The position numbers and the translations under genes are program-made. From contig JARLIE010000218.1 in the NCBI GenBank assembly GCA_031291875.1, positions 4,979 to 68,978 of the forward strand: a stretch of 64,000 bases of DNA. Direction: 5' to 3'. The notes beneath the pieces were generated by a model. It was not told the origin of the DNA, did not search any database, and saw nothing but the letters and a program-made list of their open reading frames with translations. Source of the DNA: Minisyncoccota bacterium (GTDB lineage Bacteria > Patescibacteriota > Minisyncoccia > Phycocordibacterales > UBA2100). Positions 1 to 64,000 of the stretch are shown piece after piece; positions within the stretch are counted from its first letter, which is position 1; every line of letters begins with the position of its first letter.

Positions 1-872
1 GTGATTGCAGCCTGGCGGACCTTGTTGAATTGGCGTGTGTAGAGGTGCGCCATTTCCTTTGCCTTGTCGGTCGCACTTTTCATCGCGACCATGCGTGCTG
101 AGTGCTCGGATGCTTTCGATTCGAGGAGTGCATGAAAGACGGCGATATTCAAAAGGCGTGGCAAGAGCACCGCGAGCACGGAATCTGCATCCGGCTCGAT
201 GGTGTAGAAGGCCGGGGCGTGTACGCTTTCATCTTTTTGCGGCGCGTATTTACCGCGCACCGGACGGATGCCCGCGATCATTTCGGCGATCATGTTTTTC
301 GTGATCGGTATAAGTTGGCGAACACTCGGCTGCTGTTCGAATGTGGAGATGAAATTTTGATACACCACATGGCAGGTACCGATTTCTTTGGCCGAATGCA
401 ATTCGAGAATTTTCTCGGTGACTTTGCGGATGTCGGCCTCTGAAATTCCGTCGGAAAGGTTCTCGTATTTTTCACGCACGTCGAATCCCCTATTGGCGAA
501 GAAGTCGCCGCCTCGTCGTCCGATCGCGAGAATTACGACATTGCTTTTATCCAAACCACGCTGCGAGATCTCGCGTTCGACGCGGCGAATAATGCCGCTG
601 TTGAGCGATCCCGCGAGCCCTTTGTCGCTGGTAATCATCAAGAAACAGGTTTTGCCAGGCCGCTCTTGCAAAAGCGAGTGTCGGGCGATCTCCACGGTTC
701 CCGAGAGACGTTCGAGTATCGAGAGTGCAGCGGCAGCGTACGAGCGACCGCCGAGCGCTCGCTCTTGCGACTTGCGCATCTTCACAGCAGAGACGGCTTC
801 CATCGCGTGCGTGACGGTTCCCGTTTTTTTATACGATTGTATTTTGAGTTTGATGTTCTTCAGCGAGGCCAT
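1..872 (-). CDS. atpG: ATP synthase F1 gamma subunit (3' end cut by window edge)
   Basis: Minus-strand translation from ATG at 872 gives MASLKNIKLKIQSYKKTGTVTHAMEAVSAVKMRK..., the canonical gamma N-terminus. The frame stays open to the window start. It is not in the ORF track because it has no stop inside the window. It lies downstream of atpA in operon order. Confidence 0.85.
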   Translation of the reverse strand, partial: MASLKNIKLKIQSYKKTGTVTHAMEAVSAVKMRKSQERALGGRSYAAAALSILERLSGTVEIARHSLLQERPGKTCFLMITSDKGLAGSLNSGIIRRVEREISQRGLDKSNVVILAIGRRGGDFFANRGFDVREKYENLSDGISEADIRKVTEKILELHSAKEIGTCHVVYQNFISTFEQQPSVRQLIPITKNMIAEMIAGIRPVRGKYAPQKDESVHAPAFYTIEPDADSVLAVLLPRLLNIAVFHALLESKASEHSARMVAMKSATDKAKEMAHLYTRQFNKVRQAAI

Positions 873-873
873 A

Positions 874-1254
874 TTAGTTCAAGGTTCGATCGAGAAAATC
901 TTGTTGGTGCTTTAGCATGTCTTCCATTTCTTGGAGGTTCTCCACATATTCGTCGCGCAGTGATTCCTTTTCTACAAGCTCCTCTTCGAGAAACTTTCTT
1001 TCCGCACCTTCGAGAGATGACAAACGTTCGGTCAAGTGTTCCATTTGTGCGTTCAAGTGTGCAATGCGCTCTTGGTTCAATCTAATCTTTTCGGGCATGA
1101 CCCGCAGGCCGTTGCGCGCGTATTCTATCTTTTCTTCCGTAGAGAGTGTCTTGAAGTGCTCAGTAATTTGTTCGCGGGCTTCCTCAAGTTCGGAGTCATC
1201 GTCAATCTCGACTTCTTCCTTGCGCTCCCGTTTCTTTGGAGGCCGCTCAAACAT
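874..1254 (-). CDS. hypothetical highly charged coiled-coil protein embedded in the atp operon
   Basis: 126-aa ORF. Its ATG (1254) lies 2 nt after the atpA TAA stop, and its own stop abuts the atpG ATG (872). K/E/R/D-rich with heptad-like pattern. No recognisable family. Confidence 0.55.
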   Translation of the reverse strand: MFERPPKKRERKEEVEIDDDSELEEAREQITEHFKTLSTEEKIEYARNGLRVMPEKIRLNQERIAHLNAQMEHLTERLSSLEGAERKFLEEELVEKESLRDEYVENLQEMEDMLKHQQDFLDRTLN

Positions 1255-1256
1255 AG

Positions 1257-2825
1257 TTATTTTGTCGCGAACAATTCCGGGTGCGCGAGACGGAATTCTT
1301 CGGTTGCCTTCGCGATTTCTTTCTTGGAATCGTCCGAGAGTTGGCCCGACTTCTTAATCTCGGCGAACACATTCTTGTGCTGCGCGTCAACGTACTCGAC
1401 GAAAAGCGTCGCCGCCTCTCGTACACGCGCGACCGGAGTGTCGTTGAATATCCTGAGTGATGCGGCGTAGAGCATCGCGACCTGGCGCTCCATCGGAATC
1501 GGCGCGCCATTGCGCTGCTTGAGGAGTTCAATCATGCGCTGACCGGAGGCGAGCTGGTCAGCCGTCGTTTTGTCGAGATCCTGCGCGAACTGAGTGAATG
1601 CTTCGAGATCGCGGAATTGCGCGAGTTCAAGCTTGAGACCGCCGGCGACCGCCTTCACTGCCTTGGTTTGTGCGGAAGAACCGACGCGGGACACAGAGAT
1701 ACCGACATCAATCGCCGGACGAACTCCTTTGTTGAAGAGGTCGGTGACGAGGAAGATTTGGCCGTCGGTGATCGAAATGACGTTGGTCGGGATGTATGCG
1801 GAAACGTCACCTTCTTGGGTTTCGATGATCGGGAGCGCGGTGATAGAACCGCCGCCCTTCTCTTCGCTCATGCGGCACGCGCGCTCAAGCAAACGAGAGT
1901 GGAGATAAAAGATATCGCCCGGATATGCTTCGCGACCCGGCGGGCGGCGAAGAAGGAGCGAGAGTTCGCGGTACGCTACCGCCTGTTTCGAGAGGTCATC
2001 GTAAATAATGAGGACGTCCTTGCCTTTGTCCATGAAGTACTCACCCATCGCAACACCCGCAAACGGGGCAAGATATTGCAACGCCGCAGGCGCAGAGGCC
2101 GGCGCGTCGACGATGATCGTGTACTCCATCGCGCCCGCTTCACGCAGCTGCTGAGCGATACGAGCGGTCTTCGATTCCTTCTGACCGATAGCAACATAGA
2201 TACAAATCGGGCGCTTGTCTTCCGGTTCATTCAGCTGGTTGATGATGGTGTCGATCGCAATCGTTGTTTTGCCTGTCGCGCGGTCGCCAATGATGAGCTC
2301 ACGCTGACCGCGGCCAATCGGGATCATCGCGTCGATCGCGGTGATGCCGGTTGCAAGCGGGACAGTAACGGATTTACGGTCGATAACTCCAGCTGCCTGT
2401 CGCTCGACGGGAACCATCGTCATGTTCTTGAATGGACCTTTGGCATCCTGCGGCTCACCGAGCGCATTCACAACACGGCCGAGCAATTCTTCGCCAGCTG
2501 GTACGCTGAGTACGTGACCCGTCGATTTGACCGTCATTCCTTCTGAAACACGTGCGGTATCGCCGAGAATAGACGCTCGTACGCCGTCTTCTTCGAGGTT
2601 CAAAACGAGGCCGTAGAGTTCAGTCTGCGCCTCCATCGCCTCCGCGAGCTTCTTGCTCTTTGTTTCTTCAAATATCAAAACTTCGCTCATCACGACACTC
2701 GTGAGGCCGTCGATCGCGACGACACCGTCGCCGACTTGCACCACACGGCCTACATGAGCACTCTCATGCGTCGGTTTAAATTGTTCGATCTCCTTTATGA
2801 TCTTTTCGACGGTTGAAGAATTCAT
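1257..2825 (-). CDS. atpA: ATP synthase F1 alpha subunit
   Basis: 522 aa. Walker A GDRATGKT, signature of F1 alpha, typical N-terminal beta-barrel. Operon context. Confidence 0.97.
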
Positions 2826-2827
2826 AG

Positions 2828-3214
2828 CTAGCGTACGGCGCGATTATACATATCCAATAATGCTTGTTTATAGCTTGCATCCACGAGCTTACCCTTACCC
2901 TCGAAGCGCCATCCTCCGATCAATTCAGGGTCGACGCGTGTTTCGACATCTTTCGCTTCTGCGCCGAGTTCCTTGAGGAGCGGTTCGATGTCTCGCTTTG
3001 CGCCGTGCGAATCTTTTTCGCTCGCGATCGTAAGCGTGATCATGTTGTTGCGATGCTCACGTTGCGCCAAGCGCCCGAACGCACTCGCGATGCGAGGCAT
3101 CAACAGCTCGCGTCCATGCGCCTTGAGCGATTCGTGCAGCGATTGCACCGCCTTGTGAGGCTCCATGCCCCTTTCTACCGATTGCCATAGTGCCTGCGCG
3201 TATTCTTTTTCCAT
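2828..3214 (-). CDS. atpH: ATP synthase delta (OSCP) subunit, unusually short
   Basis: 128 aa ending [21 protein letters not shown], a delta C-terminal motif. Sits between atpF and atpA. About 50 aa shorter than typical delta. Confidence 0.75.
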
Positions 3215-3215
3215 A

Positions 3216-3665
3216 TTACGCTTTTTGACCTCGCAAAATCTTCTCCGCAGCGAGCATTGCCGCCTTCACGATCTCGCGCTCGCTCTCTGCAACCACCCGA
3301 CGCTTCTCTTCTTCCGCGCGGACTTGCGCATCTTTGAGAATGGCGCCAGCTTTCGCTTCGGCTGCGTGTACTGTTTCGGCACCGACTTCGCTTGCGCGAG
3401 TGCGCGCGGTGGCGACGAGGCCTTCGGCTTGTCGCGCAGCGTCAGCTACCATTTGGTCTCCTTGCGTTTTTGCATCTTCAAGATGCTGTTGCGCGAGCTG
3501 CGCGGTGCGCACGCTCTCGGCGATCTTCGCGCGACGTTCGTCGATGACGCGAAGAATGGGGCGATACAGGAAGTACGAGAGTGCGATGAGCAGTACGGCG
3601 AAATTCACCCCTTGTATAAGAAGGAGTTTCCAATCAAGACCGAATGCTGCAAAAAACTGTCCCAT
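3216..3665 (-). CDS. atpF: ATP synthase Fo subunit b
   Basis: 149 aa. Single N-terminal TM helix followed by a long charged Ala/Glu/Arg-rich helix. Operon position. Confidence 0.85.
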   Translation of the reverse strand: MGQFFAAFGLDWKLLLIQGVNFAVLLIALSYFLYRPILRVIDERRAKIAESVRTAQLAQQHLEDAKTQGDQMVADAARQAEGLVATARTRASEVGAETVHAAEAKAGAILKDAQVRAEEEKRRVVAESEREIVKAAMLAAEKILRGQKA

Positions 3666-3690
3666 ACGACTTCCCTGGATTCGTCAGTGC

Positions 3691-3921
<231 letters not shown>

Positions 3922-4015
3922 CTAAAAGTAACTTTTGGTAATTTCAATTTCGACCGCACTATTGTAGCACGCGTTTGCTGCGTTTTCTAGCAGAGCGAGT
4001 GGAGTAAGCGCTGCT

Positions 4016-4768
4016 TTAGTGCGCTTCTTCGCCGTGCGGTTCCATGATCGCAAGTTTGACGAAAAAGAGCGTGAGGAGCGCAAAAACGGCCGCCTGCACG
4101 ATTCCCACGAAGAGCTCGAAGCTCATGAGCGGTACTGGCAAGATGTACGGCACGAAATACCCCGCGACCGCGAGCAAAACTTCCCCGGCAAAAACGTTAC
4201 CGAAAAGACGGAAAGAGAACGAAACAAAGCGTGAAAGTTCGCTGATGAGTTCGATGAGGCCGACGATGAAATTGAGGGGCGAGCTGAAATTGATGAACTT
4301 ACCGCCGTACCTAAAGAGGCCTACGGCCACAATACCGGCGATCTCAATCGAAAAGACAGAAATAATGGCGAGCGCGAGCGTTGTATTGAGGTCGCTGTTG
4401 ACGCTGCGTAAGAGCGGGACCCACTCGGCACCCTGTTTGATGATGATCGATCCCACGCCCGGCGTGAACTCGAGCAAATTGGAGGTTGCGATAAAAAGGA
4501 AAATCGTCATGAGGAGCGGAAACATGCGACGGGCCCAGGTGCGATCTTCGAGCGTCTCCGTGATGAAGTCGTATACGTACTCAACGAGCCATTCGAGGAA
4601 TGTCTGGAAGCGGCTCGGCACCATCGAAATGCGCCTTCCTACAAAAAAAGCGGTCAGAATAAGGACGGTCATCACAATCCAACTCGTAATGAGCGTATTG
4701 GTAACCGGAATCCCAAAAAGGGATCCGACCCGTTCGGCTGCGAGAGAAATATGAATACCTGACTGCAT
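4016..4768 (-). CDS. atpB: ATP synthase Fo subunit a
   Basis: Polytopic membrane protein with the essential Arg motif FSFRLFGN. Likely start is MQSGIHISLAAE (ATG 4768). The ORF track extends to 4846. Confidence 0.85.
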   Translation of the reverse strand: MQSGIHISLAAERVGSLFGIPVTNTLITSWIVMTVLILTAFFVGRRISMVPSRFQTFLEWLVEYVYDFITETLEDRTWARRMFPLLMTIFLFIATSNLLEFTPGVGSIIIKQGAEWVPLLRSVNSDLNTTLALAIISVFSIEIAGIVAVGLFRYGGKFINFSSPLNFIVGLIELISELSRFVSFSFRLFGNVFAGEVLLAVAGYFVPYILPVPLMSFELFVGIVQAAVFALLTLFFVKLAIMEPHGEEAH

Positions 4769-4871
4769 ATTTTTCGAAATGGTAGCACAAAGAAGCGGCG
4801 GCCCCAAGGCCGCCGCACACTCCCCGTTGATGTGAATGGTGCCCATTCACAGACGCACTAGCGTAGTCGAA

Positions 4872-5477
4872 TTAGACGTTGGATTTCTGGGGCGGAAGCA
4901 ATACCTCGTTGATGAGATACACGACGCCGTTCGAGCCCTTGTATTCGGCGATGATGATCGAGGAGTTGACCATCGGGATGTTGTTGATGTCCGTGAAATT
5001 CAGCGGATCACCCGACCAAGCCTGCACAACGCCGGAGAATTGGGCACCCGGCTGGATCGCTTTGCCTGCAACGATCGAGTACTGGACGAGGCGCCTAAGT
5101 TGCGCAGCTGTCATCTTCGAGAGCGTGCCTTTCGGCAAGCTTGAGAAAGCGCTGTCGGTCGGTACGAAAATCGTGTACTGGCCGGTCGCGCTTATCGAGC
5201 TGCCGACGCCGGTCGAGCTTAGCAACGACTCATACTCCGATGCGCTCGGCAAAAGTGTGAGGATCGACTTAACCGTATCACTGCTCTTATCAGTCACCGT
5301 CGGTCCTTGAGACGCTTGCGATGTCGTTGTTGCAGCCGTCGAAGTTGCGAGTGACGTATTCGTCGTCGCTACGTTCACCTGCTGATTGGCGGCGATCCAC
5401 CACCAGCCGAGCGCCGCAATCACGACGATCGCAACGATGCCGATCCAGAATCCCTTATTAGCATTTACATTGTTCAT
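4872..5477 (-). CDS. fasciclin (FAS1) domain protein, membrane anchored
   Basis: N-terminal TM helix, Thr/Ser-rich linker, FAS1 core motifs (TIFVPTDSAF, VVYLINEVLLP). Confidence 0.7.
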   Translation of the reverse strand: MNNVNANKGFWIGIVAIVVIAALGWWWIAANQQVNVATTNTSLATSTAATTTSQASQGPTVTDKSSDTVKSILTLLPSASEYESLLSSTGVGSSISATGQYTIFVPTDSAFSSLPKGTLSKMTAAQLRRLVQYSIVAGKAIQPGAQFSGVVQAWSGDPLNFTDINNIPMVNSSIIIAEYKGSNGVVYLINEVLLPPQKSNV

Positions 5478-5542
5478 ATTGGCGGATATTAGAAACCCCT
5501 ATAAATCAGGCTTTTGCCTGTTGGTATTTAGACGTACGGAGC

Positions 5543-6400
5543 TTACCTTTCTTTCATGAACTCCGCTACCACTTTCGCAACGCGTCCCTCCCCTCCCTTG
5601 AAACCGTGACCGACCCCGGCAACAGTGAGCACGGTGTCGCTCGGTTTCAAATGCTTCTCAAACCAGGCTGTGGCCTCACTCGCCGGTCGGTCGGCAAACT
5701 CGTCTTCCTGCGCCCAGAGCACTAAGATCGGCAGTTTCACCTTCTGTAGCGCACGCGGTTTCTTGTTGGGATCGATATACGTGAAAATTTCTTCCGACGA
5801 ATCGGGCGTATAGAGCGAGAGAAATCTTTGGGCGTCGTTTAATTCTTCCGGCCACAGAGAAGCCGGAATGAACTCGTTCGGTTTACCGCTCTTTACAAGC
5901 TTTCGCGCGTAAGATGCGATTCGAGACAACTTTGCGGCGCCATGACGCTTCAGGGCTCCTGCATAATCACTAACGGGAGCGAGTAGCACGATGCCTTTGA
6001 CGCCTGCTCCCTTCTTTGAAGCCCAGTAAACTGCCTTTTGACAACCGGTCGAGTGGCCGGCGAGAAAAATGCGCTTCACACCTGTCTTTCGAACGAAATC
6101 GATTGCTCCTTGAATATCATCGACACAATCGGTAAAGCGCTCGTGCGCGGATCCCGCTTCATAGGAGATTCCCCTGGTAGATTTAAGCTTGCTCACTGAG
6201 TCGTGCCCGCGATTATTGAAAACTACAACTGCAGTATTTTTGTTGACCAAAGACTGCACGACCGAGTGCATCGAAAACATCGAGGAGGTAAGACCATGTA
6301 TCCAAATGAGCACCTGCTTTGGCTTTTTGGGACCGAACCAAAGTCCGTTCAGTAGAAAATTCTTCGGCGTCGTGATTTGCACGACGAATGCCGGTGTCAT
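5543..6400 (-). CDS. alpha/beta-fold hydrolase
   Basis: 285 aa. Nucleophile elbow GHSTG (GxSxG). HG oxyanion region near N-terminus, C-terminal His. Confidence 0.7.
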   Translation of the reverse strand: MTPAFVVQITTPKNFLLNGLWFGPKKPKQVLIWIHGLTSSMFSMHSVVQSLVNKNTAVVVFNNRGHDSVSKLKSTRGISYEAGSAHERFTDCVDDIQGAIDFVRKTGVKRIFLAGHSTGCQKAVYWASKKGAGVKGIVLLAPVSDYAGALKRHGAAKLSRIASYARKLVKSGKPNEFIPASLWPEELNDAQRFLSLYTPDSSEEIFTYIDPNKKPRALQKVKLPILVLWAQEDEFADRPASEATAWFEKHLKPSDTVLTVAGVGHGFKGGEGRVAKVVAEFMKER

Positions 6401-6415
6401 AGGGTGAAGTATAAA

Positions 6416-6967
6416 CTACTTCGCGACTGCTACCTCGGCCGAAGAATTGAGATCCGAAGCGAGTTCATCTTGTGTGTGAGGCATGTTCGAAATGCTGACA
6501 TGCCCGACGACTTTAATAGTCACGTTATTGCAAATACCGAGCACGTTCGCGGGATTCATGGTCTTACCGCCGAGCGTTACTTGCTGTGGCAGGAGAATAT
6601 CGATCTTGTTACGCCATTTGCTGTTCATGGCGTCTGCGATAACGCGAAGACCGATCTTTTTTCCGACAACGGTATACCCGCAGGACGGCGATGAACTCGC
6701 TGAATCGATCTCGATAACGGTACCGAAGGGCAGTTTGCCGGCGAGGTCGGAGGATCGGGCAGCGACGACGTTTGGGTCTGAGTAGGCGCCACTCGCCGTT
6801 TCGAGTGGATTACTATCGGTTTGATCAGGAACCGCGTTGTAGGCGGTCATAGCTACCTTCAGAGTCTTATCAGCCGGTACGGCCGTAGCGTCCGCGACAA
6901 TAGGCATAAGAGAAACGGCCACAAGGGCCGCGATAAGCACGCGCACGCTGGGTGGGGTCATTTGCAT
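6416..6967 (-). CDS. secreted 3D-domain protein (MltA/YuiC-like)
   Basis: Signal peptide, then the 3D motif AMTAYNAVPDQTDSNPLETASGAY with its conserved Asp residues. Confidence 0.65.
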   Translation of the reverse strand: MQMTPPSVRVLIAALVAVSLMPIVADATAVPADKTLKVAMTAYNAVPDQTDSNPLETASGAYSDPNVVAARSSDLAGKLPFGTVIEIDSASSSPSCGYTVVGKKIGLRVIADAMNSKWRNKIDILLPQQVTLGGKTMNPANVLGICNNVTIKVVGHVSISNMPHTQDELASDLNSSAEVAVAK

Positions 6968-7012
6968 GGCTCCGATTGAGAAACGCTAGCATTTATAGAA
7001 ATTGCTGTCAAT

Positions 7013-7043
7013 GAAAAAAAATGGCTCTGTTGAGCCATTTTTA
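7013..7043. terminator. rho-independent terminator downstream of ahcY
   Basis: Hairpin ATGGCTC-tgtt-GAGCCAT flanked by A8 on one side and T-run on the other. Gives a U-tract on the minus-strand transcript. Confidence 0.5.
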
Positions 7044-7093
7044 TAATACATTATTTGACTACTTGTCAAATAAGTGCCAATTTAGGGTCATCT

Positions 7094-9080
<1,987 letters not shown>

Positions 9081-9255
9081 AGTGACCCCGCGACTTCAAT
9101 GCGACTTGAGCGACGCGTACGCAAAATTGTATCACGGCGGGGTTCATACCGTTTCCATCTCGAAATGCGATACTGGCGCTCAAACCGCCTCGAGAACCGG
9201 CAATTTACCTCGCGGCGGGTCGAGCTTACTAACATAAGTAACCTTCCGAAACTAT

Positions 9256-9450
9256 ATGTGGCAACAATGGGTAAACGCTATTCTCGGGCTCTGGGTCATT
9301 GCGGTACCATTCATCGGCATCACCGGCTCAGCGATGGTCTGGACACTCGCCATTACAGGTGTCGTCATCGCGGTCCTCGGCGTGTGGGGCGCTCAGCAAG
9401 AGCAGAGTCTGGAAGAAGAGCTGCACGAACTTCAATTACAGCACCGCTAA
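9256..9450 (+). CDS. small two-TM membrane protein
   Basis: 64-aa ORF with two hydrophobic helices (WVIAVPFIGITG, LAITGVVIAVLGVW). Immediately upstream of radC. Confidence 0.35.
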   Translation: MWQQWVNAILGLWVIAVPFIGITGSAMVWTLAITGVVIAVLGVWGAQQEQSLEEELHELQLQHR

Positions 9451-9532
9451 GCACGGCTGCAGCGGGGAGATTGGTCGCCGGCACCTACGTGCCGGCGACT
9501 TTATACAAAAGCGAGCGTGCTATACTTTTTTC

Positions 9533-10270
9533 ATGCAAATGTACGCTATCAAATCGGCGGATTTGTTCCTCGACCTTTCCGAAAAAGGCCGGACGTACAT
9601 ACTCAAATTCCGTGATCTCCCGCCGGATCAAAAACCGCGCGAGAAGATGCTCGCACTTGGGTCTTCCGCTCTTTCGGTATCAGAATTGATTGCCGTTATC
9701 ATCGGGACCGGTACCAAGAAGGAAGATGTACGTGCAATGTCCGAGCGGATTTTGCGAGAGTATGGTGAGCGTAGCCTCGTCGGCAACGTCAACGCCGAAA
9801 CTCTCAGCAAGGACCTCGACATTCCGCTGGGTAAAGCGCTGCAGATCGCCGCGAGCGCGGAGCTCGGCCGCCGATTTTTCCAAAAGAACGAACTTGGAAT
9901 AGCGACGGTACGCACGTCGCAAGACGCCTATGAATACCTCAAAGACATGCGCGATCTCTCAAAAGAGCACCTGCGCGGACTCTATCTCAACAACCAACAC
10001 AAAGTCATCCACGACGAAGTGATTTCGATCGGCACCATCGATACCAATATCGTGCATCCACGAGAAGTCTTCAAACCGGCGCTCGAATACTCGGCCGTCG
10101 CCGTGATCCTCGCGCACAATCACCCTTCCGGCTCCCTCGAGCCCAGCAACGCGGATATCGAGATAACCAAACAGCTCGTCCAAAGCGGCAAAATCATGGG
10201 TATCCAGCTTCTCGATCACATCATCGTCACCAAAGATGACTACGCCAGCATCCCGGTGTCGTATGAATAG
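9533..10270 (+). CDS. radC: RadC-like JAB/MPN domain protein
   Basis: C-terminal JAMM motif HNHPSG. N-terminal HhH-like region. Start trimmed to MQMYAIKS (in frame with ORF 9299). Confidence 0.85.
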   Translation: MQMYAIKSADLFLDLSEKGRTYILKFRDLPPDQKPREKMLALGSSALSVSELIAVIIGTGTKKEDVRAMSERILREYGERSLVGNVNAETLSKDLDIPLGKALQIAASAELGRRFFQKNELGIATVRTSQDAYEYLKDMRDLSKEHLRGLYLNNQHKVIHDEVISIGTIDTNIVHPREVFKPALEYSAVAVILAHNHPSGSLEPSNADIEITKQLVQSGKIMGIQLLDHIIVTKDDYASIPVSYE

Positions 10271-10555
10271 TACGTACGCCGTCCGATCCCCTATCTTTCT
10301 TACGAATACTTCGTATGGCATCTCCTTTGTCAGAGATGCATTGCCGCGCGAGCGCAAACAGAACGTCGATTTTCATATCAAATCAGGCGATTATTTCGGC
10401 ACGCTCGCGACCATCATGGGTCTCATGGCGGATTCGCTGTCGAATAAAGGATCGGACCCGACTCGTTCCATAAAAACACTCGACGAGCTGCGCGAAGATC
10501 TTTGCTACGCGCAAGAGACATATCGAATCGAACCGAAAGACTAAAGAGCACTTTG

Positions 10556-10626
10556 TGGACCCACGGGGAGTCGAACCCCGACCTGTTCCATGCCATGGAA
10601 CCGTTCTACCGCTATACTATGGGCCC
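10556..10626 (-). tRNA. tRNA-Ala (anticodon GGC)
   Basis: Manual fold of the reverse complement gives a cloverleaf with G3:U70 Ala identity pair. Anticodon loop AT-GGC-AT. T-loop TTCGACT. No encoded CCA beyond the discriminator. Confidence 0.85.
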
Positions 10627-10684
10627 TCTCTAACGGAAGTATCCTACCAGAAAAATCGGCCAAGCGTTATAGTGTCGCAGCCGA

Positions 10685-10756
10685 CCTCCCGTCGTTCAAC
10701 GGATAGGACGCGAGCTTCCGGAGCTCGTAATGTGGGTTCGATTCCTGCCGGGAGGA
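10685..10756 (+). tRNA. tRNA-Arg (anticodon CCG)
   Basis: 7-bp acceptor CCTCCCG/CGGGAGG. Anticodon stem CGAGC/GCTCG, loop TT-CCG-GA. T-loop TTCGATT. T-stem has two G:U pairs. Confidence 0.78.
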
Positions 10757-10765
10757 ACAGTTACT

Positions 10766-11785
10766 GTGAAAAAAACAACGTACTCAGGCTCTCTCATGGG
10801 CACCATGTTCCGCAAGCTTGCGCGAAAAGTCGGCGCGAGGGTACTTATTGAGCCGACCTGGAATACAGTCGGACAAATCGTTTATCAAAGCGGTCGCAAA
10901 CGATATTTCAGATACTCAAGCCTCGATCTCAATACCCTCGGCGCTTCGGAGATCGCCAAAGATAAGGATTACGCGAATTTCTTTATGAAGCGTATGGGCT
11001 ATCGAACGATCGTCGGCAAGGCGTTTTACTCTTCGCGTTGGGCGAAAGCGATCGGGTCTCATCGAGATATCGATGCTGCCTATCGATATGCGCAAACAAT
11101 CGGATTTCCCGTTATCGTCAAGCCAAACAGCGGGAGCCAAGGAGTCGGTGTCGAGCTCGTCCACACAAAAAGAGAATTTTATACCGCATTGCGCCGCATC
11201 TTCAAAGGCGATCGCATTGCGCTCGTGCAACAACAGGTTCTTGGACGAGATTATCGCCTCGTCGTCCTCGACGACAAGATGATCTCCGCGTACCAGCGTT
11301 CTCCGCTAAAGGTTATTGGCGACGGAAAATCGAACATTAAACGACTATTGAAAATAAAACAGCGGGATTTTTTAAACAGCGGCAGAGATACTTTGTTGCG
11401 AATCGACGATCCGCGAATCAAAGCAAAACTAAAACGACAGGGACTTTCCTTCAATTCGATTCCAACAAAAAATCAAAAAATTCCTCTCCTCGACAACGCA
11501 AATCTCTCTGGCGGTGGCGACGCGATTGATGTTACGTCTATATTGCACCCTGCATTTAAAAACCTCGCGATCAAGCTGACTCGCGACATGGGTCTTCGAC
11601 TGTGCGGCGTCGACTTTATGATCGACGGCGATTGCACGAAACCACCAAGTAAATCGAATAATTATTGGATTTTAGAGATTAATGCAGCTCCAGGACTCGA
11701 CCACTACGTAAAAACGGGCAATACACAACGCAAGATCGTCGAAGACATGTACCTGGAAGTACTCAGACACATGGAACACGACTAG
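10766..11785 (+). CDS. ATP-grasp family ligase (RimK / cyanophycin-synthetase-like)
   Basis: ATP-grasp signatures: VIVKPNSGSQGVGV, GVDFMID..WILEINAAPG. Candidate GTG start at 10766 just after tRNA-Arg. Alternative ATG at 10796 or 10805. The ORF-track start 10730 lies inside the tRNA. Confidence 0.7.
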   Translation: MKKTTYSGSLMGTMFRKLARKVGARVLIEPTWNTVGQIVYQSGRKRYFRYSSLDLNTLGASEIAKDKDYANFFMKRMGYRTIVGKAFYSSRWAKAIGSHRDIDAAYRYAQTIGFPVIVKPNSGSQGVGVELVHTKREFYTALRRIFKGDRIALVQQQVLGRDYRLVVLDDKMISAYQRSPLKVIGDGKSNIKRLLKIKQRDFLNSGRDTLLRIDDPRIKAKLKRQGLSFNSIPTKNQKIPLLDNANLSGGGDAIDVTSILHPAFKNLAIKLTRDMGLRLCGVDFMIDGDCTKPPSKSNNYWILEINAAPGLDHYVKTGNTQRKIVEDMYLEVLRHMEHD

Positions 11786-11937
11786 AAAGTCGCTAGAAAT
11801 CGGCAAAACCATCACCTACACGGTTCCCCTTGCGAAATCGAGAGAAGTAGGCAAAATACTCGCTTCTTCATGCTTCATGTAGTGTTCATCATGAAGATGT
11901 ATAATTTATATTTAGCAGCCACCACCGAACCTCGACG

Positions 11938-13992
11938 ATGGCTAGACCACGTGCAAACGTTCTGTATTTTCTAAAAAACGAACTGCGACTGCGTAGTCTC
12001 CTTTTGTACGCAATAACATTCCTCTCCTATTTTGGTACCGCGACGTTCGGCGAATACCTGTTCTACTACCAGCACACTTCTCCAGCGCTCATCTGGCCAC
12101 CGTTTGGCATTGCAATCGCCGCCATCCTGATCGGCGGCTACCGCATGTGGCTGCCAATCGCGCTTGCCCAGCTATTCGCGTCATATTCCATCGGGAGTCC
12201 GCTTTCTGCGGTACTGACCGCCACCTTGGGACAAACTGTCCAGGCGTTTGTTGCCGTTTGGGTAATGCAGCGATTCAAGTTCGATGGAAACCTTTCGCGA
12301 ATATTCGACGCGTTCATTTTGATCGCGACAGCCGTCGCTGTATCGACGATAGCGCCCACATTCCTTCTTTTTGCGGGCGTGCTCGAGCATGGGCTCACCT
12401 CCCAGCTGGATATCACCTGGGTGCGAACTTGGGCAGGTAGCATGTTCAGTATTCTCCTTATAACTCCCCTTATCACGGTCTGGCTTCCGCCTCGCGAACT
12501 TAAACTTTCACCGTTTCAATTATTCGAAATGGGTATTGCGCTCGCGCTTTTGTGTGCAGACGTCTGGATTCTTGCTTGGAGCCCGTTCGTCCAAGAATAC
12601 GGTCTCACCGGTATTTATGCACTGCTCGCGATATTGGTCTGGATCGCTCTGCGCATGGAGCCGCGCATTCTTACCCTTGCACTCCTTATGCTCGCGATCA
12701 TTGGGATGGGAGGAGCGTTCTTCGCAAATCCGACTTCGACGCCGCTAAACCAAACGCTCTTCACCCAGGAATTGTTTATCGAATTTATCGCGATCATCTA
12801 CCTGGTGGTTTCCGCTCTTGCCGAAGAGCGTCGTCGCGCAAGGTACGCCCTTGAGCGCAACGTGGAGCAGCTCCGACTCGCCCTCGAAAAGATCGAGAGC
12901 GAAGATATTGCAAAAAACCAGTTCATCGCGACACTCGCGCACGAGCTTCGTAATCCGCTTGCGCCGGTCGTCTCCGCACTCGATCTACTTTCGCTCCAGG
13001 ACCCTTCGCCCGACGCCGCCCAAACTATTGAGGGCGCCCAGCGAGAGCTCAATGTGATGCGCCGGCTCCTCGACGATATTCTCGACGTCGCGCGCGTCTC
13101 CCAACCGCGATTCAAGCTGCAAGTGGAAACGACTGATGCACGAGCACTCCTCGAGCGTTGCATCGAAAGTACCAAAAATTTCCTGCGCAACCGAAGACAC
13201 ACGCTCATTGTTTCGTTGCCAGAAGATTCGGTGATCGTACGGGTCGATCCGATTCGATTCGAACAAATCGTCGTCAACCTGCTCAACAACGCTGGCAAAT
13301 ATACGGCGCCGAGTGGCCGCATCGAGCTTGAATGCAAAAAGGATGGTTCGTTTGCGTGCATAACCGTCCGAGATAACGGTGTCGGTATTCCCATGGAATC
13401 GCTTGAAGAAGTGTTCGAACCTTTCCGACAAATTCGTCCTACCGCACAGATCGGCTCAGGCCTCGGCATCGGCCTATGGCTCACCAAGCGCTTAGTCGAA
13501 ATGCATGGCGGCCGCATCGAAGCCAAAAGTGAGGGCCGCGAGCGTGGGAGCAGTTTTTCTATCTACCTTCCGCTTGAGGAGGGTCCTATCGTCCAGAGCG
13601 GTACCTCGCGTGTTTCGACGGCCGTGCTACCGCCCTTCAAGATATTAGTGGTCGACGACAATGAAGCGGCAGCCCGGGCACTGCAAAAATTGCTCCGTCT
13701 CAAAGGCAACGATGTCCGCATGGCTCACGATGGCAAGTCCGGCATCGCGACTGCCAGGGATTTTGGGCCCAAAGTAATACTGCTTGATATCGGACTTCCA
13801 GACATGAGCGGCTACGACGTGGCCAAAGAGCTCCGCAGACGAGGTTCCGACGCCGTATTGATAGCCCTAACCGGTTTTGGCCAAGAGGAGGACAAGGAAG
13901 ATGCCAAAAAGGCGGGATTCGACTACCACCTTACCAAACCAGTCGGAATTGCGGATATCGAAGCTATTCTTGGTCGCATATCTCGCCCATGA
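11938..13992 (+). CDS. hybrid sensor histidine kinase (MASE1-like membrane sensor, HisKA, HATPase_c, C-terminal receiver)
   Basis: About 8 N-terminal TM helices. H-box LAHELRNPL. N/G1/G2 boxes. C-terminal REC domain (VVDDNEAA...DIGLPDMSG...LTKP). Confidence 0.9.
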   Translation: MARPRANVLYFLKNELRLRSLLLYAITFLSYFGTATFGEYLFYYQHTSPALIWPPFGIAIAAILIGGYRMWLPIALAQLFASYSIGSPLSAVLTATLGQTVQAFVAVWVMQRFKFDGNLSRIFDAFILIATAVAVSTIAPTFLLFAGVLEHGLTSQLDITWVRTWAGSMFSILLITPLITVWLPPRELKLSPFQLFEMGIALALLCADVWILAWSPFVQEYGLTGIYALLAILVWIALRMEPRILTLALLMLAIIGMGGAFFANPTSTPLNQTLFTQELFIEFIAIIYLVVSALAEERRRARYALERNVEQLRLALEKIESEDIAKNQFIATLAHELRNPLAPVVSALDLLSLQDPSPDAAQTIEGAQRELNVMRRLLDDILDVARVSQPRFKLQVETTDARALLERCIESTKNFLRNRRHTLIVSLPEDSVIVRVDPIRFEQIVVNLLNNAGKYTAPSGRIELECKKDGSFACITVRDNGVGIPMESLEEVFEPFRQIRPTAQIGSGLGIGLWLTKRLVEMHGGRIEAKSEGRERGSSFSIYLPLEEGPIVQSGTSRVSTAVLPPFKILVVDDNEAAARALQKLLRLKGNDVRMAHDGKSGIATARDFGPKVILLDIGLPDMSGYDVAKELRRRGSDAVLIALTGFGQEEDKEDAKKAGFDYHLTKPVGIADIEAILGRISRP

Positions 13993-14020
13993 AAAAACGC
14001 CGCGGAAAGCGGCGTTTTCT
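13993..14020. terminator. bidirectional rho-independent terminator between convergent HK and SWIB genes
   Basis: AAAAA-ACGCCGC-ggaaa-GCGGCGT-TTTCT. Confidence 0.5.
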
Positions 14021-14039
14021 CAATCAAAAAGGGTGACCC

Positions 14040-14297
14040 TTATTTCATGTGACCCGAGACGAGTTTCGTCATCTCAAACATCGTGACTTCTCCCTTGCCG
14101 TTGAACAAGACTTTGAGCTTGTCGTCCGCAAGGATGTTGCGCTTGTTCTGGGGGTTCTGGAGATCGTGCTTCTTGATGTACTCCCAGATCTTCTTCACGA
14201 CCTCGCCGCGTGCCATCGGGCCTTTGCCGACGACCGCTTCGAGGGCTTCGTCGAGTTCCAAGGGCTTGAGGAGCGCCGGATTGGCTTTTCGGACCAT
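14040..14297 (-). CDS. SWIB/MDM2 domain protein
   Basis: 85 aa. Motif KKIWEYIKKHDLQNPQNKRNILADDKLKVLF..EVTMFEMTKLVSGHM matches the SWIB fold consensus. Confidence 0.75.
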   Translation of the reverse strand: MVRKANPALLKPLELDEALEAVVGKGPMARGEVVKKIWEYIKKHDLQNPQNKRNILADDKLKVLFNGKGEVTMFEMTKLVSGHMK

Positions 14298-14504
14298 AGT
14301 TTTAATTAATGAATATTACTAAATCAACTGCGGGCTCATTGTAGCAGGGCCTCCCTAGAGCGCTAGGCCTTATCGAGGTCGAGTGTGTAAAGCAAAAAAT
14401 GCCATATTACGCATATATTTCGAATCTGAGTCAATGTAGGAACAAGTGCGGCACTTCAAATAAAATCTGCCTCACGGCCGATAATGCCCATTCACGCACA
14501 GGTC

Positions 14505-15197
14505 TTACTGGAATTTGAACGTGCCGACGATAGCGGCAAGAAGCGCACTAACGCGTGTTTCGTCGAATTGCTGCATACCGGAAGACTGCGGGTAATTACC
14601 CAATTGAGCCGAATGGATGGTGTACTCGACGGCATAGCACGCACCTGCATGAGTCGTTCGATAACTCGTCGTATCGTAGAGTTGCCCAGCTCCCGGATTT
14701 CGCATGGTGAAAACGGCGAACGTCGCGTTGTTGATCGATTGTGTTGTCGAAGTCGCCTCGCCGTTCTTTGCGATCAAACAATCCGCGAGCGCGAGATTGC
14801 TTTGGCTATAGCCCACCGTCAGTGTCGCTCCGACGAAATTGGTCTGAGGCTCGAACGAACTAGGAACCGTCAACGTAAAGGTTTTGATTCCTGGCGCTTG
14901 TGCAACGTTATTCACGCGCCAATCCGTTGATGGTGCCGGCGAGTTTGACGTGGTGACGGCAAAGGCCGTCGGATACGTGATCGAATATCCGGCGGAGGGG
15001 TTGGTATAGGTCGTAGTTTGCGCACTGGTCGTTGTGCTTAAAGTAGACGCCGCTGTCGTAGTGCTTTGTGTCGAAGTAGCAGCTGCACTTGTCGTCGAAG
15101 TAGATTGGCCGGTTGTTAGCCCAAAGTAAAAGGCGAGCGCGACAACCAATACAATAAGAAGCGCCCAAACGAGCCAGTTGCGGGACGAGTTGATCAT
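14505..15197 (-). CDS. membrane-anchored Ser/Thr-rich secreted protein, unknown function
   Basis: N-terminal TM anchor, about 60 aa S/T-rich low-complexity linker, then a globular domain with two Cys. Confidence 0.5.
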   Translation of the reverse strand: MINSSRNWLVWALLIVLVVALAFYFGLTTGQSTSTTSAAATSTQSTTTAASTLSTTTSAQTTTYTNPSAGYSITYPTAFAVTTSNSPAPSTDWRVNNVAQAPGIKTFTLTVPSSFEPQTNFVGATLTVGYSQSNLALADCLIAKNGEATSTTQSINNATFAVFTMRNPGAGQLYDTTSYRTTHAGACYAVEYTIHSAQLGNYPQSSGMQQFDETRVSALLAAIVGTFKFQ

Positions 15198-15245
15198 CGA
15201 GAGATCATAACAACAACCAGGGTGAAGACTGCATGAACTCGTTCG

Positions 15246-16211
15246 TTAGTATCGGATGATAATGCGATACCCACCTTTGTCCCGATACATCGTGATCGTA
15301 TATCCGGAACCGGGCGCATCCGCCCCTGCCGTCGCAAAGGAATAGAGCGAACGGTCACTCGGTAGTGCCGAAGTGCCATCGCTCGAAAGCGCGAGCGGGC
15401 TCGAAGGAGCATCGGTTCGCGAGACATTGAAACTCGCGCCGTCTGCGCCGAGCTCGGAAGGCTCGGCGACAGCATCGCCGTCGCTATTGTCCATACGCAA
15501 CGGACTCGCGCCAGAAGCTAGGATCGTAACCGTCTCGCCATCCTTGATCGCATAGCCGCCGCTAAAATGAATCGTGCCGAAGTAATCGAGCCCGACGGCG
15601 CCGCCAACCTCGACTGGCATTTCTTCCACCCAATCGGCGGAAGAAAGTGAAGAGTTGTAGTGCACCGTGGTTTCGTAGGATTTCCCTGTGGTCGAATTCT
15701 CAAACGCGACGTCCCAAACACCGGATGATTCCTCCGAGATCGAAACAGAAACGGAATCTCCCGGCGAGATCGAAAGTGGCACGATTTTAGAATCCGACGG
15801 GAGTAATTCCATCCATGCGCGATAGATGATCGTTCCGTTTGAATCCGGGATTGCTTCGGTTCCCGCCTGAATAAGGTCGTTGCTTGTGACGCCACCAATA
15901 CCGATCCACGTCGCATCTGCGACATTCGATCCCCTGCCATTCCGAATGTGCGGTACTGTCCAAGAACCCGACACCGAGGTGTACGTGCCTCCCGTCGCCG
16001 TATAGCCAGCCCAATTTAGTGCATCGGTATTTGAACCGGCGGGTGCGAGCGGCAAATTGGGAATCGGCTGCGGCGCCTCTGTTTGCGAGCGTGCCTCTTG
16101 TGCCACATGGGCGTCGTTCTGGGCAAGCGCGCCGTCGCCGAATACAAGAGCCCCAATGGATAGAACGAGCACACAAAGCGATAGAAATCGGAATACCGAT
16201 GAGAGGTTCAT
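15246..16211 (-). CDS. secreted peptidase G1 (eqolisin / scytalidoglutamic peptidase-like) family protein
   Basis: Signal peptide. Motifs NWAGYTATGG..TSVSGSWTVP and ATWIGIGG..SNDLIQAGTE resemble the G1 beta-sandwich catalytic core. Confidence 0.6.
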   Translation of the reverse strand: MNLSSVFRFLSLCVLVLSIGALVFGDGALAQNDAHVAQEARSQTEAPQPIPNLPLAPAGSNTDALNWAGYTATGGTYTSVSGSWTVPHIRNGRGSNVADATWIGIGGVTSNDLIQAGTEAIPDSNGTIIYRAWMELLPSDSKIVPLSISPGDSVSVSISEESSGVWDVAFENSTTGKSYETTVHYNSSLSSADWVEEMPVEVGGAVGLDYFGTIHFSGGYAIKDGETVTILASGASPLRMDNSDGDAVAEPSELGADGASFNVSRTDAPSSPLALSSDGTSALPSDRSLYSFATAGADAPGSGYTITMYRDKGGYRIIIRY

Positions 16212-16312
16212 AAACCTACTCTATGAGCGGCGCGATTATGTCTGCATGAAGCAAAGCCGCCCTGGAAATCCAAGGCGGCTTTGCCGTAGTATTTTTACTT
16301 ACCGCACCGACG

Positions 16313-16552
16313 TTACATCATCGGGGCAGAGCCCGAGGAACAAGTCTTGCAATTCTTTCTGTGCATCACGAGTTCGTAGACGGCTGCGAGGCCGATGACG
16401 ATATAGATGAGCCACTGAACTACCGGCCAAGCGCCGAAGATCAGCGCCACAAGATCCCAGTTACTTCCGAAAAATCCGCCCAAACCCACCAAAAGCCAGT
16501 TGAGGCCTCCGATGATAACCAAGATCCAGGCTGTCATGTGTAATCCTTTCAT
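16313..16552 (-). CDS. DUF378 family small membrane protein
   Basis: 79 aa. ILVIIGGLNWLLVGL...LIFGAWP signature. Confidence 0.7.
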   Translation of the reverse strand: MKGLHMTAWILVIIGGLNWLLVGLGGFFGSNWDLVALIFGAWPVVQWLIYIVIGLAAVYELVMHRKNCKTCSSGSAPMM

Positions 16553-17001
16553 GCGCGTTTTGAAATGATCGCGAGTAATGCTCGACCCTCACCTAAAAAG
16601 TATGGCACCCCTCATGAAGTTGGCTAGCTATGCCAATAGCAGCATGTGCATTACTTATAACGCATCAAAATCAGACACCTTGTCAATTCTCTCCCGCAAA
16701 AAATATCCCGCGCTTCCAGAGGTTCGTATGTTCACCTTCGCTTCACCGGAGGACTCTTACAATCGAGCGTAGAACAGTACCTTGATGAGCACATGCCGCC
16801 TGCCCCCTTTTGGGGAGGCAGGCGGGATGGGCTAGCAACTTTACCCGAACTTACCCGAAGTAATTTCGGCCCACGTCGCCCGTCTCCTTATATAAGTCGA
16901 TGCGGAGAGGCGCACTCCGCACCGGCCCCCACACCGTCATGTCACCTCTGCACCAGAGCAGGATAAAAACTGTTTCCGTTGATGGTATCCGTCAAAAACC
17001 A

Positions 17002-18222
17002 ATGTTTGATATTTCCGGTGCAACCGTTGCCGTCATCGGGCTCGATCCCGACGGCTTTTCGCTTGGGAAACTAGCAGCGGCGCACGGATTCGAAACAGTC
17101 GGCTTCGATGTCGACGAGGTAAAGATCGCTCAGCTGGAAGCGAGTGATTCTGAAAAAAGTCGCCGGCTCTTATTGACAGCGGACGCTTCGAGGTTGAGCG
17201 ATGCCACTATTTTTGTGGTCAGTATGCATACAAGACAGGGCGAAGCACAATCTGTCCTTGCCGAGCTGGAACGCGAGGTCGCTATCGTCGGCAGCCATTT
17301 GAAAGAGGGCGATCTGGTGATCGTTGAATCGATCGTTTATCCCGGCGTCTGTGAACATGTCCTTCTTCCGCTCCTCGAAAAAAATTCAGGGCTCGGACGC
17401 CCCGGCCCCGATCGCTCACGCGAAGGGTTTTATTTTGCACATGCGCCCGCGACATCGGCACCGCGCCGAGTAATCGGAGCCGCGAATGCCGAGAGCCTTT
17501 CCCGCACTATCGCATTTTATCGTACGCTTGGTAACGAAACGGTATCCATGCGCTCGATCAAAGAAACCGAGGCTGTACCCATGCTTGAAGACTCGCTTCA
17601 CGACACGACGCTCGCGCTCGCCGCGGAGTTTTCGCTGTTTTTCGATCGAATTGGGATTGATATCAGCAACGTGCTCACTGCGGCTCGTATCACTACGGTA
17701 GATTCACGATCCCTTTCAGGGATACACGTGGCCCGAACTTCCCCATCCGCTTACTACCTGGCACGATCAGGGCACGAACATCAGATCGATCAGCAGTTTT
17801 TATCTACCGCTCGGCGTATGATCGATTACATGCCGAAATACGCAGCTACAGTCCTCGCGGATCTTTTACGAGAAAAAAGAATCGCGATCAAAGATGTGAC
17901 CGTCGCACTGCTTGGGCTCGTTGACGAAAACGATTCGGCTCAAGAGAGCGTCGGTTCACGAATCAGAGAAGCGCTCGAAAAAAGAGGAGCACAGGTGCAG
18001 GCATACGATCCATACCTCGCCGGCGCGGGCACCGATCTCAAATCGACCCTCGAGCAGGCACAGGCGGCGGTCATCGCAAGCGACTCCCCCGTCTTTCGCA
18101 ACCTTACGCCGCGTCAATTCGAGGAGCTCGGCATACAGGTCGTTCTCGACGCTAAAAACTGTCTCGACAAAGACGCATTTGCCGAGAGCTCGGTCATCTA
18201 TCGAGGTATCGGCCGCGGATAA
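17002..18222 (+). CDS. nucleotide-sugar dehydrogenase family protein (UDP-glucose/ManNAc dehydrogenase-like, catalytic Cys apparently absent)
   Basis: N-terminal Rossmann motif VAVIGLDPDGF. Central helical dimerisation domain. Position of the GGxC catalytic motif reads SGIHVARTSP. Start trimmed to MFDISG (ATG 17002). Confidence 0.6.
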   Translation: MFDISGATVAVIGLDPDGFSLGKLAAAHGFETVGFDVDEVKIAQLEASDSEKSRRLLLTADASRLSDATIFVVSMHTRQGEAQSVLAELEREVAIVGSHLKEGDLVIVESIVYPGVCEHVLLPLLEKNSGLGRPGPDRSREGFYFAHAPATSAPRRVIGAANAESLSRTIAFYRTLGNETVSMRSIKETEAVPMLEDSLHDTTLALAAEFSLFFDRIGIDISNVLTAARITTVDSRSLSGIHVARTSPSAYYLARSGHEHQIDQQFLSTARRMIDYMPKYAATVLADLLREKRIAIKDVTVALLGLVDENDSAQESVGSRIREALEKRGAQVQAYDPYLAGAGTDLKSTLEQAQAAVIASDSPVFRNLTPRQFEELGIQVVLDAKNCLDKDAFAESSVIYRGIGRG

Positions 18223-18263
18223 TCCTCATTCCACGTTCCAAAAAAGCTGGTAGTATTGCGGTC

Positions 18264-19136
18264 ATGGCCCAAAAGATCCGAAAAGCAGTCATTCCGGCTG
18301 CAGGCTTCGGCACTCGATTTCTCCCTCAAACGAAGGCAATGCCCAAGGAAATGCTCCCGATCGTCGACAAACCGATCATTCAGTACGTCGTCGAGGAAGC
18401 CGTCGCCTCGGGTATTCAAGACATCATCATTATTACTGGTGCCCACAAGCGCTCCATCGAAGACCATTTCGACTATCCCTTCGAACTTGAGAAACGTCTG
18501 CGTGAAGCCGGGAAAGACAAGCAGGCCGACGAAGTGCTCGCCATCGCCGATATGGCGAATTTTATCTACATCCGACAAAAGGGCCCCTACGGCAATGGTA
18601 CCCCCGTCTTGAACGCACGCGATGCAATCGGCGACGAACCGTTTGCGATTTTGTGGGGCGACGAATTCATCCACTCGGACCCTCCGCGACTCAAGCAAAT
18701 GATCGATGTCTGGGAAAAGTACGAAGCGCCGAATATTTCAGCGGTGCGCGTCCCGGAAAGCCAGGTCGGCAAATATGGCATCGCTGATGTTTCGCCGGTC
18801 GAGGGAAACGTATTCAAGATCGACAAGATCATCGAGAAACCAAAACCGGGCAACGCGCCTTCAAACTTGGCGACTCACGGCGCCTACATAATGCCGCCTC
18901 GGCTTTTTGAACTACTGGAAGCGACACCGCCGGGCAAAGACGGCGAGCTGTGGCTCGTCGATGCGATTACCGCGCTCGCCAAAGAACGTGACGTATACGC
19001 GGTTGAGATTCAAAACGGCAAGTACTACGATACCGGCAACAAGCTCGAATATCTCAAGACGGTTGTTGAATTCGGTTTGAAACACCCGGATCTCAACGGA
19101 GATTTCAAGAACTTTTTGAAAGGACTTGAACTCTAG
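18264..19136 (+). CDS. galU: UTP--glucose-1-phosphate uridylyltransferase
   Basis: KAVIPAAGFGTRFLP, the nucleotidyltransferase signature. 290 aa. Confidence 0.9.
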   Translation: MAQKIRKAVIPAAGFGTRFLPQTKAMPKEMLPIVDKPIIQYVVEEAVASGIQDIIIITGAHKRSIEDHFDYPFELEKRLREAGKDKQADEVLAIADMANFIYIRQKGPYGNGTPVLNARDAIGDEPFAILWGDEFIHSDPPRLKQMIDVWEKYEAPNISAVRVPESQVGKYGIADVSPVEGNVFKIDKIIEKPKPGNAPSNLATHGAYIMPPRLFELLEATPPGKDGELWLVDAITALAKERDVYAVEIQNGKYYDTGNKLEYLKTVVEFGLKHPDLNGDFKNFLKGLEL

Positions 19137-20479
19137 TGCAACGGTGCTTTGGTGACCTCGTTCTCGATGGCGTTAATCATGTATTGTGAATTGAAATAGT
19201 TTGGAAGCTGCGAGCGCCAGAGCGAGCTATTGACGTCTACGTCCGGCGCGACGCCGTTGCCCTCGATCGGGAGATTGTCGTAACGCACCGTCAGATACTC
19301 GACGAGCTCAAGCGCGTAGGTGTCGCTCGGATCGAGTACTGTTTGCATCGGCACAATAGCCTCGACGCTTCCCCATCCGCGCGTCGTCGTTCCGACCGTA
19401 TACGCCAAGTGATCATGTTTGAGCGCCGAGGCAGAAAGTTCTGCGGTGGACTGTGTCATTGAGTCCGTCAAGACCGCGATCTGCTTGAATTGCAACGTCG
19501 TCGGATCTTTCGCGATATTGGCGGTGCGCTGCACCTGCAGATTGCCCTGGTGGTACAAATCGAACGCATATTCGTTGGGACCGAAGAAAAGTGCGAGGAA
19601 ATTTTGCGCGAACGAAAGATCTCCGCCGATATTTCCGCGAACATCGATGATGAGATTGTCGAGCGCAGGAGTTGTCGAGGCGGAATCGATCGCAGCCGCA
19701 ACTTCTGCGATCGTGGATGGCGCGACGGAGCTAATATCGATGTAGAGCGTGTGCGAATTCAGTACATGCGTAAAGACAGTCGCCTCAGCACCCGTTTGAT
19801 CGTAAATGGCCTTCGCCGTCGGATTAGTTAGAGTTGCGGCCGCCTTTTGCACTTGCGCGAGCTCTTGTTTACCTTGCGCAGAGGTCGTGGCAGCGAGCTG
19901 CGCACTTTTCTCGGCAGCAGCTTGAGCGACTGCAGCCTCGCTCGAGCCCTGCGGAATACCGAGATCGTCGTACAAATTGTTGTTGGGATTCACATTATTG
20001 ACCGTATTTTCGAGCTGTTGCTTCGCCTGACTCGAAAGCAAGTTATTGCGGCCGGTCGGCGCGAGATTATAGAGCGCGACCTGCAACGTGCCGAGCGCGA
20101 GCTGCTCTTGGGTCGTGGTCGAACTACCGGCGAATGCCGCCGAGAGCATTTGCGCGACACCTTCGCGGGTGGAACTCGCAAGCGTCGCGTTTGACGCAGC
20201 GGGAGCGTTCAGGTTTTGTCCTGCTTTCTGGACTGACGCCAAAAAAAGCTTGGCCATGTCGGCATCTTGGACTTGCTGCCAGTACTGCCCTTCGATATCG
20301 TCATAGGCTTCCATATCAAAACGAACATAGACATTGCTCGCCTCCTGCGAAGTTTTGTATTCAGTGGCCGTTGCGACAGAAGCGGCGGCGGCACTCTTGC
20401 CGTGCCACCAGTAGAATCCAGAGCCGGCGGCGACAAAAATAATAGCGGCGAATGCGGCGATCGAGCGATACGCTTTCAT
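19133..20479 (-). CDS. S41-family peptidase (C-terminal processing protease-like), membrane anchored
   Basis: N-terminal TM. LIIDVRGNIGG. Catalytic-Ser region TDSMTQSTAELSASALK. TTTRGWG motif. Confidence 0.72.
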   Translation of the reverse strand: MKAYRSIAAFAAIIFVAAGSGFYWWHGKSAAAASVATATEYKTSQEASNVYVRFDMEAYDDIEGQYWQQVQDADMAKLFLASVQKAGQNLNAPAASNATLASSTREGVAQMLSAAFAGSSTTTQEQLALGTLQVALYNLAPTGRNNLLSSQAKQQLENTVNNVNPNNNLYDDLGIPQGSSEAAVAQAAAEKSAQLAATTSAQGKQELAQVQKAAATLTNPTAKAIYDQTGAEATVFTHVLNSHTLYIDISSVAPSTIAEVAAAIDSASTTPALDNLIIDVRGNIGGDLSFAQNFLALFFGPNEYAFDLYHQGNLQVQRTANIAKDPTTLQFKQIAVLTDSMTQSTAELSASALKHDHLAYTVGTTTRGWGSVEAIVPMQTVLDPSDTYALELVEYLTVRYDNLPIEGNGVAPDVDVNSSLWRSQLPNYFNSQYMINAIENEVTKAPLH

Positions 20480-20765
20480 GGCTCTCCACTATACCCTACC
20501 GAAAACCCTCACACTCAATCGATAGTGTGCATACAAGCGCATTCTCGATTGAGGTGCCGATCGAGACCAACGAGCACATCGGCCCCGATCGCGAGTTGCT
20601 GGCCGTACTTACTTCCCATCAATGATCTTTGATCTTTAGAACTACCAATCCCGGGCACAAGCTAGATTTGCTTATTTTAAGCCGTTTTTTAGGATTATGA
20701 AGACAGCTCATGAATTCTTCATTTACAAGCCGTACACTGGAGGCTAGGACTTATAAGCCTAACAT

Positions 20766-21443
20766 TTGCGTATGAAGATACTCTTAGTAGAAGATGAACA
20801 GAAGCTCGCCCAGGCGCTCTCCAAAGGGCTTACCCACGAGGGGTACACGGTCGATACGATCGACGACGGTAAAAAAGCGTTGACTCGCATTCAGCTCCAC
20901 CGTTCCGACTACGATGTCATTATTCTTGACCTCATGCTCCCGACGATGGACGGCTATGAGATTTGCAAAGAGGTTCGTGCTGCCAATATCACGACGCCGA
21001 TCCTCGTTCTCACCGCTCGCGCGGAAACGGACACGAAAGTGCAGCTCTTGCTTGCGGGAGCAGACGATTATCTCGTAAAGCCATTCTCGTTCGCCGAACT
21101 CTCAGCTCGCCTCAAAGCGCTGATGCGCAGACCCAACGAAAAGTTGCCGGAAACACTTCGTGTGGGCGACATCGAACTCAACCCCGGCGAACGAAAGGTT
21201 TCGCGTGGCGGCAAAGAAGTGCCGCTCACCCTCAAAGAGTTCGGGTTGCTTGAGTACTTCATGCGTCACCCCAACCAGGTCGTTAATCGAGAGGATCTCT
21301 TAAGCCACTTGTGGGACTTCAATTATGTGGGATTTAGCAATGTGGTCGACGTACATGTCAAAAATCTTCGACGAAAATTGGAAGGAGAGGGTACGGCTAT
21401 CTTGGAAACGGTTCGCGGCATCGGTTACCGACTTGCTGAATAA
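20766..21443 (+). CDS. OmpR-family response regulator
   Basis: REC plus Trans_reg_C. Forms a pair with the downstream kinase. Confidence 0.9.
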   Translation: MRMKILLVEDEQKLAQALSKGLTHEGYTVDTIDDGKKALTRIQLHRSDYDVIILDLMLPTMDGYEICKEVRAANITTPILVLTARAETDTKVQLLLAGADDYLVKPFSFAELSARLKALMRRPNEKLPETLRVGDIELNPGERKVSRGGKEVPLTLKEFGLLEYFMRHPNQVVNREDLLSHLWDFNYVGFSNVVDVHVKNLRRKLEGEGTAILETVRGIGYRLAE

Positions 21444-22524
21444 GTATCGGTACGATCCGTTCTTCCACACCGAGACCAACGTCATCATTCTCCAAGTAGC
21501 GTTCGCGCTCATATTGCTCGGCGTCGTCGGAGCGTCTTTCAGCGTTCTGTATCGCGACATTTCCGCAGCGATCGTCGACGGCATCAAGCAGGGGCTCGCA
21601 ACCGGATCCCCGCAGGCGCTCGCCCCCTCGATCGTCGCTCAGATCGAATTGATCCGAACACAAAATCTCGCAACCATCGTCACGATCATCGTCGGCACGA
21701 CGGTGGTCTTTGGTTATGTAATCGCGCGCGTCACGCTCCAGCCTGCGCGCAATGCGCTCGCGGCGCAAAAGCAATTCATCGGCAATATCGCGCACGAACT
21801 GCGCACTCCCCTTTCTGTTATTAAAACGAATACGGAAGTCGCCCTATTCGAAAATAATATGTCCGCAGAACTCAAACAAATCATGCGATCCAACGTTGAA
21901 GAACTCGATCGTATCTCTGAGATCATCAACAACCTGCTCTCGCTCTCTGCCCTCGTGAAGCCGGAGCGAATGGAATTCACCACCGTAGATCTTTCGGAAT
22001 TAGCCTCCCGGGTCGTTTCGAGATTCACCCAACTCGCGAGGCACAACAATCTGCAAATAACCGTTCGAAAAAGTCCGCAGGCATGCGTATGGGGCAACGA
22101 AACGGCGCTCGAGCAAATCCTGGGAAACCTGCTCAAAAACGCCATTCAATACACACCACGCAACGGACAAATCATGGTCACGACGGCACCTGGACTTGGC
22201 GACCAGGTCGAAGTCACCATCCAAGACTCCGGCGTCGGCATCGCGCGGAAAGACCTCTTTCGCATCTTTGAGCCGTTCTATCGCGCCGAACAGTCCCGCA
22301 ACCGCACGCAAGGCGGATCCAGTTCGGGCCTAGGGCTCACGATCGTTTCGGAGCTTTTGAAGCTGCACAACGGAAAGATAACGATTCGCTCTGCGGTTGG
22401 CCGCGGGACATCGGTCGTCATCCTCTTCCCTGCAGCACGCAAGGGAGCGCAGGTCGGCGGTTCCGAGCTGCACGAGGGACTCAATGAAGTTGCTGTGGAT
22501 TTTTCTTCCGGTCGAACGGCATAA
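21325..22524 (+). CDS. sensor histidine kinase (2 TM, HisKA, HATPase_c)
   Basis: H-box IAHELRTPL, N/G boxes. The ORF-track start overlaps the RR by 119 nt. True start may be a later ATG (21355) or TTG (21433). Confidence 0.85.
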   Translation: MWDLAMWSTYMSKIFDENWKERVRLSWKRFAASVTDLLNKYRYDPFFHTETNVIILQVAFALILLGVVGASFSVLYRDISAAIVDGIKQGLATGSPQALAPSIVAQIELIRTQNLATIVTIIVGTTVVFGYVIARVTLQPARNALAAQKQFIGNIAHELRTPLSVIKTNTEVALFENNMSAELKQIMRSNVEELDRISEIINNLLSLSALVKPERMEFTTVDLSELASRVVSRFTQLARHNNLQITVRKSPQACVWGNETALEQILGNLLKNAIQYTPRNGQIMVTTAPGLGDQVEVTIQDSGVGIARKDLFRIFEPFYRAEQSRNRTQGGSSSGLGLTIVSELLKLHNGKITIRSAVGRGTSVVILFPAARKGAQVGGSELHEGLNEVAVDFSSGRTA

Positions 22525-22541
22525 GCTGATACTCACGGGTC

Positions 22542-22557
22542 TTCACGCTAGCGTGAA
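22542..22557. promoter_or_regulatory. 16-bp perfect palindrome TTCACGCTAGCGTGAA with -10-like TATACT 13 nt downstream, upstream of the DUF1993 gene
   Basis: Read directly. Perfect dyad symmetry at the -35 position relative to TATACT (22570-22575). Confidence 0.3.
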
Positions 22558-22605
22558 TGGTACACATGCTATACTCCGCGCATTACTTTCATTTGTAAAG
22601 CTCCT

Positions 22606-23145
22606 ATGCAAGAAACAAACCTGTACACCGTTACCGTTCCGCCGATGATGAAGGCACTGACCGCCCTCTCCGGTATCCTCGACAAAACCGCGGCGCACGC
22701 GCAAAGCAAGCAGCTCGAGTGGCACCCCGAAGGCATGCAAGAGGAGGCTCTTTTGAATTCACGACTCATCTCAGACCAGTTCCCGTTCATACGACAGGTG
22801 CAAGTCGCCTGCGACAATGCCAAAAATGGCGTCGCACGAATAGCCGGCATCGAGGCGCCCAAGCACGAGGACACGGAAAAAAGTATTGCGGAGCTGAAAG
22901 CGCGCATCGATAAAACTGTCGAATTCCTCAAAACGATCAAGCCGGAGCAAGTAATCGGCCAAGATGCACGTAAAGTCTCCCTTGCCTTCTGGGAAGGCAA
23001 GGAGATGACCGCCTTCGATTATGTCACTTCCTACCTGATTCCGAATTTTTACTTCCACGTAACCACTGCGTACTCGATTTTGCGCTCCAACGGCGTGCAG
23101 ATCGGTAAAGGTGACTACATGGGCGAAATGCCCTTTACCGACTAA
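22606..23145 (+). CDS. DUF1993 family protein
   Basis: 179 aa. N-terminal LYTVTVPPMMKALTALSGILDKTAAHA and overall pattern match the DUF1993 helical-bundle family. Confidence 0.65.
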   Translation: MQETNLYTVTVPPMMKALTALSGILDKTAAHAQSKQLEWHPEGMQEEALLNSRLISDQFPFIRQVQVACDNAKNGVARIAGIEAPKHEDTEKSIAELKARIDKTVEFLKTIKPEQVIGQDARKVSLAFWEGKEMTAFDYVTSYLIPNFYFHVTTAYSILRSNGVQIGKGDYMGEMPFTD

Positions 23146-23871
23146 ATGCACAAACACATTTTCTTCGACATGGACGACACGCTCACGCTGAGCAAATCAG
23201 CGATGGACGTTGCACACGTTCCACTCTTCCTTGAGCTGTGCGCCTCGCATGACGTAATCGTGGTCTCTGGGCAAGACGAGCAAAATATTCGCCGTCAAAT
23301 CCCGAGTGAAGCCGACGGTCGTTACTACCTGCTCACTCAAAACGGCAATCACGCGATCGACAAAAATGGCACGGTCATGTGGTACGAGGAGTTCTCGGCG
23401 CAACAAAAAGAGGCCATCATGGCGTTTATCAAAACCGTTCACGACGAGCTCGCGCTCCAAGTGAAAGACGAAAACGATCTCGTCGAAGATCGCGGCTCTC
23501 AGATCAGCTACAGTCTCATCGGCCACCACGAAGAGGTCGCGAAGAAAAAGGCGTTTGATCCCAAGGCAGAAAAAAGAATTCAGATTCTGCGGGAGCATGC
23601 GGCCGAAGTCGATGCACTGAAGCAACTCGGCGTCGAGATTTCGGCAGGCGGAACGACCTGCTTCGACATTATCTTGCTCGGTCGCAATAAAGGATTCAAT
23701 GTCGCGCGGCTCATCGAGCACGAGGGGTGGAAAAAAGATGAGTCGCTGTATGTAGGCGACGCGCTCGAGCCGGGTCGCAACGACGAAAGCGTCATCGGTG
23801 TCATTGCAACGCATGCGGTCAAGGACCATTTCGACACGTTTCGCTTCATTAAGGAAAATCTGGTATCCTAG
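23146..23871 (+). CDS. HAD-IIB hydrolase (eukaryotic-type phosphomannomutase-like)
   Basis: Motif I FDMDDTLT. C-terminal GGTTCFDI..GDALEPGRND resembles the PMM/HAD-IIB cap and motif IV. Confidence 0.65.
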   Translation: MHKHIFFDMDDTLTLSKSAMDVAHVPLFLELCASHDVIVVSGQDEQNIRRQIPSEADGRYYLLTQNGNHAIDKNGTVMWYEEFSAQQKEAIMAFIKTVHDELALQVKDENDLVEDRGSQISYSLIGHHEEVAKKKAFDPKAEKRIQILREHAAEVDALKQLGVEISAGGTTCFDIILLGRNKGFNVARLIEHEGWKKDESLYVGDALEPGRNDESVIGVIATHAVKDHFDTFRFIKENLVS

Positions 23872-23879
23872 CCACTCAT

Positions 23880-24644
23880 ATGAACGCACTCTCAATCAAG
23901 GGACTCACAAAAACCTACGGCAACGGCGTACAAGCGCTCAAGGGCGTCTCGCTCGATATTCCCGAGGGCGACTTTTTTGCCTTGCTCGGCCCCAACGGCG
24001 CGGGCAAAACAACGATTATCGGCATTTCAACGGGGCTCGTAAATAAAACTGCCGGCACCGTAGAGGTCTTCGGCCATGATATCGACAAAGAACCCGAGCT
24101 CGCGAAAACATACATCGGCCTCGTTGGGCAGGAGATCAACTTCAACCCGTTCGAACGCATCCTCGACACCGTTGTAAACCAAGGTGGCTACTACGGTATA
24201 CCGCGCTCCGAAGCCATTCCACGAGCCAAGCAACTGCTCACCGATCTCGGTCTCGGCGATAAAATGGAGAGTAATGGAATGCAGCTCTCGGGCGGCATGA
24301 AGCGACGCCTCATGATCGCGCGAGCGCTTATTCATAAGCCGAAATTCCTGATCCTCGACGAGCCGACGGCCGGCGTCGACGTCGAATTGCGCCGCGGCAT
24401 GTGGGATTACCTGCGCAAGCTCACGTCAGAGGGCCTCACCGTACTTCTCACGACGCACTATCTCGAAGAAGCGGAGCAGCTCGCAAAACAAGTCGCAATC
24501 ATCAACAAAGGCCAGATCATCGTGAACGACACCATCGACAAGGTGCTCGCGATGCACACCGACACCGGCACCACCAAGGAGGGCTTCCGCGGGTCGCGAC
24601 TCGAAGAAGTATTCCTGGATCTCATTCGCGAAAACAACAACTAA
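23880..24644 (+). CDS. ABC transporter ATP-binding protein (ABC-2 type)
   Basis: Walker A GPNGAGKTT. Signature LSGGMKRRL. Walker B ILDEPT. Confidence 0.9.
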   Translation: MNALSIKGLTKTYGNGVQALKGVSLDIPEGDFFALLGPNGAGKTTIIGISTGLVNKTAGTVEVFGHDIDKEPELAKTYIGLVGQEINFNPFERILDTVVNQGGYYGIPRSEAIPRAKQLLTDLGLGDKMESNGMQLSGGMKRRLMIARALIHKPKFLILDEPTAGVDVELRRGMWDYLRKLTSEGLTVLLTTHYLEEAEQLAKQVAIINKGQIIVNDTIDKVLAMHTDTGTTKEGFRGSRLEEVFLDLIRENNN

Positions 24645-24645
24645 T

Positions 24646-25428
24646 ATGGATACCTATCACAAGTGGATCGCCTTTTACACGATGATGCGCAAGGACGTCG
24701 TCCGCATTTTCCGTATCTGGGTGCAGACCTTTTTGCCGAGTGTCATCACCTCGACACTCTATTTCCTCATCTTCGGCACTGTGCTCGGGAGCAGAATCGG
24801 AACGATGCAGGGCGTGCCGTACATGCAGTTCGTCGTGCCGGGTCTCGTCATGATGGCGATCGTCACCAACGCGTACGCGAACTCATCGTTCACCTTCTTC
24901 CAGTCGAAATTCTTCGCGCGCTCGATCGACGAGCTCCTCGTCTCTCCGATGCCGCCGTGGCTTATGATCGCAGGGTTCGTTTCAGGCGGCGTCATCCGGG
25001 GTGTCTTGATCGGCGCGCTTGTTTTGATCGTCGGTCTCTTCTTCACCGGCTTGCATCTCACGATCACCAACCTCGCCATAATCCTGCTCTTCGCGATTCT
25101 CACCTCGCTCGTCTTCTCGCTCGCGGGACTCGTCAACGGCGTGTATGCGAAATCGATCGACGCGATCAACATCGTGCCGACCTTTGTTTTGCAGCCGCTC
25201 ACCTATCTCGGCGGCATCTTCTACTCGGTGAATTCATTGCCAGAATTCGCGCGCTACGTCACCTACGTAAATCCCCTCTTCTACCTTATCAACGGCTTCC
25301 GCTACGGTTTCCTGGGCTTTGCGGACGTTTCGATCTGGACGTGCGTCGGTGTGCTCGCCGGCCTCATCCTTGCGTTGATCGCGATCAATTGGTACCTCAT
25401 CAAGTCCGGTCTCGGACTGAAGCAGTAA
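24646..25428 (+). CDS. ABC-2 family transporter permease
   Basis: 6-TM protein immediately after the ATPase (2-nt gap). Confidence 0.8.
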   Translation: MDTYHKWIAFYTMMRKDVVRIFRIWVQTFLPSVITSTLYFLIFGTVLGSRIGTMQGVPYMQFVVPGLVMMAIVTNAYANSSFTFFQSKFFARSIDELLVSPMPPWLMIAGFVSGGVIRGVLIGALVLIVGLFFTGLHLTITNLAIILLFAILTSLVFSLAGLVNGVYAKSIDAINIVPTFVLQPLTYLGGIFYSVNSLPEFARYVTYVNPLFYLINGFRYGFLGFADVSIWTCVGVLAGLILALIAINWYLIKSGLGLKQ

Positions 25429-25432
25429 TCGC

Positions 25433-25957
25433 TTACAGTCTCGCCAACACAAAATCCGCACGTTCGGAGACCGGAATAATCGGTACTTGAACGATTTCAT
25501 AGCCGAGCTCTTCATAGGCTCGCGTAATTTCCGTATGCAACCATGCTGCTTCCTGCGGTGTTTCGTAGCGCTCCGCATCGTTCGCAAACTCGATCATATC
25601 GAGCAAAAAGACTTTTCGATATGTAACGGATTGAATCGCATTCGTAAAGAATTCTTCTACCGGTATGCCGAATTTCCGCAAGTACGCGACATTATCGGGT
25701 ATACCGCGATCGAAAAAGACTATCTGGTCTTTCGGGGCTTCGGCGACCAGTTCTTGCTGGTGAGCAACGATAAGCTTTTCGAGCGCAAGCGGGTCGGCAA
25801 CGATAGCTTCGATGTTTTTCCCCGTCGCGAGCTGCGCTGCAATAACCGTGCGCGCCGATTCTGGGAAAACCGAATAGCTGCGCCCTTTAAGCTCGTTGAT
25901 GAGGGTTGTTTTGCCGGAACAGGGACCCCCCGTAAGCACGTACCAAGGAGGTGTCAT
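25433..25957 (-). CDS. P-loop NTPase (AAA_28 / NadR-type kinase-like)
   Basis: Walker A GGPCSGKTT. 174 aa. Confidence 0.6.
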   Translation of the reverse strand: MTPPWYVLTGGPCSGKTTLINELKGRSYSVFPESARTVIAAQLATGKNIEAIVADPLALEKLIVAHQQELVAEAPKDQIVFFDRGIPDNVAYLRKFGIPVEEFFTNAIQSVTYRKVFLLDMIEFANDAERYETPQEAAWLHTEITRAYEELGYEIVQVPIIPVSERADFVLARL

Positions 25958-26478
25958 ACATTTTCTCGCTCAAGATCTACCCATTTGTATTTCAGTCCGT
26001 TCCATTCGTGCTCTTCCTCAGAGGTTTTCTTGGTGAACTGATCTTCGTAGGGAGGAAAGAAAGAGTCCGCTTCTTTTTCATCATCGATGAGAGTCAAATA
26101 TAATTTTTGAATATACGGCAGCGCTTCCTTGTAGATTTGTCCGCCGCCTCCGATCGAAACAGCTTCCGGGTCGATGGCCGCCGCTTTCGCAAGTGCCTCT
26201 TCGACCGAGGATGCCACAACCACATCGGGAAAGCTCCACGATTGATCGCGCGTCACAACGATATTGACGCGATCCGGAAGCGGTTTGCCGTTCGTATACT
26301 GCAAAATAGATTCGAATGTTTTACGACCGAAAATAATTGGGTGCCCTTTCGTCAGCTGTCTGAACCGCTTCAAATCATCGGGAATATGCCACAGGAGCTT
26401 GCCGTCTTTGCCAAGCCCCCCGTTATAGGCGTGCCCCGCACCGATAGCGACCACCGCATATACCAAGGGCTTTTTCAT
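25954..26478 (-). CDS. folA: dihydrofolate reductase
   Basis: VAIGAGHAYNGGLGKDGKLLWHIPDDLKRFRQLT, GGGQIY motifs. Start trimmed to MKKPLVY (ATG 26478). Confidence 0.85.
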   Translation of the reverse strand: MKKPLVYAVVAIGAGHAYNGGLGKDGKLLWHIPDDLKRFRQLTKGHPIIFGRKTFESILQYTNGKPLPDRVNIVVTRDQSWSFPDVVVASSVEEALAKAAAIDPEAVSIGGGGQIYKEALPYIQKLYLTLIDDEKEADSFFPPYEDQFTKKTSEEEHEWNGLKYKWVDLERENV

Positions 26479-26552
26479 GGGCGAAATATACCACACCTTA
26501 TTTCCCCCGTCCGCGCAACGGCGATATCCTGCGACGGTGCTAAAATGCCCCG

Positions 26553-27227
26553 ATGCAATCGTACGAAGTCGAAGTGAAGTCTTTGCTCGGCAGCGAGGAG
26601 CGAGCCAATGAGTTGCGCGACGCACTCCAAAAAATCGACCCCGCATGCGAGCTCATTTCAAAGAACAAACAACTCAATCATTACTTCGAAGGCGGCACGC
26701 TCGAAAAGCTGGCAGAGGTCGTCTCGCCGCACCTCTCCGCCCTCGCGGACGTAAAACTCAACGAAATGATCGGGCGCATGAGCGAATTCTCGATCCGCAG
26801 CCGCGACAAAAACGGCACGGTATACCTCGTAGTGAAGGCGTCTGTCGGCGAAGACTCAAGCGAAAACGGCGTCGCTCGCATCGAATTCGAAGAAAAGATG
26901 GACATGTCGCTTGAAGAGCTCGATCAACTCATGCTCTCGGCGGGCTTTACGTACCAGGCAAAGTGGTCGCGCGAGCGCGAAGAATATCTCTGCAAGAACG
27001 TGAACGTCACGCTCGATAAGAACGCGGGTTACGGCTGGCTTGCCGAGTTCGAGCGTGTCGTCGACGATCAATCCAAGGTCGAGGCAGCCCGCGCCGAAGT
27101 TATCGCTCTAATGCAGGAACTTGGCATCGACGAGCTTCCGCAAGCCCGCTTGGAACGCATGTTTTCCTTCTACAACGCCCACTGGCAGGAGTACTATGGC
27201 ACCGACACAATCTTCACTGTAGAATAA
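26553..27227 (+). CDS. CYTH-like domain protein (CyaB/thiamine-triphosphatase fold)
   Basis: N-terminal YEVEVKSLL (ExExK motif). Acidic pattern. Low confidence. Confidence 0.45.
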   Translation: MQSYEVEVKSLLGSEERANELRDALQKIDPACELISKNKQLNHYFEGGTLEKLAEVVSPHLSALADVKLNEMIGRMSEFSIRSRDKNGTVYLVVKASVGEDSSENGVARIEFEEKMDMSLEELDQLMLSAGFTYQAKWSREREEYLCKNVNVTLDKNAGYGWLAEFERVVDDQSKVEAARAEVIALMQELGIDELPQARLERMFSFYNAHWQEYYGTDTIFTVE

Positions 27228-27231
27228 CCCT

Positions 27232-27813
27232 ATGTTTCTCTCCGACGTCGACATCAAGAAAGCGATCAAAAACGGAGAAATAACGCTCGAGCCCTTTTCC
27301 GAGTCCCGCTTACAGCCCGCGAGCTACGACATCCTGCTCGGCAACAAATTCATCGAGAACGACGCGAGCTCGACGCACTTCGTCGACCCGGCCCGCAAAA
27401 TCTTCGCGAAGACGACCGAAAAGACCGTGGCCGACGGTAATGAGTTCGTGCTGCATCCGGGCGTTTCAGTGCTCGGACTCTCTAAAGAATACTTCGGCTC
27501 GGATCACTACCTTATCCAGGTCGGCGGCAAATCTTCTCTTGCCCGAGTCGGCCTCATGATCCACAACACCGCGGGTATTATCAACCCGGGCCATTTCTTG
27601 CACATCACGTTTGAAATCACCAACCAGAGCAATATCCCGATCATCCTGCGCCCTGCCATGGAAATCGCGCAGATCACGTTCTCGAAGCTCACGTCGGAGC
27701 CTGAGCGCAACTATCGCCGCGTCGGGCGTTTTGCAAAAGACAATTGGAATCACTTCGTGCCTGCGCCGAAGAAAATTACAAAGCGCCGCTCGGTCGCGAA
27801 AGCGAAAAAATAA
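27232..27813 (+). CDS. dcd: dCTP deaminase
   Basis: MFLSDVDIKKAI..LEPF..QPASYDILLG. Typical Dcd N-terminus and length. Confidence 0.88.
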   Translation: MFLSDVDIKKAIKNGEITLEPFSESRLQPASYDILLGNKFIENDASSTHFVDPARKIFAKTTEKTVADGNEFVLHPGVSVLGLSKEYFGSDHYLIQVGGKSSLARVGLMIHNTAGIINPGHFLHITFEITNQSNIPIILRPAMEIAQITFSKLTSEPERNYRRVGRFAKDNWNHFVPAPKKITKRRSVAKAKK

Positions 27814-27814
27814 T

Positions 27815-28783
27815 ATGGAACGACATCCCGAATACCAATATCTCGATTTAATGCAGCGCTGCCTTGAGCACGGCGACGAGCAAGTCGATAAAGGCACGAA
27901 TGTAAAAACCTACAGCATCTTCGGTGCACAAATGCGCTTTGATCTTTCGCAAGGATTCCCCCTCCTAACGACCAAGCGCGTCTACTGGAAAGGTGTTTTA
28001 CACGAACTGTATTGGTTCATGTCGGGACAATCCAACATCAAGTATCTCGTCGACAACGACGTACATATTTGGGACGACTATCCGTACAAAATCTACAACG
28101 AAAAGGTCGGGCGCAAGGAAGTGGCTGCGCTCACCAAAGAAGAATTTGTCGCGAAGATAAAAGAGGACGAAACCTTTGCGAAGGACCACGGAGAACTTCC
28201 GCACATTTACGGCGAACACTGGCGGCGCTGGATCGCTCGCGACGGTCGCAAAGTGGATCAGCTCGGCTGGGTCGTCGACGAATTGCGCAAAGACCCGGAC
28301 GCGCACAACACGCTCGTAACTTCCTGGAATCCTGAATATATGTATGCCATGGCAGCGCCGGGCCAAGCGGCGCGTTTCCCTATTTGTCACAATCTGTACC
28401 AGGTCAATATTAAAAACGACAAAGTCTGTTTGCAGCTGTATCAGCGCAGCGCCGACATGTTCCTCGGAGTGCCGTTCAATATCGCGAGTTATGCGCTTTT
28501 GACCGCGATTATCGCGAAAATCTTGAAGCGGGAGCCCGGTGAGTATATTCATACGCTCGGAGATTTTCACGTCTACGAAAACCATCGGGACCAGGTGAAA
28601 GAACAACTCTCGCGCGAACCACATCCGTTCCCGACCGTCGAGTTCAATCATGATTTCGATTCTCTCGATGAATTCAGACCCGAGTATGTAGTACTCAAAG
28701 ATTACAATCCTGAAGCGACCATCAAGGCCGAGCTCACCGTCGCCGGCGGCTACAACAAAGACCTGCACGAGAAAAACGCATAG
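27815..28783 (+). CDS. thyA: thymidylate synthase (long form)
   Basis: Catalytic PFNIASYALLT (Cys replaced in text by the conserved P-x-N..Y context), DLGPVYG-like and HTLGDFHVY motifs. Start trimmed to MERHPEYQYL (ATG 27815). Confidence 0.9.
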   Translation: MERHPEYQYLDLMQRCLEHGDEQVDKGTNVKTYSIFGAQMRFDLSQGFPLLTTKRVYWKGVLHELYWFMSGQSNIKYLVDNDVHIWDDYPYKIYNEKVGRKEVAALTKEEFVAKIKEDETFAKDHGELPHIYGEHWRRWIARDGRKVDQLGWVVDELRKDPDAHNTLVTSWNPEYMYAMAAPGQAARFPICHNLYQVNIKNDKVCLQLYQRSADMFLGVPFNIASYALLTAIIAKILKREPGEYIHTLGDFHVYENHRDQVKEQLSREPHPFPTVEFNHDFDSLDEFRPEYVVLKDYNPEATIKAELTVAGGYNKDLHEKNA

Positions 28784-28832
28784 TGTATGATTTAACGCCG
28801 CACATATCTTTATCCGACCTTATTCCAAAGAT

Positions 28833-30098
28833 ATGGACTACGAACACATTCAAAATCAAGACAAAGAAGTTTTCGACGCAATCGAAGGCGAAGAGTTGCG
28901 CGAAATGGAAGGCCTCGAATTGATCCCGTCCGAAAATTATGTTTCGAGGGCGGTGCGCGAAGCCAACGGCTCCGTTTTTACCAATAAGTATTCCGAAGGC
29001 TATCCCGGCAAGCGCTACTACGGCGGCCAGACATACACCGACATTGTTGAAACAATCGCGATCGAACGCGCGAAAAAGCTCTTTGACGCAAAGTTTGCCA
29101 ACGTGCAAACGCTCGGGGGCGCGAATGCGAACATCGCTATGTACTTCGCCCTGCTTGAGCCGGGCGACACCGTGCTTGGCATGGATCTCTCCCACGGTGG
29201 TCACCTCACGCACGGCCACCCCGTCACCTACCTCACAAAAATTTTCAGATTCGTTCGCTACAAGATGAAAGATCCGAACACGGGAGAAATCGATTACGAC
29301 GAAATGCGCGAGGTAGCGAGACGCGAGAAACCGAAGATCGTTCTAGCGGGTTTTTCGGCATATCCTCGAGAGCTCGAATACGCGAAGTTCGCCGATATCG
29401 CCCACGAAGTGGGTGCCTACGCCATTATGGACATTGCACACATCGCGGGCCTTATTGCAGGCAAAGCAGTGAAAAGCCCGTTCGAGTTTGGCTTCGATGT
29501 CATGACCTCGACCACGCACAAGACGCTTCGCGGCCCGCGCGGCGGTCTTATCCTCACTCGCGAAAACGAGGAAATCGCGAAGAAGATCGACAAAACCGTC
29601 TTCCCGGGACTCCAAGGCGGCCCGCACATGAACAACATAGCGGCCAAAGCCGTTGCCTTTGGCGAAGCACTTTCTCCTTCGTTCAAGACGTATGCGGCGC
29701 AAATTCTTAAGAATGCAAAAGCGATGGAGAAGGTATTCCTCGACAACAACATCCGTCTCCTTACCGGCGGCACGAGCAATCACCTGTTGCTTGCCGATGT
29801 ATTCGGTTCGCTCGGCATAAGCGGCCAGGAAGCAGAAACACTGCTCGATCGAGTCGGTATCACACTCAACAAAAATTCCATCGCGGACGACACGCGAAAG
29901 CCGATGGATCCTTCCGGCATTCGCTTCGGCACGCCGGCGATTACCACGCGCAACTTCACCGAAAAGGAGTCCGCTCGCGTGGCCGAGCTTATGGTCGAGG
30001 CAATGAAGAGCAAGGCGGACGAAACGAAGCTCGACGCGATCCGCGAAGAAATTCGCGAGCTCTGCAAACGATTTCCCGTTCCTGAATCCTTCGTCTAA
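28833..30098 (+). CDS. glyA: serine hydroxymethyltransferase
   Basis: 421 aa. PLP lysine context TTHKTLRGPRGG. Confidence 0.95.
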   Translation: MDYEHIQNQDKEVFDAIEGEELREMEGLELIPSENYVSRAVREANGSVFTNKYSEGYPGKRYYGGQTYTDIVETIAIERAKKLFDAKFANVQTLGGANANIAMYFALLEPGDTVLGMDLSHGGHLTHGHPVTYLTKIFRFVRYKMKDPNTGEIDYDEMREVARREKPKIVLAGFSAYPRELEYAKFADIAHEVGAYAIMDIAHIAGLIAGKAVKSPFEFGFDVMTSTTHKTLRGPRGGLILTRENEEIAKKIDKTVFPGLQGGPHMNNIAAKAVAFGEALSPSFKTYAAQILKNAKAMEKVFLDNNIRLLTGGTSNHLLLADVFGSLGISGQEAETLLDRVGITLNKNSIADDTRKPMDPSGIRFGTPAITTRNFTEKESARVAELMVEAMKSKADETKLDAIREEIRELCKRFPVPESFV

Positions 30099-30101
30099 GT
30101 T

Positions 30102-30692
30102 GTGTTCCACCTGCAACTCATACCGCTCGTACAAGCGATCGGCTATCCCGGTCTGTTCGCCGTCGTCTTTCTCGAAAGCGGCGTATTCTTCGGCTTCTTT
30201 CTCCCGGGGTCCTCGATGCTTTTCACGGCGGGGCTACTCGCGACAAAAGGCTTCTTCGATCCTTGGCTGCTCATCTTCCTGATGTGGCTCGCTGCCGTGC
30301 TCGGCGATAATGTCGGGTATTGGTTCGGCAATAAGGTAGGGATCAGGCTGTTTTTGCGACCGGATTCGAGATTCTTCAAGCACGAGTATCTCGAGCGAGC
30401 AAAGGATTTCTACGACCGGCACGGCGCGCGCACGATCGTGCTTGCCCGATTCGTTCCGATCGTCCGCACCTTCGTTCCCATTGTCGCGGGCGTAGTCAAA
30501 ATGCGCTATGGCGCGTTTTTGGTCTACAACCTCATCGGCGCGCTCGCTTGGGCCGCAGGCGTCACCTTTCTCGGCTACTACCTCGGCGAGAAGCTTCCGT
30601 TCGTACAAACCTACCTGACGCCGATTGTGCTCGCGATCATCGTCGTCACCTCGCTTCCCCTTTTGTGGGAATTTCGCTCATCTGAAAAATAG
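30102..30692 (+). CDS. DedA/SNARE-associated family membrane protein
   Basis: FLESGVFFGFFLPGSS motif. Confidence 0.8.
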   Translation: MFHLQLIPLVQAIGYPGLFAVVFLESGVFFGFFLPGSSMLFTAGLLATKGFFDPWLLIFLMWLAAVLGDNVGYWFGNKVGIRLFLRPDSRFFKHEYLERAKDFYDRHGARTIVLARFVPIVRTFVPIVAGVVKMRYGAFLVYNLIGALAWAAGVTFLGYYLGEKLPFVQTYLTPIVLAIIVVTSLPLLWEFRSSEK

Positions 30693-30701
30693 ACGGCGTG
30701 C

Positions 30702-31520
30702 CTAGCGAAGCTGTTTGAGACGAGCAATACCGCCCCAAAGGCCGCCGATATCGCCGAGCTCGGAGTGCACGATCTCGGGAAGACTCGGGAACTTGCGCAT
30801 GATTTCGGCGAGGTGGAATTTGACGCGTTCGACGGGTATGCCAATTTCGTTGAACATCGAGCCGCCGAGCACTACTCGATCCGGCGACCAATGCAGGATC
30901 GTGTTGTGGAGACCGTACGCGAATGTTTGCGCGAGCTCTTCCCATACCGGCGAATCTTTTTCGATATGTTTCGGATTGATTTCATATTTTTCCTGGACGG
31001 CCTTGCCCGAAACAAGCTCCTCGAGCGTGCGAGGATTCCCGCCGATGAAAAGATATTGCCCGCCGATCTCGAAGCCGTATGCCGCAGGATCGATGACCCC
31101 GTCGACGATGCGGACGCCATTTACGCCGGTCGAAACCGTCGCGTACACGAGAATATGTGCGCCCTTGCCCGCTCCATAAAACGCCTCTCCCAGGCCGACT
31201 TGCGCCGTGTCGTTCAAAAGATGCACCGTCGTCGAAAGCGCGGCTTCAAGCTCTCGAGCAAATGGTTTTCCACGCCAATCTGGCAAGTGCGGCGACGTGA
31301 GGGGCGTCTTGCCATCGTCGGAAACAACGCCGGTAATATCGATAGCCATTGCGTCGATCTTTTCATTTCCCGCCATTTGGCGGCACGCGCGAATAATATC
31401 GGCGATGCCGTCTGCGTAATTCTTCGGTGTCTCCATGATGAGCGGGTCGCCCAATTTCTCAAGATCGCCGCTCTTCGCGATGCGCGTTTTCGTGCCTCCG
31501 ATGTCCGCTACGATGTACAT
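30702..31520 (-). CDS. ROK/BadF-type sugar kinase (probable glucokinase)
   Basis: ADIGGTKTR phosphate-1 motif. ASKHA fold length. Directly upstream of the PGI. Confidence 0.72.
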   Translation of the reverse strand: MYIVADIGGTKTRIAKSGDLEKLGDPLIMETPKNYADGIADIIRACRQMAGNEKIDAMAIDITGVVSDDGKTPLTSPHLPDWRGKPFARELEAALSTTVHLLNDTAQVGLGEAFYGAGKGAHILVYATVSTGVNGVRIVDGVIDPAAYGFEIGGQYLFIGGNPRTLEELVSGKAVQEKYEINPKHIEKDSPVWEELAQTFAYGLHNTILHWSPDRVVLGGSMFNEIGIPVERVKFHLAEIMRKFPSLPEIVHSELGDIGGLWGGIARLKQLR

Positions 31521-31523
31521 GGT

Positions 31524-32099
31524 TTATTCGACAACGAGAAGACCTCCGAAATCCGTTTTCCGCACCTCCTTGTAGTTCTTGTTGGGAAGAAGCGCGGGAG
31601 CGCCGTTTCGCTCGACGACATAGTACGCGAAGCCGTGCATCTTTTTGACCGCTTCGTAATCGGCGTGGCCGGGCATCGAGGCGGAGTCGTCCGGACCTTC
31701 GACGGGAGAATCGTCGACAAGCACCAGCCAGGTAGCACCGGTATTGGTCATCAAGTGTCCATATCCTGGCGGCATATACACGGAATCGCCCGCTTTCACA
31801 TTGATTGCCTTGAATTCTTCCACGACCGACGGGTCGCTCGAATCGACTAGCTTTTGTTGGAGCACCACACCTTCCCCAGAGACGAACCAGTAGGTCTCGT
31901 CTAAATTGCCGATGTGGTAGTGCCCATACGTTTTGATGTATTCGCCGCCGACGGTACCCGTTTCAAGCACTGTGATATTGCGTTTATTCTTCCCTCCTCG
32001 AATCATATAGTAATGAATCGACGGGCCCGAAGCGCTCGGGTCCAACAATACATCGGCCATCTTTTCCTGTGTTCGGGCTGCGTAGGGTTCGAATGTCAT
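31524..32099 (-). CDS. cupin-type (archaeal-type) glucose-6-phosphate isomerase
   Basis: Metal-binding signatures TYGHYH..E and PPGYGHLMTN, characteristic of cPGI. Confidence 0.72.
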   Translation of the reverse strand: MTFEPYAARTQEKMADVLLDPSASGPSIHYYMIRGGKNKRNITVLETGTVGGEYIKTYGHYHIGNLDETYWFVSGEGVVLQQKLVDSSDPSVVEEFKAINVKAGDSVYMPPGYGHLMTNTGATWLVLVDDSPVEGPDDSASMPGHADYEAVKKMHGFAYYVVERNGAPALLPNKNYKEVRKTDFGGLLVVE

Positions 32100-32157
32100 G
32101 GAACCATCTTACCACTTAAAAATGAAGAAAAAGTGCCGCTGAAAGGCCTCTATATTC

Positions 32158-34131
32158 CTACAAAGCAGGCAATTCCTTCATCTTTTTGAGGTACAAGAGC
32201 ACCGCATTGACGTAGGCGGCATGCGACCAGGCAAGCGGCGCGACGGAAACCTGTTCGCCTGTTTGCGGATGTTGCTGCTCGGATAGGACACCCGAGGGCT
32301 GGGCGTGCCGCACTACCCAATCAAACGTTTCGCGCACGCGCGCGAGGTCCGAGCGCTTCTTTGCACGCGCAATGAGGTATTCCGCGTACCAGAGCGTCGT
32401 CACAATCCATGGGTTGCCTTGAGACGGTCCTGGAATGCGGTAGTAGTCGTCGTCCTCAAAGCGAGCAATGCCGCCGGCGGAAATACCCTCACTCAACCGT
32501 ATGACGGTCGTTTGCCAGGCACGTTCAAGGCGTGGATCGTCCACCGGCAACATACCGAACGCAAATATGCCGTAGGCGCTCGAGGCATCCAGCGTGCGAT
32601 CGTACACGATGCCGTTTTTGGTATTCTCAAGCATGTTCACGAAATAACCGTTCTTTTCATCCCAAAGATTCTTAATGATCGCCTCGCGAATCTCGCTGGC
32701 CGCCGTTCGATACTTTTTTTCATTCTCCTTTTTTCCGACTGCCGCAGAGAGATCCGCTGCCGCGCTGAGCGCCGCGCTCGTTGCGGCGCAGGTGAACGTC
32801 AGTACGCCCCGCTTTCGCTCCCAAAGATCGTACGATGGCTGCGGCAAGCCGGTCGCCGGGTCGCGATAGTCGAGCATGAAATTCGCGGCTCGCTCGACGA
32901 TCGGTTCGTAATTCATTTCAAGCCATTCGATATCTTTCGCCGACTCGAATTCGCGCGCCGCCGTAAGCACGACGAGCGCCGTTTCGTCCTCCTGAATCGG
33001 CAGCTGCATTTCGCCATCTTTCCACCACGGATGCCAGGAGCTTCCGAGCGACATGTCGGGCAAATATTTGTGGAGGAAATACCCGTTTTTCGTAATCGTG
33101 TGTCTGCAAAATTCCAGGAATCGTTTGGCGATGACGGTGTCACCTGCCTCGATCAATACTTGGGCGATCATCGAGGCGTCTCGCGGCCAGATGTAGGAGT
33201 ACGTATCGAGCGCGAATTGCAAAATATCGGAATCGAGCGAGGCGATGATGCCGCCATCTTGATCGACGTGCGCGCGCATATACATAAGCGATTTTTTGAA
33301 CAGCGCTGCATGCTGATCGGGTAAATCTGCGAACTCGCGCGTCCCGAGCCATTCCTTCCAAAGGTCGTCCGCGTTGCGCACCAAATACTCGGCACTTTTC
33401 TTTATAATGTAGGTGTTCAATTCCTGCGCCTCCTGGATGAACTGTGCCGCCGCGATCCAATAGTGCGCGACGCGCACCTGTTGAGAATCGTACTCACCAT
33501 AGACGCCAAGCACCGAATCCGCCGGCCCATGCTCGATCGGATTCTTACTAAGTTGGCCGTCCTCGGCATCTTTGTGCGATCCCTCCTTGCCTTGGAAATT
33601 CATGCGGCCGGTCGCGAAGTCTTGAAACGGCTCATCGTCGAGCGTCGCGTTCATCAAAAATACGCGACGACCTTTGTAATGAATAATCGAATGTGAAATC
33701 GGATCGAAGTAGGCAGTGTCGCTGCCGTGGGATTTATATATCTCGTATTGATGCGCAAAGTACAACTTGATGGCGCGCTTTTGACCGAGGTTGCGTACTG
33801 TAATTCTTCGTATAAACACCGGCCTATCGCTATACACCATGTCGGTGAACGTAAGCTCGATACCGAGCTGTTCGTGCTTCGCAGTAATTGCGCTCTGAAG
33901 CGCCTCGTCTTCGCAACCCACCGTGATTTGCCATGCCGGATCGTCAGAGAGCCAGCTCAAACGACCATCGACCCAAATACCGACACGGTGCACATAATGG
34001 CCACGCACATGATCTTCTTGCCCGACATGGGGAAAGTAGATATCGCGAACAGCGCCGCGGTTATCGAGCGCAACGGCGAGCTGTCCATTGGAAAGAACAA
34101 TGGAACGGGACATACAAAAAGTATATCGCAT
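32158..34131 (-). CDS. glycoside hydrolase family 15 (glucoamylase/glucodextranase-like)
   Basis: N-terminal beta-sandwich plus (alpha/alpha)6 domain with YSYIWPRDAS. Confidence 0.85.
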   Translation of the reverse strand: MRYTFCMSRSIVLSNGQLAVALDNRGAVRDIYFPHVGQEDHVRGHYVHRVGIWVDGRLSWLSDDPAWQITVGCEDEALQSAITAKHEQLGIELTFTDMVYSDRPVFIRRITVRNLGQKRAIKLYFAHQYEIYKSHGSDTAYFDPISHSIIHYKGRRVFLMNATLDDEPFQDFATGRMNFQGKEGSHKDAEDGQLSKNPIEHGPADSVLGVYGEYDSQQVRVAHYWIAAAQFIQEAQELNTYIIKKSAEYLVRNADDLWKEWLGTREFADLPDQHAALFKKSLMYMRAHVDQDGGIIASLDSDILQFALDTYSYIWPRDASMIAQVLIEAGDTVIAKRFLEFCRHTITKNGYFLHKYLPDMSLGSSWHPWWKDGEMQLPIQEDETALVVLTAAREFESAKDIEWLEMNYEPIVERAANFMLDYRDPATGLPQPSYDLWERKRGVLTFTCAATSAALSAAADLSAAVGKKENEKKYRTAASEIREAIIKNLWDEKNGYFVNMLENTKNGIVYDRTLDASSAYGIFAFGMLPVDDPRLERAWQTTVIRLSEGISAGGIARFEDDDYYRIPGPSQGNPWIVTTLWYAEYLIARAKKRSDLARVRETFDWVVRHAQPSGVLSEQQHPQTGEQVSVAPLAWSHAAYVNAVLLYLKKMKELPAL

Positions 34132-34178
34132 AATCCGCGACCTTCACGAGACCGAAGCTCGATAAACAGGAGAACGTA

Positions 34179-35405
34179 TTAGACGCCTCGCTTTTCCAAA
34201 CGCAATTTCAGATCCTGGAGCGCATTCATGTACGCGATATGCGCGTCATAGGGCGATTCGTACGGCGAAAAGTACGCGTGCACGTCGCCGTCGCTAAACC
34301 ACTTGGTGCACATGTAGTAGAAGTGATCGGAGGTTTGGAGGCGACGCCAATCCTCAAGAAGCTTTAGATCGTTCGAAAGAAGAATCTTTTCCTCGAGCGC
34401 ATAGATGGCATCGAGCGCGGAGCGCTGCATAGGATTCCCCGTCCATGCAGTGAGGTCGCGGTCGGTGTCGGCCCAGGTGACCGTATGCGGCATATCGACT
34501 TCGTCCCGCACGTCATATGCGGCGATGACTTCTGAAGGTGTTTTGAAATCCATTCCGGGATTCTTTGCCAGCTCTTCTGGCAGCTTTTCGAGAAATTGAA
34601 AGATGCCGCTATCTTCCCACTGGTGTTCGCCGAACGTTTCGTAGTCCATAAAAAGATTCACCACATCCCCTTCTGCAACGCCAAGCCACTGCGCGTACTT
34701 TTCCGCCGAAAGCGGGAACTCGCTCCAGTCGCGAGAAGAGAAACGAAATGCAACGTCGTCGGAGAGACGGTAATTTTTCAAAAGGAGCCGTGCGTTTTGC
34801 GAACCCTTCGGTCGGTACACGTAGTTGGGTGATCGCCAGCCGAGTACCGGATCCCAACCTTCGGTAAGAATACCTGCATAGCCGTTGCGATCCGCCCATT
34901 CTCCGAGATCGTTGCGGTATGAAAGCTCAGTGTTGCGAAATACGCGAGGCCAAACGCCGAACAGCTTGCGGACCGTTTCCCGGTGCTTCGCGACCTGTCG
35001 CTCAAACTCCGAGGGCGAGTAGAAAAACGCGAGTGAGTGATAGTATGTTTCGCCAAGAACCTCGACGCGGCCGGTGTCGATCAATTCTTTGAAGAGCGCG
35101 ATCACTTCCGGCGTGTAGTGCTGCATCTGCTCAAGCGCAACGCCCGAGAACGAGAACGAGACTTTCATTTCTGGATGTCGATGCAGCAGCTCGATCAAGA
35201 GCTTCGTCGTCGGAATGTACGACTTGCGAGCTACTTTCTCGAGTATTTGGCGATTGTTCAACTTACTATCGCTGCGGTCGTTGAAATATTCCGGGTCATT
35301 ACCAATATCAAACACGCGATAATTCTTCACGCGATACGGCTGGTGCACCTGAAAATAAAAGCAGACCGACTTCATACGGTTTCGTAGCTCATTGTACACC
35401 CGCAA
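34179..35405 (-). CDS. glycoside hydrolase family 57 protein
   Basis: N-terminal FYFQVHQPYR GH57 signature. 408 aa. Confidence 0.8.
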   Translation of the reverse strand: MRVYNELRNRMKSVCFYFQVHQPYRVKNYRVFDIGNDPEYFNDRSDSKLNNRQILEKVARKSYIPTTKLLIELLHRHPEMKVSFSFSGVALEQMQHYTPEVIALFKELIDTGRVEVLGETYYHSLAFFYSPSEFERQVAKHRETVRKLFGVWPRVFRNTELSYRNDLGEWADRNGYAGILTEGWDPVLGWRSPNYVYRPKGSQNARLLLKNYRLSDDVAFRFSSRDWSEFPLSAEKYAQWLGVAEGDVVNLFMDYETFGEHQWEDSGIFQFLEKLPEELAKNPGMDFKTPSEVIAAYDVRDEVDMPHTVTWADTDRDLTAWTGNPMQRSALDAIYALEEKILLSNDLKLLEDWRRLQTSDHFYYMCTKWFSDGDVHAYFSPYESPYDAHIAYMNALQDLKLRLEKRGV

Positions 35406-36615
35406 AGAGCGTTTCTTGCAGGACGTTTTCCACCTTTCCGGCGGCGTCTTCCCAGGTAATAGCCTGAACTTCTTGTTGGCCGTTTTCGGAAAGCGTTTGT
35501 TTCAATCCCTTGTGGTGGACAACGCCGAGAATCTTGTTGGTCATTTCGTCGACATCCCAAAAATCGACCTTGAGCGCGTGGCGAACCTTTTCCGCAGCAC
35601 CGGATTGTTTCGAAAGCAAAACCGGCGTGCCGTTTTTCATAGCTTCAAGGGCAGTGATGCCAAACGGTTCGGAAACGGACGGCATAACGAAGAGATCTGC
35701 AGCTCGATACACCTCCGTGCGCTCATTACCGCGCAAAAAGCCGGTGAACAGCACCCGGTCGGAAATTCCCAGCTTTGCGGCCATATCCATAATCTGCCGT
35801 TCCATGTCGCCCGAGCCGGAGAGGAAGAAAACAACTTTCGGATCGCGGGACAAGACGCTCTTTGCGGCGCGCAAAAAGTAATCGGGACCCTTTTGCATCG
35901 TGATGCGGCCAAGGAAAAGAACGATGGAGTATCCGGCGGCCTTTAGGTGCTTGAGGCGCAGCGTATCGTTCGCGACACCCGGCTCGGTAGAGTCGTCGAT
36001 GCCGTTGTGCACCACTTTTATTTTCGATTCCGGTATTCCGTAAAAACGAACGATGAGATCTTTGGTGTACTGCGACACGGCAATCACGCGATCAGCGACC
36101 TCCATCCCCTCTTTTTCAATCGCGTAGACGTCCTGGTTCACTCCCATAGGACCGCCGCAGCGGTCGAAATCCGTCGCATGCACGTGTACGATAAGCGGTT
36201 TGCCGGAAAGACGCTTCGCCTCAATGCCGGCGCCAAACGAGAGCCAATCGTGGGCATAAATAATATCAAACTGATTTTCTTCTTCCTGTGCGATTTGGCC
36301 GCCGAGCAGCGCGTAGCGCTGCACTTCGCTAAAAAGATCGCTGCCGTAAATACCGATGTCGTGAACTGCGCGCGAATAGTTGCCGCTACCGATGTAGGGC
36401 CTAAGCGGCGAGTTTACCGCGCGGCCCTGGATTCCAGTCTCGGCAAAAACAAAACGCGCCCATGGCGCGCCGACCTGAATCTTTTTTGGCATGACGAATG
36501 TTATTTCAATACCCCGAGCCGCAAGCGCACGCGTAAGACCCTGACAAGCAACGCCTAAACCGCCGCTGTTGTGCGGTGGAAATTCCCAACCAAACATAAG
36601 CACGCGCGTTTTCAT
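35389..36615 (-). CDS. GT4-family glycosyltransferase (glycogen/alpha-glucan synthase-like)
   Basis: N-terminal FPPHNSGGLG. C-terminal GT-B EX7E-like region. Overlaps GH57 start by 17 nt. Confidence 0.8.
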   Translation of the reverse strand: MKTRVLMFGWEFPPHNSGGLGVACQGLTRALAARGIEITFVMPKKIQVGAPWARFVFAETGIQGRAVNSPLRPYIGSGNYSRAVHDIGIYGSDLFSEVQRYALLGGQIAQEEENQFDIIYAHDWLSFGAGIEAKRLSGKPLIVHVHATDFDRCGGPMGVNQDVYAIEKEGMEVADRVIAVSQYTKDLIVRFYGIPESKIKVVHNGIDDSTEPGVANDTLRLKHLKAAGYSIVLFLGRITMQKGPDYFLRAAKSVLSRDPKVVFFLSGSGDMERQIMDMAAKLGISDRVLFTGFLRGNERTEVYRAADLFVMPSVSEPFGITALEAMKNGTPVLLSKQSGAAEKVRHALKVDFWDVDEMTNKILGVVHHKGLKQTLSENGQQEVQAITWEDAAGKVENVLQETLFAGVQ

Positions 36616-36740
36616 CCGAATTGAGACTAGAAAAGTGGCCCCGCGTCAATCTTACACCCGCCTGTGGATAAGATTGTGGAAAAACATGTGGAAAACGGCC
36701 ATTTTTCTTACCCTAGCCCGTTTCGTGGTACCTTTTGTAG

Positions 36741-37493
36741 ATGGATTGCCCCAAAGCGGCGCTTTTTGACCTCGACGATACCTTAGCCGAGAGCTTTAAA
36801 GCCCCGTCAGAGGCTATGGTTGCCCGAGTCGCTCGCCTTGCCGAGCTCATGCCCGTTGCCATCCTTTCGGGCGCGAGTTACGAGCGCATGAAGGAGGAGA
36901 TTTTGGATCCCATCCTTGGCTTGGGAAAAACGGTACGGCTGTATGCCTTCCCCGACAGTGCATCTATTGCCTACACACTCGTGGACGACGCTTGGCAGGA
37001 GGCCTATTCGCTCGCGTTTACACCGGAGCAGCTTGAGCGTATTCGCTCGATCATTGAGGAGTGTGTTTCTCAGCACGACATAGCATCCGGCATGCCGTAC
37101 GAACCTCAAATCCTGCTGGAAAAGACTCAGGTGCGCTACGCAGCGCTCGGCCTCAATGCGACGGAAGCGGACAAGAACACCTGGGATCCCGATCAGGTGA
37201 AGCGACGTGCACTCAAGACGCTTCTCGACCAAAAGTTGCCGGAATGCGAGGTTTTGATCGGCGGACGAACGACCATCGATATCACCCGCAAAGGGGTCGA
37301 CAAAGCCTACGGCGTTCGCTGGTTCTCTGAGTACTTGCACATTCCTGCGCAGGAGATGTTCTACGTCGGCGACGCGCTCTATGAGGGCGGTAACGACCAG
37401 GTAGTTATCTCAACCGGCATACAAGCCCGACAAACGAGCGGCCCCGAAGAAACACTTTCTATCCTCGACGAACTGCTCGCCATCGCGCAGTAG
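36741..37493 (+). CDS. HAD-IIB hydrolase (phosphomannomutase-like), paralog of 23146-23871
   Basis: Motif I FDLDDTLA. C-terminal GGRTTIDI..FYVGDALYEGGND similar to PMM. Confidence 0.65.
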   Translation: MDCPKAALFDLDDTLAESFKAPSEAMVARVARLAELMPVAILSGASYERMKEEILDPILGLGKTVRLYAFPDSASIAYTLVDDAWQEAYSLAFTPEQLERIRSIIEECVSQHDIASGMPYEPQILLEKTQVRYAALGLNATEADKNTWDPDQVKRRALKTLLDQKLPECEVLIGGRTTIDITRKGVDKAYGVRWFSEYLHIPAQEMFYVGDALYEGGNDQVVISTGIQARQTSGPEETLSILDELLAIAQ

Positions 37494-37510
37494 CAATTTT
37501 GAATACATCG

Positions 37511-37550
37511 CAAAACAGGCGGCTATTCGGCCGCCTGTTGTTTGTTGTCG
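37511..37550. terminator. bidirectional rho-independent terminator
   Basis: CAAAA-ACAGGCGGC-tattcg-GCCGCCTGT-TGTTTGTTGT. Confidence 0.5.
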
Positions 37551-37556
37551 TTTGAC

Positions 37557-38300
37557 CTAGGCTGCGCGGTACCTGCGCCACGCCCAGTAGATTGCCCCAA
37601 GCACAATCACGGCAAGCAGTGTCCACCATACCCACGCGGGAACGCCGTTGAACGCCTCGGCAACTGCCGCAGTCTGCGAGCTCGTAGCTACCAATGCGGC
37701 GGCCGCTTCCTGATTTGTGCCGGTCGCCGTTGTCGCGCTCGTCGTCGAACCCGACGTAGGGACAATAGCGTTATTCGGTACTGGCACCTGCGCCGTTCCC
37801 TGCGTTGCAGGAGTGGTCGGTGCTGATGCGTTCGCGACCGTTACCGTGACCGAACCTTGCGATCCGGAAAGCTCGTTGTTGCTACCGCCATCCAAAAGGA
37901 TCGAATTGCCGTCGACCGTGATAGTTGCCTTTCCCGCCTGCTTCGCGCGGAACGTGAGCGTTCCCAAAACGGTTGGGGAACTGAATCCCGCCGGATAGCC
38001 GCCTGTTTTAATGACGGTGCCGTTTGTGTTGTCCATAAGATCGTACCCGCTCTGGGTAACGGCGATCCACGTCGGCGCAAGCGAGAAGGCGGTCGCCGAG
38101 AGGATATTCGAGTTGAACTGAATGTTCGCGCTCGAAGTGTAGAGCGGCGTTCCGCTCGGGGTCGCCGTGACAGTGACCGTGAATGTCTGTCCTGCGACAA
38201 CAGTGACCGTCGAAGGTGTCAGCTGGATCGAAGCCGCAAGCGCGAGCGACGGGACCAGGAAGAGCGTGCCGATGACGAGATTTGTTACGAGTTTGTTCAT
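37557..38300 (-). CDS. cohesin-like domain protein with C-terminal transmembrane anchor
   Basis: Signal peptide. About 130-aa beta-rich module (LTPSTVTVVAGQTFTVTVTA...IQFNSNIL...) with cohesin-like pattern. T/S/A linker. C-terminal TM WVWWTLLAVIVLGAIYWAW plus RRYR stop-transfer. Start 2 nt after the stop of the dockerin protein. Confidence 0.5.
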   Translation of the reverse strand: MNKLVTNLVIGTLFLVPSLALAASIQLTPSTVTVVAGQTFTVTVTATPSGTPLYTSSANIQFNSNILSATAFSLAPTWIAVTQSGYDLMDNTNGTVIKTGGYPAGFSSPTVLGTLTFRAKQAGKATITVDGNSILLDGGSNNELSGSQGSVTVTVANASAPTTPATQGTAQVPVPNNAIVPTSGSTTSATTATGTNQEAAAALVATSSQTAAVAEAFNGVPAWVWWTLLAVIVLGAIYWAWRRYRAA

Positions 38301-38301
38301 A

Positions 38302-41300
38302 CTAGATAATCCAGTGGGTAAGGAAGTTGTTAAGGTCCAATAAGTTTACGGTGCCGTCGTTGTTGAAGTCTCCGGGGATATTCGAACCACTCTTGCCCCA
38401 GTTGGCGAACAGGATGTTGAGGTCGAAGATATCTACCTTGCCGTCGTGGTTGAGGTCGTACGGCGAGTAGCTCTGCCCGATCGGGCCGTTGCCGCCGCCG
38501 CTTCCTCCTGAATTTGAATTGGAGTTGGAATTGGAATTCGAGTTCGAATTCGAGTTGCTCTGAGCCGCGTACGTGAAGGTAATCTTTGCATCACTCGCGA
38601 TCGTTTCACCCGCCATGTCTTTGACCGAACCGGAAGGGATGGTCACCGTGACCGCGCCGTTTGCGGCCGGCGTCACATCGAACGTAACTGTCGTGCTAGC
38701 CGCGCTGATTTGAATGTTGCCGACAATACCATTACCTACTGTCAGATCACTCGTGTCGAAGCCTCGAATCGGCTGCGAGAATGTTGCCGTGATATGAATC
38801 GGATTGTCACTAATCGTAGTTGTCGTCGCAGAGGTCGAAGTGAGATTGACCGTCTCAGGACCCTCGACGATGACGGTGCGAGTCGCGTATCCCGTGTTAT
38901 TGCCACCGTCTGTTGCGGCATAGAGGATCGTGTGCGTGCCCGGAGTCGTGGTGCTCAGAAGGTTCGCCGTATTGAAGGCTGTTTCCGACGTGGTCGCCTC
39001 CCCGTCAAACGAAAGGCTGTAGCTGATACCGTTGGTCGGTGTGTCAGTCACGGTCACTCCCTGATCTAAGTAGCTCGCGCTGAATCCGATGTAGGTCGGG
39101 TTGTTGCCGACAATCGTGAGGACCGGCGTCGTCGTGTCTTTAATTGTGACCGTAACGGTTGCTGGCGCGGAGTCCCCTACTGCGTTGTGCGCTTCATACG
39201 TGAACGTGTCGGTTCCCGCATAGTTTGCATTCGGGGTGTACTTGATTTCATTGCCGACAACCGTCGCGCTGCCGTTACTTGGTGCACTCACTTTTGTTGC
39301 GTCGATGCTGGTCGCACCTGTGTCGTTCGCAAGCACGTCGATCGTCGCTGATTGGTTCATAGTAATGGTCGCGCTGTCGTTAACGGCTGTCGGGACTGTC
39401 GGCGGAGCTGACGAGGTGACTGCCGTTTGCTGACCGCCGTTGTACCACTGACCGTTCACGTGGGACCATGCGACGTAGTAGTAGGTTGTGCTGGGCGTAA
39501 TCGTCGCCATGTTGGCGTTGACGCCGCCGGTCGTAATGCCATTGGTGGTCACGAGCGAAAGCTGATCGGAGAACGGCGAGCTGGTACCGACCGCCGAGAG
39601 AACCGGGGTCGAATAGACGCCTGTGGGAATGTTGTTGGGGTTCGAGAAGTCGATCGAAGAGGTGGAGACCCAGAACGATTCTGCATCCGCCGTGACCCCA
39701 CCGTTGGTTGCGTTCAATGTCGCGTCGACGCTCGAGAGATTCGTTGCCGCATTTGTCGTCACACCCGGAATTCCTACCGCCGGGCCGTTACCGGTCGTAA
39801 AGCTTTGTTCTGCGCCCGGGTACCAGGTGCCACCGACATTCGCCCATGCGACGTAGTAGTACGTGGTGTTAGGTTGGATTGTCGGAAGATTGCTCGGGAT
39901 TCCGTGGGTTGTCGCGATCGAGAGTTGATCGGAGAACGGCGTGTTGGCAGAGACCGTATTGGTAACCGGAGTCGAAACAACGCCGGAAGGAATGTTAGTC
40001 GGATTGGAGGTGTCGATGGGCGAAGTGGTGGAGATCCAGAACGAAACCTGACTCGCATCACTTTGACCTACCGTGCCGTTGAGCTGCGCATCGTACGGCG
40101 TGACATTGCTGGCAAGATCGGTCGTAACGGTTGCGTCCGACGTCGTCATGAAGGTGTCGACACTGCCCGGGTACCAGATGCCGTTGGATTGAATCCAGGC
40201 GACAAAGTAGTACTTCGTGTTCGATACAAGACCAGAAAGCGCCTTACTGAACTGACCGCCAGCGCTTGTTGCCCCAAGACCACTGTCGTGCGTCCAACCG
40301 GAAGCCGGGAACTCACTGGAGCCCGGGTCCGTGCCGGCACTAAGCGTGCCGCTGATCGGCGTTGTACCCCACCAGAAGGAGGTGTTGTCGGCGTTCATCG
40401 ATCCGACGGTTCCGTTTGCTATCGCACTGCTGCTGCCAACACTTGTTGCAGCGTCAGTAGTGACGGTGGGAACCGAACCGTTCGAGGTTGTGAATGTTTC
40501 AACACTGCCCGGGTACCATGTACCGCCGATCTGAACCCATGCAACGAAGTAATACTGGGTGTTCGGTGAGAGTGGCTTTATCGATTCGCTGAAGTTTGCG
40601 TTCGCTGAAGCATTGCTGAGTCCGCTGTCGTGCTGCCAGCCGGAAGCCGGAAATTCTGTTGAACCCGGATCAGTTCCTGCCACGAGTGACATTGTAATCG
40701 GCGTGGTTCCCCACCAGAATGAGGTGTTGTCCGCGGCCGTCGCGCCGTCAGTGCCGTTAAGGGTCGCGTCGACTGTGTTTACCGGATTTGCGGGGTCAGT
40801 GATTACCTTTGCGTTGTTCGGATCAAATACGACGCACTGTGTGTCGCCATTTTGCGGAACGAAGGTAAGTTCTTGATTGTCGTTTGTTCCCGAGGTGTCT
40901 CCATCGCCCTTGCAATACAAACCAAGAGGCGCGTTTGCGGGAAGCTGATTGCCGCTCGCATCCGTTTCCGCGATGAGGTAGCGGCCGCTTGCCGGAACGG
41001 AAAGTGTGAGAACACCGTTTGCATCTGTAGCGCCGCCGAGCGTGAACGGTTGTCCGAGTTCAGGATACGGACTATTCGCATCAATCTGAGTTCCGTGAAC
41101 ATAACCGATGTGTACACCTTGTTCTGGAGTACAACCTACCGGAACTGTGCCGCCGATGCCACTTTGCGCGCGCGTTACAACCGTAGTAGCGGGGCACGTA
41201 TATGCAGTAACGTCGATGTTGCCATTGATTGTTGAAGACGTGAGATCGACGTTTGAGATGATGAAACCTTTTCCTGCAGTTGAGGGAGCAGCGGAAACAC

Positions 41301-43638
41301 TGCCACCTTGGCGGAAGATCAGAGAATCGACTGTTGGAACCTTGTTGCCATTTCCGGCCTGCTCGGGATCGAAGCGGTAGTAGTCCTCCCAAGTCGTGCC
41401 AGTGTGAACGAGATTGCCGTCAATGTAGATCTTTACGATGTCATTTCCTGCGCCGTCCACGAAGTCGATCGAAAACTTAATAGTGTGAGGCTGCGTGCGT
41501 GTCAGAGTCGCGATGTCGGTTTCGACAAATTCATTCGGTGTGCCGATAGAAGCCTGACCGCCCGGAACGTCATCGAAGAAGACGTGGATGCCATCCGTCT
41601 GGTCTTCGAAACGAAGATAACTCATGCGCGAACCAGAACCATTGTCAGGCGAAACCGAAAGCGCGAGTCCGCTTTGGACACTCGGCATCACCGACGCCAA
41701 ATCGAATTGGGCCTCGAAGTGATTCTGACGAGTGCCGCTCGAAGAGCCATTGCTGACCGCCGTGCTTTCTCCCGCCTGATTTGTAAGAGCCGGAGAGAAG
41801 GTCTGGTCGCCAAAGCCGCCGGAAGTTACCGCATTTGAGACGCGAAGTACTTTGCAGCCAAGCGTGGTGAATCCGTACGTGTTGTCAACGATCGCCTGGT
41901 CGTACGGACCGGTAGCACTCCAACCTTGCTGACCATTCACTGAGCCGTCGGTAAAGGTGTTGAAGGAACCCGCTCCGGAGCAGCTCGGGATTTGATACGG
42001 TTCGAATTCATACTTCGTCGCCGTTGATCCCGTGCCGATCGTGAAATCACTGATATCCGCCGTGTAACCGTTTGGGCCTGGTTCGCCAACACGAATACCC
42101 AGCCAGCCGTCGGCAGGAAGAACACGTGCATTCGGGTAATCAGCAAGAATTGAGGACCACGCGCGAGCTGTAGTTCCTGAGACGCCTGTCTTGCCGGCGT
42201 CAGGACCGACATCCGTGACCGGCCAAGTGCCGCCCGAGTATTCCCACTTCGCATTGCCGTTGTTGAGGGCGTCCCAAGTTTGCCACGTGTTCTGCGTAAC
42301 CGTGCCGTTGTCGTTCGGCTCGTACACCAAGCGTCTCTGCCACGTATTCGAACCATCAAAATCGACATTGAAGTTGAGGAACGGTACCTCCGTCGCGCTG
42401 ATACCGGCACCACTGTGCGAGTATTCACTGAAGGAAAGTGCGGTAATCGTATTGAGTGGTGTGCCAGCGAATTGGTACGTAGCAATATTCTTACGGTCGT
42501 TCGAAGAACCGAGCGAGAACTCAATACTGCCGCTGCCGTTCGGAGAGGTTGCAGGTCCGGAAACAAACGAACCGAGCGTGTTGTCGACCGTGTCATTCGT
42601 ATCGTTGTACATAAACCACTTATTTGCACCGTCCGCTGCGACAGTCGCAGGATTCGAAGAAGAATTGTCGAGATCACTAAAGTGAATGATGGCGACTGAG
42701 GTGTTGGTGACTGCTTGGAAGGTGACGCCGAAAGCTTGAGCTATCGGGCTAGCGGCATTGTAGTTCTGGTCGCCTGGATTACTCGCGTTCACCGTGCATG
42801 TGCCGACCGTGAAGAGGTGGATGGTGCTACCCGTGACTGAGCACGCCCCCGAAGCAGTAAAGATGTTCGAAGTCGTGGCGCTCTTGGTTACATAGGAATC
42901 GACACTAAAGTCAGGTATGCCGAGGGTTCGGTCAGGAAGCGTACCGAACGAGAACGTCTGATTCACCTTATTGATGGAGGCTGTTGCGGTCGCCTGAGGG
43001 GTGCCGAGAGTGTAGTTGGAAGCAGCGGATCCGCCGAGCGTAAGGCCGCTAACGTCGACAGTCTTGCCGGTGCCAGCATTAGAATCCGTAAAATTGCCGA
43101 CCGCACTGCCCGTGGAGAGGGTTACGTGATCGAAAAGAAGTACGCCATGCAGTTGTGCATGAGTTACGTCGATCGTCGCTACTGCGGTACCGTCATACGG
43201 TTTATCGCTCGCGGTGATACCTGTCACGCTCAGTGTTTTTTGCGTGACAGTGAGGTTGGCAGAACCGGTGTCGCCCACATATGCAGGGCTGCCAAAGCTA
43301 CCGAAAAATGCGCCTCCAATATAGTTGACGTGCACACCAACCTTAGTGAGTGACGTCAGCTGAACATTCTGAAGCGTGGCGACACCGTGTGAGTCAGTAT
43401 TCGCAGCTCCGAGAGGAAACCCGTTGAACGTGAAGAATACAGTCTTGTTCGCGACTGGTACTCCGCCCGGATTGGTCGTAAGGGTCGCCTGGAGTGTGAC
43501 CGAACCGCCGTAGGTCGCCGTTTCGGGAGCAACCGTGAGGGTCGTGTTAGTTGCTGCTAATGCAAACGCAGGTACGAACATGCTGAAAGCCGCAACAATT
43601 CCCGCTGCGAGGCCCGCAAGCACATGAGGAGTCTTCAT
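38302..43638 (-). CDS. giant (1778 aa) secreted multi-repeat surface protein with C-terminal type-I dockerin
   Basis: Signal peptide. MBG/YDG-like N-terminal repeats. About 5 tandem ~105-aa FN3-like repeats (FWWGTTPI...YYFVAW..GTWYPG). Cadherin/Ig-like module. (SN)8 linker. C-terminal DLNHDGKVDIFDLN...DFNNDGTVNLLDLN calcium-binding dockerin duplicated segment. Confidence 0.85.
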   Translation of the reverse strand: MKTPHVLAGLAAGIVAAFSMFVPAFALAATNTTLTVAPETATYGGSVTLQATLTTNPGGVPVANKTVFFTFNGFPLGAANTDSHGVATLQNVQLTSLTKVGVHVNYIGGAFFGSFGSPAYVGDTGSANLTVTQKTLSVTGITASDKPYDGTAVATIDVTHAQLHGVLLFDHVTLSTGSAVGNFTDSNAGTGKTVDVSGLTLGGSAASNYTLGTPQATATASINKVNQTFSFGTLPDRTLGIPDFSVDSYVTKSATTSNIFTASGACSVTGSTIHLFTVGTCTVNASNPGDQNYNAASPIAQAFGVTFQAVTNTSVAIIHFSDLDNSSSNPATVAADGANKWFMYNDTNDTVDNTLGSFVSGPATSPNGSGSIEFSLGSSNDRKNIATYQFAGTPLNTITALSFSEYSHSGAGISATEVPFLNFNVDFDGSNTWQRRLVYEPNDNGTVTQNTWQTWDALNNGNAKWEYSGGTWPVTDVGPDAGKTGVSGTTARAWSSILADYPNARVLPADGWLGIRVGEPGPNGYTADISDFTIGTGSTATKYEFEPYQIPSCSGAGSFNTFTDGSVNGQQGWSATGPYDQAIVDNTYGFTTLGCKVLRVSNAVTSGGFGDQTFSPALTNQAGESTAVSNGSSSGTRQNHFEAQFDLASVMPSVQSGLALSVSPDNGSGSRMSYLRFEDQTDGIHVFFDDVPGGQASIGTPNEFVETDIATLTRTQPHTIKFSIDFVDGAGNDIVKIYIDGNLVHTGTTWEDYYRFDPEQAGNGNKVPTVDSLIFRQGGSVSAAPSTAGKGFIISNVDLTSSTINGNIDVTAYTCPATTVVTRAQSGIGGTVPVGCTPEQGVHIGYVHGTQIDANSPYPELGQPFTLGGATDANGVLTLSVPASGRYLIAETDASGNQLPANAPLGLYCKGDGDTSGTNDNQELTFVPQNGDTQCVVFDPNNAKVITDPANPVNTVDATLNGTDGATAADNTSFWWGTTPITMSLVAGTDPGSTEFPASGWQHDSGLSNASANANFSESIKPLSPNTQYYFVAWVQIGGTWYPGSVETFTTSNGSVPTVTTDAATSVGSSSAIANGTVGSMNADNTSFWWGTTPISGTLSAGTDPGSSEFPASGWTHDSGLGATSAGGQFSKALSGLVSNTKYYFVAWIQSNGIWYPGSVDTFMTTSDATVTTDLASNVTPYDAQLNGTVGQSDASQVSFWISTTSPIDTSNPTNIPSGVVSTPVTNTVSANTPFSDQLSIATTHGIPSNLPTIQPNTTYYYVAWANVGGTWYPGAEQSFTTGNGPAVGIPGVTTNAATNLSSVDATLNATNGGVTADAESFWVSTSSIDFSNPNNIPTGVYSTPVLSAVGTSSPFSDQLSLVTTNGITTGGVNANMATITPSTTYYYVAWSHVNGQWYNGGQQTAVTSSAPPTVPTAVNDSATITMNQSATIDVLANDTGATSIDATKVSAPSNGSATVVGNEIKYTPNANYAGTDTFTYEAHNAVGDSAPATVTVTIKDTTTPVLTIVGNNPTYIGFSASYLDQGVTVTDTPTNGISYSLSFDGEATTSETAFNTANLLSTTTPGTHTILYAATDGGNNTGYATRTVIVEGPETVNLTSTSATTTTISDNPIHITATFSQPIRGFDTSDLTVGNGIVGNIQISAASTTVTFDVTPAANGAVTVTIPSGSVKDMAGETIASDAKITFTYAAQSNSNSNSNSNSNSNSNSGGSGGGNGPIGQSYSPYDLNHDGKVDIFDLNILFANWGKSGSNIPGDFNNDGTVNLLDLNNFLTHWII
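38510..38557. repeat. hexanucleotide microsatellite (GARTTN)8 encoding the (SN)n linker
   Basis: gaattt gaattg gagttg gaattg gaattc gagttc gaattc gagttg, read directly. Confidence 0.7.
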
Positions 43639-44032
43639 GATGCTAATTATGTATGAACCGACATTATTAAAATTTATCTATACCGACGCCCATAGACCCC
43701 GATAAAGATGAAAAATAAAAGTAACCCTCATCGGTGAAGATGAGAAGTAAAAGTTACGCTATAGAAGATGAGAGTCAAGTGAAATTGTGCGAGGTTTTTA
43801 GCCCCTAAAGGACAAATCGCGCTGTCCTTGAGGAAATGCAGATTTCAAGCTGTAAATCAGAGAGCAACTTTTATATCGCGAAGCACTCCATTTTTCGTTT
43901 CAACGCAAAATTTTCCGCTTTGCAACGGTTGCATGCAAAGAAAATAAAATTAAGGTCGATGCGGTATATATACCCTGAGTCTGCTCCCGCTACTTGACAA
44001 ACAAGTTTAAGTAATGTATTTTACTGCTCTCT

Positions 44033-44425
44033 ATGAAAACGTTTGCCCAAGCAGTGCAAAACAGACTTCCCCGCTTTGTTCGCGTGGCGATTGATCGCAT
44101 AAGCAGGGATGTTCGTACCCAACCGAGCAAACTACTCATTGCCAGCGTATCCGCGGTGGCAGCCCTCCTTGTATTCAATATAGAGGTCGCCCTCATCTGG
44201 TGGCTCTTCCTTTTGTTCCTCATGTATAAGTGGAATACCCGCATTATCGAGACTCTCGCAGGACTTGCACTCCTGGACGTGGTAGTTCTCTTCGGTATTG
44301 GTCGCCTCACCTGGGCGGTAAACTCACTGGTCTTCGCGTACTTCCTAATCGTCATGGCAGGTACGCTCCGTTTCGTCCCCTATTTGCGAGATTCACATTT
44401 TGGGAAACCAAAACAGTTTTCCTAA
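44033..44425 (+). CDS. hypothetical 3-4 TM membrane protein
   Basis: 130-aa ORF with hydrophobic helices. Preceded by a 390-bp AT-rich intergenic region. Confidence 0.45.
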   Translation: MKTFAQAVQNRLPRFVRVAIDRISRDVRTQPSKLLIASVSAVAALLVFNIEVALIWWLFLLFLMYKWNTRIIETLAGLALLDVVVLFGIGRLTWAVNSLVFAYFLIVMAGTLRFVPYLRDSHFGKPKQFS

Positions 44426-44458
44426 AAGAAAAAGGCGGCGCTTTGCGCCGCCTTTTTT
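44425..44458. terminator. bidirectional rho-independent terminator
   Basis: AAAAA-GGCGGCGC-tttg-CGCCGCC-TTTTTT. Confidence 0.55.
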
Positions 44459-46278
44459 CATCCGAACGTAAACGTATACGCCTGCAACCCGGGACTTTCA
44501 ACCGTGATTTGCAACATGTGGGTACTGTAATCCTCCCCTTGAACTATCTGGTAGAGCTTGTCCGCTTGCACGGTCATCTCCGAATTCTGATCGACATCCG
44601 GCCCACGCATTGATGCCGGGATCGGCGCACCATCGAGGGTAATTTTAAGCTTGACGGGCTCTCCCGTACCGGACGCGCCAACTAAGTACATGTTTTTGGC
44701 ATGGAATTCGTATTCAATCTGCGCGCCGGAGGCGCTGTTCTGAGCGTACTGCGGCTCGAAGTCCCACGCGCCGCCGAGATAGAGTGTGTCAGCTGAAATT
44801 CCAGATTGACTCGGGATTGTTAGTGTTTGTACGCCGGCCGCACCCTGCGCGCCATTACCAAGATATTCGTTGCGGTTTGAGCCGAAATACGTTTCCGGGC
44901 TACCCACCTGGCTGAAATCGATTGGAATGACATTGCTCGGTGTGCTTGAAGTGGAGGTAAAATCTGGCGCCGGCAAACCAAGACGCTTTGCTCGAATCGT
45001 CAACGCCTTCTGGATTTGTGCTTCGGTGCCGTCGTAATCCCCTTCCCCAGCATAGTTGTAAACAACATAGCCGTTATCGTCGATCAGGTAATCATTCGGC
45101 CAGTATTCGCTGCCGAAGGCATTCCAAGTGCCGTAATTATTATCGAGTACGACAGGATACGTAATTCCCAGCGATTGTGTCGCGTTGGCGACATTGGAAT
45201 ACACGTGCTCGAACGAGAATTCGGGCGTTGAAACTCCAATCACTACAAGACCGTACGCTGCGTATTTTTTATACCAGGCTTCGACGTATGGAATTGAGCG
45301 TTGGCAGTTGATGCACGAGTAGGTCCAGAAATCGACGAGCACAACATCGTGCTGTGCAACATACGAGGAGATCGTGACGGGTTGGTTGTTGGGTGTATTT
45401 ATGTAGCCATCGATCTTCGCGAGTTCGGGCGCTTTGGGGTATATCATCGCTTCCTCGCTCGCCGAAAGGACCATCGGCGAAGTCGACGTTGCGTTGCCGG
45501 TATGCAATGACGAAATCGCCTGGTGCGCTTGCGCGCCGGATGGACCGTTTCGCGCACCGAGCAAATATTCCTCGATGCCGGATAGGTCGAAGCCATGATT
45601 CAAAAGCCAAGCCTCCGTGCTTGCCTCCACGCCGGTCGCGACGGCGAGTCCTACCAAGACAAACAACACACCGATAGTCCGACGGAACCATCCCTGCGGG
45701 TTAATCGTAACGCCGAGCTTGTCGACAAGCCTTTGCCCGGCAATCGAGATAACCAGCAGAAATCCGGAAAGTCCGACGGCATACGCGAGCAGATCAAGGA
45801 AACCCATTGCGAAGCTTTGTGGCAAAACGGTCGCGAGAATAACAAAGTACGTAGGCGAACAACTCGAGAAGACCGGCCCGAGTGCCGCACCCATAAGCAT
45901 GTCGCCGATGCGCGAATTACGTCGATAGCCCTCGCCGAGCAATTTATTGGAGCTGCGGTTCATCACGTTGACGAATCCGAGTCGGTCCCATAGTTGCGGG
46001 AAAACCAATACGATTCCAAAGAGGATCAGAATGCCGCCGGAGAACCATTCCCAGAATGTTTGCGGAACATTGATGAATGCCGTCGAGGCCTTGAGAAGCA
46101 AGGTGAACGCAATCACCGAAACGCCCAGTGAGAGACAGATCGTATAGGTTCGCCAGGTATTCCCCTGAGCTATCGAACCGCCGACAATGACCGGTAACAG
46201 CGGTAACACGCACGGCGCGAGAACCGTGAGAATTCCCGCGACGAAGGAGATTAAGAAGAGAATCATGTTAGTGCGCAC
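44458..46278 (-). CDS. DipZ-like fusion: CcdA/DsbD transmembrane domain plus thioredoxin-like (TlpA/ResA) domain plus C-terminal beta domain
   Basis: N-terminal CcdA with two conserved Cys (LAPCVLPL, FSSCSPTY). Central redoxin with CxxC = CINC (VDFWTYSCINCQRSIPYV). About 170-aa C-terminal domain. Confidence 0.8.
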   Translation of the reverse strand: MRTNMILFLISFVAGILTVLAPCVLPLLPVIVGGSIAQGNTWRTYTICLSLGVSVIAFTLLLKASTAFINVPQTFWEWFSGGILILFGIVLVFPQLWDRLGFVNVMNRSSNKLLGEGYRRNSRIGDMLMGAALGPVFSSCSPTYFVILATVLPQSFAMGFLDLLAYAVGLSGFLLVISIAGQRLVDKLGVTINPQGWFRRTIGVLFVLVGLAVATGVEASTEAWLLNHGFDLSGIEEYLLGARNGPSGAQAHQAISSLHTGNATSTSPMVLSASEEAMIYPKAPELAKIDGYINTPNNQPVTISSYVAQHDVVLVDFWTYSCINCQRSIPYVEAWYKKYAAYGLVVIGVSTPEFSFEHVYSNVANATQSLGITYPVVLDNNYGTWNAFGSEYWPNDYLIDDNGYVVYNYAGEGDYDGTEAQIQKALTIRAKRLGLPAPDFTSTSSTPSNVIPIDFSQVGSPETYFGSNRNEYLGNGAQGAAGVQTLTIPSQSGISADTLYLGGAWDFEPQYAQNSASGAQIEYEFHAKNMYLVGASGTGEPVKLKITLDGAPIPASMRGPDVDQNSEMTVQADKLYQIVQGEDYSTHMLQITVESPGLQAYTFTFG

Positions 46279-46534
46279 CCATCGATCCGTGCATGTCGCT
46301 TCCGGTCGAACTACCCATCATGTCGTGCGAAGAAGAGGCCATCATGTCGTCGGTCGAAGACCCTTCCATCATATCGTGGCTGGATGAACTCGCCATCGCG
46401 TCAGTGGATGAAGCGTCGTTGGTCATCATTTGTTCGTGCATCATCCCGGCTGTTTGACCTTGTTGCTCCCCCACCCAATACGAACCTCCACCGACAATGA
46501 CGAGCGCGACTAAAAATCCAATGATCATGGGCAT
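46268..46534 (-). CDS. Met/His-rich small membrane-anchored protein (putative metal-binding)
   Basis: 88 aa. N-terminal TM. Extracytoplasmic tail with 14 Met and 6 His in HDMM/MMxxxM repeats. Overlaps dipZ start by 11 nt. Confidence 0.5.
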   Translation of the reverse strand: MPMIIGFLVALVIVGGGSYWVGEQQGQTAGMMHEQMMTNDASSTDAMASSSSHDMMEGSSTDDMMASSSHDMMGSSTGSDMHGSMGAH

Positions 46535-46623
46535 ATACTTTTTTGTATGAAACTTCTAATGAAGTAAGTATAGAAAGCACTTTATGAATGTCAAGTAGAC
46601 TTGACATTCATAGTGCACAACTT

Positions 46624-46989
46624 TTATCGGTAGTATGAGCCGAAAAGCCGAGCACTCGCCTTTGCGAGCACCATCCCAATGAGCGCCGCGACGAGCCACG
46701 GATCCAGAGAATGCGCGAGACTTTGCGAAACTATGGCGATGAGCAAGATGCCGCCGCCAACGAGAAAGGCCGTTCTACCCGCCATCATTTTGTGTGTTTC
46801 GTCGCGTTCATCGCCCGAGCGTTCGGCAACGACGAACACTGCATACGCGCCGCAGGCGACGATAGCAATGGCGAGCACCAGCATATGTGCGGAATCGGGC
46901 ATGGACATGCCAGTTGGATTAACGAGCAGAAATGCGACAACAATAAGAACTGCCGCAATGACGAGTTGTGCGATGGAATTATTTTTCAT
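46624..46989 (-). CDS. DUF2178-like 4-TM membrane protein
   Basis: 121 aa, 4 predicted helices. Downstream of, and overlapping, the XRE regulator. Confidence 0.5.
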   Translation of the reverse strand: MKNNSIAQLVIAAVLIVVAFLLVNPTGMSMPDSAHMLVLAIAIVACGAYAVFVVAERSGDERDETHKMMAGRTAFLVGGGILLIAIVSQSLAHSLDPWLVAALIGMVLAKASARLFGSYYR

Positions 46990-47191
46990 GGGCGATTTGG
47001 AAAATATCTCCTACCGGCTTCTTAAAGAAACGAGATAATTTGAGTGCAAGAAGGACCGAAGGCGTATAGCTTGCGCCCTCGATCGCAACGACGGTCTGCC
47101 GGCTGACGCCAATCTTTCCGGCAAGCTCCTCTTGCGTGAGTCCCAGGCCGATGCGGAGCGATTGCACTTTGTTGACGACATATTCCTGCAT
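46979..47191 (-). CDS. XRE-family HTH transcriptional regulator
   Basis: LGLTQEELAGKIGVSRQTVVAIEGASYTPSVLLALKLSRFFKKPVGDIF. Start trimmed to MQEYVV (ATG 47191). Confidence 0.8.
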   Translation of the reverse strand: MQEYVVNKVQSLRIGLGLTQEELAGKIGVSRQTVVAIEGASYTPSVLLALKLSRFFKKPVGDIFQIAHEK

Positions 47192-47588
47192 GGATATCGA
47201 GATGGTGCCACAGCGATGCACTAAGTCAAACGAGTGGTCGTTCATTGTACTCAGGTACGGAAAGTGCTAGAACTGTGCGGGAATAGCACGGGAGAATTCG
47301 ATGCCCCTTCACTCGACGAAATACCTTTGCTCGTCAGCACTCACCGGGATCGGCCTTGAAAACTTGCGAAAACGCGGCTGGATTTTCAAAATCGTTCCCG
47401 CAAGAAAGCCGCCGATCAAACGACTCCGACAGATCAATAAACGGGAACGATCGCATCGAGATCGTGGCACTGCGCAGGCAACGAGGGTCGTTGCGCGCAA
47501 CCGCTCGGGCGAGATTCCCGATTAACACGACCATTCCGATCCACTACCCTAACGACTGACGGTTTGTAGCGTACGTTCAACTTCTACC

Positions 47589-47619
47589 AAGGCCGCCTTC
47601 AAGCGGCCTTGTTTTATTT
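47589..47619 (+). terminator. rho-independent terminator-like hairpin (plus-strand orientation) overlapping the stop of the minus-strand ABC ATPase gene
   Basis: AAGGCCGC-cttcaa-GCGGCCTT-GTTTTATTT. Confidence 0.4.
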
Positions 47620-48330
47620 GAAGAATTCGCGGCGGATGCGCATGACTTCGCGGTGGAAATTGTCGCTTTCTCGTCGCGGATATGGAAGATCGACGGGAAA
47701 AATCGATCCGACTTCGCCGTCTTTCATCAGAATCACGCGATCCGCGAGGGAAACAGCCTCTTCGATAACATGCGAAACCATCACGATGGTCTTTTTCGTT
47801 TCGTGCCAAATCGCGATGATGTCGTCATGGAGCTCCGCCGTTGTTTTTGGATCAAGCGCCGAGAACGGCTCGTCCAGCAAGAGGACTTCAGGGTCGACAG
47901 CGAGTGCTCGTGCAATACCGACGCGCTGGCGCTGGCCACCGGAGAGATCAGCCGGATATTTTTGCTCGAACGCGTGCATGTTCATCGCGCGAAGATTCTT
48001 CTCGACGGTGCGCTGTAGCTCGCTCTCGCCGACGCCTTTTTGGCGCAAACCAAGCGCAACGTTTTCAAAAACAGTCAGCCACGGGAAAAGCGCTCCGAGC
48101 TGGAACGCCATTGCGACGTGTTGCGGTTTTCGCAACGTACCGCTCGTTTCCTTTTCCAAACCGGCGATCAGCTTGAGCACGGTCGTCTTGCCACATCCCG
48201 AAGCGCCGATCAAACAGACGAACTCTCCTTGCGCAATTGAAAAAGAAATATCTTTCAGCGCGGGCTTCGTTTCGCCCGGATAAAGCTTCGCAATATGGTC
48301 AAATTCGATAAGCGGCATACGGTTATTCAA
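47614..48330 (-). CDS. ABC transporter ATP-binding protein (NitT/TauT family)
   Basis: Walker A GASGCGKTT, LSGGQRQRVGIARAL, Walker B LLLDEPFSALD. Confidence 0.9.
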   Translation of the reverse strand: MNNRMPLIEFDHIAKLYPGETKPALKDISFSIAQGEFVCLIGASGCGKTTVLKLIAGLEKETSGTLRKPQHVAMAFQLGALFPWLTVFENVALGLRQKGVGESELQRTVEKNLRAMNMHAFEQKYPADLSGGQRQRVGIARALAVDPEVLLLDEPFSALDPKTTAELHDDIIAIWHETKKTIVMVSHVIEEAVSLADRVILMKDGEVGSIFPVDLPYPRRESDNFHREVMRIRREFFK

Positions 48331-49171
48331 AGCGGAATCGCTGCGCTAGGTGCAGCAGCTTTTGCCAGACAAAAAAATTAAAGAACGCGATAATCACGAC
48401 CATTACGAATACGGCGCTCAGGAACGTGGTGTTTTGCGCGTTCGCTGCGGCAGAGACCAGAATCGATCCTACGCCGAAGAGATCCTGTGCGCTCGTGCCG
48501 CCTGGGATGTAGGTATGCAAGACTTCCGCGACGATCGTAATGTTCCATCCCTGCGCAACCGCGAGAATCGATCCAGTAACGAACTGGGGTACGAGCGCGG
48601 GCAGGACCAGCCGCTGCAGGTACGACCACCCTCGCAAGCCGAAGATATGCGCTGCGTCGACAATATCGCGCGGAATAAGTTTTAAGCCCCCCACCAGGGT
48701 GAAGACCATATTCCATAACATCGAAAGGAAGAGGATAAATATCGCCGCTCCATTGAGATTCCCGAAGCGAACGAACAGCATGATGATGACCGGGAAAATC
48801 GCGAGAATAGGAATTGACTGCATGATGTCGAAAACCGGAAGAAGAATCTTTTCCATGATCGAGTTGTGCGTCACGAGTATTGCAAGCGGCACCGCGACAA
48901 CGACGGCACAGAAATACGCAACGACGAGCCGAAAGAGCGTGTAGAGCGCCGCCACGAATACTTCACTCAAGGGCATGCCGGAGCCTGTCGGCTCGAGAAT
49001 CGGGTAGAAGTAGAAAAGGAGCGCAAGGAGCGCGACGACGGCGAGCGGCCCTACTACGATGGAGTAGATGCGTTCGCGAAACGAAACGGGATACGTAAGC
49101 GCCATAAAATGGTGCGCGTGCCCGTGATGCTGATACTTCATGGTACTCCATTGTAACGCACGAAGGCGCAC
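48323..49171 (-). CDS. ABC transporter permease (NitT/TauT family, BPD_transp_1)
   Basis: 6 TM. Overlaps the ATPase by 8 nt. No substrate-binding protein gene adjacent. Confidence 0.85.
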   Translation of the reverse strand: MRLRALQWSTMKYQHHGHAHHFMALTYPVSFRERIYSIVVGPLAVVALLALLFYFYPILEPTGSGMPLSEVFVAALYTLFRLVVAYFCAVVVAVPLAILVTHNSIMEKILLPVFDIMQSIPILAIFPVIIMLFVRFGNLNGAAIFILFLSMLWNMVFTLVGGLKLIPRDIVDAAHIFGLRGWSYLQRLVLPALVPQFVTGSILAVAQGWNITIVAEVLHTYIPGGTSAQDLFGVGSILVSAAANAQNTTFLSAVFVMVVIIAFFNFFVWQKLLHLAQRFRFE

Positions 49172-49233
49172 AGTTGCGGATTTCTTATTTTATCTGCATA
49201 ATCCACACGGCTACCCTGGCACAGGAGAATCCG

Positions 49234-49566
49234 ATGACTTTGAATTTGCAAGCTTGCGAGCGAGAGAATCTTGGCTACAAGGCTCCGGGACTCAACGACT
49301 TCCAGATGAGGATCTCGGCTCACTTCAAACCGGACGAAGCAGCTGATCCGAGAGAGCGGCACAAGGTCAATGAAGCCCTCGGGAGCTGGATTCTTTCCCT
49401 GGCCCGTTCGAAAGGCGGCGGTTTCGACGAAGCCCTGCACGACGCCCTTGTCGAGCAAGGCACGCTCGTTTTGGCCGACAACTACGAGCGCAAGACGAGC
49501 CCGATGAACGTCTGCATCGAACTGCAGCAGACATTCGAGTCGACCATGGCTCTGTACACCATCTGA
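49234..49566 (+). CDS. hypothetical protein
   Basis: 110 aa from ATG 49234, preceded by CAGGAGAA Shine-Dalgarno. The longer ORF-track start (49174) lacks an RBS. Confidence 0.35.
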   Translation: MTLNLQACERENLGYKAPGLNDFQMRISAHFKPDEAADPRERHKVNEALGSWILSLARSKGGGFDEALHDALVEQGTLVLADNYERKTSPMNVCIELQQTFESTMALYTI

Positions 49567-49626
49567 ATATCCTCGATCGAGGCCGTCACACGACGGCCTC
49601 TTTCTTTTTCACGGTATACTTTTCGC

Positions 49627-51276
49627 ATGGCACTGCGCGATCGTTTGCAGCATCTCATCAAGGGCGACTGCGTCGATGATGCCGCGACGCTCGAAAAGTA
49701 CAGCCGCGACACAAGCATCTTCGAACGAAGGCCCGCGCTCGTCGTTTTTCCAAAAGACGCCGATGACGTCGCGACGGTCGTGAAGTTTGTGCACGAAGCG
49801 AAAGAAGCGGGCGAACACGTCTCACTCGCGGCAAGAAGCGCAGGCACCGACATGACCGGGGGCTCGCTCACCGATTCGGTCTCACTCGTCTTTACAAAAT
49901 ACATGAATCACATGGGTGAAATCGGCGAGGATTTCGCCGTTGCCGAGCCGGGCGTTTACTACCGCGATTTCGAAAAAGCGACGCTCGCGAAGAACGGCAA
50001 GCTTCTTCCCTCCTACCCTGCCTCGCGCGAGCTCTGCGCGATCGGTGGTATCGTTTCGAATAACTCGGGCGGAGAGCTCACACTCGGCTACGGCAAGACG
50101 AATCGCTACATTCGAGAACTCGACGTCGTGCTCTCGGACGGTTCAAAAACGTCGCTCAAGCCGATCTCGATCTACGAACTACCCGCGAAAGAACGCGAGC
50201 AAACACTCGAAGGCAAGATCTATCGTGAAATCCACAAACTTATCGACGAAAACACTGTCGAGATCGAGGCTGCACGGCCGACGGTCACAAAAAACTCCGC
50301 AGGCTACGCGCTCTGGAATGTTATCGATGAAGACAAAAAGACTTTCGATCTCACGCAGCTCGTGTGCGGTTCGCAAGGCACGCTCGCGCTCGTTACGCAG
50401 GCAAAACTAGGATTGGTAGAAACAAAAAAGCACCGCTCGATGCTCGTCATTTTCCTTTCCGATATTGAAATCCTACCCGAAATCGTACACCGCGTGCTCG
50501 CGTTTTCTCCCGAGAGCTTCGAGAGTTACGACGACCAGACCTTCAAGCTCGCGGTACGATTCATTCCGCAAATCATTTCGCAGCTCGGTATCGCACAAAT
50601 GATCTCGCTCGGATTCGCGTTTATCCCCGAACTCTGGGCTGTCATAACGGGTGGCGTTCCGAAGCTGGTGCTTATGGCGGAATTCGCCGCGGATGAGCCC
50701 GAGGATGCGAAAGAGGCGGCGGTCCAAGCGCGTGCGGCCTTGCACGGACTCCCGGTGCGCACCAAACTCGCTGCGAGCGAAGCGCAGTCGAAAAAGTACT
50801 GGACCATCAGGCGCGAGAGTTTCTCGCTTTTGCGCAAGAACTTGCGCGGATTGTATGCTTCCCCGTTCATCGACGACATCGTCGTGCATCCGGACGACTA
50901 TCCGAAATTCATCCCCGAGCTCAATGCGCTCCTTGCGCAACACCACCTGCTCTATACGATCGCCGGCCACATCGGCGATGGCAACTTTCACATCATCCCG
51001 CTGATGAACCTGGGCGATCCGCAGATGCGCAAAGAAATCCTGGAGCTTCAGCCGAAAGTCTACGCACTGGTTGCCAAATTCCATGGATCCTCAACCGGCG
51101 AGCATAACGACGGCATAATCAGAACACCGTACGTGCCGCTTATCTTCGGTGAAAAAATGACCGCGCTATTTTCTCAAGTTAAAGCCATTTTTGACCCGCT
51201 CGGGATTTTGAATCCGGGCAAAAAAGTCGGCGGCACGATGCAAGACATAGAGCGAAGCATGATCAAGAAGATGTAG
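49627..51276 (+). CDS. FAD-linked oxidase (PCMH-type FAD-binding; D-lactate dehydrogenase/GlcD-like)
   Basis: FAD_binding_4 N-terminal domain (VVFPKDADDV...RSAGTDMTGGS). C-terminal FAD-oxidase_C. Confidence 0.82.
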   Translation: MALRDRLQHLIKGDCVDDAATLEKYSRDTSIFERRPALVVFPKDADDVATVVKFVHEAKEAGEHVSLAARSAGTDMTGGSLTDSVSLVFTKYMNHMGEIGEDFAVAEPGVYYRDFEKATLAKNGKLLPSYPASRELCAIGGIVSNNSGGELTLGYGKTNRYIRELDVVLSDGSKTSLKPISIYELPAKEREQTLEGKIYREIHKLIDENTVEIEAARPTVTKNSAGYALWNVIDEDKKTFDLTQLVCGSQGTLALVTQAKLGLVETKKHRSMLVIFLSDIEILPEIVHRVLAFSPESFESYDDQTFKLAVRFIPQIISQLGIAQMISLGFAFIPELWAVITGGVPKLVLMAEFAADEPEDAKEAAVQARAALHGLPVRTKLAASEAQSKKYWTIRRESFSLLRKNLRGLYASPFIDDIVVHPDDYPKFIPELNALLAQHHLLYTIAGHIGDGNFHIIPLMNLGDPQMRKEILELQPKVYALVAKFHGSSTGEHNDGIIRTPYVPLIFGEKMTALFSQVKAIFDPLGILNPGKKVGGTMQDIERSMIKKM

Positions 51277-51321
51277 TCTTTGGTTCGCGAGAAGCGTGTC
51301 CTTTGGTATACTTCGGCGCGT

Positions 51322-51801
51322 ATGGCAAAAGAACACGACGCTTCCTTTCTATTGAAAGTTGTTCAACCTGCGCTCGCAGGGCTCATGGATGGTTCAGTTT
51401 CGACGCTCGCCCCGATCTTCGCGGCGGCGTTCGCTACCAAAGACACGCACACCGCGTTTCTTATCGGTCTTTCCGCGGCGGTCGGCGCGGGTATTTCGAT
51501 GGCGTTTGCAGAGGCACTCTCTGATACCGGCGAGCAGACTGGTCGCGGCCATCCGGTAATGCGCGGCGCGATCGTCGGCGGCATGACCTTCGTCGGTGGC
51601 ATCTTCCACACACTCCCGTTCTTAATTTCAGATTTCTATCTCGCGACCTCCCTCGCATTCGCGGTCGTCGGGATTGAACTCGTCGCGATCGCCTATATCC
51701 GCTACCACTATTTCAATATGCGTTTTTGGATGTCCGTGCTGCAAGTGGTTATCGGCGGCGCGCTCGTCCTTGGCGCCGGCCTTTTGATCGGCAATTCCTG
51801 A
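51322..51801 (+). CDS. VIT1/CCC1-family membrane protein
   Basis: VQPALAGLMDGSVSTLAPIF motif plus 3 further TM helices. Start trimmed to MAKEHD. Confidence 0.6.
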   Translation: MAKEHDASFLLKVVQPALAGLMDGSVSTLAPIFAAAFATKDTHTAFLIGLSAAVGAGISMAFAEALSDTGEQTGRGHPVMRGAIVGGMTFVGGIFHTLPFLISDFYLATSLAFAVVGIELVAIAYIRYHYFNMRFWMSVLQVVIGGALVLGAGLLIGNS

Positions 51802-51805
51802 TCAC

Positions 51806-52204
51806 CTATTTTAGGTGCTTTTCGGCTCCGCACTTGCACCCGTGCGGCTTGATGAATTCGTCGAAGTATTCCTCGCCGTAATCGATCGTTATTTCTTCGC
51901 CGGGAAAGATATCGCGCAGTGCGTAAAACATAATTCTATCGCCTTCCCCGAGCGCTTCCACGTTGGGTACGCACGCATGATTGACCCAGCGGCCCTGGTT
52001 CTCCTGCGTCTCGCCGTCGATCGTCCACTTCTCATCGATCTCGAAGAGGTAACGGCTGTCTGATTCGTCGGCAACCTTCGCCGGTATCTTCGTGCCGGTG
52101 TATTCGACGATAAAACCGCCTTGCTTGATCGGTTCGCGCGCAAAAAGTCCCCACCCCATGCCAGGAGATTCGCGTATTTCAAATCGTGGATCCATTTCTT
52201 TCAT
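51806..52204 (-). CDS. SET-domain protein (putative protein lysine methyltransferase) with post-SET Cys cluster
   Basis: GWGLFA, RWVNHACVPN (NHxCxPN), EEITIDYG (ELxxDY), C-terminal HGCKCGAEKH. Start trimmed to MKEMDP (ATG 52204). Confidence 0.7.
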   Translation of the reverse strand: MKEMDPRFEIRESPGMGWGLFAREPIKQGGFIVEYTGTKIPAKVADESDSRYLFEIDEKWTIDGETQENQGRWVNHACVPNVEALGEGDRIMFYALRDIFPGEEITIDYGEEYFDEFIKPHGCKCGAEKHLK

Positions 52205-52330
52205 GTCTTTTGTGCTGATAGTTTTAATGCATATGATGTAGAAAAACAACCTCACTCGCTGTGTAAAACACAAACGAGTGACCGCCGGCGTATCGTTTGC
52301 CGATTTTTTATTACGGGGCATACTAGTCGA

Positions 52331-53590
52331 ATGAACAAGCCGAGGGTCTCTACCGAACCTTACAAGGGCGTCCGCGATTTCTATCCGCAGGACCAGTTCT
52401 TCCAACGCTACCTGTTCGAACATATGGAGCGCGTTTGCGAGCTCTACGGGTACGAAGAATACAATGCAAGCGTTCTCGAACCTGCGGAATTATATCGCAG
52501 CAAAACAAGTGAGGAAATTTTAAACGAACAAACCTACACTTTCCAAGATCGGGGTGAACGCGAAGTCACGCTGCGCCCCGAAATGACCCCTACCCTCGCG
52601 CGTATGATCGCCGCGCGCTCGCGCGAAATTCCGATGCCGGCACGTTGGTATTCGGTACCGAACCTCTTTCGCTATGAACGATCCCAGCGCGGCCGTTTGC
52701 GCGAACACTGGCAGCTCAACGTCGATCTTGTTGGTGCTGAGGGTGTGGAAGCGGATGCCGAAATTATCGCCGTCGCGCACGGCATTTTGCGATCCCTCGG
52801 TGCCGACGAGCGCGATTTTGAAATCCGAGTTTCCGATCGCCGTATTCTCGATTCGGTATACGAATCCGTCGGTATCGCCAAAGAGTACGCCGCCCGAGTC
52901 ACCCGCCTGCTCGATCGTCGCGCCAAAATCGACGACTTCGAAAAGCAGCTCACTGAAATGATCAAGCACGAAGAGAAAGCGGCCGAACTCATCGCCGAGC
53001 TCGAGCGCATCACCTCGACGAAATATCTCGAAGACCTCCGGGTGCAGCTGCAGCACATGGGTGTGAGCAATATGGTTGTCGACACTTCGATCACGCGTGG
53101 TTTCGACTATTACACCGGTATGATCTTCGAAATCTTCGATACCAATTCGAAAAACCCACGCGCTTTGATGGGCGGCGGTCGGTACGACAACCTACTTTCG
53201 ATGTTCGGCTCGGATCCGATCCCGGCGGTCGGTTTCGGCATGGGCGATGTTACCGCTCGCGATTTCCTCGAAACACACAACCTCTTGCCGAACTACGCGC
53301 CCGCAACGGAACTCATGATCTGCGTCGTCGAAAAAACAGCTTCTCAGCATGCGATCGCGCTCGCGCAGGATTTGCGGCGTCAGGATATTGCCGTCGCCGT
53401 AAACTTTTCCGGGAAGCGCGTCGGCGACCAAATTCGTGATGCCGACAAAATGAAAATCCCCTTCGTGATCGTCGTCGGTGAAAAGGAGCGCGACTCCGGC
53501 CGCTACTCACTCAAGAATCTCGAAAGCGGCAACGAAACAGTGCTGTCTGCCGATAGAATCGCGGAACATCTTTTCTCCGCGCTTGAATAA
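52331..53590 (+). CDS. hisS: histidyl-tRNA synthetase
   Basis: Class II motifs, including TLRPEMT and RYERSQRGRLREHWQ. C-terminal anticodon-binding domain. Start trimmed to MNKPRV (ATG 52331). Confidence 0.92.
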   Translation: MNKPRVSTEPYKGVRDFYPQDQFFQRYLFEHMERVCELYGYEEYNASVLEPAELYRSKTSEEILNEQTYTFQDRGEREVTLRPEMTPTLARMIAARSREIPMPARWYSVPNLFRYERSQRGRLREHWQLNVDLVGAEGVEADAEIIAVAHGILRSLGADERDFEIRVSDRRILDSVYESVGIAKEYAARVTRLLDRRAKIDDFEKQLTEMIKHEEKAAELIAELERITSTKYLEDLRVQLQHMGVSNMVVDTSITRGFDYYTGMIFEIFDTNSKNPRALMGGGRYDNLLSMFGSDPIPAVGFGMGDVTARDFLETHNLLPNYAPATELMICVVEKTASQHAIALAQDLRRQDIAVAVNFSGKRVGDQIRDADKMKIPFVIVVGEKERDSGRYSLKNLESGNETVLSADRIAEHLFSALE

Positions 53591-53608
53591 TTTGCTATAC
53601 TCGCGTGC

Positions 53609-54184
53609 ATGCGAGTGATCACCTTCGACATCGAGACCGCCAATTGGCTCGGAGAAAACGGCGTTGACGACATCACCGGGCTGCAGATTGCCGTCGTCGG
53701 GGTTCATGATTCCGAAACCGATTCGTACCGCTGCTACCTTGAGCCGGAGTTGCCACAACTCTGGCCAATCATCGAGCGTTCAGACATGCTCGTCGGCTAC
53801 AACTCAGACCATTTCGATATTCCCCTTTTGAACAAATACTATCCGGGTGATCTTTCCCGTATTAAGTCACTCGATCTTATGGTTGAGGTTTACAACACAC
53901 TCGGCAAACGACTTAGACTCGATACTATCGCCGAAGGAACGCTTGGTCAGGGCAAATCAGGCGACGGCTCGAAATCGCTCGTATGGTGGCGCGCCGGCGA
54001 AGTCGAAAAGGTAAAGTCGTACTGTTTGAAGGATGTCGAACTTACGCGAAAGATATTCGATTACGCCCTCAAAAACGGCTCGGTCAAATACAAGGAACTC
54101 GGAACGATCCGTGAAATAAAGCTGGACGTTTCCAAATGGATGCAGCCGAAAAGCGCCGCAATGACGTTTTCAATGGGTTTTTAG
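53609..54184 (+). CDS. DEDD-type 3'-5' exonuclease (RNase H-like fold)
   Basis: Exo I FDIET. Exo II YNSDHFDIPLL. Exo III YCLKDVELT. Confidence 0.6.
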   Translation: MRVITFDIETANWLGENGVDDITGLQIAVVGVHDSETDSYRCYLEPELPQLWPIIERSDMLVGYNSDHFDIPLLNKYYPGDLSRIKSLDLMVEVYNTLGKRLRLDTIAEGTLGQGKSGDGSKSLVWWRAGEVEKVKSYCLKDVELTRKIFDYALKNGSVKYKELGTIREIKLDVSKWMQPKSAAMTFSMGF

Positions 54185-54209
54185 GCAATCGAACTTTTGC
54201 GAATCTCTT

Positions 54210-54286
54210 TGGTGCCTGGGGCCAGATTCGCACTGGCGACCCTTCGCTCTTCAGGCGAATGCTCTAACTAACTGAGCTACCCAGGC
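54210..54286 (-). tRNA. tRNA-Phe (anticodon GAA), CCA encoded
   Basis: Manual cloverleaf: acceptor GCCTGGG/CCCAGGC. Anticodon loop CT-GAA-GA. T-loop TGCGAAT. 3' ACCA. Confidence 0.85.
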
Positions 54287-54329
54287 AGGAAAAAATACTC
54301 TATCACAAACTTACCCGATCTTCATCCTC

Positions 54330-54656
54330 CTAGTGTGTCGGCGTCGACGAGGCGGCTCCGAACCTCGCTTCAAGCTGCTGGAGCTGATTCAATGCGTTTT
54401 GAATGCCCTGGAACTGGCCTTGTGCCTGCGGATTGACGGCTTCGAACTGTTGCATGGTCTTGAGCATCTCCTCGACGGCGCCATTGAGGTAGGTCATATA
54501 AAACCAGATCGGTGCGATCAAAAGCGCTGCGTAAATGATGAATTTAACAAACCCCCAGAAGAAGGCGCTCCGGCGGGCGCGATGCGCCATTTCGTTGTTT
54601 TCTTTGGTGAGACGGTAGATTTCGCGCAACAATTGCTCATTTGTCTGCGGTTCCAT
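54330..54656 (-). CDS. hypothetical single-TM protein with Q-rich coiled-coil tail
   Basis: 108-aa ORF between two tRNA genes. Confidence 0.4.
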   Translation of the reverse strand: MEPQTNEQLLREIYRLTKENNEMAHRARRSAFFWGFVKFIIYAALLIAPIWFYMTYLNGAVEEMLKTMQQFEAVNPQAQGQFQGIQNALNQLQQLEARFGAASSTPTH

Positions 54657-54681
54657 GAGGCTATAGTATCATGCGCGAATC

Positions 54682-54753
54682 GCCCCCATAGCTCAATGGA
54701 TAGAGCAGTCCCGTCCTAAGGGAAAGATGTGAGTTCGATTCTTGCTGGGGGCA
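54682..54753 (+). tRNA. tRNA-Arg (anticodon CCU)
   Basis: Acceptor GCCCCCA/TGGGGGC. D-arm GCTC/GAGC. Anticodon loop GT-CCT-AA with one mismatch at the stem base. T-loop TTCGATT. Confidence 0.72.
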
Positions 54754-54937
54754 CATGGCTGAACTATGCGAACTGCTTCGCATAGTTCTGTACCTGTGCC
54801 GGGCGGAGCGCTGTTTCGCCAGCAGGCGAAACTAGCGAGCCGGGGTCGCAGAAATCTCTTCGCTGGCGAAGAGATTATCTGTGACCACATGACACTAAGC
54901 ATAAACTGCCACCTATAAAATATGCGAGAATATCCCA

Positions 54938-56137
54938 ATGGCGGTCAAAGTCCGTTCGAAATACACGTGGCTTCCCTTTTTCTCTGCGAGCGACGAAATA
55001 TTCTGGCTCAAAGCGATCGTCGCGATTGGATTTGCTTTCGCGTTCCTCATGACGATCAACCTCTGGCTGAACGTCCGATCGTATCCACTTGCGCCCGCAA
55101 TCCAAGGACTTCCCTTGATCGGCCACCCGTTCGACATCCTCTTGTTCGCCACACTCCTACTGCTGCTCGGATGCGTCTTCGTCGCGGCACGACCACGGCC
55201 CTATATTTGGGCGTTTCTCGCGATACTCGCCCTCCTTTGCCTATACGACCAAAACCGATGGCAACCGTACATCTTCATGTATGCGTTCCTCTTTGCTGCG
55301 CTCGGCGCGTATTCCTGGAAAAGCAATGATGCTGCGGGAAAGTCCCGCGCGCTGAATACCGCAAGATTCATCGTCGCGAGCACCTATCTCTATTCGGGAG
55401 TGCAGAAAATGAACCCGGGTTTTGTGCACGAGGTTTGGCCCTGGCTTTTGTCGCCGCTCACGCACGCCTATCCCTCCTTTGCCGCTCCCGTGCTTATGCT
55501 CGCATACGTCGCACCGCTCGTGCAGGTCGGATTCGGTATTGGTCTTCTCAGCAAGCGCTTCCGTAAGCAGGCGCTCATACTCGCGGTACTCATGCACGTA
55601 TTTATTCTTGCAATGATCGGCCCGTGGGCACTCGACTGGAACACCGTCGTCTGGCCTTGGACAATAGCAATGGTGTGCTTCGACCTCATTCTTTTCGGCG
55701 GCGTCGACGATTTCTCCTACCGTGACATTCTTTCACCAGGTAATTCGGCACTACACTGGATCGTCCTGCTGCTCTTCGGAATCATGCCGATTGCGAGTTT
55801 TTTCAATCTCTGGGATTCGGATCTCTCCGCAGCGCTCTACACCGGTAATCTCACGCAGGGCTACGTTCACGTGAGCACCATCGGAAAAGCCGAACTACCC
55901 GCAAGCGTCCAGCAGTACGCGATTTCTGACGGCACCAACGACTACGTCCTACCGATCAAGAGCTGGGCGCTCGGCGACATGAACGCGATCGAATATCCGG
56001 AAACCCGAGTCTTCAAAACGATCGGCGCATCGTTGTGCTCGCAAATGAGCGATCCAACACAACTCATCCTGGTTATACAAGAAGCCCGCCTCTTCAGGAG
56101 CGGCGGGCTACTTGAGTTTCGCTGTAATCAGCTTTAG
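54938..56137 (+). CDS. polytopic membrane protein (HTTM/MauE/DoxX-like)
   Basis: About 9 predicted TM helices. Family assignment tentative. Confidence 0.5.
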   Translation: MAVKVRSKYTWLPFFSASDEIFWLKAIVAIGFAFAFLMTINLWLNVRSYPLAPAIQGLPLIGHPFDILLFATLLLLLGCVFVAARPRPYIWAFLAILALLCLYDQNRWQPYIFMYAFLFAALGAYSWKSNDAAGKSRALNTARFIVASTYLYSGVQKMNPGFVHEVWPWLLSPLTHAYPSFAAPVLMLAYVAPLVQVGFGIGLLSKRFRKQALILAVLMHVFILAMIGPWALDWNTVVWPWTIAMVCFDLILFGGVDDFSYRDILSPGNSALHWIVLLLFGIMPIASFFNLWDSDLSAALYTGNLTQGYVHVSTIGKAELPASVQQYAISDGTNDYVLPIKSWALGDMNAIEYPETRVFKTIGASLCSQMSDPTQLILVIQEARLFRSGGLLEFRCNQL

Positions 56138-56140
56138 GAA

Positions 56141-56389
56141 TTACGCGACGACGTGGAGAAGCTCGCGCAAACGGTCTTCATCGAAGCCGATGACCAATTC
56201 GCCGCCGACGTCGATAACCGGGACGCCCATCTGGCCACTCTTTTGGATCATTTCCTGGCGCTTTGTGAGATCGCTTGCAACGTTGTAGTCGGTGAATTGA
56301 ATGTGATTCTCCGTGAAGAAATCCTTCGCCGCGTGACAGAAGTGGCACGTGGGGGTCGAATAAATAGTTACTTGTTTTTGGTCCTCCAT
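56141..56389 (-). CDS. glutaredoxin-like protein (NrdH/YruB type)
   Basis: 82 aa with CHFC active site (TIYSTPTCHFCHAAK) and GVPVI motif. Confidence 0.8.
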   Translation of the reverse strand: MEDQKQVTIYSTPTCHFCHAAKDFFTENHIQFTDYNVASDLTKRQEMIQKSGQMGVPVIDVGGELVIGFDEDRLRELLHVVA

Positions 56390-56427
56390 ACGCTAAGGAT
56401 TGATCTTAGTAAGATGAGACGATTATA

Positions 56428-57012
56428 TCACGCCTTGATTCGCGCGGCCTTGAGCGCATTGCCCCACCAGGCAAGCTGTTCAAGCAGCGCCTTCGCACGA
56501 TCCACATACGGGGCAAACGCCTGCGCCGGGGCCGTACCCTGGCCGATAGCTATCACGGCGTCATACGTCATATGAACCGCGTTGCGAATCGGCGCCAACT
56601 GCAGCTCGATAGCAACCTCACGCAGCTGTTCAATGGCTCGAGCTCCGCCTGCACTTCCGTAGGCGACGAACGCAACGGGCTTATTGTTCCATTCCTGGTA
56701 CACCCAATCCATGGCGTTCTTAAGCACAGCCGTGTAGCCATGGTTGTATTCCGCGACGGTAATGATATAGGCGTCCGCTTCGGCGATCTTCGCGGTCAAC
56801 TTCACCACATTGGGCTCGTTGTACGGCTTCGTCTTATAACTCGGTGTCTCCTGCTGATCGAAGAACGGGATCGGGTAGTCACGAAGATCAAGAATTTCGA
56901 TATCCATGTCTGCACGCTCTTTTGCGAGCTCCGCAATCCAGGCTGCCGGCTTGTCGCCAAAACGGCCTTCACGCGTCGAACCGATAATGACCTTTACTTT
57001 GAGCTTATCCAT
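56428..57012 (-). CDS. NADPH-dependent FMN reductase (flavodoxin-like fold)
   Basis: VIIGSTREGRFG P-loop-like FMN phosphate site. Start trimmed to MDKLKV (ATG 57012). Confidence 0.85.
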   Translation of the reverse strand: MDKLKVKVIIGSTREGRFGDKPAAWIAELAKERADMDIEILDLRDYPIPFFDQQETPSYKTKPYNEPNVVKLTAKIAEADAYIITVAEYNHGYTAVLKNAMDWVYQEWNNKPVAFVAYGSAGGARAIEQLREVAIELQLAPIRNAVHMTYDAVIAIGQGTAPAQAFAPYVDRAKALLEQLAWWGNALKAARIKA

Positions 57013-57089
57013 ATGAGTATTGGTGACCGAATAGGAGTCCATTGTACGCGCACTACTTTACTTTGTAAAGTAAACAGCGTTGTGGTAGG

Positions 57090-57425
57090 GTGGGGATATC
57101 TATGCAGCACACCGACAAATCATGTCCTGTCGGGAAGGTGGCGACCCTTGTGGGAGACCCTTGTTCCCTGCTTATCGTTCGAGACCTTCTCGAGGGTCCT
57201 CGACGATTCGGCGAACTTGAAAACTCTCTCGGAAGCTCCACCCGCACGCTCGCCAAGAAACTCAAGGTGCTCGAGCACGAAAAGATCATCGCTCGCAAAG
57301 AGGCGCCCGCTGCCGCCGGCAAGGATTCACCCGCCTGCGTCAAATATACGCTCACCAAGAAGGGCTCCGCGCTCAAGCCGACCATCGACGCAATGCGAGT
57401 TTTCGGCGCTAAATACTTACGCTAG
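57090..57425 (+). CDS. HxlR-family winged-helix transcriptional regulator
   Basis: CPVGKVATLVGDPCSLLIVRDLLEGPRRFGEL signature. Divergent from the FMN reductase. Confidence 0.85.
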   Translation: MGISMQHTDKSCPVGKVATLVGDPCSLLIVRDLLEGPRRFGELENSLGSSTRTLAKKLKVLEHEKIIARKEAPAAAGKDSPACVKYTLTKKGSALKPTIDAMRVFGAKYLR

Positions 57426-57483
57426 TGATGCAACGCGCCCTCGCGTTTGAAGGCCGTTCGAACGCGTAGTATTCTTACGCGAC

Positions 57484-58515
57484 ATGGCTACCAACGATCC
57501 GCTCGTATACGACGAGACGAAGAATTCTACCGGTTTTACCATCACATTCACTCCCCTTTCCGCAGAGCAATTCGAGGTCCGCGCTTCCCAGGAGGGGCAG
57601 CAAAACATCTCCGCGACATTTTCCAGCCGACGCATCGACGAGGCGCATATTTTATATATGGAATCCACCGAGCTACTGCGTTCGCGCGCAAAGATCCGCC
57701 AAACACCCGAAGAGATTCGGCGAGCGGAAGAAGTGCTCTTTGCGATGTTCCGAGGCGAGAAGGTCTCTGCCGAGACAATCGCTTCTGTCTCAGCACCGCG
57801 CGTCGATTCCCCTGTCGGAGCGCCGGTCAATAAACCGATCGACGTCGACGGCACTCGCTATGATCGCCTCCTCGTAAAGACTCGTCTTATTACCCTGGAC
57901 GACAAAGACCTGCTCCCGATCATCGAGCAATACGCAGGTCCACACATTCTGCCGGGCGACACGCTCTATGTGAGCGAAAAAGCGCTCACCATATCGCAAG
58001 GACGCGTTATCGACACATCGCTGATCACACCATCTTGGCTCGCCTACCTTTTCGCACGCAATGTCAGCAACTACTACGGCACAGCTGAGTTCCGCGGCTT
58101 CGGCCACGGTACGCCGCTCGCGATGCAGCTCTTAATCGAAGAAGCCGGCTACCCACGCGTGATCTTTGCGGCTTTTGTTTCGGCGATCACACGCCCTTTC
58201 GGCATCCGTGGCGCGTTCTATTACCTCTGCGGCAAGAGCGCCAAATCGGTCGACTTGCCGATGTCGTTTCTCATCCTCGAGTACGCGCACGCTGCCAAAT
58301 TGGCGCCGAAAAATCCGAGCGCGGAAGCGAAGCGCTTTAAGGCAAAACTCGGCTGCGAGGTCGTCATTCTCGACGCCAATTACCGAGGCGCCTTCAGCCT
58401 CGGCAAATCCACCAGCGCGATTTCCGAAAGCTTCATCAACAAACTCTTCAAGGGCAACCCTATGGGTCAATCCGACGAGATGACGCCGTTTTGCATCGTA
58501 CGCAAAACATCATAA
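57484..58515 (+). CDS. hypothetical protein, C-terminal domain possibly CofE/F420-0:gamma-glutamyl ligase-like
   Basis: Weak motif resemblance (PGDTLYVSEKALTISQGR. Later DANYRG). About 110-aa N-terminal extension. Confidence 0.35.
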   Translation: MATNDPLVYDETKNSTGFTITFTPLSAEQFEVRASQEGQQNISATFSSRRIDEAHILYMESTELLRSRAKIRQTPEEIRRAEEVLFAMFRGEKVSAETIASVSAPRVDSPVGAPVNKPIDVDGTRYDRLLVKTRLITLDDKDLLPIIEQYAGPHILPGDTLYVSEKALTISQGRVIDTSLITPSWLAYLFARNVSNYYGTAEFRGFGHGTPLAMQLLIEEAGYPRVIFAAFVSAITRPFGIRGAFYYLCGKSAKSVDLPMSFLILEYAHAAKLAPKNPSAEAKRFKAKLGCEVVILDANYRGAFSLGKSTSAISESFINKLFKGNPMGQSDEMTPFCIVRKTS

Positions 58516-58568
58516 TTTCTTGATGTATTTTTTAAAGAAGCGTGAACGTTAGAGAGACATACTACCGA

Positions 58569-58630
58569 GGTCTTGGGAGCAAAGTGCGGAGGTCGAATTG
58601 ACCTTCGATACCTTTGGAGGTGCAAGTCCT
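58569..58630 (+). ncRNA. candidate structured RNA (multi-hairpin element closed by a 10-bp perfect stem)
   Basis: GTCTTGGGAG...CTCCCAAGAC enclose internal hairpins CGGAGGTC-gaatt-GACCTTCG and GGAGG-tgcaagt-CCTTC. No convincing CDS. Next to tRNA-Gly. Confidence 0.25.
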
Positions 58631-58795
58631 TCTCCCAAGACGTTCGCAAAATCGTTTTGACAATAGATACTGAGACGGTATCGTTATGGATGAAATCTCA
58701 CAGATTTCTGGTCTTGGGAGGCACTATGCCGAAGAATACGCCGTCCAAAAGGTCGGCGTTTTCTTTTTGCGATATTCAAAAAACGAAAGCGCCTC

Positions 58796-58869
58796 TGGTG
58801 CGGGATACGAGAATCGAACTCGTGCTTACTGCTTGGGAAGCAGCCGTCCTGCCATTAAACGAATCCCGC
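58796..58869 (-). tRNA. tRNA-Gly (anticodon CCC), CCA encoded
   Basis: Acceptor GCGGGAT/ATCCCGC. Anticodon loop TT-CCC-AA. T-arm ACGAG-TTCGATT-CTCGT. 3' ACCA. Confidence 0.8.
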
Positions 58870-58881
58870 TAAGCGAGACAA

Positions 58882-59376
58882 CTATACCAAGTCTTTCAGC
58901 TTCTTTATAGCCTCAAGATAATCCGGTTTCATCACGAATAGTTTCTTTATTTCCCCGGCAAGAGTCTCTCCCAAGTGCTCCTCATGGGATCGCAAAATCT
59001 CGTGCAATTCGTCGACGCTCGCATACCTTGCCCCCGACCAATGTCGCAGATCAAAATTGTGGTGCTCGACCTCGCAATCGATTGAACCGTTTGCGTAGAA
59101 TCGAATATGGAATTGATCGGTGCCGTCGGAGCGCTTGGAAACGCGCTTAATGAGCCCGGCTGTTTGCCCTGGCAAGACGAGCTGCCAGCGAGTGCGACGA
59201 AAACCGTCCTTGAGCAGGAGCTTGAAGAAAATCTTCTGGTAGCGGCCCGACTTCTTGTTCGGGAAATACCCGTGGACCACGTGCGGACGCCAAAGCGCCC
59301 ACGGAAACGTCCGAATATTGTGCCGTACGTCGTGTAAATAGGAGTACACGAGCGATTTCGCCTCCTTTTGAGTCAT
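58882..59376 (-). CDS. hypothetical basic protein
   Basis: 164-aa ORF. No recognisable motif. Confidence 0.4.
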   Translation of the reverse strand: MTQKEAKSLVYSYLHDVRHNIRTFPWALWRPHVVHGYFPNKKSGRYQKIFFKLLLKDGFRRTRWQLVLPGQTAGLIKRVSKRSDGTDQFHIRFYANGSIDCEVEHHNFDLRHWSGARYASVDELHEILRSHEEHLGETLAGEIKKLFVMKPDYLEAIKKLKDLV

Positions 59377-59387
59377 GCGGGATTATT

Positions 59388-59759
59388 TTACCACCAAGAG
59401 AAAGCCTTTTTAAGCTTATCCAGGAAGGTCGGTGGAGGGGGCGGCGGCGTCGAACTGGCATTGACAATAACGATCATTTGTTCTCCTTTCTCACCTACCG
59501 AGTACTCTTCTCGAAGCTCTGCCTCCTTTCCCCGATCGGTTTGGAGCTCGCTGATATTCTCTTGCAGCGTAGCTTGCTGCGCCGTAAGGTCGGCCAAGGC
59601 AGCTTCGGACTGTCGGTTGAGCGCGGCGGAGGCAAGATCTTTTTGCCAGGCTCCCCAGACACTCCAGGAAGCGAAACAAAGGAGTACAAACAGCCCAAAC
59701 AAGGCAAAACGGCGCCACAACAGCCGCGCTGGGTCGTTTCGTTGCCTCACCGGTGCCAT
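59388..59759 (-). CDS. FtsB/DivIC-like septum formation initiator family protein
   Basis: Single TM followed by coiled coil. Pro-rich C-terminus. Confidence 0.5.
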   Translation of the reverse strand: MAPVRQRNDPARLLWRRFALFGLFVLLCFASWSVWGAWQKDLASAALNRQSEAALADLTAQQATLQENISELQTDRGKEAELREEYSVGEKGEQMIVIVNASSTPPPPPPTFLDKLKKAFSWW

Positions 59760-59764
59760 ATGGG

Positions 59765-59770
59765 TATAAT
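59765..59770 (+). promoter_or_regulatory. consensus -10 box TATAAT upstream of small membrane protein gene
   Basis: TGGGTATAAT, 14 nt before ATG 59784. Confidence 0.3.
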
Positions 59771-59783
59771 ACCTTACCTAGCT

Positions 59784-59912
59784 ATGAGTTTCCTTTTTCA
59801 CAAACGCACGAAAAAAGTCGTCAACATCGTTTGGGGCTTTATCGCGGTCCTCGTGACCCTCGGCATGATTATCTTCTTTGCCCCGGGTATTACGAACCTG
59901 CTGCTTCGATAA
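59784..59912 (+). CDS. small (42 aa) single-TM membrane protein
   Basis: MSFLFHKRTKKVVNIVWGFIAVLVTLGMIIFFAPGITNLLLR. In frame within ORF 59478-59912. Confidence 0.35.
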   Translation: MSFLFHKRTKKVVNIVWGFIAVLVTLGMIIFFAPGITNLLLR

Positions 59913-59947
59913 CAAAGCAGGCTACCTTGCGGTAGCCTGTCGCGGTG

Positions 59948-60307
59948 CTATTTTCGAGTCGGCTTAGCCGAAGTTTTTTCTTGTAGTACATACCCCTGCT
60001 TGAAGAGCGTCTCGATACTGACTGTTCCGCCGGAAGCGGTGCCGATCTTCTTTCGCAGCCTGGAAAGGAACACATCGATGATCGAATCCTTCGCCTCGGG
60101 CTCTTCGTAGAGATGATTCATGAGCATCTCCCGAGTCACGATTTGGCCCTTTCGCAGGAGTAAAAGTTCCAGGACCAGATACTCTTTATCGGTAAGTTGC
60201 AAAGCTTTTCCGGCGAACTCCGCCCGCTTGGTCTGCAGATCAGCGACAAGTGCTCCGATGTGCAAAATACGCTGACTCGCGTACTCAGGGGAGACGATGT
60301 CGTGCAT
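59948..60307 (-). CDS. stand-alone OmpR/PhoB-type winged-helix DNA-binding domain protein
   Basis: Trans_reg_C motifs (LTDKEYLVLELLLLRKGQIVTREML...VFLSRLRKKIG...TLFKQGYVL). No receiver domain. Confidence 0.6.
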   Translation of the reverse strand: MHDIVSPEYASQRILHIGALVADLQTKRAEFAGKALQLTDKEYLVLELLLLRKGQIVTREMLMNHLYEEPEAKDSIIDVFLSRLRKKIGTASGGTVSIETLFKQGYVLQEKTSAKPTRK

Positions 60308-60361
60308 GAAGTGCTCCTTTGTTCAGTGCCGCGAAAACTATAGGCACAGAAGGGCATTTGG

Positions 60362-62137
60362 TCAACTTTCTCGAACGACTTTGAGAAATACGTCGTGCGG
60401 AATATCCACCTTGCCGCGTGCGAGCATGCGCTTTTTACCGCGCTTTTGCTTATCCAACAGTTTCATTTTGCGCGTGATGTCGCCGCCGTAGAGGTACCCT
60501 GTAACGTCTTTGCGCATCGCCGATTTGCGGCGCGAGGCGATAATGCGGCCGTTTACTTTGGCCTGGATTTTGAGTTCAAAAAGTTGCTTCGGGAGGAGTT
60601 CTTCCAGCTTCTCCACCATCTGATCGGCTTCGAAATTAACGCGGCGCGCCGAAACGATGCGTGCAAACGCCGGCACCGGCTCGTCTGCAACGAGAATATC
60701 GAGTCTGGTTACATCAGCATCGCGCATGCCCGTGAGCTTGTACCCGAGCGAGGCAAAGCCCGAAGAAACGCTCTTGAGGCGGTCGAAAAATCCGCGCATG
60801 AGTTCGCGCAGCGGAATCTCGGCTCGCAGCTCGATTTTGCCGTCCGGGAGCGTCTGTGTGTCCCCGACTTTTGCTTCATGATCGTAGAGCAACTGGGAAA
60901 TGCCGCCGATGTAATCAGTCGGCGTAATGACAGTGATATCGGCCCACATTTCACGGATCTGCTTGGCGGTGCCGTCATCAGGAAATTTTGCGGGCGAATA
61001 AATTTCTTCGACAGTTCCATTCATATAGGTGATCTCGTAGACCGTCGTCGGCTGCGTGACGACGAGCTCGAGATTAAACTCGCGGCGCAAACGCTCGATA
61101 ATAATCTCGAGGTGAAGCATGCCCAAGAAGCCGCAGCGAAAACCGCGGCCCATGATGCCGGAAGATTCTTCTTCATAAGAAAGCGAGGAATCGGAAAGTC
61201 GCAATTTCTCCAGCGACTGACGCAAAATCGGCAAATCGTCCTGGCTCTCGGGGTACACACTGGCCCAAATAACTGGGGTCGGCGCCATATAACCCGCGAG
61301 CGCTGGCGCCGGGCGTTTTGCGCTCGTTACTGTATCGCCAACGGACGCGATACCGGGTTTCTTGATACCGGTCACAATGTAGCCGATTTCACCCTCGACG
61401 AGCTCGGGACTTGGCCTTTCGTCCGGACTCAGTGTACCGACCTCTAGCGCGATAAAGTCCGCATTGGCGGCGACAAAGCGTAGCGTGTCGCCCTTCGCGA
61501 TACTTCCGCCGAAGACGCGCAGGTAGACGATAATGCCGCGGTGATCAGAGTATCCGAAATCGAAAATCAGCCCTTGGGTTTGCGTCGTGTGCTGCGGCGG
61601 CGGTACGAGCTCGACGATCGTATCGAGAAGCGCCTCGACGCCCTCGCCCGTTTTGCCGGAAACGCCGAGCACGGTCGATTCGTCGACGCCCAATAAGAGC
61701 GCGACTTCGCTTTTGATATCGGCTAAGCGCGCGGTCGGTGCATCGATTTTGGAAACAACCGGAATGATCACACGACCGAGCTCCTTGGCAACGCCGAGCA
61801 CTGAGAGCGTCTGTGCCTCGACCCCCTGCGTCGCATCGACAAGTAAGATGACGCCTTCGACGGCCGTGAGCGCGCGGGAAACTTCGTAGGAGAAGTCCAC
61901 GTGGCCCGGCGTATCGATGAGGTTGAGGATGTACTCCTGCCCTTTCGATTTCCAGTGCATGCGCACCGGTGCCATTTTGATGGTGATGCCGCGCTCACGC
62001 TCGAGATCCATTTTGTCGAGGACCTGATCTTGCATACGGCGCTTCTCGATCGTGCCGGTTAATTCCAGCATGCGATCGGCCAGCGTCGATTTGCCGTGGT
62101 CGATGTGCGCGATAATGGAGAAATTACGTATATTCAC
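60362..62137 (-). CDS. lepA: elongation factor 4
   Basis: FSIIAHIDHGKSTLADRML, DTPGHVDF, NKID motifs. LepA C-terminal domain. 591 aa. Confidence 0.95.
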   Translation of the reverse strand: MNIRNFSIIAHIDHGKSTLADRMLELTGTIEKRRMQDQVLDKMDLERERGITIKMAPVRMHWKSKGQEYILNLIDTPGHVDFSYEVSRALTAVEGVILLVDATQGVEAQTLSVLGVAKELGRVIIPVVSKIDAPTARLADIKSEVALLLGVDESTVLGVSGKTGEGVEALLDTIVELVPPPQHTTQTQGLIFDFGYSDHRGIIVYLRVFGGSIAKGDTLRFVAANADFIALEVGTLSPDERPSPELVEGEIGYIVTGIKKPGIASVGDTVTSAKRPAPALAGYMAPTPVIWASVYPESQDDLPILRQSLEKLRLSDSSLSYEEESSGIMGRGFRCGFLGMLHLEIIIERLRREFNLELVVTQPTTVYEITYMNGTVEEIYSPAKFPDDGTAKQIREMWADITVITPTDYIGGISQLLYDHEAKVGDTQTLPDGKIELRAEIPLRELMRGFFDRLKSVSSGFASLGYKLTGMRDADVTRLDILVADEPVPAFARIVSARRVNFEADQMVEKLEELLPKQLFELKIQAKVNGRIIASRRKSAMRKDVTGYLYGGDITRKMKLLDKQKRGKKRMLARGKVDIPHDVFLKVVRES

Positions 62138-62179
62138 CTTGAAAATCTAGCATTTTCGGGGCGTAAATACTACCTCAGA

Positions 62180-62304
62180 GGGAACCCCCGAAGCCTTGCT
62201 GTTTTTGCGGCTGCGGGGCGAGTGTGACGTTTTGTGGTTTTAAGTTGGAGTCCGAGAAGTCGCTAGTCCTCGCTCGCAAAAACGGCAAGGCTTCGGGGGT
62301 TCCC
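62180..62304. repeat. 30-bp inverted repeat (29/30 match) flanking a 65-bp spacer, intergenic between murJ and lepA
   Basis: Left GGGAACCCCCGAAGCCTTGCTGTTTTTGCG (62180-62209). Right arm 62275-62304 is its reverse complement with one mismatch. Confidence 0.5.
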
Positions 62305-62309
62305 GTAAA

Positions 62310-63953
62310 CTACGCAACGTCCGAAGGTTCGACCGCGACGATCTGCGGTGCGTCCGCAAATTTACGCTTGAACGCGCCAAAAACCTCTTTCAATTCTTTG
62401 TTCTTCAAAATCAACAAAATCACGATCGATATACCAATGCCGACAAGTCCCGCGACCAATCCCTGCACGAAGATGCCGACGGTCGTATTGATCGTGCCTG
62501 TCTGGCCCGTCGCGTTGAGAACGCCATACGAAGCGGCACCACCGATGAGTGATGCGGCGAAGCTCTCAAAGAAAAGTCGATTGAAGTTCTCATGCGAGAC
62601 TTTGAAATCGCGTACGAAATAGAAATAGCCTATGCAAAACTCAGCGATAGAGCCAAACGCATACCCCAAGGAGAGCATCAGCACGCTCGTGCCCGCGATG
62701 TCATCCACGCGCAGGAGCGCTTCGATGAAATCCCTAAAGAACGGGTACTCATTGAAAAAACTCAGGAACGCCAACGATGAAACAATCGAAATAGCGATAT
62801 CGGCTATGCCGATATAGAACGGTTTTTTTGTATTGCCGATTGCGTAGTACGCCCTCGAAATAAGGAAGGTGCCGGATTGCGCGAGGAGCGAGAGAATGAA
62901 AAGCGCGAGCGCGGCAGCGGTGAGGCGCGTCGCGTCCCAGTTGAACTCGCCCGCCCCGAGCACGGTGCGCACGAGCTGCGCGCGAAGCACAATGATGAAG
63001 ACGGTGCACGGCACGGACCAAAAAATAATGTGGCGCAGTGCCGCTTCGGCGTAACGGGAAAATTCATCCTTCGCCCCTTGCGCATAGAGACGCACGAAAG
63101 TCGGGAATGCCGCGACCGAGTACGAAATCCCGATAATAGTGAGTGGTACCGACTGCAGATTGTACGCGAAGTTGAACACCGCGATTGAACCGGGCACCAA
63201 GAGCGATGCAATCGCGGTAATGACGAGCAGCGAGATTTGATTGGAAGCAAGCGCAAGCGTGCGCGGAATCGAGAGTGCGAGGATTTCTTTGGTGAGCTTC
63301 GAGAGACGAGAGAGTTCGACCTTCCCTTCGGCACGCTCCACGAGGAAAAACGGCACCTGGACAGCGACGTGTAGCAAGGCGCCCAATACCACACCCATGC
63401 CCAGTCCCGCTATCCCAAAACGCGGATATAGCACGAGCGCACCGAAGATGATGCCGAGATTGTAGAGAAGTGGTGAGATCGAATAAAGGACGAATCGGTG
63501 ACGCAGCTGCGTAAGCGAAGAAATCGTATTGGAAATACCGAGCAAAATGGGCTGCAGAAGCAGGATACGCATGAGCAAGATGAGCTGCCCGCGCATTGCG
63601 GGATCCGCGGCGAGCCCGGGACTCACGAGCTTGGCGAGAAACGGCGCGAGCGCGTAGGCAATCAGCGAAACAAACGTCATGCCGAGGATAAATACCAGTG
63701 CAAGATCCCGCAGGAATGAAATCATCAGACCCTTGCGCTCTTCTTCGAGGCGCGAGAGAACGGGCATGAGCGCGTAGAGCGAGAGGAGTGAAGCAACCGT
63801 ACTGAAAATAAAATTCGGAACAAGAAACGCCGCGTAATAAAGGTCGAGCGTGTGGTTTGCGCCGAAGGACGCAGCGAGCGTCCTGTCTCGCACCAAACCT
63901 AAGAATTGAGATGCGAACGCGAACGCGGCTAGTAAATATGCCGCTTCGTGCAT
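62310..63953 (-). CDS. murJ: lipid II flippase MurJ (MviN family)
   Basis: 547 aa, about 14 TM. N-terminal LGLVRDRTLAASFGAN motif typical of MurJ. Confidence 0.85.
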   Translation of the reverse strand: MHEAAYLLAAFAFASQFLGLVRDRTLAASFGANHTLDLYYAAFLVPNFIFSTVASLLSLYALMPVLSRLEEERKGLMISFLRDLALVFILGMTFVSLIAYALAPFLAKLVSPGLAADPAMRGQLILLMRILLLQPILLGISNTISSLTQLRHRFVLYSISPLLYNLGIIFGALVLYPRFGIAGLGMGVVLGALLHVAVQVPFFLVERAEGKVELSRLSKLTKEILALSIPRTLALASNQISLLVITAIASLLVPGSIAVFNFAYNLQSVPLTIIGISYSVAAFPTFVRLYAQGAKDEFSRYAEAALRHIIFWSVPCTVFIIVLRAQLVRTVLGAGEFNWDATRLTAAALALFILSLLAQSGTFLISRAYYAIGNTKKPFYIGIADIAISIVSSLAFLSFFNEYPFFRDFIEALLRVDDIAGTSVLMLSLGYAFGSIAEFCIGYFYFVRDFKVSHENFNRLFFESFAASLIGGAASYGVLNATGQTGTINTTVGIFVQGLVAGLVGIGISIVILLILKNKELKEVFGAFKRKFADAPQIVAVEPSDVA

Positions 63954-64000
63954 GCCTCGAGTTTCTGAAGCGAAGAACTTTCGAGCCCGCGTGGTGATAT

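Follow-up and report, generated by a model that had tools for sequence, protein, structure and literature searches.

Does a small gene lodged between atpA and atpG, in the ATP-synthase operon of a Kaiserbacteria-like genome, encode an additional part of the enzyme, a protein that regulates it or a product that simply travels with the operon? This question is raised by ORF126, an open reading frame of 126 codons found in a 64-kb stretch of DNA (hereafter the window). The answer depends on whether ORF126 is a gene, on what its product resembles and on what related bacteria carry at the same place.

Organization of the atp operon around ORF126

The operon is located on the minus strand and reads atpB, atpE, atpF, atpH, atpA, ORF126 and atpG, the latter running leftwards from position 872. 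The a subunit (276 aa) is encoded by atpB (4016..4846), recognized as an ORF and by comparison with related loci, and the c subunit (75 aa) by atpE (3691..3918), an ORF whose product, used as tblastn query, is conserved in related loci. The genes atpF (3216..3665; b subunit, 149 aa) and atpH (2828..3214; delta subunit, 128 aa) were assigned with Pfam and NCBIfam. The F1 alpha subunit (522 aa) is encoded by atpA (1257..2825; PF00006 with an E-value of 1.7e-82, PF00306 and PF02874) and the F1 gamma subunit by atpG (3..872; PF00231, 4.5e-73), which the window end cuts after its first 290 codons. The Pfam search of the operon confirmed the identities of the b, delta, alpha and gamma subunits.

The coding sequence of ORF126 (874..1254, minus strand) consists of 126 codons followed by a TAA, as indicated by ORF calling, by pN/pS and by the other members of its family. 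Its ATG (1254-1252) is separated from the TAA stop of atpA (1259-1257) by a 2-nt spacer (1256-1255), the whole junction covering positions 1255..1259. At the other end (870..876), its TAA (876-874) is followed by a single nucleotide (873) and then by the ATG of atpG (872-870). The original prediction had described a 126-aa ORF starting 2 nt after the atpA stop and abutting atpG; both junctions are as described, on the minus strand, the abutment being this 1-nt spacer. Judging from its spacing, the atpA/ORF126 junction would be of the termination-reinitiation type. A pattern scan of the minus strand from 870 to 1260 revealed neither a promoter-like nor a terminator-like site, and the ORF126 region did not match any Rfam family. 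In view of the lack of dedicated promoter or terminator signals and of spacers of only 2 and 1 nt, ORF126 is probably co-transcribed with the operon, ribosomes passing from atpA to ORF126 and then to atpG. No paralogue of ORF126 was found in the 64-kb window. An identical copy of the locus is present in sequencing run SRR23300986.

Evidence for coding and selection

A scan of metagenome contigs with atpA provided the closest relative of this operon, L085, whose atpA is 89% identical. It carries, at the same place, an orthologue of ORF126 that aligns without gap over 126 codons with 56% identity. Differences between the two sequences affect 56% of the third codon positions and 20% of the second ones. 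Since synonymous sites are saturated, dN/dS proper could not be computed and pN/pS was used. The ORF126 frame has a pN of 0.26 and a pS of 0.77, i.e. a pN/pS of 0.34, versus 0.5 to 1.8 for the other five frames, every one of which contains stop codons. The codon statistics proposed as a check with the original prediction thus designate the sense frame as the coding one, with the lowest ratio among the six frames. In the two relatives that were compared (L085 and L020, respectively), identity is 56% and 43% for ORF126, 55% and 51% for delta, 60% and 56% for c, and 68% and 57% for b. Conservation of ORF126 in these two relatives is therefore similar to that of delta and lower than that of b, c, gamma and alpha. 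These comparisons argue that ORF126 is a real protein-coding gene under purifying selection, as had been predicted, and the spacing on both sides would be tight enough for translational coupling.

Composition and predicted structure of the product

The product of ORF126 (126 aa) contains 28% D+E and 17% K+R, i.e. 44% charged residues, for a net charge of -14. The AlphaFold2 model, obtained from a five-sequence alignment, has a mean pLDDT of 83.7 and comprises three helices (residues 19-35, 39-78 and 83-125). The two long ones are antiparallel, are connected by a four-residue turn and have pLDDT values of 90-98. The first 18 codons (1201..1254) encode an N-terminal tail that is predicted to be disordered (pLDDT <50 for residues 1-3 and 8-17) and that begins with the motif M-[FI]-E-[RK]-x-P-K-[KR], after which comes a stretch of acidic residues. 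The short first helix, of moderate confidence, corresponds to codons 19-35 (1150..1200), the first long helix of the hairpin to codons 39-78 (1021..1140) and the second one to codons 83-125 (880..1008), all on the minus strand, and the protein ends in the motif K-H-x-x-D-F...[LMF]-N. Hydrophobic residues occupy 9 of the 12 a/d positions in one long helix and 7 of the 12 in the other. A hydrophobic periodicity of 3.5 residues is significant in both, the observed power being reached by only 1.6% and 1.9% of the shuffled sequences. The charged (about 45%) and heptad-like character announced by the original prediction is therefore supported, and the coiled-coil and structure predictions it called for converge on a heptad-bearing two-helix hairpin. 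ORF126 would thus encode a soluble acidic protein made of a disordered N-terminal tail and an antiparallel helical hairpin with arms of about 40 residues.

The most conserved stretch of the protein, Q-E-R-x-A-H-L-N-A-Q-[IM]-E-x-L, is encoded by codons 61-74 (1033..1074, minus strand). Seven residues (E62, R63, A65, H66, L67, A69 and E72) are invariant in the initial family alignment; among the members found later, A65 differs in the L085 orthologue, and both R63 and A65 differ in three distant sequences. Because the model places the conserved residues E62, R63, H66 and E72 at the surface of the hairpin and includes a disordered tail, it suggests that the protein may act by binding another protein.

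A Foldseek search of the PDB with the model retrieved only generic hairpins (best E-value of 0.29, 9-23% identity). The best matches, with query-normalised TM-scores of 0.57-0.61, are the N-terminal domains of CT398/HP0958, the dimerisation domain of ING4, FadA and a fragment of IpaB. The likeness of ORF126 to these antiparallel coiled-coil hairpins is one of shape only and carries no functional information.

A family restricted to the atpA/atpG junction

When 5.8 billion protein clusters were searched with a word index, ORF126 matched itself alone, as a hypothetical protein from a "Candidatus Pacebacteria" MAG. Three more proteins (P0002-P0004, E-values from 1e-12 to 4e-8) came from an exhaustive phmmer comparison with 1.84 billion representatives. 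The family profile retrieves the members with E-values from 5e-47 to 6e-32, and two profile searches gave no match outside the family. The latter includes six clear members that share 29-56% identity (ORF126 itself, P0002-P0005 and the ORF of L085; the ORF of L020 is one of them) and three probable distant ones. The members have in common the N-terminal motif M-[FI]-E-[RK]-x-P-K-[KR], the core Q-E-R-x-A-H-L-N-A-Q-I-E and the C-terminal ...D-F...[LMF]-N. All of them are encoded on the same strand as the operon, between the atpA stop and the atpG start (window, L020, L082-L084 and L085). The spacers mostly measure 1 to about 6 nt, two members having a longer one on the atpA side. In these searches, the family is confined to the atpA/atpG junction of Kaiserbacteria-like (Patescibacteria/CPR) genomes.

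No family was assigned to ORF126 by Pfam or NCBIfam, the best E-values (0.006 and 0.0017, respectively) being far short of the curated cut-offs. Furthermore, our search of the literature for peculiarities of the ATP synthase in CPR or Kaiserbacteria, or for genes intervening between atpA and atpG, returned nothing relevant. ORF126 founds a new orphan family that occupies an unusual place in the operon, in a type of operon where non-subunit genes were already known.

Other small acidic helical ORFs found at the junctions (L032, L058, L093, L036/L041, L048, L053, L064 and others) were compared with the ORF126 family. Neither BLAST, hmmsearch nor hhalign gave a significant result, the scores being no better than those of the reversed control, and homology of all these helical ORFs is not demonstrable. 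Three of them nevertheless have terminal motifs in common with the family: MSEEFRPKKP...KRHLN in L032, MLEGFRH..KK...IKHKADFQELTRQHFN in L058 and ...KKHLN in L093. The L058 protein is also predicted to have the same architecture as ORF126, from an alignment that included sequences of the family. On the basis of these motifs, the ORFs of L032, L058 and L093 are probable distant relatives of ORF126, the remaining helical ORFs being treated as analogues. The C-terminal H-[LF]-N motif was also considered as a possible signal for atpG initiation at the DNA level. This was rejected because loci devoid of such an ORF do not have it before atpG and because, in L093, the ORF ending in this motif is followed by another ORF and not by atpG.

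Comparison with subunits and accessory proteins of ATP synthases

The ORF126 family was compared by hhalign with alignments of the b, delta, gamma, epsilon and c subunits of the clade. All probabilities were at most 0.4% (0.4% for epsilon, 0.2% for b and 0.1% for delta), which is no better than the reversed-sequence control. A duplicated copy of a neighbouring subunit gene, considered as a possible origin of ORF126, was rejected on this basis. In addition, the family profile did not retrieve any ATP-synthase subunit or inhibitor, IF1 included, among PDB chains at E-values up to 10. ORF126 matches neither OSCP nor PF00430 (ATP-synt_B), and no hydrophobic or transmembrane segment is visible in its product. 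The statement of the original prediction that the product resembles neither epsilon, delta, AtpI nor other known subunits is thus borne out by Pfam, NCBIfam, PDB and hhalign comparisons, b, c and gamma being among the subunits to which it shows no recognisable similarity.

Among accessory ORFs of atp operons, atpI/uncI, atpZ and the atpR/atpQ genes of N-ATPases are, like ORF126, co-transcribed with the operon, and their products are dispensable for catalysis. They encode small membrane proteins and are located at the 5' end of the operon. Unlike them, ORF126 lies between the alpha and gamma genes, has no hydrophobic segment and is matched by none of their models; a product with 44% of charged residues and no hydrophobic stretch is not a small integral membrane protein of the AtpI/AtpZ type.

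[quoted passage not shown] It consists of helices of some 20 residues that belong to the same chain as the beta-sandwich, whereas ORF126 encodes a separate protein with arms of about 40 residues. Furthermore, no model of this domain in Pfam or NCBIfam matches ORF126.

The mitochondrial ATPase inhibitor IF1 is a basic protein and is not encoded by atp operons, whereas the ORF126 product is acidic (net charge of -14). The two have no sequence similarity, IF1 (IATP) giving no Pfam match to ORF126 at E-values up to 1. Moreover, the hairpin predicted for ORF126 is intramolecular, whereas IF1 is one long dimerising helix. Both are nevertheless small, soluble, highly charged and nearly all helical, with a disordered N-terminus and heptads (PMC9317440 for IF1; AlphaFold2 model for ORF126). 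In IF1, the N-terminal region is disordered when free and the C-terminal heptads form an antiparallel coiled coil (PMC9317440).

The zeta subunit of alphaproteobacterial F1Fo (Paracoccus denitrificans) is a separately encoded, non-essential helical inhibitor of about 100 aa with a disordered N-terminal inhibitory part. It has assumed the role of an epsilon with a truncated or non-inhibitory C-terminal domain (PMC9317440). In the Kaiserbacteria-like clade, epsilon also lacks this domain. However, zeta folds into a globular bundle of four helices, whereas a long two-helix hairpin preceded by a short helix is predicted for ORF126, and zeta (DUF1476) has no Pfam or PDB sequence match to ORF126. 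In addition, zeta is treated as a subunit of the alphaproteobacterial class (PMC9317440), whereas ORF126-like genes are found in a minority of the clade.

Content of the junctions in related genomes

The presence of ORF126 was surveyed with atpA scans of a single genome for each GTDB species, the best 80 loci of each scan being analysed. These loci are labelled Kaiserbacteria, Paceibacterota or Parcubacteria, or mislabelled "Saccharibacteria", and several of the related contigs are short. Among the best 80 loci, 77 have both atpA and atpG. The gap between these genes is at most 10 nt in 25 of them, 11-149 nt in 33, 150-299 nt in four and at least 300 nt in 15. Hence, 58 of the 77 species loci do not harbor an ORF-sized insert (gap below 150 nt). 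The presence/absence profiling proposed with the original prediction therefore has two sides: a conserved ORF does exist at this junction in the six family members, but most species have none.

When the slot is occupied, its content changes even among the closest relatives: L085 carries the ORF126 orthologue, L086, L087 and L003 a NUDIX gene and L002 a gene encoding a YfbR-like HD protein. A NUDIX or HD hydrolase, packed as tightly as ORF126, is found in three of the four closest relatives. For instance, the NUDIX gene of L003 begins 3 nt after atpA and ends 1 nt before atpG. Since this enzyme gene is packed in the same way, coupling-type spacing is a property of the slot and not the sign of a subunit. 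The tight packing of ORF126 is therefore no pointer to a role in ATP synthase.

In the species survey, the ORF126 family is represented at the atpA/atpG junction by L020. Other small acidic helical ORFs (84-135 aa) occur there in L032, L036, L041, L048, L053, L056, L058, L063 and L064. The remaining occupants include, according to Pfam, NUDIX proteins (L003, L017 and L022) and YfbR-like HD proteins of about 260 aa (L002 and L019), as well as a PemK toxin (L017) and an unknown protein of 321 aa (L055). In 43 of 62 loci among the best 80, extra genes account for at least 300 nt of the atpG/atpD junction. Taken together, the two junctions carry 45 NUDIX ORFs, 32 Ham1/RdgB, seven members of the 23S-rRNA-IVP family, three PemK and four PaaX-like, along with several small membrane proteins and many unrelated acidic helical ORFs. 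A small acidic helical ORF lies beside atpG in 22 of the 62 loci; none is found on either side in the other 40, and some operons are fully compact. Several of the helical ORFs flanking atpG share with ORF126 the N-terminal motif M-x-E-x-F-x-K-K and the C-terminal motif [KR]-x-H-[LF]-N. These data indicate that atpA/atpG and atpG/atpD are variable slots in the Kaiserbacteria-like clade and that the atpA/atpG slot is empty in most species. The neighbour-joining tree built on atpA is poorly resolved.

Delta and epsilon subunits in the clade

The original prediction had also drawn attention to the short delta subunit. The atpH product is indeed only 128 aa long: it matches positions 52-168 of the 172-position OSCP profile, about 50 N-terminal residues being missing. 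However, delta is about 117-136 aa long in most measurable related operons, with three longer and two shorter exceptions, and no correlation was found in related loci between the presence of ORF126 and the length of delta, epsilon or gamma. The short delta is therefore a trait of the clade that is independent of ORF126, since it occurs with and without this gene, and the proposed link between the two does not stand. Likewise, epsilon is short across the clade (about 82 aa, with a range of about 76-90 aa in every measurable related operon), whether ORF126 is present or not, and matches only the beta-sandwich domain, without the C-terminal helices.

Possible roles of ORF126

On balance, the reading that we consider probable, with reservations, is that ORF126 is an optional passenger gene riding the atp operon. 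It would be neither a required nor a stoichiometric subunit of the ATP synthase and would not compensate for the short delta. The gene would be co-transcribed with the operon and translated between atpA and atpG, and its product would act by binding another protein. Some observations fit this reading less easily. All known members are found only in atp operons, and a dedicated partner of the ATP synthase would show the same pattern. Moreover, a small acidic helical ORF adjoining atpG in 22 of 62 loci hints at a recurrent function next to gamma, and the loss of the regulatory C-terminal helices from the epsilon of the clade leaves a functional gap that a trans-acting helical protein could fill. 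F1 is, as a minority bet, the single most likely candidate target of ORF126.

If ORF126 is a passenger, Kaiserbacteria-like genomes would use the junctions of their most conserved operon, a highly expressed one, as slots for changing genes, i.e. nucleotide-pool-cleaning enzymes, toxins and orphan proteins, while keeping the spacing of translational coupling. This also calls for caution: in streamlined genomes, tight packing within an operon does not amount to a new subunit.

Alternatively, by analogy with IF1 and zeta, ORF126 might be a facultative soluble regulator of F1 supplying, in the lineages that have retained it, the control of hydrolysis that is absent from the epsilon of the clade, which we regard as possible but rather unlikely. 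In such a case, the N-terminal tail or the short first helix could insert at the alpha/beta/gamma interface, the hairpin serving as a scaffold or a dimerisation module. Several observations point in this direction: epsilon is reduced to its beta-sandwich in all measurable related operons, coiled-coil-like helices come after a disordered N-terminus in ORF126 as in the general plan of IF1, the family is found solely in the atp operon, beside atpG, and its conservation is close to that of delta in two pairwise comparisons. There is also a precedent for a separate inhibitor that replaces an epsilon devoid of inhibitory function (PMC9317440). [quoted passage not shown] It has no fold similarity to them and is strongly acidic. 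It is also missing from most of the relatives that share the truncated epsilon, and unrelated enzymes and toxins occupy the same slot. Moreover, CPR bacteria probably use F1Fo mainly as a pump driven by ATP, which makes an inhibitor of hydrolysis less obviously needed.

In a more specific version, which appears doubtful to us, this operon-encoded and fast-evolving hairpin would be a trans-acting facultative brake or modulator of F1, the third independent invention of the IF1/zeta type and the first one in Patescibacteria. In that case, sister species would have the same solution in diverged forms, namely the small acidic helical ORFs that flank their atpG. Action of ORF126 on F1 would show how ATP synthase can be regulated in bacteria with minimal delta and epsilon subunits, and would represent an independent origin of an IF1/zeta-like regulator.

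Compared with a passenger of the operon, cargo of a mobile element, or a toxin-antitoxin or defence-related protein (for example antitoxin-like or anti-defence) that landed in the operon, is an improbable identity for ORF126. In relatives, these junctions of the operon do host PemK toxins and an MNT/HEPN-like pair, in cassettes of which some have duplicated atpG ends. ORF126 itself is however flanked by atpA and atpG, without an adjoining partner toxin gene and without flanking duplications or repeats. Its GC content is low (0.47 versus 0.54-0.57 for its neighbours), but this is explained by its Glu/Lys-rich composition. Another point in favour of cargo is that, among the family members, identity between the ORFs does not track identity between the atpG genes (Spearman rho of -0.17 over 15 pairs), these values coming from short sequences (129 residues) with a narrow range of identity. 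PADLOC and PHROGs, on the other hand, returned only weak coiled-coil matches (E-values of 2e-4 or worse) that we consider as noise, and no relative was detected in viral contigs or phage genomes.

The peripheral-stalk component envisaged in the original prediction is very unlikely. Such a subunit would replace the N-terminal part of delta or provide a second b-like arm, and ORF126 shares with stalk proteins its length and its helical nature, in an operon whose delta falls short of the OSCP profile by about 50 residues at the N-terminus. However, the short delta is found clade-wide without association with ORF126, and the hhalign probabilities with b, delta, gamma, epsilon and c do not exceed that of the reversed control. 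In addition, the protein has no transmembrane segment and is predicted to form a hairpin and not an extended parallel coiled coil. Since an ORF-sized insert is missing from this junction in 58 of 77 species and 40 of 62 have no small helical ORF flanking atpG, ORF126 is not a required component of the stalk or of the core.

Finally, it is hardly credible that ORF126 is no gene at all, its frame being open by chance within a spacer that has expanded or as the shadow of an ORF on the other strand: long ORFs do exist on the opposite strand (917-1357, 146 aa, and 1036-1470, 144 aa, both on the plus strand) and one antisense frame has a pN/pS of 0.5, but their products are low-complexity and Ser/Arg-rich, whereas the sense frame has the lowest pN/pS, is the only one free of stops in both species, and has stayed open across six lineages at 29-56% identity with its conserved motifs retained.

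Base composition of the gene inserted between atpA and atpG

ORF126, the gene for a 126-aa acidic helical hairpin (window 874-1254, minus strand), has a GC content of 0.47 versus 0.54-0.57 for the flanking atp genes (1257-3665), i.e. 7-10 points lower, and its sense strand contains 60% purines. The low GC content and the purine-rich sense strand are probably due to the Glu/Lys-rich composition of the product, but this base composition may alternatively reflect a foreign origin of ORF126.

Variable junctions in related operons

Among related atp loci, other genes found at the atpA|atpG or atpG|atpD junctions encode proteins for which Pfam gave no match: a 132-133 aa protein present in two lineages (L097:5574-5972 and L133:5576-5977), whose N-terminus is nucleotidyltransferase-like ('GSG...D.D'), and a 321-aa protein (L055:6575-7540). 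Furthermore, 300-1800 nt of additional genes separate the gamma and beta genes in 43 of the 62 species (for instance L004:7575-8513, L016:7691-9079, L018:7508-9322 and L026:7577-9044). The commonest inserts encode Ham1/RdgB and NUDIX, which are nucleotide-pool-cleaning enzymes, and the typical gene order is atpG, a small helical ORF, Ham1, NUDIX and atpD. NTP-sanitising enzymes appear to be co-expressed with ATP synthase in this clade.

Vacant but non-minimal atpA|atpG spacers (50-100 nt) fold into a long imperfect hairpin with a UAG-rich 5' arm and a CUA-rich 3' arm (L011:6561-6646, L005:6558-6644, L040:6558-6642 and L031:1842-1922). Folding-energy z-scores ranged from -3.0 to -4.3 in three of the four spacers tested. 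This hairpin could set the alpha:gamma ratio through an effect on mRNA processing or stability.

Where PemK toxin genes or other sequences have been inserted, duplicated ends of the adjoining atp gene flank the insert (L102:5984-6484, L017:3688-4210, L050:7600-8155 and L020:2730-3413), which suggests that the end of the target gene is duplicated upon insertion. For example, an extra atpG start ('MASLKNI...') is either fused to PemK or located ahead of it, while the atpG C-terminus in L050 and the atpB 3' end in L020 are present a second time. At L064:7890-9309, a chimeric ORF joining an atpD N-terminus to an atpG C-terminus is bracketed by two identical 95-aa membrane ORFs, an arrangement that is either a local duplication/rearrangement or an assembly artefact.

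Subunits of the enzyme and genes upstream of atpB

Delta is short, mostly 117-136 aa, across the related operons examined (loci L002-L081), and the OSCP profile match of the window atpH (2828-3214) is restricted to positions 52-168. In the related operons examined, epsilon (76-90 aa; for instance atpC at L020:9834-10085) consists of the beta-sandwich domain alone, the C-terminal helices being absent. The short delta and the short epsilon suggest a minimal F1Fo in which epsilon does not exert its customary autoinhibition and alpha contacts delta in an altered way.

Two minus-strand genes (4872-5477 and 5543-6400) lie directly upstream of atpB in the window, one for a membrane-anchored protein with a fasciclin domain (PF02469, 3.6e-20) and the other for an alpha/beta hydrolase; an atpI-like gene is absent.

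Follow-up and report, generated by a model that had tools for sequence, protein, structure and literature searches.

The evidence presented here points to a two-gene, non-cellulosomal cohesin-dockerin surface display cassette in a CPR bacterium (Patescibacteria/Minisyncoccota, 'Pacebacteria'), a reading to which we give a probability of about 0.7. In the 64-kb stretch of DNA analysed (the window), the gene of a 1778-aa, predicted secreted multi-domain surface protein, recognised from its ORF and Pfam domains (the cargo; 38302..43638, minus strand), is directly followed by the gene of a 247-aa protein (the anchor; 37557..38300, minus strand; NCBI MDR3571837.1), which consists of a predicted signal peptide, a cohesin, a linker, a TM helix and a basic tail. 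A preliminary description of this DNA had pointed out the gene pair, and both ORFs lie exactly where it placed them, with the lengths that it gave. It had also suspected a small-genome lineage, and the NCBI name of the anchor, 'cohesin domain-containing protein [Candidatus Pacebacteria bacterium]', places the lineage in the CPR. The junction of the two genes (38298..38304, minus strand) reads ...CAC TGG ATT ATC TAG t ATG AAC, that is, TAG-t-ATG without an obvious Shine-Dalgarno sequence; a single base separates the cargo stop from the anchor start, which puts the A of the ATG 2 nt past the final base of the stop codon, as described before. This 1-nt spacer is consistent with translational coupling. 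An 11-bp G+C-rich hairpin found by a scan for terminator-like sites (37514..37539, unstranded), between the convergent anchor gene and a PMM-like gene, is likely the end of the two-gene transcript, though it is a consensus match only, and the region has just as many such sites as are expected from shuffled sequence.

In our model, both proteins would be exported via Sec. The C-terminal helix would keep the 247-aa protein in the cytoplasmic membrane, its basic tail on the inner side, and a flexible linker of ~63 residues rich in T/S/A/P would hold the single cohesin off the membrane. The 1778-aa cargo would be freed from the membrane once its signal peptide is cleaved, and then caught again, without a covalent bond, as the dockerin at its C-terminus, loaded with Ca2+, inserts into the cohesin. 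The short gene spacing would couple translation, so that socket and plug are made together.

The cohesin module occupies residues 23-156 of the anchor (37833..38234, minus strand; Pfam, AF2 and Foldseek). It matched Pfam PF00963 with 31.8 bits against a cut-off of 24.1 (E=2e-7, residues 25-153) over the full model (positions 1-139 of 139), and the cohesin-like pattern seen earlier is thus borne out. Sequence searches against the PDB were nearly empty, since phmmer of the 247-aa protein gave nothing meaningful and a profile of five anchor sequences retrieved cohesins only at E~2-4; therefore a comparison of folds was needed. The structure prediction proposed for the 247-aa protein gave a cohesin fold with pLDDT 95-99, and the first 34 Foldseek matches of this model were all cohesins, with E down to 6.8e-10. 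With 2368 clusters at 50% identity (E<=1e-3), the anchor family is large, and its best 150 representatives are almost all 200-290 aa long with a single module. Only 64 of 143 anchor relatives reach E<=1e-3 against PF00963, indicating that the anchor cohesins are a divergent subfamily; with more than half of these relatives escaping the Pfam cohesin model, much of the family is probably annotated as hypothetical.

The rest of the anchor also agrees with the preliminary description, which had listed a signal peptide, a beta module, a linker and a C-terminal membrane anchor. The predicted signal peptide, read from the sequence (residues 1-22, ...SLALA|AS; 38235..38300, minus strand), forms a helix at residues 2-13 in the AF2 model, and A22 and A23 flanking the putative cleavage site are invariant among the five closest homologues. 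The T/S/A/P-rich linker (residues 157-219; 37644..37832, minus strand) has low pLDDT (56-66), with a short helix predicted at residues 212-219, and includes a juxtamembrane SSQTAAVAEAF, a motif that is conserved across the family. It is followed by the C-terminal transmembrane helix (residues 220-241; 37578..37643, minus strand; AF2 helix at residues 222-246, Kyte-Doolittle 19-residue mean 1.94) and by the basic tail RRYRAA (37560..37577, minus strand), which would be cytoplasmic according to the positive-inside rule. A C-terminal TM segment was found in 139 of the 143 family members, and at least two K/R within 12 aa past it in 134. The C-terminal sequence of the anchor shows no LPXTG, and SSQTAAVAEAFNGVP precedes its TM segment; judging from this, the anchor has a hydrophobic segment and a basic tail yet does not appear to be of the sortase (LPXTG) type. 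Many anchor relatives have (L/F)GTG(S/N) at the pre-TM position.

The dockerin module (residues 1723-1778; 38305..38472, minus strand; Pfam, profile and AF2) reaches the C-terminus of the cargo. It comprises two tandem segments, each a 12-residue loop with a helix after it, in line with the duplicated ~22-residue segments that define type I dockerins; the predicted Ca loops are DLNHDGKVDIFD (residues 1728-1739; 38422-38457, minus strand) and DFNNDGTVNLLD (residues 1757-1768; 38335-38370, minus strand), which share D1, N3, D5, D/N9 and D12 and are each followed by LN..(F/L)...W. Across 20 aligned tails, the loop pattern D-x-N-x-D-G-x-V-(D/N)-x-x-D and the helix after it are conserved. Against Pfam Dockerin_1 (PF00404), the window tail itself scored 17.1 bits (E=0.0063), under the cut-off of 22.9, whereas five of ten orthologous cargos passed it with 25.1, 27, 31.3, 33.7 and 45.2 bits; thus, in the proposed check with this model, the window tail alone stays under the threshold and half of the orthologous ones pass it. 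In the PDB, solved dockerins ranked first (2y3n_B, E=5e-7) for a profile built from three orthologous tails together with that of the window. In an AF2 model of a cohesin+dockerin chimera (5 cohesin and 40 dockerin alignment rows), both domains were confident, and the pTM of 0.53 is uninformative on docking. The dockerin part had pLDDT 94-97, and both of its helices (chimera residues 232-240 and 261-269) begin at position 10 of the 12-residue loop, as in EF-hand/F-hand geometry. In two fold searches, cohesins took up the match lists, and solved dockerins did not come up as direct matches. The C-terminal segment is accordingly predicted to have dockerin-like geometry, and the earlier assignment to type-I dockerins is supported, with the window tail itself sub-threshold. 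There were 198 dockerin relatives; of the matches listed, the majority have PF00404, and the name 'dockerin type I domain-containing protein' is given to some. These profile relatives are fragments of <=111 aa only, from which full-length cargos are not visible.

By several measures, on the level of sequence and structure prediction, the C-terminal segment of the cargo is dockerin-like. One could still imagine that the cohesin-fold protein is a stand-alone membrane-anchored Ig-like adhesin or wall-spanning spacer, and that the cargo tail is a Ca-stabilised module or a glycan-binding element. We regard this as quite improbable. The cohesin-dockerin interpretation as a whole is supported, neither of the two refuting conditions named in the preliminary description having come true, with the PF00963 match and the cohesin fold on one side and the dockerin-like geometry on the other.

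Upstream of the dockerin, the cargo is a long mosaic. A predicted signal peptide was read from the sequence at residues 1-28 (...PAFALA|AT; 43555..43638, minus strand), and every complete orthologous cargo has an N-terminus similar to this signal-like segment. A YDG domain follows at residues 132-215 (42994..43245, minus strand; PF18657, E=1.1e-18, 67.7 bits), and then ~725 aa without a detectable family (residues 216-940; 40819..42993, minus strand; no PDB or Pfam match), within which residues 323-547 have a homologous stretch in the cargo of another locus, L013 (44% identity, E=2e-44, BLAST). Residues ~945-1410 (39409..40806, minus strand) form four tandem repeats of ~115 aa, as aligned by MAFFT, each terminating in YY(F/Y)VAW..G.WY.G; a self-BLAST of the giant protein did not show them, and they emerged once the YY(F/Y)VAW motif was taken as a fixed point. 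They matched the FN3-like family Pur_ac_phosph_N weakly (E=2.4e-4, under the cut-off) and are probably FN3-like beta sandwiches. Three Ig-like domains come next: a bacterial Ig/cadherin-like domain (residues 1415-1499; 39142..39396, minus strand; Big_9 E=3.1e-15, Cadherin_5 E=6.4e-6), a sub-threshold bacterial surface Ig-like domain (residues 1508-1591; 38866..39117, minus strand; PF16403, E=3e-4, 21.2 bits against a cut-off of 27), whose family clearly exceeds the cut-off in three other cargos (L015, L021 and L008), and a sub-threshold Big_5-like Ig domain (residues 1598-1689; 38572..38847, minus strand; PF13205, E=8.3e-4, 20.5 bits against 23.6). A flexible (SN)n-GGSGGGNGPIGQ linker (residues 1694-1722; 38473..38559, minus strand) leads to the dockerin, and nearly all orthologous cargos have a Gly-rich linker at this place. 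The multi-repeat composition proposed earlier is therefore partly retained: the Ig/cadherin-like domains are present, the supposed MBG domain is the YDG domain, and the FN3-like character of the four repeats goes with a sub-threshold match only. In its domain content the cargo looks like a fibrillar adhesin or a binding protein, and may have an adhesive function.

In Pfam and PDB searches, the 1778-aa cargo gave no match to a glycoside hydrolase, to a CBM or to any further catalytic family. This bears on the idea of a minimal cellulosome-like system for extracellular polysaccharide degradation, in which the cargo would be carbohydrate-active and held at the surface. Such a role might be suggested by the polysaccharide deacetylase in one orthologous cargo (L021), by the CHB_HEX_C_1/Fn3_assoc modules in several, and by the carbohydrate metabolism genes that neighbour the pair in the window (GH57, GT4/5, GH15, GPI and ROK). 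However, these neighbours resemble cytoplasmic glycogen/starch-type metabolism, and their synteny is limited to L003, L006 and L030, the closest relatives, and is not family-wide. Moreover, the 64 kb contain only one cohesin and lack a scaffoldin; neither a multi-cohesin scaffoldin nor dockerin-bearing glycoside hydrolases with CBMs, the criteria of a cellulosome, were found. A cellulosome-like system is thus highly unlikely, and the single cohesin, the cargo free of detectable GH or CBM and the TM anchor agree with the non-cellulosomal character claimed at the outset.

Comparison with 28 distinct related loci, nearly all of them patescibacterial, shows that the same two-gene cassette recurs across the CPR radiation with very different cargos. 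A dockerin-ending gene lies directly upstream of the cohesin gene in 26 of the 28 loci, with spacers of -25 to +23 nt between cargo and anchor genes (27 related loci), and no neighbouring gene of the pair is shared from locus to locus. What stays the same is the dockerin tail with its Gly-rich linker and the cohesin anchor, and the cargo varies from a domain of ~130 aa to proteins of ~1900 aa (cargo lengths 175 to 1946 aa), the passengers being mosaic with varied Pfam content. In L025, the cohesin has neither a TM anchor nor an upstream dockerin. In L028, cohesin and dockerin are fused in one ORF, which at the sequence level is a Rosetta-stone type link between both modules. The socket of some lineages is joined to, or stands before, a second protein with a beta-sandwich, a TM segment and a cytoplasmic domain, through which binding at the surface might be relayed into the cell. 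Apparent second cohesin paralogues downstream in L010 and L014 were rejected as a different family, joined by BLAST clustering via fused proteins.

From the synteny in 26 of 28 loci, the strongest evidence at hand, and the one fusion, we infer that the window cohesin binds the window dockerin. Alternatively, both modules may be real, yet the dockerin may bind a different cohesin or another kind of receptor, whether this sits on the host, on a sibling cell or on some other protein of its own cell, and the adjacency may reflect co-regulated envelope genes. That the binding of the adjacent pair is deduced from gene arrangement leaves room for this possibility, as do the two dockerin genes ahead of one cohesin gene in L014, from which it follows that the stoichiometry is not strictly 1:1. 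The same may be said of the dockerin-like fragments from other phyla, e.g. Phycisphaerae, found among the relatives, and of SEML1_0315, an essential dockerin protein of the saccharibacterium Southlakia, which we considered as the same cassette and rejected, as it has no adjacent cohesin gene. On the other hand, six-frame HMM scans found one cohesin and one dockerin in the whole 64-kb window, and these adjoin; together with the adjacency kept in 26 of 28 loci over many CPR lineages, where nothing else nearby is conserved, this indicates that the pairing is not due to chance. With gaps that are very short or overlapping and with the fusion in L028, a partner elsewhere is unlikely, and we prefer the dedicated cohesin-dockerin pair.

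No description of such a cassette was found in the searchable literature on cohesin or dockerin in CPR, Patescibacteria, Parcubacteria or Saccharibacteria. The preliminary view that it is essentially undescribed is right for the literature searched, but the NCBI pipeline already labels the cohesin domain. Among known systems, Clostridium thermocellum has the single-cohesin anchoring proteins OlpA and OlpC (PDB 3ul4 and 4dh2). In this cellulosome producer they are wall-anchored by SLH domains and receive many dockerin enzymes, and to our knowledge they are not encoded beside one dedicated cargo. In contrast, the window anchor has a C-terminal TM helix and a cargo gene that appears translationally coupled, and its sequence identity to them is only 11-14%. 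Non-cellulosomal modules are those of the Clostridium perfringens glycoside hydrolases NanJ and NagJ (PDB 2vo8, 2w1n, 2jh2, 2o4e and 2ozn) and of Archaeoglobus fulgidus (2xdh). These cohesin and dockerin modules are parts of soluble enzymes, which they connect with each other; we know of no membrane-anchored socket or conserved socket-plug operon in these systems. Ruminococcus flavefaciens ScaE with the adhesin CttA (2zf9 and 4iu2/4iu3) belongs to an elaborate cellulosome, and ScaE is sortase-anchored and binds X-dockerin modules (type III), whereas the window anchor lacks a visible LPXTG in its C-terminal sequence and no search identified an X-module. The curated NCBIfam family NF041540, 'GC-type dockerin domain-anchored protein', is alike, by name only, in anchoring by a C-terminal dockerin outside cellulosomes; its match to cargo residues 1728-1776 is weak (16.3 bits against a cut-off of 29), and the window cargo is not a member.

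Finally, CPR/Patescibacteria are ultra-small, mostly uncultivated and a large share of bacterial diversity, and a central question, still open, is by what means they adhere to other cells and interact with them. The cassette may have a role in host attachment. More tentatively, it may be one case of a radiation-wide 'plug-and-display' system, in which one conserved socket would accept interchangeable dockerin-tagged cargos, such as adhesins and wall-modifying enzymes, swapped by recombination at the Gly-rich linker and setting host attachment and specificity, as a principal host-interaction apparatus of these episymbionts. The cassette would also extend the cohesin-dockerin principle to a third mode of anchoring, by a C-terminal TM helix as opposed to SLH domains or sortase, and to a 1:1 operon-encoded arrangement of socket and plug. 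The conserved two-gene display module should be a testable handle, as its modules are small and easily expressed and binding assays are routine, and the list of cargos across genomes would serve as a catalogue of candidate host-interaction proteins.

The cargo gene for a giant protein of 1778 aa (38302..43638, minus strand) and the anchor gene for a small protein of 247 aa (37557..38300, minus strand), both read as ORFs of the window, are separated by a single base at the stop/start junction (...ATC TAG t ATG...), and the final codons of the cargo gene show no purine-rich Shine-Dalgarno sequence. A non-coding stretch of about 390 nt borders the pair on its upstream side, and a hydrophobic 130-aa ORF (44033-44425, plus strand) diverges from the cargo gene across the same intergenic region. 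Downstream, a G+C-rich hairpin of 11 bp (37514-37539) is common to the pair and a convergent PMM-like gene, but it is only suggestive as a terminator because the number of terminator-like sites in this region equals the shuffle expectation. Six-frame HMM scans of the 64-kb window detected exactly one dockerin and one cohesin. The surrounding genes, for GH57, GT4/5, PMM-like, GH15, GPI, ROK and DsbD-thioredoxin proteins, belong to carbohydrate metabolism and redox and are unrelated to the cassette of cargo and anchor genes. The carbohydrate-metabolism block (30702-37493) comprises a ROK kinase, a cupin-type GPI, GH15, GH57, a glycogen-synthase-like GT4/GT5 and a PMM-like HAD gene. Synteny of the GH57, GT4/GT5 and PMM-like genes with the cassette extends to three related loci (L003, L006, L030) and not to remoter ones.

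With regard to the anchor, the Pfam model PF00963 (Cohesin) aligned along its full length (1-139 of 139) with residues 25-153; the score of 31.8 bits (E=2e-7) exceeds the curated cut-off of 24.1 bits. PDB sequence searches with this protein were uninformative. The structure predicted from an alignment of 143 relatives (A4) showed a mean pLDDT of 86.8, with an all-beta module at 95-99 over residues 21-160 and helices at residues 2-13 (signal peptide), 212-219 and 222-246 (transmembrane, TM). In a Foldseek search of the PDB with this model, the top 34 matches were all cohesins (best E=6.8e-10), including those of Clostridium acetobutylicum CohA2, C. cellulolyticum, A. cellulolyticus, C. thermocellum OlpA/OlpC, C. 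perfringens and A. fulgidus. These results uphold the cohesin-like module proposed in the preliminary description, and its architecture of a signal-like N-terminus, a single beta module, a T/S-type linker and a C-terminal TM segment was likewise seen in sequence and predicted structure. After the cohesin, a T/S/A/P linker of 63 residues leads to a hydrophobic helix (residues 220-241) and the tail RRYRAA. The C-terminal TM segment is present in 139 of the 143 family members, and at least two K/R directly follow it in 134. With an N-terminal signal-like sequence ending in ALA|AS and a positive-inside tail, the anchor is probably a type-I membrane protein whose cohesin lies outside. The family alignment also retains a juxtamembrane element, (S/T)Q.AA(V/A)(G/A), to which many members add (L/F)GTG(S/N) abutting the hydrophobic segment and the basic tail. 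The corresponding site in the window (37644-37700, residues ~200-219 of the anchor) reads SSQTAAVAEAFNGVP and lacks the LGTG part. This layout of motif, TM segment and basic tail recalls a sorting signal, yet it is not LPXTG.

The dockerin at the C-terminus of the cargo required evidence from relatives. On its own sequence it is only suggestive, as Pfam Dockerin_1 matched residues 1727-1769 with E=0.0063 and 17.1 bits, under the cut-off of 22.9 bits; with relatives added, its identity is solid. Upstream of each of the four closest cohesin homologues lies a gene whose tail aligns with the cargo tail, and D1, N3, D5, G6 and D12 are invariant in both loops of all these tails. A four-sequence profile of such tails placed solved dockerins on top (2y3n_B with E=5e-7, then CelS, Cel9, Doc435 and others) with alignments covering both repeats, while generic EF-hand proteins ranked only lower. 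Moreover, five of ten orthologous cargos passed the Dockerin_1 cut-off (25-45 bits), and a 20-tail profile gathered 198 relatives; among those listed, PF00404 is present in most and the name 'dockerin type I domain-containing protein' in some. In an AF2 model of a cohesin-dockerin chimera, in which both domains were confident, the dockerin segment reached pLDDT 94-97, and each of its two helices begins at the tenth position of its 12-residue loop in EF/F-hand-like geometry. Thus the claimed type-I dockerin stands on the four-tail profile, the orthologues and the modelled geometry, but not on the Pfam score of the window tail. The two repeats are nearly symmetric (consensus D.N.DG.VDILDFN.LM..W), which is compatible with a dual binding mode.

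One genome per species was scanned, and 26 loci with cohesin relatives were found. All but two of these carry labels of the Patescibacteria radiation (CPR), namely Paceibacterota, Saccharibacteria, Kazan, Nealson-, Doudna-, Lipton-, Nomura-, Brenner- and Kaiserbacteria, Minisyncoccia and a complete UBA2103 genome; several loci bear the Saccharibacteria name. Taking the scan loci, four exact-protein contigs and the window together, the upstream DNA could be read at 28 distinct loci. At 26 of these, a gene ending in a dockerin lies immediately upstream of the cohesin gene; the dockerin ends 0-7 residues ahead of the stop, and a spacer of -25 to +23 nt lies between that stop and the cohesin start. 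This recurrence is the chief new evidence for the pair as a conserved unit. All complete upstream proteins have an N-terminal signal-like sequence, and in nearly all a Gly-rich linker precedes the dockerin. The passengers, the variable part of these proteins, are mosaic and range from 175 to 1946 aa, with CHB_HEX_C_1/Fn3_assoc, Ig-like, HYR, DUF5018 and one polysaccharide deacetylase as Pfam content. Clustering of neighbouring ORFs revealed no further gene conserved across the loci.

Several loci vary this arrangement. In L028 (6558-8540), a putative natural fusion that might also be an assembly or frameshift artefact, both modules are in one 661-aa ORF, in the order of FN3-like repeats, Gly linker, degenerate dockerin, cohesin lacking a signal peptide of its own, and C-terminal TM anchor. 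The sole exception to the cassette is L025 (7839-8405; Nomurabacteria GW2011_GWD2_36_14), where a 188-aa cohesin protein has a signal peptide but neither a TM anchor nor an upstream dockerin gene. In L014 (5137-7876), tandem dockerin-ending genes of 238 and 673 aa precede a single cohesin gene, therefore one cohesin may serve more than one cargo. An extra large surface-protein gene is found upstream of a small dockerin gene in L019 (4427-7261), L022 (4785-6632), L023 (4773-6608) and L029 (4889-6709); these extra proteins have homologues in the passengers of L006 and L015, and the dockerin HMM detected no dockerin in them. A second module follows the cohesin gene in L010 (8675-9460) and L014 (8960-9844) and is fused to it in L017 (7869-9224) and in proteins P0075 and P0141. 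It consists of a beta-sandwich-like segment (..APGE.LP..VKL.NFG....VDV...Y.I...), a TM helix and a conserved domain of about 90 aa (EP.DYSD.P..ER.FFEL.SD...) predicted to be cytoplasmic. This module, absent from the window, may be an accessory component joining the cohesin to the cell interior. L010 (contig CAYJWY010000030.1) is a typical cassette labelled 'uncultured Gammaproteobacteria bacterium', while the other named loci are all CPR; the contig may be mis-binned, mislabelled or the result of transfer.

The remainder of the cargo begins with a predicted signal peptide, and the protein is probably exported. Pfam detected YDG at residues 132-215 (E=1e-18), Big_9/Cadherin_5 at 1415-1499 and sub-threshold Ig-like domains at 1508-1591 and 1598-1689; an (SN)n-Gly linker precedes the dockerin. 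Four tandem repeats of about 115 aa each (residues ~945-1410) matched only weakly, to an FN3-like family. The cargo gave no hit to an MBG domain, a glycoside hydrolase or a CBM. Of the repeats assigned earlier, MBG was not borne out, Ig/cadherin-like domains were found, and FN3-like is probable. About 725 aa (residues 216-940; 40819-42993) matched no Pfam family and, by sequence, no solved structure; residues 323-547 are common to the L013 cargo. If the cargo binds or catalyses anything, this region would be the most likely site.

The simplest reading is a socket-and-plug display, in which the membrane-anchored cohesin would catch the secreted dockerin-tagged cargo, a putative adhesin, at the cell surface by calcium-dependent binding, and translational coupling would let socket and plug be made together. 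Gene order, module identities, the build of the anchor and synteny are established by the data; export, topology, the binding of this particular pair through calcium and an adhesive role of the cargo are inferred. Such a cassette would work like the single-cohesin anchoring proteins OlpA/OlpC of C. thermocellum, and it is also similar to the arrangement of ScaE with the adhesin CttA in R. flavefaciens; in structure it comes closest to the cohesins that C. perfringens and A. fulgidus use outside cellulosomes. It differs from all of these, and from the cellulosome, in its TM-helix anchor and in being a conserved 1:1 operon with hypervariable cargo. The system is not a cellulosome, because it has a single cohesin and lacks a scaffoldin, GH and CBM, which together with the adjoining dockerin genes agrees with the non-cellulosomal two-gene pair first proposed. 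Within the tests made, it is also anchored neither by a sortase nor by SLH domains, because no LPXTG was seen in the C-terminal sequence of the anchor.

The pair had also been thought undescribed in this lineage. The cassette was not found in the literature searched on cohesin or dockerin in CPR, Patescibacteria, Parcubacteria or Saccharibacteria, though most subscription journals were outside its scope and a prior account is possible. The nearest mention is a single sentence in Wang et al. (2023; PMC10633639) on a Southlakia protein that is essential and carries a dockerin domain; its gene has no cohesin gene adjacent. On the other hand, the NCBI pipeline already labels the cohesin domain of the window: the anchor is MDR3571837.1, 'MAG: cohesin domain-containing protein [Candidatus Pacebacteria / Paceibacterota bacterium]', encoded on a contig of 93,994 bp. 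The source organism is a CPR bacterium, and Pacebacteria belong to the phylum Minisyncoccota.

Finally, when 1.84 billion cluster representatives were searched with a profile of the cohesin module, 2368 relatives reached E<=1e-3, of which 783 reached <=1e-10 and 275 <=1e-30. Nearly all of the best 150 of the 2368 show the architecture seen in the window, with a length of 200-290 aa and the module near residues 22-160. Only 64 of the 143 aligned family members reach E<=1e-3 with PF00963, so that more than half of this cohesin family is probably annotated as hypothetical protein, and a dedicated model for the family would help.
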